From: Octopus sinensis
Lineage: Eukaryota
Direction: 5' to 3'
Assembly (NCBI RefSeq): GCF_006345805.1
Contig: NC_043007.1
Location: 13,578,001-13,642,000 of the forward strand
DNA length: 64,000 bases
This document shows, piece by piece, positions 1 to 64,000 of the stretch (its first letter is position 1; each line of letters starts with the position of its first letter). The notes beneath the pieces are model-generated. The model was not told where the DNA came from. It ran no database searches and saw nothing but the letters and a program-made list of their open reading frames with translations. A program made the position numbers and the translations under genes.

Positions 1-66
1 TCATTTTGTTTGTCAGACATTTTAAATCTAGTACTACATTATCCACCGGGTAATTTATTTCAAAGC

Positions 67-385
67 GGAGGCGTAAAGTCCCAGTGGTTAGGGCAGCGGA
101 CTCGCGGTCATAGGATCGCAGTTTCTATTCCCAGACCGGGCGTTGCGTGTGTCTATTGAGCGAAAACACCTAAAGTTCCACGAGGCTCCGGCAGGGGTTG
201 GTGGTGATCCCTGTTGTACTCTTTCGCCCCAACTTTCTCTCTCTCTTCCTGCTTCTTGAGTAACGCTGCGATAGACTGGCGTCCCGTCCAGCTGGGTGGG
301 GGGGGACTCATACGCCACAGACACCGGGAAACCGGGCCCATGAACCTGGCTAGCCTTGAAAAGGGTCCATAAATAAAATAAAAAT
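67..385 (+). mobile_element. tRNA-derived SINE, chimeric: family D head/body + family F tail
   Basis: The tRNA-like head (cccagtggttagggcagcggactcgcgg) matches 19213+. The tail taacgctgcgatagactggcgtcccgtccagctggg...ccgggaaaccgggcccatga matches 61030-61120. Confidence 0.8.
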
Positions 386-858
386 TTATTTCATAAAGGG
401 CGAATATATGTTGAAGGAAAGTCGCCTGATGTTTCTAGCTTATCAAGCGACCACATATTTAGTTTCTCATTTGCTGCTTTTAAATAAATTGTATGATTTG
501 GATACCCAGTTTAGTTTCAGTTACACAAGCTGAAATATTAAACAAATTTGCTTCTCGTTTTACTCATCCTGTCGTTGTTCACATTGACACATTATTGCTG
601 CTAGTTTTACAGTTTATTATCTTAATATTTAACATTAATTTCCTTATGATGAACAATAATCCTGCTGACGCATGTTTATTATTGTGGTTAATGTCTAAGA
701 AATATATTTCCCTATGGACACATTGCTGGTCCATAACAGCTATAAAATAACCTCAATGGTTTCTTCTTTACGATTACAAATCTAAGCAGACATGATGCGA
801 TAACTATAAACTCTAAAGTTAACGTCTCTATAGAATATAAATCATTCTTTTAGACATA

Positions 859-1262
859 GGCACAGGAGTGGCTGTGTGGTAAGTAGCTTGCTTACCAACC
901 ACATGGTTCCGGGTTCAGTGCCACTGCGTGGCATCTTGGGCAAGTGTCTTCTGCTATAACCCCGGGGCGACTAATTCCTAGACGGAAACTGAAAGAAGCC
1001 TGTCGTATATATGTATATATATATATATGTATGTGTGTGTATATGTCTGTGTCTCTGTGTTTGTCCCCCTCGCATTGCTTGGCAACCGATGCTGGTGTGT
1101 TTACGTCCCCGTCCCTTAGCGGTTCGGCAAAAGAGACCGATAGAATAAATACTGGGACTTACAAAAGAATAAGTCCCGGGGTCGATTTGCTCGACTAAAG
1201 GCGGTGCTCCAGCATGGCCGCAGTCAGATGACTGAAACAAGTAAAAGTGTAAAAGAGTAAGA
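859..1262 (+). mobile_element. SINE family A (tRNA head, CORE-like box, central (TA)n(TG)n, (GTAAAAGA)n tail)
   Basis: Full-length copy: ggcacaggagtggctgtgtggt... to ...gcagtcagatgactgaaacaagtaaaag. More than 15 related copies occur in the window. Confidence 0.9.
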
Positions 1263-1726
1263 GAGCATTACAGTAGAGATAAATAGAAGAGGGAGAAAAT
1301 GGGTCCAGAAACATCGATGGAGATACCGTATTAAATATAAGCAAAACTCAAAACCAAGCTCTCAGATACATCAGAATAACGTAACATGTAGCTCTATGCC
1401 ATTCACACCATAGTTTTAAAGACTTAGTAGGGGAGTAAAGAACAGTGCTACTGCCACATTTAAAGGACTTTGGAACTAATGACGCGAAAGAAGGGGGTAA
1501 TTCAGAGATCTCAGATGTGGTCGGAATGCTTGACATCCAAGTTACACGCGGTTATATATGAATGGAGAAGTGGTTTGAACCACCGACCATCGATTCAAAA
1601 AATAAGCAAAGCTGACCGCGGCAGGATTGGAACTCGGAAAGTACAGAACCGGAAGAAATACCACAAAGAATTTTAGCTGACGCGCTTGCGTTTCTGCCAC
1701 AGCAATGAACAATAGTAGATAAATAT

Positions 1727-2135
1727 GAGAGGAGTGGCTGTGTGGTAAGTAGCTTGCTAACCAACCACATGGTTCCGGGTTCAGTCCCACTGCGTGGCAT
1801 CTTGGGCAAGTGTCTTCTACTATAGCCCCGGGCCGACCAATGCCTTGTGAGTGGATTTGGTAGACGGAAACTGAAAGAAGCCTGTCGTATATATGTATAT
1901 ATATATATATATAATATATATATGTGTGTGTGTATGTGTGTTTGTCCCCCCAACATCGCTTGACAACCGATGCTGGTGAGTTTACATCCCCGTCACTTAG
2001 CGGTTCGGCAAAAGAGACCGATAGAATAAGTACTGGGCTCACAAAGAATAAGTCCCGGGGTCGAATTGCTCGACTAAAGGCGGTGCTCCAGCATGGCCGC
2101 AGTCAAATGACGGAAACAAGTGAAAGAGTAAAAGA
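1727..2135 (+). mobile_element. SINE family A
   Basis: High identity to 859-1262. Confidence 0.9.
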
Positions 2136-2339
2136 GAGAGAGAGAGTAGAGTAGGTAAGAATTGAACTATGAATCACTATTCCGAAATATACACTAGCAA
2201 AATAAGATCTGTTTTTGTTTTGTTCCTTTTAGTGGCCAGCGACCATCTTGAGAAATGTAAGTATCTGTAGATAAATATTTCTGAAACTTCGCTATTGTCA
2301 ACAACAGAGAAATGACAACAATAAAACAGGAAATAACGA

Positions 2340-2380
2340 TGGCAATAATAATGATGATGATGATGATGATGATGATAAGT

Positions 2381-2447
<67 letters not shown>

Positions 2448-2458
2448 CAATAATAATG

Positions 2459-2489
<31 letters not shown>

Positions 2490-2509
2490 CAATAATAATA
2501 ATAATAATA

Positions 2510-2553
<44 letters not shown>

Positions 2554-2624
2554 AAAACGCTAGGTGAACAACAACAATCATAACAACAATAACAACAACA
2601 ATAATAATAATGACGATGGTGACT

Positions 2625-2668
<44 letters not shown>

Positions 2669-2708
2669 AATGATGATGATGATGATGATGATGATGATAA
2701 TAATAATG

Positions 2709-2791
<83 letters not shown>

Positions 2792-2950
2792 AAGAAGAAG
2801 AAGAAGAAGAAGAAGAAGAAGAAGAAGAAGAAGAAGAAATTGAAGACGAAAACCAATAACACCACCAGCAATAATAAATAAAAATCAATAACAATAGGAA
2901 TCACAACGACAATAGCAACAACAACAACAGCAACAAGAATGTTGCAACAA
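2340..2950. repeat. Compound trinucleotide microsatellite (GAT)n/(AAT)n/(AAG)n/(CAA)n
   Basis: Seen directly. It explains the poly-M/I/N/D/K ORFs. Confidence 0.98.
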
Positions 2951-3319
2951 CAGCAGATACATCGTTCCTAAGATAGAGAGAGAGACCAAAAAAAGAAAAA
3001 GGCACAAGAAAACACGCGTTAGCAGAAGAATTATTAGAATTCCTTAAGAGCTTTGCGAAAGTTTATTGCTTGCGGTTCGTTGTATGTTGATTATATCCAC
3101 TACACAGTGTAAATTCTATTCATTAAGAGCAGTCGTTTTCGACTATGGAGTCTTAGAACTTTCACTCTGAGAACGGTCGTGTGTGTGTGTGAGGAAATTT
3201 GATATAGAAATTCGATGGTTATTCATGATTAGGGAAGAATGTGTAATTAAATGCACAGAATGGCAGAATAGCAATACCCTTGCGTGAGTGTCACACTGAA
3301 CGACAAACGTGTGTGTTCA

Positions 3320-3328
3320 TCTAGGCAC

Positions 3329-3360
<32 letters not shown>

Positions 3361-3802
3361 CCATATATATATGAATATACATACATACATAAATATATAT
3401 ATATATATATAAATGCATATATATATATCTCCGTATATACATGAATATACATATATACATACATACATATATATACATATATATATATATATACCTGTGT
3501 AAATATATATGCATATACATATATACATATGTATATAAGTATGCAAGTACGTATGCATGTGTGTATACATATTATAGATTTATAGGTAAATGAGTATATA
3601 TATATATATACACACACAAAATATATATGTATATTATGAATGTATGTATGCTGGCACTGACATACGTACGTGCATACATGCATGTATATATGCATATGTG
3701 CATGTGTATGTGCGTGTTTATGCGTGTATATGATCGTGCATGTATGTATACATATTTATATATATGTATATACATGTAAGTATATATGCTTACATACATA
3801 TA

Positions 3803-3841
<39 letters not shown>

Positions 3842-4470
3842 ATATATATAAATAGATAGATAGATATACATATTTATACAAATATATATTTATATACATA
3901 AGTGAGTATATAGGTGTGTGTCTGTGTCTATGATGGCTAGGTGATTTTGCGAACATAGTGTATGTATGTGTATTTTTATTTTACGCTAATAGAAACTCCC
4001 ATTCGCTCCTAAAGTCTGTATAACGGCATAAACACGACACATCTTAATGGATATATCTATTGTCATCACAAATGGCGCATTAGATTAAACAGCTACAATA
4101 ATGAGAACGGCTTCGAATGCTGCCATGAAAAAGAAGAAAGTCACTCTACAAGATGGCGTACTCGAGTTAAACAAATAGATAAATAACAAGAGAAACCAGT
4201 ACGTCAACAATAACAACTAATGCAACAACAACGGAAGCAGCAACAACAACAATGAAAACAACCCAATTAAGAGGAATAAATCGAAGAAAATTACAATCAT
4301 AAGAATCGACAGTAAAGATCAACATTTTCGCAATAGTAATAAAGGTCAGGAGTGACTGCATTGGACCTGGTGCATTATTTGTGTCTATGTGTACGGTGTA
4401 TGCCTTTATGTATTTAGGTCTGTATGCATGTATGTATGTATGTATGTATGTATGTATGTATGTATGCATG

Positions 4471-4504
<34 letters not shown>

Positions 4505-4678
4505 TGTATGCATGCATGTATGTTTTCCCTCACTTCTCTCTCCCTCTCCCCTTCTCACTATTTATCTATGAACAATCTATATATCCACATAAAACATACA
4601 AACACATACGTATATATATATATATATTTGCATGCATGTATATATATACATATGCATATAATTATATTATATATATAT

Positions 4679-4722
<44 letters not shown>

Positions 4723-5075
4723 GCATAGATATAGACGTACATATAATACACATATATATATACATATATAAATATATATATATATGAACATGGAAACATT
4801 TGCATGATTATACATATTACATATACTATACATATACATACATATATTATATATATATGTGTGTGTGCGTGTGTGTGTGGTGTGTGTATGTATGAATGTA
4901 TGTGCGTATGTATGTACGCCTGCATGTATATGGAAGGTATATAGTTAATGGATATTTCCTGCTTTTAAATAGTAAAAGTAACATTTTAGATTACCTGCAG
5001 TAAAATCAATTACGTGAATGTTCATTGAAAACCTTATAATGAATATTTATACAAACACACACACATATATATATA

Positions 5076-5158
<83 letters not shown>

Positions 5159-5220
5159 ATTTATGTATATATATAAACATTATGTATGTATGTATGTATA
5201 TATATATATACGTATGTGTA
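3320..5220. repeat. Microsatellite-rich tract (TA)n/(TACA)n/(TG)n with short unique interruptions
   Basis: Seen directly. Confidence 0.9.
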
Positions 5221-5689
5221 TATATGTATTCGCTATTATAATTCTGTTTACTGTATGCACGGCGAAGGACACGTGTTCAAACGGTTGTCAGAACTTCTTC
5301 AGATGTTTAATGCTATTTTAATTTCTTTCTTCTTCTTTTCATTTCAATCTAATATTGATTTGTTGTGTAATTTCAATGTCATAAAGGTTGATGAAAGAAG
5401 GAAAATTGGATGTTGTGGCATTGATGTATTTTTCAAGTTTTGGAAACTGCGCGCACGTGTGGAGGTTTTGGACACCTTTTGATTATAAGTTTCTTTTTTT
5501 GTTCGTTTGTTTGTTCTTTTTCTCTTTTGTTTATTTCTGTGATTCTGTGAATACCGAATGTAACGTTAATTTTTCTTATGACTCTTGGAAAATTCAGTCG
5601 ATGAAAGAAAGAACCTGTCAAGTACTGATGTCGGTAAAATTATCTGTTACGCTCTCGCTAAAAGCCTGGCCCTCTCCCTCTTTTAGTCT

Positions 5690-5790
5690 TTTACTTGTTC
5701 CTGTCATTTGACTGTGGCCATGCTGGAGCACCACCCTTAATCGAGCAAATCATCCCCAGGACCTATTATTAGTACTGATCCTATCGGTCA
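5690..5790 (-). mobile_element. SINE A 3' fragment
   Basis: ttttacttgttcctgtcatttgactgtggccatgctggagcacc is the reverse complement of the A tail. Confidence 0.8.
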
Positions 5791-5794
5791 CATT

Positions 5795-6057
5795 TACCAG
5801 GATCTGCTGATCGTCAGATTAAGAAAAACATTGTCATGGTATCAGTCGCTCTCCGGCAGGTTTATGGTCGAACCTGTGGCAGTTGAGACCTCCGTCGTTC
5901 TTGGCCGCTGGACCACATCTCTGCTCACCCCTATCAGGGCGGAGATTACTGTGCGCAACTGCGATCCCCGTGATTCAGAGTGGTTCTTCTACTGCCTCTC
6001 CCTCTCTATCTTCCGAGGCAACGCCTTTAACATTTTGCTTGCTGGTACCTTGAGAAA
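5795..6057 (+). pseudogene. Non-LTR retrotransposon C-terminal restriction-like endonuclease fragment (CRE/HERO-like)
   Basis: Translation YQSLSGRFMVEPVAVETSVVLG...CLSLSIFRGNAFNIL resembles the 'PxAVETxG...QRxSxAxxRGNA' C-terminus of RLE-type LINEs (recalled motif). Confidence 0.6.
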
Positions 6058-6656
6058 AGCGGCGAGCTGGCTGAAACGTTAGCACGCCGGGCGAAATGCT
6101 GAGTGGTATTTTGTCTGCCGTTACGTTCTGAGTTCAAATTACACCGAGCTCGATGTTGCCTTTCATCCTTTCGGGGTCGATAAATTATGTACCAGTTACG
6201 CACTGTGGTCGATATGATCGACTTAATCCGTCGGTCTGTCATTGTTTGTCCTCTCTGTGTTTAGCCCCTTGTGTGTAGCAAAGAAATTGGTATTTCCTCT
6301 GCCGTTACGTTCTGAGTTCAAATTCCGCCGAGGTCGACTTTGCCTTTCATCCTTTCGGGGGCGATAAATTAAGTACCAGTTACGAACTGGGGTCGATATA
6401 ATCGACTTAATCCGCCTATCTGTCCTTGTTTGTCCTCTCTGTGTTTAGCCTCTCGTGTGTAGTAAAGAAATTGGTATTTCCTCTGCCGTTACGTTCTGAG
6501 TTCAAATTCCGCCGAGGTCGACTTTGCCTTTCATCCTTTCGGGGGCGATAAATTAAGTACCAGTTACGAACTGGGGTCGATATAATCGACTTAATCCATC
6601 TGTCTGTCCTTGTTTGTCCTCTCTGTGTTTAGCCCCTTGTGGGTAGTAAAGAAATA
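6058..6656 (+). mobile_element. SINE family B with 184-bp body triplicated, 14-bp TSD GGTACCTTGAGAAA
   Basis: One head (ggcgagctggctgaaacgttagcacg), with units starting at ggta 6105, 6289 and 6473. TSD at 6044-6057 and 6657-6670. Confidence 0.9.
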
Positions 6657-7550
6657 GGTACCTTGAGAAATGTTTCATATATTGTGAGAAGCAGAGGGAT
6701 GTCTCTGTTACACATGTGAACAGCAGCTGCCCAATGAGGATACTACCTTCCGATGCGGTATGATATCATTAAAACAATATACAAGATGCAGAGTCATAAC
6801 GTAAATAGAGACGACTTCCGAAGATGAATTTCAGCATTTTGCATTTTTTATTGTATGTTATTAGTTCAGAAGCGCGTCGGTTCAATTTTAACTCTCATTG
6901 TTTACAATAGTTCAAATAAGGGGCGAGTTTGTTCCATTCAGTGACTTTATTTACTTCATTAGTACTGTTTGGCTGTGTGATTTCTAACGTCCATCTGATT
7001 GATGCGTTATTTTGGCTAATGACCCGATAAGTCAAGAAATACTGCACTAGAGATGAAGAGAGAACACGCACGCACACACACACACACACAACACAAACAC
7101 ACACACAAACACACACACACAAACACACACACACTCATTTATAGAGGCAATATCGAAAATTTGAGAATGAGCCCTCAACACCGCACTGGTGGATAAATAT
7201 TTTCCTTTCTATGTTAACAAGGTTACCAATTGTTTCATGTAATGGGAATCTCTTAACAATTATCAAGTGTTCTACTTAGCAACGCTGGTACTCAACTCCA
7301 TAGTGGAAATGTGAACCAAATTTCTCATATGGCAGACTTGATAACAGTTGTAGGCTTGGTAAGCAACAAATGAATGAATATATATATGAATAAATAAATG
7401 TATGTATGCATATACATATAAATAATATGTATATATATATATATATATAATATATATATACACATATATATATATGTAATACCTATATATACGTAAATTT
7501 ACATACGTACAACTATACGTATATATAATATATATGATTGATTCAATATA

Positions 7551-7757
7551 TGACCTAGTGTGTATCGTTGGCGAAGTTTTTCCCTCTGTCTTCCCTTCCT
7601 TGGATCTTTCCTTTCCTATATTTCAGACGAAGAGCTCCGCTGGAAACCTTATATCCTCCGTCTTTCTTTCCTTTCCTGAGCGTCCAATAACACTATACTT
7701 GTTCTACGTCCCCGCGTTGTTGTGTTTTCTCTTTGTGTTTTCATGTTTGGATTAACT
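7551..7757 (+). mobile_element. ~200-bp dispersed element H1 with degenerate hammerhead motif
   Basis: Homologous to 30143-30341. Contains cagacga-a-gagc-tcc-gctg-gaaac at 7624-7647. Confidence 0.7.
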
Positions 7758-7772
7758 ATATATTATATATAT

Positions 7773-8130
7773 ATCCTTAAATCCTTAATCCTTAAAAATG
7801 TTTTAGCCCGAAGGCCGCGACCATGCTGGGGCACCACCGCTGAATGAGCTACACTAGTTTGTGAATCCACCTCTGATACGTGGCACTTGATCAACAAGGG
7901 AGTTCGATGCTGCTGCCCGCATCCGTGTCTCTCTCGTCGTGAGTAGGTTTCATCTGGACTCCCAACAAGAAGAGATCCAGTTTAGTTTTAAGAAACCCAC
8001 ATCCACACCATGTAAGTCTCTCTCAGGCATTTAGGGAGGATGTTAAAGAGCTGTGGTCCTCTGAAACCCAAGGTGTTGCAGTATCTGGACCTGTATTTTG
8101 ATGGTGATGTTGGAATCCTTGGCATATATT
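7773..8130 (-). mobile_element. CR1/L2-like LINE 3' fragment with 3' UTR and (AAGGATT)n tail
   Basis: Minus strand reads KYRSRYCNTLGFRGPQLFNILP and, after frameshifts, VPDEPT...SNSLVDQVPRIRGG. Homologous to 46947-47270. Confidence 0.8.
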
Positions 8131-8206
8131 TGGAATATATATATACATATATATATTATTTATATTCTTTTGTGATTGAACGCCACGCATTCTCTCTGCA
8201 AGTAAG

Positions 8207-8263
<57 letters not shown>

Positions 8264-8713
8264 TATATATATATGATAATGTGCATAAATGTGAATGTCC
8301 AAAATAAAGAATTGCTGACTGAAAGATAGCAATTCTTGAAAAATGTCACTGGGCTACATTACAATGTTAGGCGTAAAGAAATATTTCTCGCAACAACAAT
8401 TCTAGCAGGAGATATATTGCGTTGACCTTTGTAGCTGACATCAAATGCTTTTATAAATAGCGGGCGCTAATAAACCAATAAAGACGTCTACATGCCTTCA
8501 CTTATACCACAATAGTTTTATGGGTTATTAAACCATCATTGAAACAACTGCATAATTTGTTCGTACAGATTAGTAACACTCGACAGATCGCCGTCTATAA
8601 TTTTGTGCCTGGCCTGCAGCACAATTTACTGAAGAAAGGGGGAGTAATCGGCGTAGTAATAATTTCTGAAAAAGTGAACATTTTAGCGAACTGTCCACTA
8701 ACTGTGTAATATA

Positions 8714-8945
8714 TATTTCTTTATTGCCCACAAGGAGCTAAACACGGAGGGGGGCAAACAAGGACAAACAAAGGGGTTAAGTCGATTACATCGACCCCAG
8801 TGCGAAACTGGTACTTTATTTATCGACCCCGAAAGGATGAAAGGCAAAGTCGACCTCGGCGGAATTTGAACTCAGAAGGTAACGACACACGAAATACTGC
8901 TAAGCATTTCGCCCGGCACGCTAACGTTTCTGCCAGCTCGCCGCC
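8714..8945 (-). mobile_element. SINE B, 15-bp TSD TAACTGTGTAATATA
   Basis: Full length. TSD at 8699-8713 and 8946-8960. Confidence 0.9.
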
Positions 8946-9579
8946 TAACTGTGTAATATAGCTTGTGCTTTATCACAGAATGAAGCAACTGACAGATGTC
9001 GAATTATTCTCACACCTGAATTATGATACAACTGGTTGATTAGGATCTGCTAAGCCACTCAGGTGTCTGATGGCTATGTAATTTATACAACCCATCTATA
9101 AATACAAGCAAACCTAGGCTAGAGATGGATATTTCATAACCCTTCCCGGCATATCTGTCTCGGGCAATAGAATTTGCACCATTGAGTTGTTGCTACCAAC
9201 TTTCACAGGCTGTAAACTCTCCAGCTGACATGACTAGGATGGATGGATGGATGGATGGAGGATGGATGGATGGATGAATTGGATGGATAGATGGATGGAT
9301 AGCTGGATGGTTATCATTTCCCAAATAAATCTTCTTGTCTTCTCTAGTGTCGTCCAAAAGAGTATAGAGTAATACGTTTGGCAATTGTTTGGCAACAGTT
9401 TGTTTATAGTTTGACTGGAAGAGATGCAAACAAAATGAAGAGTCGATCCACAAACGAGCTTAAGGGTTCCACACTGCATTTATTACAAGGTTTACGCTAT
9501 AAGCTTTGTCTCGTACGGGAGGGAAGTTATTTGCCTAGAACTGAGTATCATGACAAGTACAAACAAGAGATCATACCCT

Positions 9580-9710
9580 ACCAAAGAAGAAGAAGAAGAA
9601 GAAGAAGAAGAAGAAGAAGAAGAAGAAGAAGAAGAAGAAAGCAGAGAGAAGAAGAAGAAAAGAAGATGAAGAAGAAGAAGTGAGAAGAAGAATAAGTAGT
9701 GAGAAGAATA

Positions 9711-9757
<47 letters not shown>

Positions 9758-9850
9758 CAGTAGTAGTAGTAGTAGTAGTATAGTAGTAGTAGTAGTAGAA
9801 GAAGAAAAGAAGAAGAAGAGAAGAATAAGAAGAAGAAGAAGAAGAAAAGA
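9580..9850. repeat. (AAG)n/(TAG)n microsatellite
   Basis: Seen directly. Confidence 0.95.
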
Positions 9851-9879
9851 CAACAAAAGCTATAAAGCAAATTAAATCA

Positions 9880-10225
9880 AAACTAAAACTAGAACAGCAA
9901 CGGACCATGATAAAGCGATGGCAAGAAAAGACCTTTCATGGCAAGTACTGGACTAAACTAAATGCAAAAGAAATAGACAAAGAAAAACTCCAGCAATGGT
10001 TGAGAAGCTCAGGACTCAAAGCAGAGACAGAGGGTTTTTTAATTGCAGCACAAGTCTAAAGCCTCCCCACCAGAAATTACCAAAAACATGTAATGAAAAG
10101 AAATATAGCAAGTAACTGCAGAATATGTGGAGATGGACAAGAAACAATAAATCATATTATCTCTGGCTGCCCAGTCCTGGCTAAGAAGGAATATATTCAC
10201 AGACACGACAGAGTTGGGACCTACA
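9880..10225 (+). pseudogene. R4/Dong-like LINE fragment, CCHC zinc-knuckle region
   Basis: WQEKTFHGKY...WLRSSGLKAETEG...CRICGDGQETINHIISGCPVLAKKEYIHRHD is typical of R4/Dong-clade RLE LINEs. Frameshifted, and cut by SINE C. Confidence 0.85.
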
Positions 10226-10531
10226 TCATGACTGACCATTGGATTGCACCTAGAAAGTTACCCTCCCAGGCACAACCGGGCAAGGTTGTTTATGGAAGAC
10301 CAGCATACAGGCGTCCCCCTCCCCTCGCCACCAGTGTTATCCAAGGGAAAAGCAAAGGGGCCGATACAGATTGGCACCTGTGACGTTGCAACTCACTTCT
10401 GAAGCTGAGTGGACTGGAGCAACGGGGAAATAAATTGTCTTGCTCAAGAACACGACACGCAGCCCGGTCCGGAATTCGAACTCACAATCTCACGATCGTA
10501 AACCCGACGCTCTAACCACTGAGCCATGCGC
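10226..10531 (-). mobile_element. SINE family C (tRNA head + CORE-like domain)
   Basis: Reverse-complement homologue of 58287-58622. Confidence 0.85.
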
Positions 10532-11185
10532 CCCCCCCCCACACACAACACACACACACATACATATACATGCAGGTATGTATGTATGCATGTATATAGG
10601 TGAGTATGTATGTTTGCATGAATGGATGTATGTATGCGTGTATGTATGCGTGTATGCATGTATGTATGTATCTATCTATCTCTCCATCTATCCATCTGTC
10701 CATCCATCCATCTATCTATTTATCTATCTATCCACCTAGCCATATGTCTATCTATCTATCGATTGATCGATCTATCTATCCATCTATCTGTCTATCTATC
10801 CATCTATCTTTTTATATATCTATCTTTCTATCTATCTACATATCTACGCATACTGCATGTATGTATGTATGTATGAATGTATGTATGTATGAATGTATGT
10901 ATGTATGTATGTATGTATGTATGTATGTATGAATGTATGTATGTATTATATGAATGTATGTATGTATGTATGGAATGTATGTATGGTATGTAATGTATGT
11001 TAATGTATGTAATGTATGTATGTATGTAATGTATGTATGAATGTATGTATGTATATATGTATGTTTGTATGTAAGCATGTATGTATGCATGTATGTATGT
11101 ATATATATGTATGTAATGTATGTATGTGTGTATGCATGTACGTTTGTATGTATGTATGTATGTATTATGTATGTATGTATGTATA
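10530..11185. repeat. (TATG)n/(TATC)n microsatellite
   Basis: Seen directly. Confidence 0.95.
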
Positions 11186-11340
11186 CAACGGTCTCCTTTT
11201 AGTTGCCGTCTGCCATATTCGTTTGCATGTTTTAGGTCGGCCCGCGGTTATAGTAGAAGACAATTGCCGAAGTCACCACGCGGTCGAATTGAGCCCCGAA
11301 CCATGTGGTTGGACAGCAAGCTTCTTACACCCAAGCGACG
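11185..11340 (-). mobile_element. Diverged SINE A 5' half
   Basis: ggtcggcccgcggttatagtagaagac...ccgaaccatgtggttgg matches the reverse complement of the A head. Confidence 0.7.
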
Positions 11341-11980
11341 CATACATACATACATACATACATAAATACATGTACGTTTGTATTCCTCCATCTGCGCGCG
11401 CTTGCGTGTGTATATGTTTGGGCGCGCGCGTTTATATATATATGATATATGTGAGATGTAATGTTAACCGTTCGTTCCAAATTTGTGCACTGTCAGTGAA
11501 ACTGTAATTTCGTTCCACATTCCTCTCTCTCTCTCTACTTTCTATTTTTTGTTTTTATTTCCTCACCCCGCCCCCTTTTTTTCCCTTTCCTATGTGCTTT
11601 GAGTGTGCTTATATGAGTCTAATATTTACATATATATATATATATATATAGATATATATATAGATATATATATATATATTATATTATGTGATGTACTCTA
11701 TATGTGTTTGTGTTTGTGTGTATGTGTGTGTGTGTGATCCTAGACTGGAAATTGACAACACAGAGCTTTTTTTTTTTTTTTCTGGGTCAAGCTATATGCG
11801 TGGGAACATGTCAGCAGATTGTTGCAGGGTGTGTCTCCTGATTAGAGTGACACAAAGCAAGGTCGGTCTGACTGTAGGTCTTAGGGCAGGCGGGGTTACA
11901 CCGTTTTGGCTTTTTTTTGCGCGTCTGTGGTGTTATTACTGTAATTTTTTTACTAGTCATATTATCACTTATTATTATTA

Positions 11981-12027
<47 letters not shown>

Positions 12028-12165
12028 TGATTTTGTGATGTTTTGTTTTGTTATTTTGGCAGTAGGGGTTTTCTGCTTTTTCTAAGAACATGTTGGGACA
12101 CTTGTCTACGTCTGGGAGACATAACATTGCTGACATAGTGAAGTGTAATACACATGTGTATAAAA

Positions 12166-12199
<34 letters not shown>

Positions 12200-12294
12200 T
12201 CACAGACATATATGTATTGACACACACACACACATATATAAATACATATATATACACACATGTATGTATATATATATATATATACTACATGTAT

Positions 12295-12339
<45 letters not shown>

Positions 12340-12546
12340 CATACATAGATATAGATATAAATATATTATATATGTAAACATATATACACAGACTCACACA
12401 TATATACACATATATACATGCGCAAACTATTCATATCTTTCTTATATATGCATAATATATATATATTAATATATAATAAATTACGTATATATATATATTA
12501 TCATACATATATATACACATATAATATATATACATATATATATACA

Positions 12547-12577
<31 letters not shown>

Positions 12578-12913
12578 ATATACACGCTATATATATATAT
12601 ATAATATACACAAACGACACATGGATAATTTATAAATATATTTACATGTATTAACATACGTATGTGTTTGTGTGCATTCCTCTGTGTGTGTGTGTGTGTC
12701 TGAACGTCGTCTGTAGATAAATGTCGTTTGACTGCCGGATCATATTTCAACAATGTGTTGCTACTTTAAGTAGAAACAGAATGTTGTATGCACTTATAAG
12801 TGACCTGATTCTAATAACGTTTCGTTCACTAATATCTTTGTAAATCTGTATGAACGATTCCATGTTTAATATCGACTCTTTTTTTTTTATAAAATCCGAT
12901 TTAATTAGTCATT

Positions 12914-13028
12914 TACGTGGTCTGATCAATAAGCATCCGGATTGTTGCCGTAGTAATGAAACTAAAGCACGCTGAGTGAAGCCGCTTGGCATGAATTGAC
13001 CCTAAGCTCTGCTGTATATATGCACTAA
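12914..13028 (+). mobile_element. Probable mariner-type 5' end (TIR-like), cut by SINE A
   Basis: tacgtggtctgatcaataagcatccgga resembles mariner TIRs (recalled). A second copy lies at 57331. Confidence 0.5.
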
Positions 13029-13447
13029 GCGCAGGAGTGGCTGTGTGGTAAGTAGCTTGCTAACCAACCACATGGTTCCGGGTTCAGTCCCACTGCGTGG
13101 CATTTTGGGCATGTGTCTTCTGCTATAGCCCCGGGCTGACCAATGCCTTGTGAGTGAATTTGGTAGACGGAAACTGAAAGAAGCCTGTCGGAATATATAT
13201 ATATATATATATATATATTGTGTGTGTGTGGTGTGTTTTGTTTCTGTGTTTGTACCCCTAGCATTGCTGACAACCGATGCTGGTGTGTTTTACGTCCCCG
13301 TCACTTAGCGGTTCGAGAGAAAAGAGACCGATAGAATCAGTACGGGCTTACAAAGAATAAGTCCCGGGGTCGATTTGCCGGACTAAAGGCGGTGCTCCAG
13401 CATGGCCGCAGTCAAATGACTGAAACAAGTAAAAGAGTAAAGAGTAA
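13029..13447 (+). mobile_element. SINE A
   Basis: Full-length copy. Confidence 0.9.
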
Positions 13448-13457
13448 TAGGCATATA

Positions 13458-13495
<38 letters not shown>

Positions 13496-13601
13496 AAATA
13501 CAGGGTGAATACTTGATAAATCTAAACACCTATATATGCCAGCTAGTGGTATAGGTGATAGGATATATGTATCAAAAGAAAAACAGGACGCAAAGGATTT
13601 T

Positions 13602-13687
13602 GCGGTACATATGTTTCGGGCTTTATTGAACAACTTATATCAATGCATAATTGATATAACAGGTAGATCAAATCTTTCTTCAGCCGC
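13602..13687 (-). ncRNA. Type I hammerhead-like motif with extended stem II
   Basis: Minus strand: gcgg-CTGAAGA-...ttatatcaat/attgatataa hairpin...-GAAAC-atat-GTA-ccgc. The base of stem II is poorly paired. Confidence 0.5.
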
Positions 13688-13812
13688 GTACAATTACCAC
13701 ACCAAAGACATGTATCACATTATAGCAGGTTTGAGAAAAAGTTTGGGAAAAAACCGAGTTTCGTTGCGAAAGTAAATCCTCATAGGCGTATATGGCATTG
13801 CGAAATATATAT

Positions 13813-14228
13813 ACTCTTACTCTTTTTTACTCTTTTACTTGTTTCAGTCATTTGACTGCGGCCATGCTGGAGCACCACCTTTTAGTCGAGCAAATCGACC
13901 CCAAGACTTATTCTTTGTAAGCCAAGTACTTATTTATCGGTCTCTTTTGCCGAACCGCTAAGTGACGGGGATGTAAACACACCAGCATCGGTTGTCAAGC
14001 AATGCTAGGGGGACCAAAACACAGACACAAAACACACACATACATATATATATATATACATATACGACGGGCTTCTTTTCAGTTTCCGTCTACCCAATCC
14101 ACTCACAAGGCAATGGTCGGCCCGGGGCTATAGCAGAAGACACTTGCCCAAGAGCCACGCAGTGGGACTGAAACCGGAAACCATGTGGTTGTTTAGCAAG
14201 CTACTTACACACAGCCACTCCTGCGCTA
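13813..14228 (-). mobile_element. SINE A
   Basis: Full-length reverse copy. Confidence 0.9.
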
Positions 14229-14233
14229 TATAT

Positions 14234-14279
<46 letters not shown>

Positions 14280-14689
14280 ACTTGTATGAATATATATAAT
14301 GTATATGAACATGTGTGTGTGTGGTGTGTAAAAAATTCCTTGTTGATGTTGAAATTACAATGAGGAAGACCAGCATTTAATTTCGAATCCGACTCTTTCT
14401 CTATTGGGAACAAATGTTGAAATAAAACTTAATAATTGCATGCATATATTCATTCATTGACACATAATTAGCACATATCTGTAAAAGTACATGGCTACAT
14501 TAGTAGCTGAGTAATTCTTTGGCACAGTTCTATAATACATGTGTGGCGTTCAGTTACTCAATAAATACTAAAAGACTTACATATTTAGTGTATGTCATAT
14601 CTGTACGTTTTTAAGTACTTAATGCGTTTTTCATTGATCATATATATATATAATTTACGAGATAAGGGCACAAGAAAAATTCTAATGCC

Positions 14690-14934
14690 AAACATGACGA
14701 AACAATTTTTTTTTTTTTTTTTGCCGATAACCATTATAATTTATGCGTCTGGAGTAAGTATTTCATTTATATCTCTCGTATTTGCTGCTGAAGAGGGGAA
14801 AATTTCTTATGAATTAACCCCGAAATTGGACCAATACGGTAATGACGAATTTTTTAGAGATTTCTATCGGTTTGTTTCGAGACGTATAAATTATAATGGT
14901 TATCGAAAAAAAAAAAATTTGTTTCGGCATATTT
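14690..14934. mobile_element. 245-bp foldback element with ~60-bp inverted arms (including T17/A12 tracts)
   Basis: 14725-14750 pairs with 14880-14905 (26 nt, one G.U). Outer arms 14690-14705 and 14919-14934 pair with 2 mismatches. Confidence 0.8.
14782..14842 (+). ncRNA. Intact type I hammerhead ribozyme
   Basis: Stem I ttgctg/cggtaa; core CTGAAGA 14788-14794; stem II gggg/cccc; GAAA 14822-14825; stem III attg-gac-caat; AUA cleavage triplet with predicted cut after 14836. Confidence 0.8.
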
Positions 14935-14996
14935 CCAGGAATCGAAGCCACAATCTTACGATTACACCCTAACCACTAAGCCACGCACCTCCACAA
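14935..14996 (-). mobile_element. tRNA-derived SINE head remnant
   Basis: Minus strand ggaggtgcgtggcttagtggttaggg...ttcgattcctgg carries A- and B-box-like motifs. Confidence 0.6.
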
Positions 14997-15035
14997 ACAC
15001 CCACACACACACACACACACACGTATATATACAAT

Positions 15036-15078
<43 letters not shown>

Positions 15079-15132
15079 GTATATATGTATATATGTATAT
15101 ATATTTACTTATAAATATATATACATATAATC

Positions 15133-15170
<38 letters not shown>

Positions 15171-15216
15171 ATATATATATGTATATATATTTATATGTAA
15201 AATATATATATATATA

Positions 15217-15262
<46 letters not shown>

Positions 15263-15319
15263 TATATAATCTATATATATTATATATATCATATGCAGTA
15301 ATATGTACTTCGAATTTTG

Positions 15320-15437
15320 GCACAAGGACAGTAAATTCGGTGAAGGAGAAAGTAAGTCGATTACAACGACCCAATTACACTACTGGTACTTGTTTTATCG
15401 ACCCCAAAATGATGAAAGGCAAAGTTGACTTCGGCGT
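15320..15437 (-). mobile_element. SINE B-related fragment
   Basis: ctggtacttgttttatcgaccccaaaatgatgaaaggcaaagttgac. Confidence 0.7.
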
Positions 15438-15730
15438 GGTAACGATTCTGTCAGCTCACCACCTGCAATATTTAACTCTAATTAATCTTAACGAGATAAT
15501 TAACACAAAAAAATGGTCTCAACGGATATCCATGAATAATTTTTTTAAAATTTGGTCCTGTGATAAAAGCACACACACAAATACACACACGCACATATAT
15601 ACATGAATATATGTATATATTTATATATATGTGTGTGTGTGTTTGAATGCTAATGTGTAAATCAACGAATATGTATATGTATGTATGTGTTCACACGCGC
15701 ACGCATGTACGTATACATTTATATATATAT

Positions 15731-16176
15731 ACTCTTTACTCTTTTACTCTTTTACTTGTTTCAGTCATTTGACTGCGGCCATGCTGGAGCACCGCCTTTA
15801 GTCGATCAAATCGACCCCGGAACTTATTTTTTGTAAGCCTAGTACTTATTCTATCGGTCTCTTTTGCCGAACCGCTAAGTGGCGGGGACGTAAACACACC
15901 AGCATCGGTTGTCAAGTAATGCTAGGGGGACAAACACAGACACACAAACACACACACACACACATACACATATATATATATACATATATACGACAGGCTT
16001 CTTTCAGTTTCCGTCTACCAAATCCACTCACAAGGCATTGGTCGGCCCGGGGCTATAGCAGAAGACACTTGCCCAAGATGCCACGCCGTGGGACTGAACC
16101 CGCAACCATGTTGTTGGTTAGCAAGCTACTTACCACACAGCCACTCCTGCGCCACTCCTGCGCCACTCCTGCGCCT
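15731..16176 (-). mobile_element. SINE A with triplicated 11-nt 5' end
   Basis: Full length; gccactcctgc x3 at 16140-16172. Confidence 0.9.
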
Positions 16177-17280
16177 ATTTCTATATAAGTATATATGAAT
16201 TATGTGTGTATGTAATTTTTGTATGTATCAATTAGTCTGTCTATCTTTCTGTCTCTCTGTCTTTTTCTCTATCTCTGTTTCCATCTGTCTGTCTGTCTCA
16301 ATATATATACGCACATACATATCAATGTGTGTATGAAAAGCATTATGTTTTGCAGATATGACGAAAGAGGGCATTCAAATATGGAAAATATGCTACAGAA
16401 TTTGCAGTCCCCACTGATTACAAGTGATTCTGTTTTAATCCCAAATGTCACATCATCTCTTTGAAGTAGTTTCGTCCATTTATCAACAGTTCCTCTGTCG
16501 CAAGAAAAACATCGGTTCTCGAGGCACCGACGGCGAAAGAAAAGAGGAAAAAAAAATGCGTATGGGTTAGAACTCACTTGGTGACGTAACATTTTCTGTA
16601 CAGCCATTTATAGATACATACATACACACACACACACACATACATTCATATATATATTTATATATGTATGTGTATATATAAGTGTATATATATAATATAT
16701 ATATTATATATAATGTGTGTGTTGTGTGTGTGTGTGTGTGTTGTATATATATGTTTATATATATATATAATATATATATATACATACACTTTTGTATATG
16801 TGTATATATGTATATATATATATTTCTGTATCTCTCTTCTCTCTCCCCCTCGTCCTCTCTGTTCCCCTCTTTGACTATATATGTATATGTGAGTGTATAA
16901 AGGATGTATATATATATATATATATATATCTATATATACATACATATATATGTCTGTGTGCGTGTGTGTGTGTGTGTGTGTGCGTTTGTTTGTTTATTTG
17001 TGTGTGTATATGTATGTATGTTTGTCTGAGCATGTATGTATGGAAATATTTACGTACATACATAGATTCATTCTACATCCATACTTGCATATATTGAAAC
17101 AGATCACAAGACACTACAGAGAGAGAATAGAATATTATACGCGCAGCTCAACAGGCTCCATGTAAAGACACATTAATCATCCTAGACTGTAACGAAAACC
17201 TAACAGACAAGACCATTAATAAATGCTTACATAACAACTCACTCGTTCCTCAGACGTATACATCACATTCTTGATTTCTT

Positions 17281-17696
17281 GGATCTTTTCGGTTTGAACG
17301 GCAGTTTTTTTCTAGCGGTGTCATATGAAATTGTCGCCCATAATTATGACCCTGGTATCGATCCATTGCATTTCAATCCGTTTTAGGGTTAGGGTTAGGG
17401 GTGGGGTAGGGGAGAAGGGTATGTTTTTTCTTTCTTCAGAAATGTAAATAAACCCAATCTGTTTCTTAAACGAGGGACATATTCATACGGCACAGAATGG
17501 GGCTTTTTTTTTTTTTTTTTTTACCTCAATGGACGTAATTGATTGGTTGAAATTGCAGAAATTTAAGAAAACAAAAAAAAAAAACAAATATCTTACAAAC
17601 TATAGAATATTCTCAATAAAGCCAAGAGAAAAAGACGTGTTATAAACACATTCTACCAGTATACGAAGTTTACTGCCGTTCAAACCGAAAAGATCC
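17281..17696. mobile_element. MITE / non-autonomous DNA transposon, perfect 25-bp TIR, 7-bp TSD ATTTCTT
   Basis: TIR ggatcttttcggtttgaacggcagt at 17281-17305 and its reverse complement at 17672-17696. TSD at 17274-17280 and 17697-17703. Confidence 0.9.
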
Positions 17697-18164
17697 ATTT
17701 CTTTTACCTCTTCTGTTTGATACTACAATGCCATCTTCTAAATCTATTCATATTAAGGCTCACCTGAAAAATCAACTCAGTCTTTCATCTCATTAACATG
17801 TGTTTATGTCTCGACGAATAGTTTTCATTGCAATAAATGTCAAATAGTCTATATCGTCACATATGATCTATATGAAGAACGTACTTCTTGCCAAAGCCTT
17901 CCGTAGATATCCAGTATCATTAGTTAAGCAGAATATAAACTACATTGACTTAACGGTCTTCAGTGACTGGCTGGTTATGATGGGCATACACGCGTCCTCC
18001 AGTTTGAATTATCCACAAAGGCTTAAGATAATATGAATGTTTGTATGCATGTATTTGTGTCACTGCTAGTTGTTGTATGTACACACACGCACACACTCAC
18101 ACAAACATTCAAACATACACATAGACACATATACATACACATACATACACACATAGACACACAC

Positions 18165-18347
18165 CAACACAAACGTTTTCTCTCCTTGCTTCTTTCCTTG
18201 TTTCTCTCTGCGTCCTTTCTGTAGAAGAGCATAGGTTCGAATCGTTAAATACTTTTTTCAATTCTCCAGCGTTATACTAATACATCTGTCTGTTTTCTAC
18301 ACCATCTGTCTTCGTCTTTTGCTTCTTTTTTTGTGAATTCTCCCTCT
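18165..18347 (+). mobile_element. ~190-bp dispersed element H2 with degenerate hammerhead motif
   Basis: ctgtaga-a-gagc-atag-gttc-gaatcgtt. Homologous to 44105, 54232 and 29410. Confidence 0.7.
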
Positions 18348-18407
18348 ATATATATATATATTAGTTAGTTAGTTAGTTAATGTTTTGGCTCAAAAAGCAA
18401 AAAGCAA

Positions 18408-18815
18408 GGCGCAGGAGTGGCTGTGTGGTAAGTAGCTTGCTAACCAACCACATGGTTCCGGGTTCAGTCCCACTGCGTGACATCTTGGGCAACTGTCTTC
18501 TGCTATAGCCCCGGGCCGACCAATGCCTTGTGAGTGGATTGGTAGCGACTGAAAACTGAAGAAGCCTGTCGTATATATGTATATATATATATATGTGTAT
18601 GTGTGTGTGTTTGTCTCCCTCGCATTGCTTGGCAACCGATGCTGGTGTGTTTACGTCCCCGTCACATAGCGGTTCGGCAAAAGAGACCGATAGAATAAGT
18701 ACTGGGCTCACAAAGAATAAGTCCCGGGGTCGATTTGCTCGACTAAAGGTGGTGCTCCAGCATGGCCGCAGTCAAATGACTGAAACAAGTAAAAGAGTAA
18801 AAGAGTAAAAAGAGA
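18408..18815 (+). mobile_element. SINE A
   Basis: Full-length copy. Confidence 0.9.
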
Positions 18816-18886
18816 GTATGTAGGGGGACATGGAGTTATGTACAGGGTGGTGTTCATGTAAAGAGTCAGGCCACTTGAGGTTTCCC

Positions 18887-18937
<51 letters not shown>

Positions 18938-18959
18938 TATATATGTATGTGTGTATAAA

Positions 18960-20213
18960 TATTCAAGTTTTCGGGCTACATAAGATGACTTCAAGTCTCC
19001 TGTTTCCTTTTTGCTGAACAGCTTGATGTATTGGTGAACAGTCTACGACGGTGGAGAATATAAGTGTTATAGCTGTAGTAAAGAAGAAGTTAGCGAGTAT
19101 GGAGGACCGGAAGCCATCTGAATATTGCAAAAAATTAAAACCTGCCTGATAATGACCCACAACTGTTATCAAATTGCTGAATTTATGTCTGGTGCCCAAT
19201 ACTTTTATGAACGTGGAGGCGCAATGGCCCAGCGGTTAGGGCAGCGGACTCGCGGTCATAGGATCGCGGTATCGATTCCCAGATCGGGCGTTGTGAGTGT
19301 TTATTGAGCAAAAACACGTAAAAGCTCCACGAGGCTCCGGCAGGGGATGGTGGTGATCCCTGCTGTACTCTTTCACCACAACTTTCTCTCACTCTTACTT
19401 CCTGTTTCTGTTCTACCTGTATTTCAAGGGGCCGGCCTTGTCACTCTCTGTGTCACGCTGAATATCCCCGAGAACTACGTTAAGGGTGCACGTGTCTGTG
19501 AAGTGCTCAGCCACTTGCGTGTTAATTTCACGAGCAGGCTGTTCCGTTGATTCGGATCAACCGGGACCCTCATCGTCGTAACCGACGGAGTGCTTCCACT
19601 TTTATGAACACTGTAAATGTTTTAAGACGTCATATGGACATAATCCCCAAAGCTGAAAGGATCTTTGGGTGCGTCTTCAGTCAAGTGACGTCATGTCGCA
19701 ACCCCAAATCCTTGAACAGAGCCTTACCTTCAATATAGAGAGCTTTCTTTATGAAGCTGCTAGAGACTATTTCAAAGCCTGGCTAGAGACGGTTGCTACT
19801 GGAAAGCCATATATGTGTCAGCAAAACTCGGCTGCTTGCCGTATCTCCGGACACAGTCAGAAGTGTTTGCTTCTGAGAATTCAGTATCTCCAATCTTTGG
19901 CCTCCTAATTTCTTCCGTTGCTGTCACATGAATCACTAGGTGTGGGGCAAAGTTGAGAGTGACACCAACCACTCTACCTACAACGCATAGGCCGAGATTT
20001 AAGAAGGTTCTCACACGGTTACAAGGAGGAATGATTGCGCTAGGTTCCGGGGTCATCTTGACTCTGTGGTGGAAGTGAGGGCGGTTGCGTTGAGAAAAAT
20101 TTTAAGTCTCAGCCATAATCCAGTTATAAATTTGAATTTCAAAATGCTTTTATTTCTGGATGGGATATTTTCTTTTCCGTTTATGAAAACAAATTGATCC
20201 CGAACACCCTGTA
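18960..20213 (+). mobile_element. Decayed Tc1/mariner (DD37D/maT-like) transposon interrupted by SINE D
   Basis: Frameshifted AWLETVATGKPYMCQQNSAAC..., NLWPPN..., VWGKVESDTN and RFRGHLDSVVE. Ends in ...gaacaccctg followed by TA at 20212. The 5' limit is uncertain. Confidence 0.75.
19213..19597 (+). mobile_element. SINE family D, full length, 12-bp TSD ACTTTTATGAAC
   Basis: tRNA head ggaggcgcaatggcccagcggttagg. TSD at 19201-19212 and 19598-19609. Confidence 0.9.
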
Positions 20214-20219
20214 TATATA

Positions 20220-20256
<37 letters not shown>

Positions 20257-20261
<5 letters not shown>

Positions 20262-21039
20262 TTAGATAAAACTTAGATATGTTTCGACCAGAGATTGGTC
20301 CAGGCCATGTCTAACTTAATAGCACCACCTGATAGATTATTCGAATCCTGTTTAAGTCAAGTTTTGTTCAAGTAGTGAGTTCTTGTTGGGTGAGTTGTAT
20401 CCAATTATGGGTGGCTTATCTGGTATTCTTTGAAGGAATCTATCCAGACTCTGTTTAAAGTTGATGGGATCCTTTTCCTCTTTGATCTCCCTCGGGACAA
20501 TGTTAAATAGGGCAGGGCCTGTTGAGGAAAAGAAATTATGTTGCAGTGTACATGTATGTTGTGATCTTGAATTTGGCAGGGGACGTATAGCCCGTGGTCC
20601 AAGTCTTGGATGGACCTTGAAGCTAATGTTTAGGTCGTTTGGGCAAAGTTGGAGGTATATTTTCCACATCGTACAAATGATGTACCGCTCACGGCGACGC
20701 TGGAGGGAGTAAAGTTTCAAGGTTTTAAGGCGATCCCAATAATCGAGAGCAGCCATGCCTTCAATTTGTTTAGTGGGAGCCCTCTGGGGTGACTCAATTC
20801 TGGAGATGTTTTGTCTTGTGTGAGGAGACCACAGTGGGCAGCAATATTCAAGGTGTGGCCGTACAAAGGAGGAAAAAAGTGGTATGATGACACCTTCTTC
20901 TCTGGACCGGAAAGTTCTAAAGATCCAGGAACTCATCCTACGAGCTATATCAACCTTCTTGTTGATGTGTGCACTCCAACTGAGATCATCATCAACAATT
21001 ACACCCAGGTCTCTGATATTGTTAGAGGCTGTGAGCGAC
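20257..21039 (-). mobile_element. CR1/L2-like LINE 3' end (RT C-terminus + 3' UTR + (ATCTAAGTTTT)n tail)
   Basis: ORF 20352-21206 gives IRDLGVIVD...RPHLEYCCPLWSPH...LYSLQRRRERY...PDKP. Confidence 0.92.
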
Positions 21040-21065
21040 ACAAATATATATATACGCAGAGCTTT

Positions 21066-21405
21066 ACTGCGTGGCACCTTGTGCAAGCGTCTCCTGCTAG
21101 AGTCTTCGGCCGGCCCAACGCGTTGTGACTGGAGTTCGTTGATGGAAACTGAAAGAAGCCAGTCGTGTATAAATATATAGATATATATATATACATATAT
21201 ATACATATATGTTTACGTTTGTGTGTCACTGTCTCCACATCGTCGCTTCACAACCGATGTTGGTGTGTTTTCGTCCTCTTAACTTAGCGTCTTGGCAAAA
21301 GGGACAGATAGAATAAGTACTATGCTTACAAAGAGTAGGTCTTGTTCGACGAAAGGCGGTGCTTCAGCTTGGCCGAAGTCAAATATCTGAGACAAATAAC
21401 AGAAT
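21066..21405 (+). mobile_element. SINE A, 5'-truncated and diverged
   Basis: actgcgtggcacctt...gaaactgaaagaagcc...aaggcggtgcttcagc. Confidence 0.8.
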
Positions 21406-21501
21406 AAAATAATGTACACACACACTCATATATATATATACAAACCTACGTACGTGCAACAAAATACACACTATATACTTATATATATATATATTATATA
21501 T

Positions 21502-22740
21502 AAAACTTAGATAAAACTTAGATATGTTTCGACCAGAGATTGGTCCAGGCCATGTCTAACTTAATAGCACCACCTGATAGGATTATTCGAATCCTGTTTA
21601 AGTCAAGTTTTGTTCAAGTAGTGAGTTCTTGTTGGGTGAGTTGTATCCAATTATGGGTGGCTTATATGGTATTCTTTGAAGGAATCTATCCAGACTCTGT
21701 TTAAAGTTGATGGGATCCTTTTCCTCTTTGATCTCCCTGGACAATGTTAAATAGGGCAGGGCCTGTTGAGGAAAAGAAATTATGTTGCAGTGTACATGTA
21801 TGTTGTGATCTTGAATTTGGCAGGGGACGTATAGCCCGTGGTCCAAGTCTTGGATGGACCTTGAAGCTAATGTTTAGGTCGTTTGGGCAAAGTTGGAGGT
21901 TATTTTTCCACATCGTACAAATGATGTACCGCTCACGGCGACGCTGGAGGGAGTAAAGTTTCAAGGTTTTAAGGCGATCCCAATAATCGAGAGCAGCCAT
22001 GCCTTCAATTTGTTTAGTGGGAGCCCTCTGGGGTGACTCAATTCTGGAGATGTTTGGTCTTGTGTGAGGAGACCACAGTGGGCAGCAATATTCAAGGTGT
22101 GGCCGTACCAAAGGAGGAAAAAAGTGGTATGATGACACCTTTTCTCTGGACCGGAAAGTTCTAAAGATCAGGAACTCATCCTACGAGCTATATCAACCTC
22201 TTGTTGATGTGTGCACTCCAACTGAGATCATCATCAACAATTACACCCAGGTCTCTGAATTGTTAGAGGCTGTGAGCGACACAAATATATATATACGCAG
22301 AGCTTTACTGCGTGGCACCTTGTGCAAGCGTCTCCTGCTAGAGTCTTCGGCCGGCCCAACGCGTTGTGACGTGACTGGAGTTCGTTGATGGAAACTGAAA
22401 GAAGCCAGGCGTGTATAAATATATAGATATATATATATACATATATATACATATTGTTTACGTTGGTGTGTCACTGTCTCCACATCGTCGCTTCACAACC
22501 GATGTTGGTGTGTTTTCGTCCTCTTAACTTAGCGTCTTGGCAAAGGGACAGATAGAATAAGTACTATGCTTACAAAGAGTAGGTCTTGTTCGACGAAAGG
22601 CGGTGGGTGCTTCAGCTTGGCCGAAGTCAAATATCTGAGACAATAACAGAATAAAATAATGTACACACACACTCATATATATATATACAAACCTACGTAC
22701 GTGCACACAAATACACACATATATACTTATATATATATAT
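21502..22740. repeat. Second copy of ~1.24-kb tandem duplication (LINE + SINE A) of 20257-21501
   Basis: Near-identical sequence differing mostly by small indels. Confidence 0.92.
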
Positions 22741-23254
22741 ACATACATACATACATACATACATACATACATACATACATACATTCACATGGATTGATAC
22801 ATATATATTTAATATATTCTAGAAGTCCATAATATATAGATATGGTACATACGGTTTTTGGTAGTCAGTCCATATTTAATTACTCATTCTACGCCAGGCT
22901 CTAAAGATATTATCACTTTCGTGTTCGAAAATAGAATATCATTGATATCACAAAAAGATACTTCTTTCACACATTTACATTTTAGGATATTTCTGTTATC
23001 ATTCAATTAGTTAATACGAAATTATGCATGATATATCTATTTTTTTCTATAGCGACACTTCAAAAGTACAAATCTAATTTATTTCCCGACGAATTTTAAT
23101 GTCACATATATATGGGAATAATATTTTTGATAGTTAATTAAGAAATTCTGAAGTATATGCATATGAAATGGACTTAAATAGTAAACGCAGAAATAATTTG
23201 TGTGTGCATATGTAAGTATTTGTCTTGTATGTACAAGTATGAGGATATGCATCA

Positions 23255-23427
<173 letters not shown>

Positions 23428-23985
23428 GAATGAGAGAGCAGAGCATGCCATCAAAGTGACACTGGGTTAAAATATACGAAGCCCAGTATACTCATCAGGA
23501 CTACCCGTCTCATAAGGGAACACCAGGCACATGCGTCGCAACCATATGTGTGTGTGACATGGTGATTTCACATAAAGATAAACAGCGCATGACCTTGCAG
23601 GTGGGGCCCAGCTAGAATTTTCTTCTGGTCGAGTAGCCCATCCCGCTCAAAAGGTCCATGAATAGGGCTTGTTTAAGGATCTTGAACGAAACACCCATGT
23701 TTCCAGAGGTGAATTATTCAAACCCCAAACAATTCCTCTCACAACACGGCTATGATATTTCCCCACTACTTCTGCTCGTGATCAGAGATGCACATATCGT
23801 CAGCCACCAAAGGACATACTCAACTGGTTAAGGTCAAACAACTGACGAGCAAATCTGTGGTATTGAGCAGAATATTTGCTGTAGCCCATCTTTTATACCA
23901 AGACAAAACAATGTATATGATAACACTTCCAATCAGTTAAGACCAGCAGCCATGAGAGCCACTGCCTGGTACTGCATCAGGGCAT
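23428..23985. mobile_element. Unclassified ~560-bp repeat embedded in (TTA)n
   Basis: An internal segment is repeated at 24045-24470. Both copies are bounded by (TTA)n, and no coding signature is recognisable. Confidence 0.7.
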
Positions 23986-24000
23986 TTATTATTATTATCC

Positions 24001-24044
<44 letters not shown>

Positions 24045-24046
<2 letters not shown>

Positions 24047-24470
24047 GACTACCCGTCTGATAAAGGTACACCAGGCACATGCATCACAACCATATGTGCG
24101 CGACATGGTGATCTCATATCAAGATAAACAGCACATGACCTTGCAGGTGGGGCCCAGTTAGAATTTTCTTCAGGTTGAGTAGCCCATCCCGCTCAAACGG
24201 TCCCTGAATAAGGGTTGTTTAAGGATGTTGAAAGAACCACCCATGTTTCCAGAGGTGAACTATTCAAACCCCAAAGAATCCCTCTCAACACATGGCTATG
24301 ATGCTCCCCCACTACTTCTGCTCATGATCAGAGATGCACATACCGTCAGCCACTAAGGGACATGCTCAACTGGTTAAGGTCAAACAACTGACAAGCAAAT
24401 CTGTGGTATTGAGCAGAATGTTTGCTGTAGCCCATCTTTTATACCAAGACAAAACAACGTACATGATAAC
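24045..24470. repeat. Partial second copy of the 23428-23985 element
   Basis: High similarity by eye; truncated at both ends. Confidence 0.85.
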
Positions 24471-24491
24471 TTATTATTATTATTATTATTA

Positions 24492-24536
<45 letters not shown>

Positions 24537-24537
<1 letters not shown>

Positions 24538-25188
24538 GACGTCACACTGTATAAAAGGTGATGTTGCTAATTGAAGATATTGTATCTACCGGGGTATTGT
24601 AATATCTGTCAAGTCACAGCAATGATCTAAAACAGTACTTTACGCAATATATGTGTAGTTCCAAGTAATGCTGACTTTTGCAATGCAACTAAATCGTAGG
24701 ATATCTCTAATGTTTTTAGATGTTATTTTTTTTTTCAGATTGGGTGGTATTCAACCCAATGCTCGGATGACAATAGGGATAAACTTTATGTTCGACTCTC
24801 GTAGCTGCCGCATCTGATCGATCTCAGTTCTCAGGTCTTCAGATTTATCAACATTTTCTCTTTCTTTCATGATGTGTTGATCCCCTGGCACTGCTACGTC
24901 TATTATTAGGCACTCTACTTCGTCCCTCCTAATGGTTACTATATCCGGTCTTCGCTGCTCCAAAACTTTTATCTGGAAATCAAAGTTCCAGAGGATTTTT
25001 GCCTTCACCTTTTCCTTCATTACATTTTTCCGGTGTATTTTGCTACCAAGCACCCGTAACCTCATATCAATACTTATGGCATAGTAGCCAGTGGAGATTT
25101 CTGGCTACTTTGTTTCTCTACGCTCGTACTCTTTCTGCGCAAGACTTTCACAAGCGCTAAGAATGTCAGTCACACTTTCGACGCTGTC
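24537..25188 (-). pseudogene. R4/Dong-like LINE 3' fragment (CCHC remnant + PD..D endonuclease) ending at (TAA)n
   Basis: KILWNFDFQ...RPDIVTIRRDEVECLIIDVAVPGD...IPIVIRALG; C-terminus LQKSALLGTTHILRKVLF* with stop near 24627. Confidence 0.88.
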
Positions 25189-25731
25189 GGCTGCTCTAAT
25201 CACTGGGCCATTGCGCCTCCACTAATGGGACGTAACGAGTAGCCATCAATATTAATTGCAGGAATATTTGATGGGAGCATCAACAGCAGCAGCAGCAGCA
25301 GCAGGAATGATGCCGCTCTCCTTTCCCTGTTGCCAGAGTATAATTCTTGCTTATAATGGATTTGAAATAATAATATTTCGGTTAAAGTAACCCTATCTTG
25401 TTAAATTAACCCCTTCAGTATGTTGCAGCTCTGAAGAAGGTAACTTATTCCATCAGTCTATATAGACTATGGATCAATTTATTAATATGATTACCCTATC
25501 GCACCACACATCTTCCTTATTTTATCGGAAACATACGTAAACTTAAAATAAATTATCAAAACCCGTTATCTATTACTCTGTAACAACATACCAATTTTAC
25601 AATGTGGCTGTACTCTGATTTACAAATTTTCCACGCGGCATCTTGTATAGTTCAGATTATCTGGATTCCCACTTCCATCACTGGACGGATATTTTAGCCA
25701 GGCGTATCCTCCAGTATAGGGATGTTATAGA

Positions 25732-25776
<45 letters not shown>

Positions 25777-25897
25777 ACAGAGAATGAGAGCGAGAGAGAG
25801 GCATTAAGATAGATTGACAGATATATATATATATATAAATAGATAGATGAATAGATATATAGCTAGCTAGATAGATAGATAGAAAGATGGATGGATG

Positions 25898-25932
<35 letters not shown>

Positions 25933-25933
25933 T

Positions 25934-25975
<42 letters not shown>

Positions 25976-26032
25976 CAGATAGATATATAGGTAGATGGAT
26001 AGATAGAAAGAGAGATAGATAGATAGATAGAT

Positions 26033-26724
26033 ATGTTTCTTTATTAGCCACACAGGGCTGCACACATAGAACAAATTATAAGGTAGAGCTTTTCTTTTGA
26101 AGGTATTAAAAAAAAAAAAAAAAAAAAAGGAAGGGGGAGGTTCGATCAAAAGGGATCGTAAAAGGAGAGAAAGAGGACAAAAATAAGGGGGGTTAAAAAA
26201 AAAAAAAAAAAAAAAAAGGGGGAGAGGAAAAAAATGATCAATAGGGATCGTTATCACAGAAATGTCAATATGAAGTGTAAAGGGGAGGACAGGTGAGGTT
26301 TACCCGTGGAAAGAAAAGCCTGCGGAAAAACCACGGTAACCTCGGTCAATGAAGTCACATTTTATATTTCTTTTTTTTTTTTTTTTTTTTTTGCAAATAA
26401 GCAACTCTCTGTTTTCGATTTTTGGATTCATAGGACTATGCTCAAGGTGGCTTCGTCATTCATACGTGCCATTCTTGCTACATTCACCCATCTTTTTTTA
26501 AAACATTCGCTAGACAAAACTTGCCTCTCTACTCTCACTTTCCTTTTCAAGTGTACTTGAAGAAGTTGATGAGAGATTGACCAGAGAGGAAAGTGTTTGT
26601 CTCCAATCCTTTCAGACGCGTCCACCAGATACATTCTTTCTTCGCCATAGCCACAAGGATGATGAAAATAGCTCTTCCTTCCCGTTTTGAAGGAGGCGTG
26701 ACAATATTGACGATAGACTCAGCT

Positions 26725-26728
<4 letters not shown>
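26033..26728 (-). mobile_element. Tx1/L1-clade LINE 3' fragment in (AGAT)n
   Basis: Frameshift-corrected [23 protein letters not shown]...[26 protein letters not shown]. The 3' UTR ends aataaagaaacat-(atct)n. Confidence 0.75.
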
Positions 26729-26759
<31 letters not shown>

Positions 26760-26772
26760 GGATAGATAGAAG

Positions 26773-26837
<65 letters not shown>

Positions 26838-26873
26838 AGATAGATATATAGACAGACAGACAGCCAGACAGAC

Positions 26874-26910
<37 letters not shown>

Positions 26911-26911
26911 T

Positions 26912-26967
<56 letters not shown>

Positions 26968-26973
26968 ATAGAT

Positions 26974-27423
26974 ATGTTTCTTTATTAGCCACACAGGGCT
27001 GTACACAGATAGAACAAATTACAAGGTAGAGCTTTTCTTTTGAAGGTTTAAAAAAAAAAAAAGGAAGGGGGAGTTTCGATCAAAAGGGATCGTAAAAGGA
27101 GAGAAAGAGGACAAAAAAAGGGGTTAAAAAAAAAAGGGGGAGAGGAAAAAAAGAAAAAAAAATTGATCAGTAGGGATCGTTATCACAGAAATGTCAATAT
27201 GAAGTGTAAAGGGGAGGACAGGTGAGGTTTACCCGTGGAAAGAAAAGCCTACGGAAAAGACCACGGTAACCTCGGTCAATGGAGTCACATGTTATATTTC
27301 TTTTTTTTTTTTTTTCGGAATAAGCAACTCTCTGTTTTCAATTTCTGGGTTCATAGGATCATGCTCAAGGTGGCTTCGTCATTCATACGTGCCATTCTTG
27401 CTACATTCACCCATCTTTTTTGA

Positions 27424-27424
<1 letters not shown>
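26974..27424 (-). mobile_element. Same Tx1-like LINE, shorter 5'-truncated copy
   Basis: Homologous to the 3' part of 26033-26728. Confidence 0.8.
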
Positions 27425-27497
<73 letters not shown>

Positions 27498-27512
27498 GGA
27501 TAGATAGAAGGG

Positions 27513-27555
<43 letters not shown>

Positions 27556-27591
27556 AGATAGATATATAGACAGACAGACAGCCAGACAGAC

Positions 27592-27637
<46 letters not shown>

Positions 27638-27643
27638 ATAGAT

Positions 27644-28089
27644 ATGTTTCTTTATTAGCCACACAGGGCTGTACACAGATAGAACAAATTACAAGGTAGA
27701 GCTTTTCTTTTGAAGGTTTAAAAAAAAAAAGGAAGGGGGAGTTTCGATCAAAAGGGATCGTAAAGGGAGAGAAAGAGGACAAAAAAAGGGGGTTAAAAAA
27801 AAGGGGGAGAGGAAAAAAAAAAAAATTGATCAGTAGGGATTGTTATCACAGAAATGTCAATATGAAGTGTAAAGGGGAGGACAGGTGAGGTTTACCCGTG
27901 GAAAGAAAAGCCTACGGAAAAGACCACGGTAACCTCGGTCAATGGAGTCACATGTTATATTTCTTTTTTTTGGGGGGGGGGGGGAATAAGCAACTCTCTG
28001 TTTTCAATTTCTGGGTTCATAGGATCATGCTCAAGGTGGCTTCGTCATTCATACGTGCCATTCTTGCTACATTCACCCATCTTTTTTGA

Positions 28090-28090
<1 letters not shown>
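27644..28090 (-). mobile_element. Same Tx1-like LINE, duplicate of 26974-27424
   Basis: Identical 5' truncation point and the same variant spacer microsatellite. Confidence 0.8.
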
Positions 28091-28132
<42 letters not shown>

Positions 28133-28137
28133 CATAC

Positions 28138-28240
<103 letters not shown>

Positions 28241-28492
28241 TATATTCAGTATGTTATGCGACGTGCATGTTTCATTGTGTTTTATAATTGCTGAAATCTT
28301 GGCGGACACATTCATGCTTATTTTATTTACCAAATGAAATTATTGAAGAAAGTGACAGTGAATTCCTTTCCAGCATGAATAGAATCCCGGTACACCAAGG
28401 AATACTTACAGCGACTCACGAAATTTTTAGTAGATAATAATTCCTAATTCATTTATTCTTTCATATACATATACATATATTTTATAATATCT

Positions 28493-28580
<88 letters not shown>

Positions 28581-28587
28581 CATGTAC

Positions 28588-28626
<39 letters not shown>

Positions 28627-29334
28627 TTGATATTTATCATTATTTATATATATTATATATATATATATGTAATATATATATATAATATGTATACATATTA
28701 TTTTCTTTTTACTTGCGCCGATATTTGTCTTATGTTCTCGGGATATATTGCATCGGTGTATTGTGTCCCCTTCATATTTGTATTCTTTTGGGTTTTTTTC
28801 CTTATTTTTTCTTCCCCCCTTGACATACATCTTTGTTAATGTCAGAAGATTAAAAGATAGCTTGAAACTGGTCAATTCGTATAAAAACAGAAGCTGAAAT
28901 TCCAATCACGATTACTATCTTACAGCAAACATAGAATAAATTTGTGGGGAGAATTATTAAACATTCCAGCGGTTAGTGTTTCAAAATTGTTATCTTTTTA
29001 AATCCTCCTTTGCGTTGTCTTTTTGTTTGCGTTTTTGTTGATTCTTTTGTTGTTGTTGTTGTTTTTTTGCTGCTCCTGCTGTTAATATTGTTGATGTCCC
29101 TACCGATGCGAATTGCTCAACTGAAAAAACATGAATAAGTATTTCTTTTTTTTTTTCAGTGTCATCATACACATTTGTAAGCAAATTTTTATATACACTC
29201 TAGCTCTCACATACACGCACATGTATATACACACACGTAAATACATACTTACATACATATACGTATACGCATATTTATATACATAAGTATATTTACACAC
29301 ACATACACGCAGAAACATACACAAACACTCATAC

Positions 29335-29378
<44 letters not shown>

Positions 29379-29409
29379 AGCTGAAATTAATAGAAAATCA
29401 AAAGACAAA

Positions 29410-29575
29410 GAAAGGTATATGAACAACAAGCAAGTGTACTAGTATGACGTTCGGGAAAAATGAAAATGTCTTTTACATTTCGAGCTTATGCTCTTCCTCA
29501 GAGAAGAATAACAGAAAATAAATAACAAACAAGAGAAAATAAAAACAAAACTGGTAGATTTCAGCAGTTCAGCAT
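29410..29575 (-). mobile_element. Element H2 with hammerhead core at 29468-29507
   Basis: Minus strand tcttct-CTGAGGA-a-gagc-ataa-gctc-GAAATGTA-aaagac. Confidence 0.75.
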
Positions 29576-30070
29576 GGCAAAGTATATTTATATATATATA
29601 CGTGTATTTTCATGTAATTTTTTAATGCAATTTATAAATCCTTTATTATTTAAATGTTATATTCTCAGTATGTATGTCCATCGGTCTTCCTGTCAATATT
29701 TCAATATTTATCTGATTTCATAGTAACTACGATCATCAGTACCAGTGTTTCTATTTTATACATCCCCCTCTTTCTTCTTTTCCAACTCCTCGTTAACTTC
29801 TCCACTTTTCATTCACCTGCTACTAATGCAGATAACTTTTTTCACTTTTTGTTTTTGGCTTTCCAATTAAATTCCTTTAGGCACCCCAATACTTGAGTTA
29901 TTGACAGATTAATTAAATATATTTACCGACTTGCATTTATTAATAACCTACTAGTTGTCAAATAATTACGTGATATCTGATTCGAATAAGTCTAAAGCTA
30001 TGCAAAATATGACACATATTCCTATAATTATTCTACACAGATTCCGATATATATGAACATTTAGCTGTGG

Positions 30071-30126
<56 letters not shown>

Positions 30127-30142
30127 CTATATATTCAAAATG

Positions 30143-30341
30143 TGACCGCGTGTGTACCGCTGGCGATTTTTTCCTCTGTCTTCCCTTCTCTGGATCTTTC
30201 CTTCTCCTACGTTTCCGACGAATAGCTCCGCTCGAAACGTTTAACCCTCCTTCTTTCCATCTGTCCTGAGCGTCCAATAATACTATATTTGTTCCACGTC
30301 CTCGCGTTGTTGTGTTTTTTTGTGCTTTCTTGTTTGGATTA
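30143..30341 (+). mobile_element. Element H1 with hammerhead-like motif at 30211-30246
   Basis: gttt-ccgacga-a-tagc-tcc-gctc-gaaacgtt-taac; flanked by (TA)n. Confidence 0.75.
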
Positions 30342-31308
30342 TATATATATATTTTAGTTTAAGATTTAAAAGAAACTTATGTTCACTATCTTTAATCTCT
30401 TCTTTGCTGGCAGAATAATTAGTCAGATGCAGCACGGAATTTTGTGAGTGAACAGGTCGCGGTCTCAAAGCGACGTAAATATTTTGACAAATTAAATTTA
30501 AATGTTGAAGAAATCTAACTGATTTTGTGTGTTTCTTAAATGGCTTATAAACACCTTCCACGCTGCAATTGTTTTCGTTCCAGCACACGATCTCAGATCA
30601 GGTCACTTGCTATGCAAGTACATCTCTGTAAAAGAATAATTAGAGCTTCAGTGAAAATTTCTATTCTGTTGTATTAAACGATTTCCACCATTCTGGTATC
30701 AACTTCCCCTCTGATATTTCCAAGGTTAGCACAACGTATTAATGAAATAATTTGGTCGATGTAAAACTATTACAATATTCCAGATTCCAATGGAACCCGA
30801 ACAGATGAGATGACTTGTGGTATTAGGGGGATACTGGATATTCAAAAGAAGTCAAGTGTACTAGAGAATTCCGGTTTTTTTTGTTTCCTTATTAAAATTC
30901 TTGGCACGTAAGAACTGTAATGGCAGCTACGATTTAGGCTAATTCTAATTAGCTAAACATCAATGCAAATAATTTTATACAACAGGATATTATAATTCTT
31001 GAGTGTAATTATCGACAATTATTAAGAAAAAAAAAACCTATAATTTCTAACGTAAGAAATAGTATTATAAACAAAATGCCTCGTTGAATGCTTCGGCAAT
31101 AGAATGACTGTGGAGCAAGGAACGAACGGTGTTCAGCTTATTTATTTATCTACTGAGTACCGTTGATAATAGTTTAAACAGCCTTTTTTTCACTTTCTGT
31201 TTATTTTATCCAGTAGAATGTGGTCCTGCTGGCGTTAGAGGCTTGAGCGGTTTCGTCGGCCCACCTCCCAGAACTTACTTTTAAGTCCGCTGCTCATCTT
31301 CAACCGAA

Positions 31309-31467
31309 ATTTACATTTGACAGACATTTGTCCTCATCTTTTTGTCAACACAACGTTTCGTCTGATATATGTTCCAGCCTTCATCAGGCGTCTTCCGTCA
31401 TCGATCGTCGTCGTCATCATCATCATCATCGTCATCATCATCAACATCGTCATCATCATCGTCGTCG

Positions 31468-31500
<33 letters not shown>

Positions 31501-31573
31501 AGGCCACTGCCTGAAATGGAACTCGGAATCTTGGGGTTATTAACCTGCGCTCTTAACCACTACGCCATATGCC
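31309..31573 (-). mobile_element. Penelope terminal unit: tRNA-like head + (GAT)n + hammerhead
   Basis: Head ggcatatggcgtagtggttaagagc. HHR at 31348-31391 (minus): acgc-CTGATGA-a-ggctg...cagac-GAAACGTT-gtgt. Confidence 0.8.
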
Positions 31574-31603
31574 TAAGGGCAATTATGGAGTGAATTTTAG
31601 GGC

Positions 31604-32175
31604 TTATAAATCCAACGTTTTCTTATCCTTCCTTAATACCGGTTCCCATATGCTATTCATATTTGCACCCGGTCTGCTTAGGAGGTTGTTGTGTCCTAGC
31701 ATATGTGCTGCTTCTTTTAGTTTTCGTATTTTCCAGTGGTGTTCCCTGTCTATTTTAACTTCATCCCACAGGGGGAGGTGGTCTCCATTTTTCCATACAT
31801 GATCATCTACACCCGATTTATCAATATCTCCTTGTGTCACAGCTTTGCGATGTTCCTCTATCCTTATTTTGAGGGGGTGGCATGCTTCACCTTTGTATAA
31901 CCTACAACAGCTGCATGGGATGGAGTACACGCAGTTTTTGTCATATTCACTTCTATTGGTGGTTTTACCCGAAGGAGATATTTACGAAGTGTTGTATTAC
32001 TCTTCAAGACCGTCCTGATGTCATATGGACCGCATATATTTTGTATCTTTTCGGAGAGGCCTTTCACATAGGGTAGACAATCTGTAGACAGTTTATTGGT
32101 TTTCTCCTGTCGTTTCTTCTTAATTGGAGTAGATATTATATTTTTGGAGTATTTTTTGCTTAACACATTGATCAT
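31604..32175 (-). pseudogene. Penelope-like element ORF 3' part (RT thumb/linker + GIY-YIG endonuclease), frameshifted
   Basis: LPYVKGLSEKIQNIC...; YSIPCSCCRLYKGEACHPLKIRIEEHRK...WKIRKLKEAAHM. Confidence 0.92.
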
Positions 32176-32494
32176 ATGGCGTAGTGGTTAAGAGCACGGG
32201 CTACTAACCCCAAGATTCCGAGTTCTATTCCAGGCAGTAACCTGAATAATAATAATAATAATTACAATAATAATAATAATAATAATAATTACAATAATAA
32301 TAATAATAATAACAACAACAACAACATCGAAAAATACCTTAGAAATGAGAACCCAGGTTCGAAATTTCACGAAGACACCTGATAATGGCTGGAGGGTATA
32401 TCAGCCGAAACTTTGTCTTAACAATAAACAATATGAGGACAAATATCCGTCAAATGTAAATGATGTACATAATTCTCATCTCTTAAATATAGAA
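32173..32494 (+). mobile_element. Inverted copy of the Penelope terminal unit: tRNA head + (AAT)n + degenerate hammerhead
   Basis: catatggcgtagtggttaagagc...; acac-ctgataa-t-ggctg...cagcc-gaaac at 32375-32418. Confidence 0.8.
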
Positions 32495-32726
32495 ATCAAT
32501 ACCGGTAATCGAATTTTAGGTCGATGTCAAACGCCACTCAAACTTAAAGCAATACACACAGACGTATGTGTAGATGGGCTTCATCACAGTTTCAATCTAC
32601 CATAATGAAAGCGCTCTTGACCAAAGTTCCACGCAGTGGGACTGAATTGGAAGCTTCGTAATCGCAAGCTGAACTTCTTAACCAATTAGACATGCCCTCA
32701 TCACTGTTTGTAGAATATATAATATA

Positions 32727-32953
32727 TATTTCTTTACTACCCACAAGGGGCTAAACATAGAGGGGACAAACAAGGACAGACACACAGATTAAGTCGATTA
32801 CATCGACCACAGTGAGAAACTGGTACTTTATTTATCGACTCCGAAAGGATGAAAGGCAAAATCGACCTCGGCGGAATTTGAACTCAGAACGTAACGACAG
32901 ATGAAATACCGCACTTCGCCCGACGCGCTAACGTTTCTGCCAGCTCTCCGCCT
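32727..32953 (-). mobile_element. SINE B, ~16-bp TSD (one mismatch)
   Basis: tagaatatataatata at 32711-32726 versus tagaacatataatata at 32956-32971. Confidence 0.88.
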
Positions 32954-34079
32954 TATAGAACATATAATATAGCGATGGATGAACGACCCTTTAAAGAAAA
33001 TTAATGCATTACATGATTAACCAGTAATTTCTGAGATTGCAATACTGTTCTCAAATATACTAATAGGTGTAGCCACCACAAATAAGCATGTTCAAACTAG
33101 GCACAAATTTGAAGCTAACGAATGATAATGTAGGCGATATTTCGCAGTTTTAGAATTATCAGTCATATATCCGTGTTATCACATACTACCGTCTCAAGAA
33201 GCGTATGTCATTGTATAACGTAAAGCTAGACATATTGTACCTAAAAATGAAAGATGGAAACTTCACAGTTTGAATTCTTTTGATCACAGTTCTGCGAGAT
33301 CAAGGCTGACCTTAAAGCTTTTTAAGAACAAGACCTATTATCACAGTACATCCTATACAATCAATATATAACGCGCAGCATAAAATAGAAGCCATGCTAA
33401 TGATTTCTAACTTTAGCACATTTTAGAAAATATTTCAGTTATACACCATATATATCAATAATATATTCCACAAAGAAACGAACGCAACACAATAGCCGCC
33501 ATTTTCTTCTCTAGGTCCTGTGGCAATTTCCGGTCCACTGTAATGTAGGTGAAACACCACTTTCATAGATATCACTGATCACGAACTCTTAAATAGTTCA
33601 AATTTTTCTATTGAATAGATCATGAGTGCAAGCTATGACAAGGGGTTACGATGCATAAACAATTAGGTGTTGTCGTTCGTTAATAGCGCTTATTTCTTAA
33701 AACCTATGGTGAAGATCGCTAAATACGTTAAATACAACATCAGTGAGAACTGAACACGTACTGTAAATGGAGCAATCAAAAAATGGCATTTAATGCAGCT
33801 TCAAACCATTTTTCCCTAGTGTGTATTCTTTGGGTATCAATGACAATGCCACTACGTGATAATTCTGCTTACTAGAAATAGTAAGCGTATGTTACAAAAA
33901 TCAACAACTATTTCTTTGAAGGAAGAAGGACCGCTACTAAGTCCGAATGACCAACACTGGCATACCTACTGACGTTGTTTGACACAATATTTTACTGCAC
34001 TCTTGAAACAGTATAGGATTAAAAGAAGTACATGGTATATGTTAATAATCCTATTTACTATTGGCCTAGATTTTCTGGG

Positions 34080-34652
34080 GAGCGAGGGTCGTCGATCACA
34101 TCGACCCCAGTACTCAACTGGTACTTAATATATCAACCCTGAAATGATGAAAGGCAAAGTCCACCTCGGTGGAATTTGGACTCAGAACGTAGTGGTAGAC
34201 GAAATACCGCAAAGCATTTCGCTCGGCGTGCTAACGACTCTTATTTCTTTACTGCCCACAAGGGGCTACACAGAGGTGACAAACAAGGACAGACGAATGG
34301 ATTAAGTCGATTATATAGACTCCAGTGCGTAACTGGTACTTATTTTATCAACCCGGAAAAGATGAAAGGCAAGTCGACATCGGTGGAATTTGGACTCAGA
34401 ACGTAGCGGGAGACGAAATACCTATTTCTTTATTACCCACAAGGGGCTAAACACAGAGGGGACAAACAAGGACAGACAAACGGATTAAGTCGTTTACATC
34501 GACCCCAGTGCGTAACTGGTATTATTTTATCGACCCTGAAAGGATGAAAGGTAAAGTCGACCTTGGCGGAATTTGATCTCAGAACGTAGCGGTAGATGAA
34601 ATACCGCGAAGCATTTCGCTCGGCGTGCTAACGATTCTGCCAGCTTGCTGCC
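34080..34652 (-). mobile_element. SINE B multimer (three tandem units)
   Basis: Units at ~34422-34652, 34242-34421 and 34080-34240. Confidence 0.85.
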
Positions 34653-34749
34653 TTGGCACTCTTTAAAAATGGGAAGAATATTTCACTGGAAGTGGCTTCA
34701 TTGTATTTCATGGCGTGGAAGGTATCTAGCTCAGACAGACCATACACAC

Positions 34750-35705
34750 ATGCATTCATTCATCCTGTGAAAGACATCTTAGATGTGATCAGCAGCTGCT
34801 CAAAAAAATGTCATCTAGTTATTAGATCCCTATGCGACATCACGTTGTCGCATAAACTATATACAATGCTGTTGTGTCTGGTGAGAGTCATTTTCTTTTT
34901 GTGCCTTATAGTGTAACACACTCACCGGTAAAATTTACACTTATTTCTTATTTGTATTTTCCTAAAATTTCCACTTATTTCTTACTTTTATCTTCCAAAA
35001 ATTCTCGTTGCGTCTTGCAACTTTTTCAAAACTATTGAAAAGGTTGCAGGACGCAATGAAAATTTTAGGAAAATAAAAATAAGAAAAAAGTGAAAATTTT
35101 ACCGGTGAGTGTGTTACATTATAAGGCACAAAAAGAAAATGACTCTCTCCTGATACAACAGAATATGCTTCAACACACGAACTCATATAAAGAATCTTGC
35201 ACACCAAATCCCAAAACGAAATATACAATGCCATTCGAAAAAATTAATAGAAAGACTATCCTGGAATAAATATTAGAGAATCTCCCTATTATTGAATACG
35301 TACTCAAATACCAGCACAAGGAATACTGGTGGAACATTCCCATCGTAACGTCTGTGAAGTGTAAGGTTAACAGGCCAGAAATTGCTGTTTGGTCCAGAAA
35401 AGAAAAAGTACGTGGCATCAGGTCAGCTGAACTGCTGATGTGAATATCTGTTTGAAAATCAAAGAGAAAGAAGATACTTATGGACAACGGTTTCGAAATA
35501 TTAAGCTTCTATATCCAGATTATAAATTTACATTTATATCAATAATAACAGGAATAATTGGTTTTGTAAATAAGTGCTTAACTCTCAATTAGGATAAGCT
35601 AAAGTTTTCAGAAATAGAAGTCGATTCATTGATTCGCACATTAAAGTACAATCTGCAAGCGGAACGGTAATGCTATGCAAGACTTTTCTCAGGTTTAAAA
35701 TGTAA
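34750..35705 (+). pseudogene. RLE-type LINE 3' fragment interrupted by a foldback insertion
   Basis: DVISSC...PMRHHVVA*TIYNA | IRK...EYWWNIPIVTSVKCKVNRPE...KEKEDTYG...SGTVMLCKTFLRFKM*. Confidence 0.75.
34869..35161. mobile_element. ~290-bp palindromic foldback element
   Basis: Arms ctgttgtgtctggtgagagtcattttc... and ...gaaaatgactctctcctgatacaacag are complementary up to a loop near 35030. The left arm carries a ~33-nt duplication. Confidence 0.9.
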
Positions 35706-36117
35706 CATTGAATTCGTTATCTACATTCCAATAACGGAGCTTTGTGTCTTTGTTAGAAACCAGATCCTTCTTCAGAGGAAGAATTTAAATGATTAAATAC
35801 AGAGGAGACATACTTACATAATGTATATATACATGCATACATACATATATACATACGCAGCCAGGACATCAAAACCAGATATATAGTGACCACCACTGGA
35901 AAATTCCACATTAATAGCGACACCCAATGGACCAACGTGAGACGAAGCGATGATGGTAGAAGTATAAGGTTAGTCTAAACAGCCTTTGAATGTTCCATTG
36001 AATCTCTCAGTCAATATCTGCTGAACAGTACAGAAAGAAATGAGCATATTCCATGCATACGCAAATGCGAAAGCAATAATATATCCCCTGAGTTGGAGAA
36101 TTACTGTAAAGGTACTT

Positions 36118-36805
<688 letters not shown>

Positions 36806-36870
36806 AGGCAACTGTCTCGTGCACCTCAAAAGAGGCTGAACTGATCTAAATAAACCGAAATATACATACA

Positions 36871-37258
36871 TAGGCGCAGGAGTGGCTGTGTGGTATGTAG
36901 CTTGCTAGCCAACCACATGCTTCCGGGTTCAGTGGCACTGCGTGGCATCTTGGGCAAGTGTCTTCTGCTATAGCCTCGGGCCGACCAAAGCCTTGTGAGT
37001 GGATTTGGTAGAATCCTGTCGTATATATGTATATATATGTATATGCATGTGTGTGTATGTGTTTGTGTGTCTGTGTTTGTCCCTCTAGCATTGCTTCACA
37101 ACCGATGCTGGTGTGTTTACGTCCCCGTCATTAGCGGTTCAGCAAAAGAGACCGATAGAATAAGTACTGGGCTTACAAAGTATAAGTCCCGGGGTCGATT
37201 TGCTCGATTAAAGGCGGTGCTCCAGCATGGCCGCAGTCAAATGACTGAAACAAGTGAG
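36871..37258 (+). mobile_element. SINE A
   Basis: Full-length copy ~65 bp downstream of the previous one. Confidence 0.9.
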
Positions 37259-37643
37259 CGAGATACATATATAGAGACAGACAAGCAAACAGACATCGGA
37301 CATACACATCTGCGTGCATAAGTAACTTCGAAGTTACTTAGCTTAAAGAGACATCATTATTAGACAACCTGACGAAGCCACCGAACTAATAAATACTTCA
37401 GTGACGCTGTTTTTCATGATAAAACAAGAGGAACAAAATAAATGAGATATTGAGCTTAAAGGTGTTTACTGATCATTCAATCAGTGCATTTTATTTTACT
37501 GTGGATAACGAAGCATTTAAACCATTTTCTCTATATAATGGATGAGCTGTGTGTTATACATGTGTATAATGCCATACATACATACATACTATACATTACA
37601 TACATACATAATACACACAAACACACACATATTATGTATATAT

Positions 37644-37730
<87 letters not shown>

Positions 37731-38070
37731 AATATAAGGGTATTAATTAATTCTAGAAAAAATTCTCCTCTCCCAGCGGTCTAGCGAGAGAGAAAAGATA
37801 GTCAAGACTATATAAATACATTCTACAATATTTTGAATCATATATATATATATATATTATATATATATGTATGGATGGATGGATATATATATATATATAC
37901 ATACCATATATGTATATATACAATAACACATGCGTTCAGCTTCGCATGGCTGAAAGTATCGTGTGACGCAGAGCGCCCCTACCTCATCAGTTGTTCCAAG
38001 ATTAAATACTTCTAACTGCAGCCAAATGTCTTGAATCCAATTATTTCGCTTGTTCCTCAACTCAAGCACT

Positions 38071-38103
<33 letters not shown>

Positions 38104-38595
38104 TACATACATATGTATGTTTGTTAGTGTTTGTACATATGTGTATATATTATTATACAACACAATTATCCACACCTGAGCACTATATCTGTCATATGAA
38201 TACATTAAGTAACTAAATTGAATGTATATAAACTTATTTCATAACTTTTTCTGATGCAGGTGGTCTCCGAAAAACGCCATGTCGATTTTCTCACCAGATC
38301 ATTAAATTTTACCTACCACTGTTTCGTTGCCATCGTTGCAGAATATGAGAGAAAACCCCATCGCTAATTAGTTACGTCAAATACGACTCTTATGCTGCCA
38401 ATTGTACTGAATCCCGCGTCTCATAATGTACCAAAGTGATGCTCTTATTCTATTGTTAACTTATAATAAATAGTTTCGTTTATTATTATACTGTGAGTAC
38501 ACAAATAATAAATTTTTTGTGTTTCCGCCATAATACAAACGGATACGCAAAAGAAACCGGAATTTTGCAATATTATTTAATCACTTATTTTATTC

Positions 38596-39490
38596 AGGCG
38601 TAGGAGTGGCTGTGTGGTACGTAGATTGCTTACCAGCCACATGGTTCTGGGTTCTGGGTTCAGTCCCACTTCGTGGTACCTTGGGCAAGCGTCTTCTATA
38701 GCCTCGGGCTGACCAAAGTCTTGTGAGTGGATTTGGTAGACGGAAACTGAAAGAAGTCCGTCGTATGTATATGTATGTATATAAATATATATAGTATATA
38801 TATATATATATATATATATAGGAAAAAAGCAACAAGAATGGATTAAAATCTCGGTACGATCGTTTCGTACGAGGACATCTTTAATAAGCTACAAAAAATG
38901 CAGTGAATACAGATGGCTCGTACTCGTCAGCCGAAAAAATATCAGAGAATTCCCAAACATCAAAAGGGGTAGATCTAAAAGAGGTTGTAGGATTAACTGC
39001 ATTGAAGAAATTTCGATTCATGGAGATCTGATGAAAGGTTTTAAACCTATAGAATTTATGCATGTCTACATATAGTTCATATTGGATATTTGATCAAGTT
39101 GTATGAAGAAATTACTTAATTACTCAATTACTAACCGAATATATATTATAATATATATTATATATATAGTATATATATGTTATATATATATATATTATAT
39201 ATATATGTGTGTGTGTGTGTGTGTTGTGTGTGTGTTGTGGTGTGTGTGAGTGTGTGTGTGAGTGTGTGTGTGGTGTGTGGTTTGTGTGTGTGGATCTGTT
39301 CCCCCAAATCGCTCGACAATCGATGCTGGTGTGTTTACGTCCTCGTAACTTAGATGTTCGGAAAAAGAGACCGATTGGATAAGTACCAGGCTTACAAAGA
39401 ATAAGTCCTGGGGTCGATTTTCTCGACTATAAGCGGTGCTCCAGCATGACCACAATCAAATTACTGAAACAAGTAAAAGAGTAAAAAGAA
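38596..39490 (+). mobile_element. SINE A split by ~320 bp of unrelated sequence in its central (TA)n
   Basis: 5' half at 38596-38820, insert at 38821-39140, microsatellite + 3' half at 39140-39490. Confidence 0.7.
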
Positions 39491-39499
39491 AGAGAGAGA

Positions 39500-39960
39500 G
39501 AGTATTTAGTTTTACATGTTAACACTTTTATCGCCTCCGAAGTATCATCTATTTGAAGCAATGCATCGGTCCAGCTGCATTTTCCACTGTTCAGAAATCC
39601 ATTGCCCAGAATGCACCAGCCATATCATGTTCGTCAATGTTTCGTTGAGCCTCCTCCAATATCAGTTCAGGAATTCTCTTGATGCTTTCATTCGTTCGGG
39701 ATGTCGACGATCGCCATGGATGAGGTTGGTCTTCAAGCTATATGTAACAATCCCTAAAGCTTGGAGACCTCTCGTAATCGTGTAGTTTTGCTCATGCCAG
39801 CGGCCTTTGCAAGCTGTTTGAAGCATGATAACTGTCTCGGCCGATGCTTTCCCTAGCAGAAAACAGAAATTCGCAGAAGCACGCCGTTCCTTCGTTTTAG
39901 CCATCGTAAAACTCGACGAACACGGGAGAATCACTGAAAACCAAGGACACGCCACGTTGT
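39500..39960 (-). mobile_element. Internally deleted mariner transposase relic
   Basis: MAKTKERRASANFCFLLGKASAETVIMLQTA...LEDQPHPWRSSTSRTNE; C-terminus QWKMQLDRCIASN..YFGGDK. Confidence 0.8.
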
Positions 39961-40155
39961 AATACGACTTAACACGACAACACCGATTATCTCTTAATTT
40001 TCAACAGGATTATAATTCTATCATCAAAATTTATCAGGATACAAAGGTGAGATTCGTGAAATATTCCCCTTTCTATTTTTTCACTCTAATCTTCTATACA
40101 ATCGTAAACTACACCACATGAAAGCTATTAGTAAAAAATTCGTTTACAAATATAA

Positions 40156-40531
40156 TCTTTTATTATTTGTTTCAGTCATTTGACTGTGGCCTTCATGGAG
40201 CAGCGCGTTTAGTCGAGCAAATCGACTACAGGGCTAATTCTTTGTAAGCCTTGTACTTATTCTATCAGTCTCTTTTGCCGAACCGCTAGATTACGGGGAC
40301 GTAAACACAGCAGCATCGGTTGTCAAGCGATGTTTCTGGGGACAAACACAGACACACAAACATATACGCGCACATACATATATATACATACGTCAGGCTT
40401 CTTTCAGTTTCCGTCTACCAAATCCACTCACAAGCTTTGGTCAGCCCGAGGCTATAGTAGAAGACATTCACCCCAGGAGCCACGCAGTGGGACTGAACCC
40501 AGGACAACGTGGTTGGTAAGTAGGCTACTTA
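40156..40531 (-). mobile_element. SINE A lacking its extreme 5' end
   Basis: Reverse copy abutting a LINE-tail fragment at 40532. Confidence 0.85.
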
Positions 40532-40854
40532 TGCCCCAGCATGGCCACAGCTCGTGAGCTGAAACTAGATCATATCATATCCTATATAGATGGATAGATA
40601 GATACATACATACATATACATATATTTACATATATATACACATATGCATACGCACATACACACAATTACACACACACATATATACACATGCATGGGTGTG
40701 TTACATATGTATGTACCGACATGTCTGTTACTTTTGTCTTTGAATAGTTTTACATTATTTATATATATATATACATACATGGCCCTTTCTAAACCAGGCA
40801 TTCAATATAACAAGTCAAACTTAACAGAAAGGCTCATTATTTTTGGGCTGGTTT

Positions 40855-40864
40855 ATTATTGTTG

Positions 40865-40931
<67 letters not shown>

Positions 40932-41082
40932 CATCATTATTATTATTATTATTATTATTATCATCATTATTATTATTATTATTATTATATTATCATTATT
41001 ATTATTATTATTATTAATATTATTATCATTATTGTTATCATTATTATTATTATTATTATTATTGTTGTTGTTATTATTATTA

Positions 41083-41150
<68 letters not shown>
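40855..41150. repeat. (TTA)n microsatellite
   Basis: Seen directly. Confidence 0.97.
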
Positions 41151-41152
<2 letters not shown>

Positions 41153-44104
41153 TGGGCATTTTGCATATATCGATTTCCGAATATTTCTATCTTTATATTA
41201 TGTTATACTCAATACCAGATAATTGATTTTTTTTTTCTTCTAATTTTAAATATCGATCTTCAAACTTACTCTCTTTTCGAAGTTAGGCATACACCTTCAC
41301 AGCTCTCCTCTCCCCGCACACGTGCATCTCTGCATACATACATGCATATATATTTATACATACATTACATACATTACATACATACACACATGCGCACACA
41401 CATACATACATACATACACACACATACATACATACGTACGTATGTACGTACATAGGTAACTGTGTGTTTCTGCTCAGAGACGCACCCATACACACGCGTA
41501 GACACAATCACACAGCCGTAGATTGACATTATAGAGTTTTTCTAAAAAAGTCTAAATCCTTCTTTCATTCTTTGAAATCGTTTCTCAGATTCTAGCTTAT
41601 GTAAAATCATTCCAGTATGTGGTTTTATTCTCCATCTATTTCCTGGATATCGATAAAAATGTCACTTTTTGGGGGATCGGTAAAATATCTATAAAGTTTT
41701 AAAATTCCTTTATTTCTTGTAACTTTCTCTGAATGAATTAAACTAGAAAGTAAAACGAAAAGAAAGAAAGAAAGAGAAAGAAATTCAATAATTTTTGGGG
41801 TGATATATTTTTTAATTTATGTATATTGATTAAATATTTATTTTACATTTATTGATTCGAGAACCTTTTGAAATGTTATTTTTCCCTCGTACTTTAAAAT
41901 TCATTTCTTCGAGATTTCATTAGAGATATTACAAATTCGAAAGTTTTACAACTGTTTTTCCATAATTTTACAAATTTATTTTCTTTCTCAGAAGGAATTA
42001 ATACTATTTTATTACAATTTTGGAATTCACATGAAATTGTCTTAATGCATATATTATTGTAGAATCCTGAAGCTGCCCTTCTTTAAAACTAGAATCGATG
42101 TTTCGTTTCTGTTCATTTTTACATAAAATATACATATAGAGTTGTGCGTCTGTTTTTTGTTAACTATTTTGATTCGTATTTTTCTGTTTACATTTGAAAA
42201 TTTATATTTTACAATTATATGTGGACTAATATTCATAATAAAAATTCATGATGAGGTAAATAAGTAAGAATCTGAATTTTAAATATTATTATAAGGATAT
42301 AAAAAGCAAACTTACATAGATATTTAACTTAAAATATGTAGCAGATGCGAGATTTATTACAACTGTTTTGTTTTGTTTCTTATGTAACTGTTTGTAACTG
42401 TTTTCGTTTTCTCTATGAACTTGTCTTTGAATATGTTTTTCGTTATGTAAGATAATAAATGAAACGTGTCGACATCATTAAAATAAAACATAACTAAATC
42501 TATATTTTCTTATATGAAACTTGGCTTCTTTATTTCGCAAAATAAATATACTAAATATACGAATACGAATACAGCCACACCTCTCTCCCTAAATATATGA
42601 AGATTGTTTAAAAAGCACTTATTTGAAAGAACAAAAACACTTGCAAAACTCAGCAAATTTTCTGAAAGCCAGCTGCCATTTAATGAAACATATTTACACC
42701 ATCTTTTTTTTTCTTTATGAATTATAAATAATAACAACATTATAAGTTTGTTTTTTCCGTAACCGGAGAATACTACAGGTTAATTTTCAATTATATGCGA
42801 GCTTTATAATAAACATATTTGCTTCCTTCTGATCCCTATATGTTCTTCGGTTAAAAACGTACAATACAATATATTTGATTTATTGTTCTGTGAAAAGTGC
42901 TAGTGGCATGATTCCCATGCTAATTTACACGTGTTTGTAGATACCATGCTTTATTCTATATATCACACCAAAGCTTTTACTGGTAGAAAGTTCCAACTGC
43001 AAATGCTAAATATTCCTTTTTTTTCCATAAACGTCCTTTCTGATGAACTGAAAATGTTACAAACACACACATTCAATATTTATACACCATATTATTGCAT
43101 TTGAATTTTTTGCCATCGATTCCACTGTGTCCTTAGATTATTTGATACCGTTCTGAATGTGAAAATACCATTAAAAAGCTGTTCTTCTTCTTAAATGATA
43201 TATAGGAATGGTTTCTACTTTATGACTCATTGAGATCTAAGGAATTGTATCATTATTATTTTTATTATTATTATTATTATTATTATTGCTGTTGTTGTTG
43301 TTGTTGCTATTATTATCCTTTCTCCGCAAGGTAATGCACGAAATCACCTACTCATTCAATGGAATGTTGAATTTGAATCCCAGATACCGAGCCTAACATT
43401 ATATACATATAATATATATATATATATATAAATATATTTCATCTATATGATAAAGTTACAACCAGTTGAAGCATTTTCTTTGTATATTTTCAATAAACAC
43501 TCGGATCGTTGAGGACATGTAAAGACCCTTCAGATATAGAATTTCGAAGCTTCGGCTTCAGAATATCGAATCTTTAAAAGTCACTCTCACCTGAAACAGG
43601 GAATGAGAGGACCCTACCTTTTCTTTAGACTTCTCAAGACAAGAAACATATCTCTGACTTATCAATTGGGACTTCTTTCACATCTATTGATGCAAACTAT
43701 TTTTTTTCCCTTGTCGGTAAATGCTTTTCTTTGTTTAGTGAGTGGACTTGGGCGTGTACATCGCCTTTTCTAACTTCAAATAGCCTCAGATACTGGCATC
43801 GATTGATTTTTAACAGTTCTGTTAATATCTCATTTGTGCGTTGCTTTAATATGGTTAGCCGTAGCGGAAAAATATAAATCACTTAATAAAAATTCCATGA
43901 TGACAAGAAGATTCTTTGAACACCTGCTGCAAGAAAAGCTCATAATTTCCCCATAAAAAAGTGTAGATCCCAAGGAAGGTTGAATAATCATTTCTGTACA
44001 GCTTGTCGTTAAGAGTACAATCCGCTGATGGGATTGCTCTAAATACATATCATACATATATGTGTGTATAAATATTTGTATGAATCTACGTGTATATATA
44101 TGCA

Positions 44105-44280
44105 TACGCATTTTTTTTCTCTCCTTCTTTCTGTGTTTTTTTTCTTTCTGTTGAAGAGCGTAGGCTCGAAACGTTAAAGACTTGTTTTATTTATATTTCC
44201 TGAGCGCCATACTAATACAATTGTTTGTTTGTTTCCCACCTGCCTTCGTCTTTTGTCTATTTTCATAAAGCTTCCCGTTA
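44105..44280 (+). mobile_element. Element H2 with hammerhead motif at 44143-44180
   Basis: tcttt-CTGTTGA-a-gagc-gtag-gctc-GAAACGTT-aaaga. Confidence 0.78.
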
Positions 44281-44722
44281 TATATACATATGTATGTATG
44301 TACGTATATACATATGTATATATGCATATATATACATATATGTGTGTGAGTATGTGTGTGGCCTGGAACATAAGTGAGAGCGACCTGGATATCCGCCCGG
44401 GCTATATATCCCTCTAAAATCATGTGTTTGTGTGTGTGTGTGTGTGTGTGAGTGTGTGTGTGTGTGTGGTGTGTGTGTGTGTGTGTGTGTGTGCGTTCGT
44501 GTGTGTGTGTGTGTTTGTCACATAATTCAACTGCTAAAGGCAAATACACTGCAGTTACCGTGCAGTCATCGACAAGAGTTAATAAACTCGAAGCTTCGAT
44601 GTCTGAGATTCCCGAGATATGCCGACACCTTTTTGCCATAAGTTGAAATATGTGATAAACATATTTTAACTAACCTAAATTATGATTGTGAGCACAGCTT
44701 TGCGCCATTACACCGATATGTA

Positions 44723-44760
<38 letters not shown>

Positions 44761-44938
44761 TGTATATATATAATATATCTATAATATATATATATATATA
44801 TATATAATAGATAGATAGATAGACAGATAGATAGATAGATAGATAGATATACAGATAGATAGATAGATAGATAGGTAAACAAACTCACAGACAGACAGAT
44901 ATATATATAATATATATCACATATATATATATATATGC

Positions 44939-44969
<31 letters not shown>

Positions 44970-45112
44970 ATATATCTATGTGTGTGTTATATATATATGT
45001 ATATAGATTGATAGATAGACAGAAGATAGATAGGTAGATAGATAGATAGGTAAACAGATTAACAGACAGACAGATATATATATATGTAGATAGATAGATA
45101 GATAGATAGATA

Positions 45113-45326
45113 AGTTTCTTTATTGGCCACACATGGCTGCACACAGATGGGACAAGTTACAAGGTAGAGCTTTTCTTTTGGGGGATGAAGAGAAAAAAAA
45201 CAAAAGAAAAAAAAAGGGGGGTGGCGTAGGTTTTCGATCAAGAGGGATCGTAAAAGGGTAGAAAAGAACAAAAACAAAAAAAATTGAATAAAATAAAAAG
45301 AATAAAAAGAAAAAAAAGAAAAGGAA

Positions 45327-45330
<4 letters not shown>
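45113..45330 (-). mobile_element. Tx1-like LINE 3' UTR fragment in (AGAT)n
   Basis: Homologous to 26033-26220 and flanked by (AGAT)n on both sides. Confidence 0.8.
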
Positions 45331-45418
<88 letters not shown>

Positions 45419-46171
45419 CAGATAGATGGCCGCTGAGTCTTTCATTTCGGTGGTCTTGAAATGCTTGAATAATTATCAGCTTTCTGTTACTTGTGTAACA
45501 ACCCCAGTCCTGCATCGAGTGACAGAATCTCACCAAAGGTGGAGTGTTCCTTTTGACTGGCACCAGCGAAAAGCCCATTGGTAGAATTTTAACACATCAA
45601 TCCGGCTTATATTTTACCCCAGTACTAATTTTAAGGACATTGTGAACGGCTTTGTTGCTGTTTTATTCAGATGAAAGCAATGTCATAGTTCTGACCTGTA
45701 GGCATAGAAACAGAAATACACACAAGCATTTGTGTACATCTACGTCCGAGAATGTGCGTTTCAATGTGTGCCCGTGTGTACAGATATAAACGTACATGGT
45801 GTAGAGTAACGGAAAATTTCATCGACGTGTTATCTTTGAAATGAGAGGTTGCCGAAGTAGCCAGTTAAAGAAATGGACCCAAATACATATTTTCACTTAT
45901 GTTTGTAAAATATGGTTGTTATTCTAAAGACCCCTTTGGTGAAGCGCCATTAACGCGAAGTAAGGATACCAACACTGGTTGTCGAGTAGGTGAAGGACAA
46001 GTACATATATACGCATATATAAATGCATATATGTGTGAATGAGTGTGTGCAAGTACGTGGTTTCTGTAACAACTTCACTACAAGGCACATGAAAGTTTTT
46101 CTTATAGCCCCAGCGCCAGCTAATGCTTTTTCACTACGTCTGGTAGACGGAAATTGTGAAGAAGCCCGATG

Positions 46172-46214
<43 letters not shown>

Positions 46215-46877
46215 GCATGTGTGCATGTCTGTCTGTATGTATATATCTCTCCTTCTTCTCCCTCTCTTTGTCTCTATCTCTCTCTCTCTTCTCCCTCTCT
46301 TTCTCTCTCTTTTCTCCCCCTCTCTCTCTCTCTTACCCCTTTTTTTCTCTCCCACTCTTTCATTCACAAACTGACCCCCCACACACACAAACACATATGT
46401 GTACGCATGCATGTATATATCCACGTTTGTTTGCATATGCTCTTCAAATGTTAATTATTTTCATATTCCGTTTAGATATACGATAAAATACCATATACGC
46501 ACATATTACTTTGCCCTCTAACCATAGCTTGGAATTAGTCTTAAGAAATGGTATTTACTAACCCTGGCAGAAATAGTTATATGAATTCGTTCCGATCACA
46601 ATCTACTTTCTTAAAAGCGGGACACATTGGATAGCTTATTTCTCAATAGACAGTACCGATAAAAAGAATCTGTGAAGCTCATGGCCGGAGCATCTTTGGC
46701 TATACTAGTTCCATCACGTCCATTATAAAACTAATCAACACTGGTTGCATCAATATCATCACACAGTTTCCGTATGACATATGATAACTATTACTATATA
46801 TTGTTCTTCTAAATTATTATAATACGTCCAAGATTATCCCTCTTGTTCTCTTTGTCATGCTAACTTCAGGGGTTTTT

Positions 46878-47290
46878 TTTTCTCTAGTTTCCGCTCAGAG
46901 CTGTGGCCATGCTGATGCACCGCCGTTTTGTGCTACACTTTTATTACTAAGAGCCTCCTCTAATATGTGGCACTTGGTGAAGCATGGAGTTTGATATAGC
47001 TACCCTCATTTGCACCTCTTGCCGTGAGGTAGGTTCATCTGGGACTCTCGACAGGAAGAGGTCCAGCTTTGATTTTAAAATAAACCCCACATCTACTTTG
47101 TGCAAGTTCCTCAGACTCTTTGAGAGAATGTTAAAAAGCTGTGGGCTCTTGAAACCCAGGTTGTTGCAGTAACTGGTCCTGAAGCGTGATGGCATTGCTG
47201 GGACATTTGGCACTATGCAGTGTCGTCCCGTTATGGCATTAGTGTAGCTTTCAATGCCAAAATTTGGCACAATTCCTTCCAGGATCCTAA
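46878..47290 (-). mobile_element. CR1/L2-like LINE 3' fragment with 3' UTR
   Basis: ORF 46947-47270: RHCIVP...PQLFNILSKSLRNL...LDLFLSRVPDEPT. Confidence 0.85.
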
Positions 47291-47516
47291 ATTATTTCGA
47301 AATACTAAGAAAAGGAAAAAAAAGCATCTTCTTATGACAGATGATAGATTGAACACACGGTGATATAGAATAAATCAAACAAGAAATTAATTTAACTTGC
47401 CAGATAAAGCAAATCCATAAGTGACATGAGACAAGAATGTTTCATTGTAAATAGATTGTATTTGATATCCTATAATTCCTATTTGAAAAATAATATATAT
47501 ATATATATATTATATA

Positions 47517-47576
<60 letters not shown>

Positions 47577-47699
47577 TAGTATAAAAGACGTGTGTATCTT
47601 CGTGTTTTCAGTTTAACAATGAAGAATCTGAGGCTACTAACATGTTATTTTTTTTTAATTCTTATATTTTTTTATTTTTATTTTTATTAAATTTTAGTC

Positions 47700-48540
47700 T
47701 ATATTAACTGATGGAACTTTAATTTTTACAATTCTATATTCCACCCCATCCCCGCCCATTAACTCAGTTTTATCTTTGATTATTTCTTTAATGTTATTTT
47801 TTTCCCCTTTTCTTCATCTTCTAACACCATTAATTCTCTTCTTACTCATATTTCTAGATTTCTTCTCAATTTTCTCTTGTTGCCTTTTATTTCACAGTTT
47901 CTACTTTAGCTATTCATATCTTTTCTCACCCACCAACACACCTGCTCTAAGATCTGCTCACTCATTTCCCATTTACTCTCAGGCCTATTGGTTATTTCTT
48001 ATAAGCTTCTATCTCCATTTTTACCATATTCCTTCTATTCTTCCATTTTTCTTTCTTTTTTTTTTTTTACGTCAATTACATCTCGCAGAAAACTTCAATT
48101 CCTTATAGCTATTTTACTCACATCTTTTCATCTTGATTTTTCTTTTATGCAATTATTTATTTTAATATTTCATACATCCCCCTCCTTTTACTCTCCCCTC
48201 CTTTCCTTATCTAAGTCTACCTCTATTCAAGTCTCACTCTCTTTCTCTCCCTTTGTCGATCCTTCCTCTCATTCTTTCCTTTTGTCCGTGTCTTTTTTCA
48301 GGTTTGCTCATTTCTATATCTTTTCTCTTTCTCCACCGTCTATCTCTTTTTTTTTGTTATTTCTATCAATTTCTTCTTTCTCACTCCTCCTGTCTCTCTT
48401 CTCTCTTCTCTCTCCTCTCTCCTCTCTCCTCACCACTCCGCATTTTCTCAATCAATGTTTCTATATCTATCCCCCTAACCTCACTGGTTTTCTATTTCCT
48501 TTTATTGATTTATCAACTTACACTCTCCATGTTTCCTCAC
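47700..48540. repeat. ~800-bp polypyrimidine (CT-rich) low-complexity tract
   Basis: Seen directly. Confidence 0.85.
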
Positions 48541-49794
48541 TCCAAGTTGGAGGAAGGTGATGCGTGTCCATTGATCAGCGGATTGAGAAGAGAAAAATTC
48601 CTGCAGAAAGTGTCAGGATTCCGAGTGGAACGTGTCAAATTCAATCTTCCTTTTCCCGAATGTTTTGAACCGTTCAAAGTTTTAGGGAAAGTAGCAACAC
48701 CCGGAGGCTGTCGAATCATTTTTAGCATCACCGACTTCAAGCATCACAAACACCCACTCACTCGCTTATCAATATTTGCACCATCATTAGTGGCAGGAAA
48801 AAGCCCCCACCGTCGTCATCACTGTTACGCAGTGACTATTAACATCAGCAAGAAATGTTAAGAAGACAATAACAAATAAATAACAACAATAAAGCAAATA
48901 CAGATAGAGAAAGGAAGGTGGGGGTGATGCTGAGGATAATGAAGCGAACAAAGGTGTGAGAAGCAACAGTATGATCAGATCTGCAATTATAGTAAAGAGT
49001 TACGCTGTCGCAAGTAGCAATGAGAATGTTATAATTAGCATCTTACTGCTTTCAAAATGGCTGTAGATATAAAATATCTTTGTAAGAAAGCTAACGTAAA
49101 TCTCCATTATCGTATTTTGTTCCACCATTTTGTCGTCGTTTCAGAATAGATTCTATTAACATAATAATTAATACCATCCAAGTATGCCGACAGCATATAT
49201 GCCATCGCTGCTAACACCAATAGAATAGTATTTCGATTATGGCTTCTAAAAAGCTATTTCTAACGAAACAAAAGTAAATGTTAAAAAGAAATCCAATATA
49301 TTTTTGGTTGTATAAATATTATTAGCGTATGAAAAACTTCAGTAAACATGCACAGAACACATCGGGGCTTATTGATAACATTCGTGAACAAAGATTTTTC
49401 GAACGTTGATGAATATGGGTGGATGAAAACAAAATGGTCGATGTAGATTTAAAAAAGTGCCTTTGTATTTCCAGTAGTAAATGTAGATTTTGAAATTGAA
49501 GCAGTTATATATATATGTATATATATAAGGATAAGATCGTTAATTTAAAATAAAATAACGGTTTTATCAAGTGGCCAGCATGGAAAACATAACCTTCAAA
49601 GGTAATAATTATTAAAATTATATATTAGGGTATCTACGAGATACCGCCATGCTGAAAATAGCAGCCCTGATCTGACACTAAAACCACCTTAATTGACCAT
49701 ATCGCAAACACGGAGAGAAAACAAAGAGACAAGATAAGATGAAGCTAGTAAAAAATTACTGGATAATTCTAGATAATTTTAAATATATATATAT

Positions 49795-50032
49795 ATGATG
49801 AAATCTTTAGCGACTGAAGAAGGGGTTTTTCTTTGTGTTAATTGTCCTGTACTCTATTTTTTTGGTGTTTTTAAATAAATGTCCAGTTCCTTTGGTTTGT
49901 GTCTATGTTTCCGTTTCTCATTGTGTTCGACGTCCCTTTGGTGTCCTGTACTCATATATGCATGTATATGTACATGTAGAGGTAGGTACGTACATATATG
50001 TTTATATATATGCATATGTTTTATTTTATTTA

Positions 50033-50072
<40 letters not shown>

Positions 50073-50110
50073 TGTATGTAAGTATGTATGTATGTATAAA
50101 CGTATGTTGT
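49795..50110 (+). mobile_element. Unclassified repeat family E
   Basis: Homologous to the reverse complement of ~63520-63800 (gcgactgaaga...gtcctgtactc...gaggtagg). Confidence 0.7.
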
Positions 50111-50585
50111 GTATGCATATATATATATATATATATATATTATGTATTTATATACAAACACACACACACATACATAGTACTTCTTCCTGTTTGTTGAAAT
50201 CATTGGCATTTAATCAGCATGACACCAAATATAAAAGAAAAATTCATTCACATATTTTATGCCATGTTTATGGTAATTGTACAACAAAGACATAGAGAAG
50301 AACATCACTAACACTTTTTAGAAAAATATCCCATTTAAACATTGGTCGTCATGCATGAGATTAAGACAAGCAGCGCGAACCCCATCCGTTCTTTTCTGCT
50401 TTCTTAATTGGACTTCCATGATTGGTTGAATAAAACTTGACGATCGCTAACATCTTGTCATACCTATAAGATGAGATCATAAAGCTGATTACTATTTCTG
50501 TACTTTTAGATTTGTTGCAAAGAAACAGCATGTTTGTGAATCTAAAATTGCATTCGGTACGCAGGCCAGTCGAATATGGTTAAAC

Positions 50586-50617
<32 letters not shown>

Positions 50618-50644
50618 ATAATATATATATATATATACCAATAG

Positions 50645-50672
50645 GACCCGGCATTGCCGGGTCTTGTGCTAG
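50645..50672 (+). mobile_element. Helitron-like 3' terminus
   Basis: 8-bp hairpin gacccggc-att-gccgggtc, 5-nt spacer, CTAG at 50669-50672 followed by T. Confidence 0.6.
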
Positions 50673-51689
50673 TCAAGCATATTTGGTCTTTCATGAAAAC
50701 CCCATTCACTTGTCATTCACTTGGTCTTACTCGTTAATTATTCCCTGCATTTCTCAAATCAAAAAAGCGTGCACGTTTGAAAGCCAAAACACATGATAAC
50801 TCGCCTTTGTAAAACACACAAATGCGCTGAGTCATACAGACTGTATGCAAATGCGCATGCACATTCAACTGTCAAGGTTAAAATTATCTCTGTCCAATCA
50901 AAAATCAGCTGGCAGTCTATTGGCAAATCTTGCTGTATGCACACACCGCGTACAAATGTCTATGTTTTATAGATGTTGGATGGATATGCCAATAACTTAT
51001 GGGCATAAGGGGTCGGTTTATCGATTTTTTTAAATGGCTTTCTGAGGTGATTGGGGAAATGAAAAGATCTTCATGACCACCCTCAGACAGTTTTGAGAGC
51101 CCATAGAAACTGCGAGCCTTTTACGTGAAAACTGTGAATTCCTATAAAGGAGACGCAGAGACACGGAAACACAGACATTTTGCCGTTTATAGACATAGAG
51201 ATAATGTTCATCTTCTTTCACACCAAATGAGGTCCTAATTGCCATAGAACATCCAATGAACAATGTCGAACGTGCCATTAGTGGAGGCACTGAAAATTCT
51301 AAAGATTTTGAGTGTGTACCTGAAGAGATACTGGAGTCAAAAGAGTGTTTGAAGGACCCTGTCAAAGCTGTATCTCTGTCCCTACATCCAAAAAACTGTT
51401 TCTTGGCTCAAAACTGAAGAAAGATAATTTACTATTGTTTAAATGAGTGGCTATCAAAGTCGTATCTTTAATTTAGTAACATTATATGTACCATATATCC
51501 CGTTCTATTTTTACAGTCACGTCGATCAATTTTTTTCGCAAATTTGTCTCAAATATCGCCTTTTTATTCAGTCATCGGAAAGTACCATGAAAGCATTTCT
51601 GTTGTCCAATGGGAATTTAGAAGCTATGAATCCCAAATACCGAGTCTAAAACGAACATGGTGATATGGATATATTACATGGTGGCAGAA

Positions 51690-51920
51690 GGCGGCGAGCT
51701 GGCAGAAACGTTAGCACGCCGGGCGAAATGCGTAGCCGTATTTCGTCTGTCGTTACGTTCCGAGTTCAAATTCCGCCGAGGTCGACTTTGCCTTTCATCC
51801 TTTCGAGGTCGATAAATAAAGTACCAGTTACGCACTGGGGTCGATGTAAACGACTTAATCCGTTTGTCTGTCCTTGTTTGTCCCCTCTATGTTTAGCCCC
51901 TTGTGGGCAATAAAGAAATA
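51690..51920 (+). mobile_element. SINE B, 12-bp TSD TATTACATGGTG
   Basis: TSD at 51672-51683 and 51923-51934. Confidence 0.9.
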
Positions 51921-53471
51921 TGTATTACATGGTGCCATTTTAATATTATGTAAATGTTGTGTCGACGCCCCCAGACGATGAAGTAGGCTAGCCCAATACG
52001 TAGATATAGAAGGAGAAGTCTAGATATCGAGGAGTTGGGTAGAGGTCAACGGAACGTGCGATATAACAGTAAAGAAAGTATGTGCTGAAATTTTCCCCTA
52101 ATTTGTATAATATTAGTCATGTAAGAAGGATTTTAAAATGATGTTTTTCATTGTGTTTATGTGACAATTGCGCTACCACTATATTGAATGTGACTGGTCA
52201 GTAAGGCCACATGAGTACGGCATAATCCGAAACGCTGGATGAGCTATGGAAAATATTGCTACCAAATCTCCATATCAGGTTGCTTTATGGACACAAGATG
52301 GTACATCAATGGTGAAAATTGGATTAAAAAAGGTTTCATTCGTTTCTTTGAATATACCCCAAATGTGATGGCTCTTCAAATTGTGAAGAAGGGAATGCTT
52401 GCGGATAGTCCATTTAAGGAGGATTCAAAGGATAGTCATTTTTAAAAAGCCATCCAAGCACTGCAATTGAAAGTTTATTTGTCAAATAAATGATTATTCA
52501 GATAAGTAATTGGGAAACATAAAGCGTCTGCTAATAGATGAGGAAATAAGAATGCCGTTGAAGCCAGAATAAGAACTGGATTGTCGCATTCCTTTGAAAA
52601 TACTTTCCCAGGATTGCAAAGCACTGAGAGATAAGCAACAATTGCATAAGATATTCGTGTAATGGAGACATAATCACAGAATTTAGAAAGAAGGCGAGAT
52701 GGTCGATTCCTTATGAGTAGAATATCGCAATGACCCAGACAAAATTTACAAGAGAAAATCATATTCATAACACTTCTAATGACTGTATGAAGTATATTCT
52801 AAAATTACATGTGAGTCTAATTAAATATATAATATATAATGAGGTTAAATTCAATTATGCCATAATTAGCCAAGTACGTGCTGTGCGTCTCGGTACAAGA
52901 AAAAATATAAATTTTCAAAAAATTTTATTTAATAAATTTAAATATTGCTCAAATTAAAACAAATAGAAATTGCAAAATTTCCAAATCTAGATATGTTAGG
53001 GTGTGCTAAAACAAGTCAGAAGAGGTTAATATAATGTAGTTATAAAAAGAAAGGTTTTGGTGTCCTGTGTGAATAATAATCGCTATTCATTTAGTTTTCA
53101 AGAACGTTACTCCTGAACTATTTCCATTCAGTGGATGTTTACACTGCAACGCTATACGGCCGAAAGGATTAACGTCGCTAATCTCTTTAATATGCCCACA
53201 TATTTTTTTGCTTGTTTGTTTTTATGCAAGGAAGAAAAGCAGAATTTACTGTATGATTTAACACCACCAACACGCCCACTCACATACACACACATACAGA
53301 CATACACATACACACAAATGCACTCAAACTCTGGTATGTATGATATATGAACGAATATAAAACACAGAGCAGACACATTAAAAGTAAGTATTCAGACTAA
53401 TTCATTCAACTAAAAGGCAGTGCTCCAGCATGGTTGCCGTTCAATGTCTGAGACAAGCATAAGATGAAGCT

Positions 53472-53514
<43 letters not shown>

Positions 53515-53555
53515 GCACGTACCATTATACATGATCACATACGTAAATGTGTATA

Positions 53556-53868
53556 TGTGGTAAGTAGCTTTCTTACCAACCACATGGTTCCGGGTTCAGT
53601 CCCACTGCGCGGCACCTTGGGCGAGTGTCTTCTACTATAGCCTCGGGCCAACCAAAGCTTTGTGAGTAGATTTTGTAGACAGAAACTGAAAGAAGCCCGT
53701 CGTATATATATATATATATATGTATGTATATATATATATGTGTGTTGTGTGTGTGTGTGTGTGCGTGTGTGTGTGTACGTGTGTGAGTGTGTATGCGTGT
53801 GAGTGTGTGTGTATATTTGTGTGTCTGTGTTGTTCACCCTCCATCGCTTGACAACCGATGTTGGCGAA
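53556..53868 (+). mobile_element. SINE A, truncated at both ends
   Basis: Head through caaccgatgttgg. Confidence 0.8.
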
Positions 53869-54231
53869 TTTTAAGTGTCTTTTTCCCAGGAACAACTTCA
53901 TGTATTGGTTAGATGTCAGCAAGATAATAGAGAACAATGATTGAAGTTGTAATTAAGACAGAGTTAATTGATATGGAGATCTGGAAGCTATCTGAAATAT
54001 TGAAAAAGTGTTAGCGCATAGTGCCGCATATCAAAATGTCGACATCATTTTGATGGCTGCTGTCCAGTGCTTTATATACACTTCAAAGGTTGTAAGACGT
54101 GACATGGACAGCTGCAACGGATATTTCGAAGCTGTGGCCTGCATGAAAGGAAACAGCAGGGAAGCCTGTGACGGCATGATGGTATTCTTCCAGCAACTGA
54201 TGAACTGGGTTTTATATTTAATTGAGTCGCC

Positions 54232-54420
54232 ATGATAGATCGTTAGCCACTACACACATTTTTCTCTCTCCTTGTTTTTTTCTGTGTCCCTATCTGTAGA
54301 AGAGCGTAGGCTCGAAACGTAAAATACTTTTTTCTATTCCTGAGCGTCATACTAATAGATCTGTTTGTTTTGTACACCACCCGTCTTCGCCTTTTGTTTC
54401 TTTCGTAAACTCTTCCCATA
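54232..54420 (+). mobile_element. Element H2 with hammerhead-like motif at 54290-54326
   Basis: ctgtaga-a-gagc-gtag-gctc-gaaacgta. Confidence 0.75.
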
Positions 54421-54650
54421 TTTAATTAAGACGGCTATGTGAGGCTGCTACGGAGAGTTGTCAAACCCTGCTGGGAAAGGTTTGCTTCTAGAAAGCTATA
54501 GGTGTGCCAAATTGGAAGGATTCAGAAGTGGTTGTTGAAGAATTTCTACGACTTCAGTCTCTATAACTAGTCTTCTAATTCCCCCCAGTTGTACTCACAT
54601 TGGTTACTAAGTGTGGGACACAGTTGAGAATAACAATTTTCGCTCTACCC

Positions 54651-54880
54651 ATTTCTTTACGACCCACAAGGAGCTAAACACAGAGGGGACAAACAAGGAC
54701 AGACACACAGATTAAGTCGATTACATCGACCCAAGGGCGTAACTGGTACTTATTTAATCGACTCCGAAAGGATGAAAGGCAAAGTCGACCTCGGCGGAAT
54801 TTGAACTCAGAACGTAGCGGATGACGAAATACCGTTAAGCATTTCGCCCGCCGTGCTAACGTTTCTGCCAGCTCGCCGCC
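54651..54880 (-). mobile_element. SINE B
   Basis: Full-length reverse copy. Confidence 0.9.
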
Positions 54881-54884
54881 TTTT

Positions 54885-55060
54885 TCGCTTTGCCTGCAAC
54901 ACCAAAATTAAGATGGTGGCCAAGATCAAAGAGGTGTTGGAAGACCTTCAGAGGGCCATAGTGAGGAATGAATATGGTAGGTTTCGGAGCCATTTTGAGC
55001 CCGTGGTGGAAGTTGAAGATAACTACTTTGAGGAAACTGTTATCGTCCAGCCTTAATATG
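54885..55060 (+). pseudogene. Tc1/mariner (maT-like) transposase C-terminal relic
   Basis: KIKEVLEDLQRAIV...RFRSHFEPVVEVEDNYFE parallels the C-terminus near 20050. Confidence 0.6.
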
Positions 55061-55100
55061 TTCGATATCTTTTGATCTTAAAAAAAATAATTATTTATAC

Positions 55101-55482
55101 GCGGAGGAATGGCTGTGTGGTAAGTAGCTTGCTTAACAACCACATGGCCCCAGGTTCAGTCCCATTGCGTGGCACCTTGGGCAGGTGTCTTCTACTTATA
55201 GGTTCGGGCCGACCAAAGCTTTGTGAGTGGATTTGGTAGACGGAAACTAAAAGAAGCCCGTCGTATGTATATATATATATATGTATGTATTTGTGTGTGT
55301 GTTTGTGTATCTGTCTTTGTCCCCCCAACATCGTTTGACAACCGATGTTGGTGTGTTTACGTCCCCGTAACTTAGCGGTTCGGCAAAATGACCGATAGAA
55401 TAAGCACGAAGCTTACAAAGAATAAGCTCTGCGTCGATTTGCTCGATTAAAGGCGGTGCTCCTGCATGGCCGCAGTCAAATG
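55101..55482 (+). mobile_element. SINE A
   Basis: Full-length copy. Confidence 0.88.
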
Positions 55483-55594
55483 AATGCAACAAGTAAAAGA
55501 ATTTCTGTGCGGTTATTGTGTTTCTTCCTTTTATGTCATCTGTCAAATTCAGCCAGAATATCCCGTATACATACATGCATACAGTTGTCTGCGT

Positions 55595-55658
<64 letters not shown>

Positions 55659-55664
55659 ATATAC

Positions 55665-55790
55665 TTCGTCCTCTTCAGGCCTAGTCATGGGCCCTGTTTC
55701 CCGTCTCTGTGGCGTATGTGTTTCCCCCAGCTGGACGGGACGCCAGTCCATCGCACTGTAACTCAAAACCAGGAAAGAGAGTGAGAGAAG
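55665..55790 (-). mobile_element. 3' part of D/F chimeric SINE
   Basis: Minus strand ctcactctctttcctgg...gagttacagtgcgatggactggcgtcccgtccagctggg has the same junction as 235-345. Confidence 0.75.
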
Positions 55791-55842
55791 TTATATATAT
55801 ATATATATAATATATCTTATATATATATATCTATATATATCT

Positions 55843-55873
<31 letters not shown>

Positions 55874-56640
55874 CACACACACACGCACACCCTTGTATAC
55901 ATGTATGTGTATACATATATTTATATAAGTGTTTATGGATGCATGCATGTATGTATACATGTATGTATACATGTATGTATGTATGTATGTATGTATGTAT
56001 GTATGTATGTATGTATGTATGTATGTATGTGTATTAAAACAACACAAAAGGAAAACAGAGACAAGAGACTGGTTTATTATATCAAGTTTTCTATTTCAGA
56101 ACTGAGAATCGATTAAAGAAACCGCCGGATCGATTTCTTCTCTGCCAGCTATCTCCCCGATACAGTTATCTCATCTCGTCTAATATTTGCTCCATCAGTT
56201 TCCATCAGTCGAAAAATTTGTGAGAAAATGGGAAGATCAGAAGCAACAGCAACAGACAAGATCTGCAGTCGACAGAATCGGAAATTCTTCAGTTATTAGT
56301 GTTATTGTTGCCGCTGTTGATGATAATTTTAAAAATGGTAATCGCGTCAGTGTTGTGAATTATGAAGTAGAGAAGAAAATTATGATGAAGATCGTGATGA
56401 TGATGATGAGGAAGTAGAAGATGACAAGGATGATTGTGATGTATATACTGATGCCGGTACTAGTGTTGTGGAGGAAGAGATTTCCTGAGAGAATATCTTT
56501 CTATTTTCCTAATTTCTCACCTCCAGTTTTCGATCTGTTGACGAATACCAACTTCTGTACACACACATGAACACACACAGATATATATGTATGTATATAG
56601 GTAAGTATATGTGCATGAGAGTGTATATATATATATATAT

Positions 56641-56675
<35 letters not shown>

Positions 56676-57279
56676 ACAAAATGGGACAAGAACGCAAAAC
56701 ATCCAAGTAGACGATACAAAAAAACACAGACAGGCCATTCGAATCCTTTAATCTTCAGTCAAGAACCGGATCATCCTCGCAATTTTGGCTGATTAATCTT
56801 GAGATTGCTCCAATCTGACCAGCCACAAGAAACAACAAAGCTAAGAGCATTAGATTCCTTGGAAAAAGGATCGAATGTATACGAAACAAGGACGGAAAAA
56901 CGTACGATGTTACACGAATATAAATACAAAAATAAAAAAAAAACAACAGAAAATAATACGAATATAAATACAAAAAAACGACATTACTAATAATAACAAC
57001 AGGACATAACAAAAGGCGTCCTTCGACTGGAGACGAACTGAATTCAGCTGGTGTTTTGGGAATTAAGCCTTACGGCAGAGGAAAAGAGCGATGTGATCGT
57101 GACCGCGGTCCAACGCAAAAGGGCTAGTAGTCGGCCAGCGGTCACGTGAGAAGAGAAGAGAGAGAAAAGGAGGAACAAAGGAATTAAGGAAGGGGAAAAG
57201 AGAGAGAAAAAGAATTAAGGAGGCTTATATATTTTTATCCATCTATAACTATATGTATATGTGTGTGTTTATGTGTGTG

Positions 57280-57330
<51 letters not shown>

Positions 57331-57334
<4 letters not shown>

Positions 57335-57472
57335 TCTGATCAATAAGTATCCGGATTGCTAAAGCATACAAATAAAACCGCATGGCAAAGATTCATCTTG
57401 AACCTTGTTATGCATGTGCATTAACATTTACCGTTCTAGCTCACTTCCCCTGTTTACAGCAGTGCTTGAAAG
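57331..57472 (+). mobile_element. Probable mariner-type 5' end
   Basis: Homologous to 12914-13028. Confidence 0.5.
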
Positions 57473-57474
57473 GA

Positions 57475-57720
57475 ACATGTTTTTATTTTTTGGGGGCCTG
57501 TTAAAATAGGGTTTGGGTTTGTAAAGGATTTTCCATTTGATGACGTAGTTGGTCCCTTCGCCTTCAAGTTTACGGATTAAAGGCGAAATGGTAGTTGAAT
57601 TTCTCTTATCACGGTGCCTAAAAGGCGAAAGATAATTGTTATATCTGGAGTTAAACTTTCTTTCCTCGACCGCTGTCATATTTCGCTGATACTTGCCCTG
57701 TAGAAACCATAGGGAATATA
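57475..57720 (-). pseudogene. Penelope-like (Neptune-type) GIY-YIG fragment
   Basis: KFNSRYNNYLSPFRHRDKRNSTTIS...NYVIKWKILYKPKPY. Confidence 0.7.
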
Positions 57721-58286
57721 TCGCATTTCTGCCCTTGAAGATATATATATTTTTTGTACACGTGCATCCATGACATTAGGGAGAGAAGAAGTTATATTTT
57801 GCCTGAGAATTATGCTAAGTTTATATACATAATGTGAAATATTCAGGGACTTACATCCAATTTTGTAGACTGGTAAGTCAGTTGATTAAACAACTGAACA
57901 CTTATTCTTGAAAAATTACAGGATCCATCTATATATACACATTCATTTTTCATACAAAGATGCACTCACACATATGTATAGATACCCATATACAAACATA
58001 TTCACACAGACGCATGTATATGATTTAAGAGCGAGTATAAAACCCGATTCTAATAAATAAAATAATTAAATGTACAGAGAAATAAGTAAATAAATAACTA
58101 AATAAATAGGGAATAAATAATCTTCTTTAATTGAAATTTCCTTCTTCGTCGAAATGAAACGCAAAAACGAAACAACTACGATCTACTCTCAGACAGAGGA
58201 AGAGATAATTTGAAATCCTTTTTCAGCAATATAACTCAAAGTTAAATTACCTACGTTCAGTTTTGTACATAGTTTATTCAGGCATT

Positions 58287-58622
58287 GTGAAGGCGTGTGG
58301 CTCAGTGGTTAGAGCGCCGAGCTTACGGTCGTGAGGTTGTGAGTTTGAAATATGGACCAGACTGCGTGTTGCGTTCTTGAGCATGACACTTTATTTCACG
58401 TTGCTCCAGTTCACTCAGCTGTAGAAATGAGTTGCGAAGTCACAGGTGCCAAGCTGTAATGGACGTTACCTTTCCCTTGGATAACACTGGTGGCGTGGAG
58501 AGGGGAGCCCGGTGTGCATGGGCGACTGCTGGTCTTTCATAAACAACCTTGCCCGGACTTGTGTCTAGGAGGGTAACTTTCTAGGTGCAATCCCACGGTC
58601 AGTCATGACCGAAGGGGGTCTC
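58287..58622 (+). mobile_element. SINE family C, full length
   Basis: tRNA head tggctcagtggttagagc; CORE-like ttcttgagcatgacactttatttcac. Confidence 0.88.
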
Positions 58623-59094
58623 AATAACAATTGAAGCATTACCCTTAACGTGGAAAAATGCTTCCACATAGAGCATGATTTACGAATATGTGGTCCGTAT
58701 GCCGGTGCTTGTGGCGGCACTCATCATCATCACCATCAACATTATTGTTACCATCATTCTCGATGTCATCGTTCACATCGCTGTAATCATCATCATTGTC
58801 ATCATCAGGAATACAATCATATTTTCACATGGAGACGAACAACTTCAACATCATCAAAACCTCCACCATCACCCTCATCATTTTATGACCACCACTACCA
58901 AGAATAAAATGAGCCACCGTTTGCACATGCATCACCATCTCTATCGCCATCGCCATCACGCTGAGAAAGAAGTGCGGCTCCGAGACAGTCCACGTTTGAG
59001 TACCACTGTTAATAATTTGCATATTATAATGACAAGTACCACGGTTATTACTACCACCACTACAACAAAAATTCCCCACCACTGTCAAAAACGA

Positions 59095-59099
59095 ATAAT

Positions 59100-59189
<90 letters not shown>

Positions 59190-59216
59190 AAGAAGAAGAA
59201 GAAGAAGAAGAAGAAG

Positions 59217-59248
<32 letters not shown>

Positions 59249-59350
59249 GAAGAAGAAGAAGAAGAAGAGAAGAAGAAGAAGAAGTAGAAGAAGAAGAAGA
59301 AGAAGAAGAAGAAGAAGAAGAAGAAGAAGAAGAAGAAGAAGAAGAAGAAT
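59095..59350. repeat. (AAT)n(AAG)n microsatellite
   Basis: Seen directly. Confidence 0.97.
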
Positions 59351-59359
59351 AGACCTTAA

Positions 59360-59955
59360 AAAACAAGGAAACTTATTTGGCTCAACTCTCCCTTTTCCCC
59401 TTAACGTAAAAACTAACAATAGTTAACTTTCCTGTCTCTCCTAGTCAAACATTTTTCCAGATCACAGTTACAGGAAAGTATTTAACAGGCGTTCTGTAGA
59501 ATCATCAAATAGCTGCTGTCCCAATATGAAGAGCATCATTACACGAGGTCAAAGCCAAGTGCCCACTCCAAGTTGTAACTGTCGAAACGCAGGAACCTGT
59601 CCACTTGGCCAACGATGTATGATTAAATCTGTCATATACGAGCTTCTGCAACGCTAGATGATAACACAACTGATAAGAAGGGCTATGTCGAACTATGTGA
59701 AGGTGAATTTAAGAATCGCTGAGCTAATCACATCAGGACAAAACTAAGCTATTAAATAGGTTAGCCACGTATGCAGCCTGAAATCTAACGCAACACTACA
59801 TAGAATAAAGTGGAAAATAACCAAAAAATCCACAACTTATATTACTGAACAAAAAGGTGTAAGCTATGCTTTGCTGAAAGAGCTCATATCCTTTTTAAAT
59901 CTAAGATCTGTAACTCATTGCTGAACTGAAATTTTCAGTGGTTGTAAGAATATGC
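59360..59955 (+). pseudogene. Penelope-like (Neptune-type) ORF 3' relic
   Basis: LIWLNSPFSLNVKTN...KVFN...CPNMKSII...CNCRNAGTCPL...VIY...GYV...EFKNR..NH...IKWKI...KRCKLC, with frameshifts and stops. Confidence 0.8.
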
Positions 59956-60816
59956 CTTTGTTCCTGCTGAAGAAATAGGGAGTTCTTCCCCTTAAGTAAT
60001 TAACTGTATCATAAACTCTAAGTCACTATTTTTTCAGTCTTATAATTTACGGTCTAATGGTGATGACTCTTTTATCCCTTTCGTTTCTTTGTGATTACTT
60101 TTTCGCTTTCCAGTTTATTAACCTTCCTCTTTTTCTATATATAGCCCTCCCGCCTTTTCTCATTTCTTCTCTCATTCAATTTTTAGCTTGTTATACAATG
60201 TGGGCTGAGCCCTCGGATTGTCCCGAGGTGACAGACTTGTTAGCGAACATTGTTTGGCATGTTCGAAGCACATGGAACTAATAGTAGCTTATAATTTATT
60301 GTGTTTATTAAATAATATTTATCTCCCACCAGATCGAGTAATTTTTTCACTGGTTTTATCATCACAGAACAATACATTATATATATATAATGAGGGGAAC
60401 GGGGTAACTTACCTGCATCAAATTGCTGTAACAGCAGGTAGTGATTCTACCTTGTACTTATTCTTAGTGCAAGTTTTGAAGAGTGCAGTTCGCTTTTAAC
60501 AGTTACTTTTTCAAAGCTATAATGAAAGTGAGAAAATATGTATTAAATGCATTCAGAATACCATTACTTGGTTTCACTTCATTATGATAATAGTGTGAGA
60601 GTGCATATATGCGTGTATTTATGTTTGTATATATGTATGTATATAGAGAGACACTGTGAAAAATTGATACATGGACAGAGATAAACTTAAACAGAAAGTG
60701 ACAGAGAGGAATATACATAGAAGGATGGAAACATAGATAGATAGATAGTTAGATACATACATACATACATACATACATACATACATACATACATACATAC
60801 ATACATACATACATGA

Positions 60817-60901
<85 letters not shown>

Positions 60902-61140
60902 CAGTGGTAAGGGTGTCAGCATAATGATAGTAAGATTGCTGTTTCGTTTCCTGGACCGGGCGACGCGTTGTGTTCTTGAGCAAAGCACTTCATTTCCCGT
61001 TGCTCCAATCCCCTCAGCTGGCAAAAACGAGTAACGCTGCAATGGACTGGTGTCCCGTCCAGCTGGGGAACACATACGCCATTGAAACCGGGAAACCGGG
61101 CCCATGACACTGCCTAGGCTTTAAAAGGGCTCATTTATTT
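60902..61140 (+). mobile_element. SINE family F (tRNA head, CORE-like box, V-domain-like tail)
   Basis: gtgttcttgagcaaagcactt...ctgcaatggactggtgtcccgtccagctggg. The domain names are recalled, not verified. Confidence 0.75.
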
Positions 61141-61759
61141 AATATTTAGAAGCAGCTAGGCGTAATATAAAACCATAAAAGAAAATTTTAATCATCACTC
61201 ACTGTGACTGAGTGTGCTGAAAGCACCTATAGTGCAAGAAAGAAGAGTTAAAAACCTTAAACCTGCATGAACTACGTAATTTATAAGCACCGACAGGGGA
61301 GGTAACCGCTCTTTGAGCAAAGCTTGGAGCAATGGACCGGTTTCCTCTTAGTTTCAGTCCCACTAGCATTTCCTACTCCATTGCTCGGATGGTTTAGTTA
61401 AATTCATCTGCTATTTTATATATATACCACCAAAGTAGATGACTGATTTAGCGAAATGCTAACGCGTATGCTAAAAATTAATATAAGCAGCTACGTGCAA
61501 TATAAAATCATAAAACAAAAGATACTCGTCACAAATTTTGACTGGGGGTGCTGAATAGTACCTATCTTCAAAATTTGTATATAACCGCATTATACTCTTT
61601 AAATTTCTAGCCGACACGTGTTTCTGCTGCATTAGAGGCTGAGTATTCTCTGACGTATCATTTACGTGTATTTAATTATTTCATTTACTGTACATATTCC
61701 TCCAAATTAAACATTCCTATGCGGCTTTGTTGAAGGATTTATCTATGCGAGTGAGGGAA

Positions 61760-61968
61760 GAAGGCCCAGTCGAAATGCTTAGCACTATTTCGTCTGCCGT
61801 TACGTTCTGAGTTCAAATTCCGCCGAGGTCGACTTTGTATTTCACCCTTTCGGGGTCGATAAATAAAGTACCAGTTTCGCACTGGTGTCGATGTAATAGA
61901 CAGACTTAATCCCTTTGTCTGTCCTTCTTTGTTGCCTCTACGTTTAGCCCCTTGTAAGTAATAAAGAA
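61760..61968 (+). mobile_element. SINE B, 5'-degenerate
   Basis: gagttcaaattccgccgaggtcgactttg...taataaagaa. Confidence 0.85.
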
Positions 61969-62436
61969 GTTATTCCTTCTTACCCTATAATTCTAGGTGA
62001 GGGAACACAAAGCCACAAGTTACATGAGAGTAGAGTTTGCGGAGGATGTGACTCTACACGCCCACTCACACACACACATGCACATGTATATGTTGGTGTG
62101 TGTGTATGTGTATGTGTACATGTGTGTGTGCTTGTGTGTGTGCATGCATGTGTGTTTATTATACAGGAAGTTGACAGTCGACCCTCCCTTTCTCCCTTGG
62201 CGATAGAGAATAAACCTACCTATCCCGATTCATGACTTCAAAATCCAATAATGTTTGCTCGCTGTTTTAATACATCCCATTTACAACTCAACCATTACCA
62301 AGTGTATGTATGTATGTATGTATGTATGTATGTATGCATGTATGTATGTATGTATGTATCTATCTATCTATTTGTCTGCCTGTCCCTCTCTCACTCTCTC
62401 TCTCTCTATTTCTGCCTCTCTCACTGTTTCTCTTTC

Positions 62437-62472
<36 letters not shown>

Positions 62473-62559
62473 GACACATATTTCCTTAAATGATGCAAAC
62501 CTCCTCTTACTTGCAATCGCTAACTATTTCTCCTCCTCCTCCCTCTTCTCATTCTTCTT

Positions 62560-62598
62560 CTTCAATTACCACTATTACTACTACTACTACTACTACTG

Positions 62599-62629
<31 letters not shown>

Positions 62630-63225
62630 AACTAATACTACTTCTACTACTACTACTACTACTACTAGTAGTAGTAGTAGTAGTAGTAGTAGTACTCCTA
62701 CTATTATTGCTGTTGCTGCGCTACTATTATTGCTGTTGCTACGGTACTAAGTTATTGTTGTGGTCATTTCTTTCCACACCTTCTCATCTTCCGCCCCTTA
62801 CTCTTCCTCAACGTCATCATTAACATCACCACCAACACGAAGACAACGACCACTACCACCACCGCTATGACAACTACTACTACTACTACTACTACTACTA
62901 CAACAACTATTACCACTACTACTACTAATAATAATAATAGTAATAATACAACTACTACTACTACTACTATTACTTATACTACTACTAATACTACTGCTAA
63001 TACTACTACTACTACTCCTACAACTACTACTACTACTACTAATATTACTAATGCTACTACTACTACTGCTGCTGCTGCTGGTGCCACTACTATAACAACT
63101 ACTACAACTACTACTACTATTGCTGCCGCTAATACAACAACAACACCAACAACTACTACCACTGCTGCTGCTGCTACTACTACTACTACTACTACTACGA
63201 CTACTACAAATACGTACGAACGTTT
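62560..63225. repeat. (CTA)n-based compound trinucleotide repeats
   Basis: Seen directly; they explain the poly-T ORFs. Confidence 0.95.
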
Positions 63226-63519
63226 CATTGCTATTATTTATTATTTTTTCAAGTATTTATAACTTTCCTCGTCAGTGTAACATTTTTCTTTGGCAACTAC
63301 AGAACTGTCGCTGCCTCTCAAATTTCCCTAATTACACTTTCTGCCAGTCCATATAGCCTTAAATCTCTGGCATTGGCCCTTTGCTATTTAGTACTTTGTT
63401 CTGTTCTATATTATATATTTTTCACCGTCTTTATCCATTCACGTTTATAACAACACAGTAATACTGAACACGGTGTAACGAAATATACGCCCTACATGTG
63501 TATTTCCATAGACATTCAA

Positions 63520-63830
63520 AATGATGAAGACAGATGTGTGTGTGCATATATATATATGTATATAATAAATTAATAAATAAAACATATGCATATATACATA
63601 CATATATGTACGTGCCTACCTCTGCATGTATATATACATGCATATATGGGTACAGGACACAAAAAAACGTCGAACATGAGAAACGAAAACATAAACACAA
63701 AAACAACAAAATAGACATTTCTTTTCAACAACGAAAAATAGAGTACAGGACATACAAAACAAGGAAAATTCCCATTCTTCAGTCGCCTTAGTTTCATCTA
63801 CTCCACGTTTCGAAGGTCAAGGCGATACAT
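63520..63830 (-). mobile_element. Unclassified repeat family E
   Basis: Reverse homologue of 49795-50110. Confidence 0.65.
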
Positions 63831-64000
63831 GACTTCAATAAAACTTTCCTTCCCGCGAAAAACAAATTAAATAAAATTTGAGATGTTTTTTTGCGGAGGG
63901 GTAAAAATGGTAACAAAAACAGGACAGTAACGACAGTACAAAATATAAACAGTAATAGACAGGACACGGAAAATAACAGTAACAAAAACAAGAAGGGTTG

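What the first reader, a model, noticed from the sequence alone, without database searches (positions are those of the whole stretch)
14690..14934. Intact hammerhead ribozyme at the tip of a 245-nt rod-like foldback (viroid/retrozyme-like unit)
Seen: a complete type I HHR with stem I ttgctg/cggtaa, CUGAAGA, stem II gggg/cccc, GAAA, stem III attg/caat and an AUA site (cut after 14836). Stem I continues past a 2x2 loop (tcgt/acga), then atctc/gagat, then a 26-bp arm whose only mismatch is G.U on the + strand. Beyond that are T17/A12 tracts and a further 16-bp arm, so the whole unit folds as a rod with the ribozyme at its apex. Known: type I HHRs occur in Penelope-like elements and non-autonomous metazoan retrozymes, some of which make circRNAs. 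Inference: this is a TIR-bounded or inverted-end HHR element not explained by any SINE or LINE here. It could be a self-cleaving mobile RNA or a MITE that captured a ribozyme.
Basis: partly seen in the sequence, partly recalled or inferred. Interest (0 to 1): 0.88.

Follow-up and report, generated by a model that had tools for sequence, protein, structure and literature searches.

The report
Hammerhead-like motif inside a foldback
A 245-base inverted-repeat insertion in what looks like octopus DNA holds a sequence that fits every rule of a minimal self-cutting hammerhead RNA, but no evidence reachable here shows that it evolved as a ribozyme or moves, so it stays a candidate that is cheap to check.

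Summary
On the + strand, 14782-14842 has helix I (6 bp, two of them G.U), CUGAAGA, helix II GGGG/CCCC, GAAA, helix III AUUG/CAAU, and an AUA site with the cut after 14836. This lies between inverted arms 14690-14753 and 14877-14934.

A motif of this quality is rare by chance: about 0.001 per 64-kb window, and about 0.0002 if G10.1-C11.1 is also required. That still allows tens of chance hits in a genome of about 2.7 Gb (a size assumed, not measured).

The "rod" consists of the outer arms only. The 123-nt spacer folds no better than shuffles, and the helices said to continue helix I are at chance level. The hammerhead fold holds 0.08-4% of the predicted ensemble.

No Rfam hammerhead model matches, even at E<=10 on 96 nt. 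The window has no second copy, no tandem array, no target-site duplication and no Penelope-like ORF nearby. The source genome is not in the searchable collections, so conservation could not be tested.

My verdict is close to even. An unselected consensus match in a compositionally distinct foldback insertion gets about 0.45. A relic of a hammerhead-bearing retroelement inserted head-to-head gets about 0.3. A BLAST against the source genome would decide.

The parts
14690..14753 (.). Left arm of the inverted repeat. It consists of an outer 16 nt, T17 at 14706-14722, and a 26-nt inner arm at 14725-14750.
   Evidence: Self-BLAST pairs 14690-14753 with 14934-14877 at 82.8% over 64 positions. The 28-mer search finds only these two copies in the window.
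14877..14934 (.). Right arm of the inverted repeat. It consists of the inner arm 14880-14905, A12 at 14906-14917, and an outer 17 nt.
   Evidence: The arms drive the fold z-scores of -7.5 and -9.1. CpG observed/expected is 2.7 in the left arm and 5.2 in the right arm.
14754..14876 (.). The 123-nt spacer between the arms. It is not significantly self-complementary.
   Evidence: Its MFE of -20.1 compares with a shuffle mean of -21.6 (z = +0.43). The palindrome alignment is no better than 27-63% of shuffles. Pairing of the inner flanks is no better than 71% of shuffles.
14782..14842 (+). Type-I hammerhead-consensus motif. Helix I is 14782-87 / 14837-42. The core CUGAAGA is 14788-94. Helix II is 14795-98 / 14818-21 with loop 2 at 14799-14817. 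G12-A14 is 14822-24. Helix III is 14825-28 / 14832-35 with loop GAC.
   Evidence: Read from the sequence. It is the only descriptor hit in the window. The chance rate is 0.001 per window. No Rfam hammerhead model matches. The three-helix fold is 1-3.5 kcal/mol above the MFE.
14836..14837 (+). Predicted scissile bond, 3' of A17 in the AUA triplet.
   Evidence: Follows from the hammerhead numbering applied. No cleavage was tested.
14935..14995 (-). The 3'-truncated tRNA-like head of a SINE, directly abutting the right arm. The A box TGGCTTAGTGG (14973-83) and the B box GCTTCGATTCC (within 14938-49) look intact. On the minus strand, T12 follows the head after 17 nt.
   Evidence: BLAST to the SINE copy at 10471-10547 gives E = 5e-4. 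It aligns to the SINE copies at 10226-10532, 58280-58620 and 60905-61130 as far as '...TTCCTGG'. The left flank holds no SINE body.

Best explanation
The 245-nt unit is a real inverted-repeat (foldback) insertion or inverted duplication in AT-rich, repeat-rich DNA, lying next to a truncated SINE, and its composition differs from the surrounding sequence. Its 123-nt spacer happens to satisfy the minimal type-I hammerhead consensus. I judge that match slightly more likely to be unselected than to be an evolved ribozyme.

If the + strand is transcribed, the two 64-nt arms would close a long imperfect hairpin. The hammerhead fold would be a minor conformer. It could cut slowly after A14836 at high Mg2+, as any minimal hammerhead does, and the two products would stay held together by the arms.

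Shown: the sequence, the foldback, the chance rates, and the lack of structure in the spacer. Inferred: that no selection acts on the motif, and the weak activity.
For: - No Rfam hammerhead model matches at the gathering score on the whole window, nor at E<=10 on 601 nt or on 96 nt. In contrast, canonical cephalopod hammerheads are Rfam-detectable: 235 Hammerhead_1 loci were reported in the giant squid (PMC6962438).
- Helix I has two G.U pairs in six, and loop 2 is 19 nt. Both are typical of simulated chance hits: 29 of 42 chance hits with helix I >=6 bp have two or more G.U, and 73% of chance hits have loop 2 >=15 nt.
- The spacer is no more structured than shuffles, and the supposed continuation of helix I is at chance level.
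- The hammerhead fold has a Boltzmann weight of 0.0008-0.04. An upstream hairpin (14753-61 / 14778-86) sequesters the 5' strand of helix I in the MFE fold.
- The window holds a single copy, no tandem array, and no target-site duplication beyond 'CC' (and the sequence).
- At 0.001 chance hits per 64 kb, an assumed genome of about 2.7 Gb would carry about 40 hits of this quality.
- Specialists discard descriptor hits that do not group into families (PMC4209133).
Against: - For a single window, the motif is improbable: 0.001, or about 0.0002 with the conserved G10.1-C11.1 pair.
- Helix III with a 3-nt quasi-palindromic loop is untypical of chance hits (9% have loop 3 <=5 nt) and typical of natural ribozymes.
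- The helix sizes of 6 and 4 bp are the canonical ones.
- The motif sits almost centred in the spacer of one of only four non-simple inverted repeats in the window, whose spacers together make up 1.7% of it.
- The unit is compositionally distinct, with the highest CpG observed/expected (2.3) among windows of similar GC. That suggests a discrete inserted element.
Confidence: 0.45

Rival explanations
1. The locus is a relic of a hammerhead-bearing retroelement, of the Penelope-like or retrozyme-related kind, that inserted as a head-to-head pair of 5'-truncated copies. The left arm would be the inverted 64-nt 3' end of one copy. The right copy (about 14754-14934) would be longer and still carry the element's type-I hammerhead about 98 nt from its 3' end. 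The ribozyme would have served the parent element's RNA processing and would be a neutral leftover at this locus.
For: - Penelope-like insertions are often 5'-truncated, with an adjacent inverted 5'-truncated copy that creates inverted repeats. They carry hammerheads in their terminal repeats and favour microsatellite targets (PMC8557442).
- A Penelope-like protein cleaves and extends both DNA strands in vitro (PMC11167929).
- Most Penelope-associated hammerheads occur as single motifs from truncated copies (PMC4209133).
- Penelope-like elements are one of the six TE orders charted in the Octopus vulgaris repeat annotation (PMC13282606).
- This reading explains four observations together: the motif lies inside an inverted repeat, the spacer is not rod-like, there is no clear target-site duplication, and the unit is compositionally distinct.
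- (TA)n and (CA)n tracts flank the locus.
- The two G.U pairs in helix I could be transitions acquired after insertion. The arms differ from each other by about 9%.
Against: - No RT or GIY-YIG ORF lies within about 10 kb.
- The motif lacks the marks of metazoan Penelope mini-hammerheads: there is no unpaired base between positions 9 and 10.1, and helix III is a full 4 bp.
- It does not resemble the canonical loop sequences, so Rfam misses it.
- The T17 and A12 tracts inside the arms are not a described Penelope-like feature.
- The spacer could equally belong to the left, antisense copy.
- No related copy could be fetched.
Confidence: 0.3
2. This is the first reader's proposal: an active, previously undescribed foldback element (MITE-like, or a self-cleaving mobile RNA) whose terminal inverted repeats clamp helix I of a functional hammerhead.
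For: The consensus is complete with canonical 6/4-bp helices. The motif is nearly concentric with the inverted repeat: the helix I axis is at 14812 and the arm axis at 14815. The joint chance of such a motif falling in an inverted-repeat spacer is roughly 0.001 x 0.017 per window. CpG content is high, as in a young insertion.
Against: - There is one copy in 64 kb and no target-site duplication.
- A single ribozyme cannot release a unit-length or circular RNA.
- A ribozyme has no role in cut-and-paste DNA transposition.
- The sequence between the arms and the ribozyme is not structured above chance.
- No report links hammerheads to MITEs in the searched literature.
Confidence: 0.12
3. The relevant feature is the long hairpin rather than the hammerhead. 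Transcripts through the inverted repeat would form an imperfect duplex of about 60 bp that could feed small-RNA or A-to-I editing pathways. This does not exclude the other explanations.
For: The hairpin is strong on both strands (z = -7.5 and -9.1), with a 26-bp nearly perfect inner duplex.
Against: There is no expression data. The only Rfam matches in the element are far below their gathering scores, for example MIR2646 at 15.9 bits against 245. Inverted repeats like this are common by-products of insertions.
Confidence: 0.1

Closest known systems
Canonical metazoan type-I hammerhead ribozymes (Schistosoma, newt satellite, invertebrate retrozymes)
   Same: It shares the type-I topology, the full core CUGANGA / GAAA / UH, the G10.1-C11.1 pair, a 6-bp helix I followed by an internal loop, a 4-bp helix II, and a short quasi-palindromic helix III (architecture from PMC4209133).
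   Different: The loop sequences bear no resemblance, so no Rfam model matches. Loop 2 is 19 nt rather than a few nt. Helix I has two G.U pairs. No family and no tandem context were found.
Metazoan non-LTR retrozymes (tandem 150-450-bp repeats expressed as circRNAs)
   Same: The unit is 245 nt with low GC (29%), carries a type-I motif, and is partly self-complementary (PMC7229834).
   Different: There is a single unit with a single ribozyme and no tandem repeat. Self-pairing is confined to the terminal arms.
Penelope-like element terminal repeats with hammerheads, and their inverted 5'-truncated partner copies
   Same: A solitary hammerhead-type motif lies inside an inverted-repeat structure near microsatellites. 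This geometry is described for Penelope-like insertions (PMC8557442; PMC11167929).
   Different: No RT/GIY-YIG ORF is nearby. The motif is not of the mini-hammerhead type. A/T tracts lie in the arms. Homology to any Penelope-like element was not tested.
Isolated intronic type-I hammerheads of amniotes (HH9, HH10)
   Same: It would be an isolated, non-tandem type-I motif whose helix I is prolonged by flanking sequence. Isolated mammalian motifs are mentioned in PMC7229834; the details are from my own knowledge.
   Different: Those are deeply conserved and have Rfam models. This one matches neither model, and its conservation is unknown.
MITE-like foldback elements
   Same: It is short and AT-rich with terminal inverted repeats. 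A clearer example lies at 17280-17697 in the same window.
   Different: It has no target-site duplication and no second copy in the window. Its arms are 64 nt long and only 83% alike.

Membership tests
Hammerhead ribozyme, type I | Conserved core C3-U4-G5-A6-N7-G8-A9, G12-A13-A14, the A15.1-U16.1 pair, and H17 not G | tested here: met
   CUGAAGA is at 14788-94, GAA at 14822-24, the A14825-U14835 pair is present, and A17 is 14836.
Hammerhead ribozyme, type I | Three helices around the core with helix I open, and a G10.1-C11.1 pair closing helix II | tested here: met
   The helices are 6 bp (two G.U), 4 bp (all G-C) and 4 bp. The fold lies 1-3.5 kcal/mol above the MFE.
Hammerhead ribozyme, type I | Match to curated covariance models (Rfam release 15, which should include the hammerhead families) | tested here: not met
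   No hit at the gathering score, nor at E<=10 on 601 nt or on 96 nt.
Hammerhead ribozyme, type I | Tertiary contacts between loop 1 and loop 2 that give activity at physiological Mg2+ | not testable with these tools
   An internal loop follows 6 bp of helix I and a loop follows 4 bp of helix II, which is the right geometry. The conserved loop nucleotides are not recognisable.
Hammerhead ribozyme, type I | A family of homologues with a conserved core and compensatory changes in the helices | not testable with these tools
   No second copy in the window. The metagenome and viral 19-mer hits are chance matches. The ORF-based searches found nothing. The source genome is absent from the collections.
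Hammerhead ribozyme, type I | Self-cleavage | not testable with these tools
   This needs an experiment.
Metazoan non-LTR retrozyme | Head-to-tail tandem repeats of 150-450 bp, each with a type-I hammerhead | tested here: not met
   One copy of the motif and of the arms in 64 kb, and no tandem repeat.
Metazoan non-LTR retrozyme | Low GC content and a highly self-paired RNA | tested here: inconclusive
   GC is 0.29. Self-pairing comes only from the terminal arms, and the spacer has z = +0.43.
Metazoan non-LTR retrozyme | Expression as linear and circular RNA | not testable with these tools
   No RNA data were available.
Penelope-like element (hammerhead in the terminal repeat) | An RT plus GIY-YIG ORF flanked by terminal repeats | tested here: not met
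   The ORFs of >=100 aa within about 10 kb that were scanned have no such Pfam domains. The only retroelement coding piece is a LINE ORF2 tail at 20352-22138. A truncated copy would not need the ORF.
Penelope-like element (hammerhead in the terminal repeat) | An inverted 5'-truncated partner copy forming inverted repeats, and a microsatellite-rich target | tested here: inconclusive
   The geometry is compatible. It was inferred, not shown by homology.
Penelope-like element (hammerhead in the terminal repeat) | Mini-hammerhead traits: an unpaired base between positions 9 and 10.1, a long helix II, and little or no helix III | tested here: not met
   There is no extra base after A9, and helix III is 4 bp. 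Helix II can be read as 4+4 bp around an AA/AA mismatch (criteria).
MITE | Terminal inverted repeats | tested here: met
   The arms are 14690-14753 / 14877-14934, 83% alike.
MITE | Target-site duplication | tested here: not met
   The flanks read ...TAATGCC | ... | CCAGGAA..., so only 'CC' is shared.
MITE | Many dispersed copies | tested here: inconclusive
   None in this window. The rest of the genome could not be reached.

The most novel reading that the evidence does not exclude
This would be a previously undescribed lineage of type-I hammerhead, unrelated in sequence to the canonical metazoan ribozymes. It would be carried by small foldback-forming insertions in a cephalopod genome. The long terminal hairpin would clamp helix I, so the transcript would be at once a self-cleaving RNA and a long dsRNA.
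Probability: 0.12. Interest if true: 0.7.

Novelty: new member of a known kind. Interest (0 to 1): 0.35.

Why it matters
If the motif belongs to a family, it would add a cephalopod lineage to the hammerhead-bearing retroelements. It would also give an example of a ribozyme framed by the inverted copies that Penelope-type insertion produces, which bears on how these elements integrate. If it is single-copy, it is a useful calibration point. In AT-rich animal DNA, a consensus-complete hammerhead of this quality turns up by chance about once per 64 Mb, so consensus alone, or even in vitro cleavage, should not be read as function.

Tried and rejected
- **Rfam.** Three searches (whole window at gathering score; 601 nt and 96 nt at E<=10) gave no hammerhead or other ribozyme. 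Only microsatellite-driven miRNA look-alikes appeared at 15011-15100.
- **Other copies in the window.** Searches with the arm, the ribozyme core and BLAST at word size 7 found none.
- **Exact 19-mer of the arm in metagenome and viral contigs.** The 21 loci matched at most 24 nt, each at a single site, so these are chance matches.
- **The 126-aa ORF that runs through the element, used as a handle to find copies.** It has no relatives in the 5.8-billion-protein search. The exhaustive search gave one hit, P0121 at E = 5.7e-4. That hit is a 255-nt tandem repeat from a metagenome with no DNA similarity, so it is spurious.
- **Sampling the source genome through a LINE protein.** The best relative is only 61% identical in protein and 71% in DNA, on a 934-bp contig of GCA_024449705.1. 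The source genome is therefore not in the collections.
- **Foldback splitting a SINE.** Rejected, because the left flank has no SINE body.
- **Spacer as a decayed palindrome.** Rejected.
- **tRNA gene at 14935-14995.** ARAGORN finds none. It is a degenerate SINE head.
- **Searching papers for sequence strings from the element and the SINE.** No hits. The octopus assignment therefore rests on my own recollection of the abundant SINE and is unverified.
- **TE libraries in paper supplements.** None are held.

Full report
**What is in the sequence**

On the + strand:
- Helix I is TTGCTG (14782-87) paired with CGGTAA (14837-42). It is 6 bp, and two of the pairs are G.U.
- The core CUGAAGA is at 14788-94.
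- Helix II is GGGG (14795-98) / CCCC (14818-21), closing a 19-nt loop.
- GAAA is at 14822-25.
- Helix III is AUUG (14825-28) / CAAU (14832-35), with a GAC loop.
- A17 is 14836, so the predicted cut lies between 14836 and 14837.

G10.1-C11.1 and A15.1-U16.1 are present. Outside the motif lie TCGT/ACGA, ATCTC/GAGAT, a 26-bp arm (14725-50 / 14880-905) with one G.U on the + strand, T17/A12 tracts, and an outer arm.

**Is it more than chance?**

I wrote a hammerhead descriptor that allows G.U pairs and loops up to 40 nt. It finds this site and nothing else on either strand of the window, and nothing in the reversed window.

In 6000 windows generated with an order-3 Markov model of the window (smaller runs), the rates per 64 kb are:
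- 0.04 for a minimal hit (helices >=4, 3 and 3 bp);
- 0.001 for a hit as good as this one (>=6, 4 and 4 bp);
- about 0.0002 if G10.1-C11.1 is also required.

For one window the motif is therefore unusual. A genome of about 2.7 Gb (a size I assumed, not measured) would still hold roughly 40 such hits by chance.

Compared with simulated chance hits, the candidate gives mixed signals:
- It resembles chance hits in its long loop 2. Of the chance hits, 73% have 15 nt or more.
- It resembles chance hits in its G.U-rich helix I. Of 42 chance hits with helix I >=6 bp, 29 have two or more G.U pairs.
- It differs from chance hits in its 3-nt loop 3. Only 9% have 5 nt or fewer.
- It differs from chance hits in its G-C closing pair. 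About 8% have it.

**The rod**

The 245 nt fold far better than shuffles on both strands (z = -7.5 and -9.1). All of that signal comes from the 64-nt arms:
- The 123-nt spacer alone has z = +0.43, and it is not a decayed palindrome.
- The segments that link the arms to the motif pair no better than 71% of shuffles. With the helix I strands included, 16-26% of shuffles pair as well or better.
- The MFE structures do not contain helices I and III. The best fold that contains all three helices is 1-3.5 kcal/mol higher, with a Boltzmann weight of 0.0008-0.04 depending on context. An upstream hairpin competes for the 5' strand of helix I.

'A ribozyme at the apex of a rod' therefore overstates the case. 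It is a hammerhead-type motif lying nearly centred in the unstructured spacer of an inverted repeat.

**Curated models and relatives**

Rfam gives no hammerhead match at the gathering score on the whole window, nor at E<=10 on 601 nt or on 96 nt. Canonical cephalopod hammerheads are detectable this way: 235 Hammerhead_1 loci were reported for the giant squid (PMC6962438). If this motif is a ribozyme, it does not belong to the canonical lineage.

No second copy of the arms or the core exists in the window. I could not reach the rest of the genome:
- The arm 19-mer finds only chance matches of at most 24 nt in metagenome and viral contigs.
- The ORF through the element has no relatives. The one hit from the exhaustive search is spurious.
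- A LINE ORF from the window has its best relative at 61% protein identity, on a contig of another assembly.

Conservation and covariation, which specialists use to separate real motifs from random ones (PMC4209133), therefore remain untested.

**Context**

The window looks like octopod DNA. That assignment rests on my recollection of the abundant roughly 400-bp SINE at 13822-14226 and 15739-16152, and I could not verify it.

The right arm abuts the tRNA-like head of another SINE family on the minus strand (14935-14995). The head is cut off exactly at the arm, and its body is absent from the left flank. The foldback therefore arose or arrived after that SINE, with loss of the SINE's 3' part.

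The flanks share only 'CC', so there is no target-site duplication.

The unit is compositionally distinct. It has 12 CpG against 5.2 expected (observed/expected 2.3), the highest among windows of similar GC, while the left flank has 0.67. This favours a discrete inserted element. Only four non-simple inverted repeats with spacers of 400 nt or less occur in the window, and their spacers cover 1.7% of it.

**Comparison with known systems**

- *Canonical metazoan type-I hammerheads.* These have a 6-bp helix I, a 4-bp helix II and a short palindromic helix III, and the candidate matches those sizes.
- *Metazoan retrozymes.* These are tandem 150-450-bp repeats, each with a ribozyme (PMC7229834). 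That defining feature is not met here, and a single ribozyme cannot release a circle.
- *Penelope-like elements.* These carry hammerheads in their terminal repeats. They are often 5'-truncated, often have an inverted truncated partner that creates inverted repeats, and favour microsatellites (PMC8557442). A Penelope-like protein cuts and extends both DNA strands (PMC11167929). Most Penelope-associated hammerheads are solitary. Such elements are one of the six TE orders charted in Octopus vulgaris (PMC13282606).

The Penelope-like features suggest a concrete alternative. The left arm would be the inverted 3' end of one truncated copy, and 14754-14934 would be a longer copy that still contains the hammerhead. 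This fits the geometry, but homology does not support it. No RT/GIY-YIG ORF lies nearby, and the motif lacks the mini-hammerhead traits.

I found no report of a hammerhead in a MITE.

**Verdict**

The evidence is close to balanced.
- About 0.45: an unselected match to the minimal consensus, inside a real foldback insertion.
- About 0.3: a relic of a hammerhead-bearing retroelement inserted head-to-head.

The hairpin itself may matter as dsRNA, and that reading does not exclude the others.

In vitro cleavage alone would not discriminate, because minimal hammerheads cleave at high Mg2+ whether or not they evolved to do so (my own knowledge). Copy number, conservation and covariation in the source genome would discriminate, and they are a few minutes' work for anyone who has the assembly.

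Noticed in passing
window 17280-17697: A MITE-like element with perfect 26-bp terminal inverted repeats (TGGATCTTTTCGGTTTGAACGGCAG and its reverse complement), flanked by a direct TTTCT that may be a 5-bp target-site duplication. Inside are telomere-like TTAGGG-type repeats (about 17385-17415) and T18 / A13 tracts.
   Followed up: partly
window 14906-14995, minus strand: The truncated SINE head keeps apparently intact Pol III A and B boxes (TGGCTTAGTGG, GCTTCGATTCC). On the minus strand it is followed after 17 nt by T12, the A12 of the foldback's right arm. The foldback may therefore terminate a short Pol III transcript.
   Followed up: no
window 13822-14226, 15739-16152, 13028-13462 and others (e.g. 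1542-2042, 18373-18711): Many copies of a roughly 400-bp SINE with an internal (CA)n(TA)n microsatellite. Two direct copies 1917 bp apart bracket the locus, and one inverted pair lies at 13028-13462 / 13805-14227. From memory these resemble the abundant octopus SINE. This is not verified.
   Followed up: partly
window 10226-10532 (-), 58280-58620 (+), 60905-61130 (+): A second SINE family with a tRNA-like head and a '...TTCTTGAGCA...CACTCAGCTG...' core. An ORF on the opposite strand overlapping the first copy (10060-10380) gives a sub-threshold Pfam zf-RVT hit. This hints that the SINE tail derives from a LINE 3' end.
   Followed up: partly
window 20352-21206 and 21701-22138, minus strand: Two nearly identical copies of the C-terminal tail of a LINE ORF2, forming a local duplication about 1.35 kb apart. 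The best relative in the databases is only 61% identical.
   Followed up: partly
window 14690-14934: CpG observed/expected of 2.3 in a 29% GC unit is the highest in the window for this GC range. Nine of the twelve CpGs sit in TCG or CGA contexts.
   Followed up: partly
window 15000-15300, 60820-60900, 2177-2894, 40644-41226, 58675-59352, 62867-63262: Long microsatellites ((CA)n(TA)n, (GATA)n, trinucleotide runs) produce long low-complexity ORFs and sub-threshold Rfam miRNA look-alikes (mir-3149, mir-297). These are artefacts of simple repeats.
   Followed up: no
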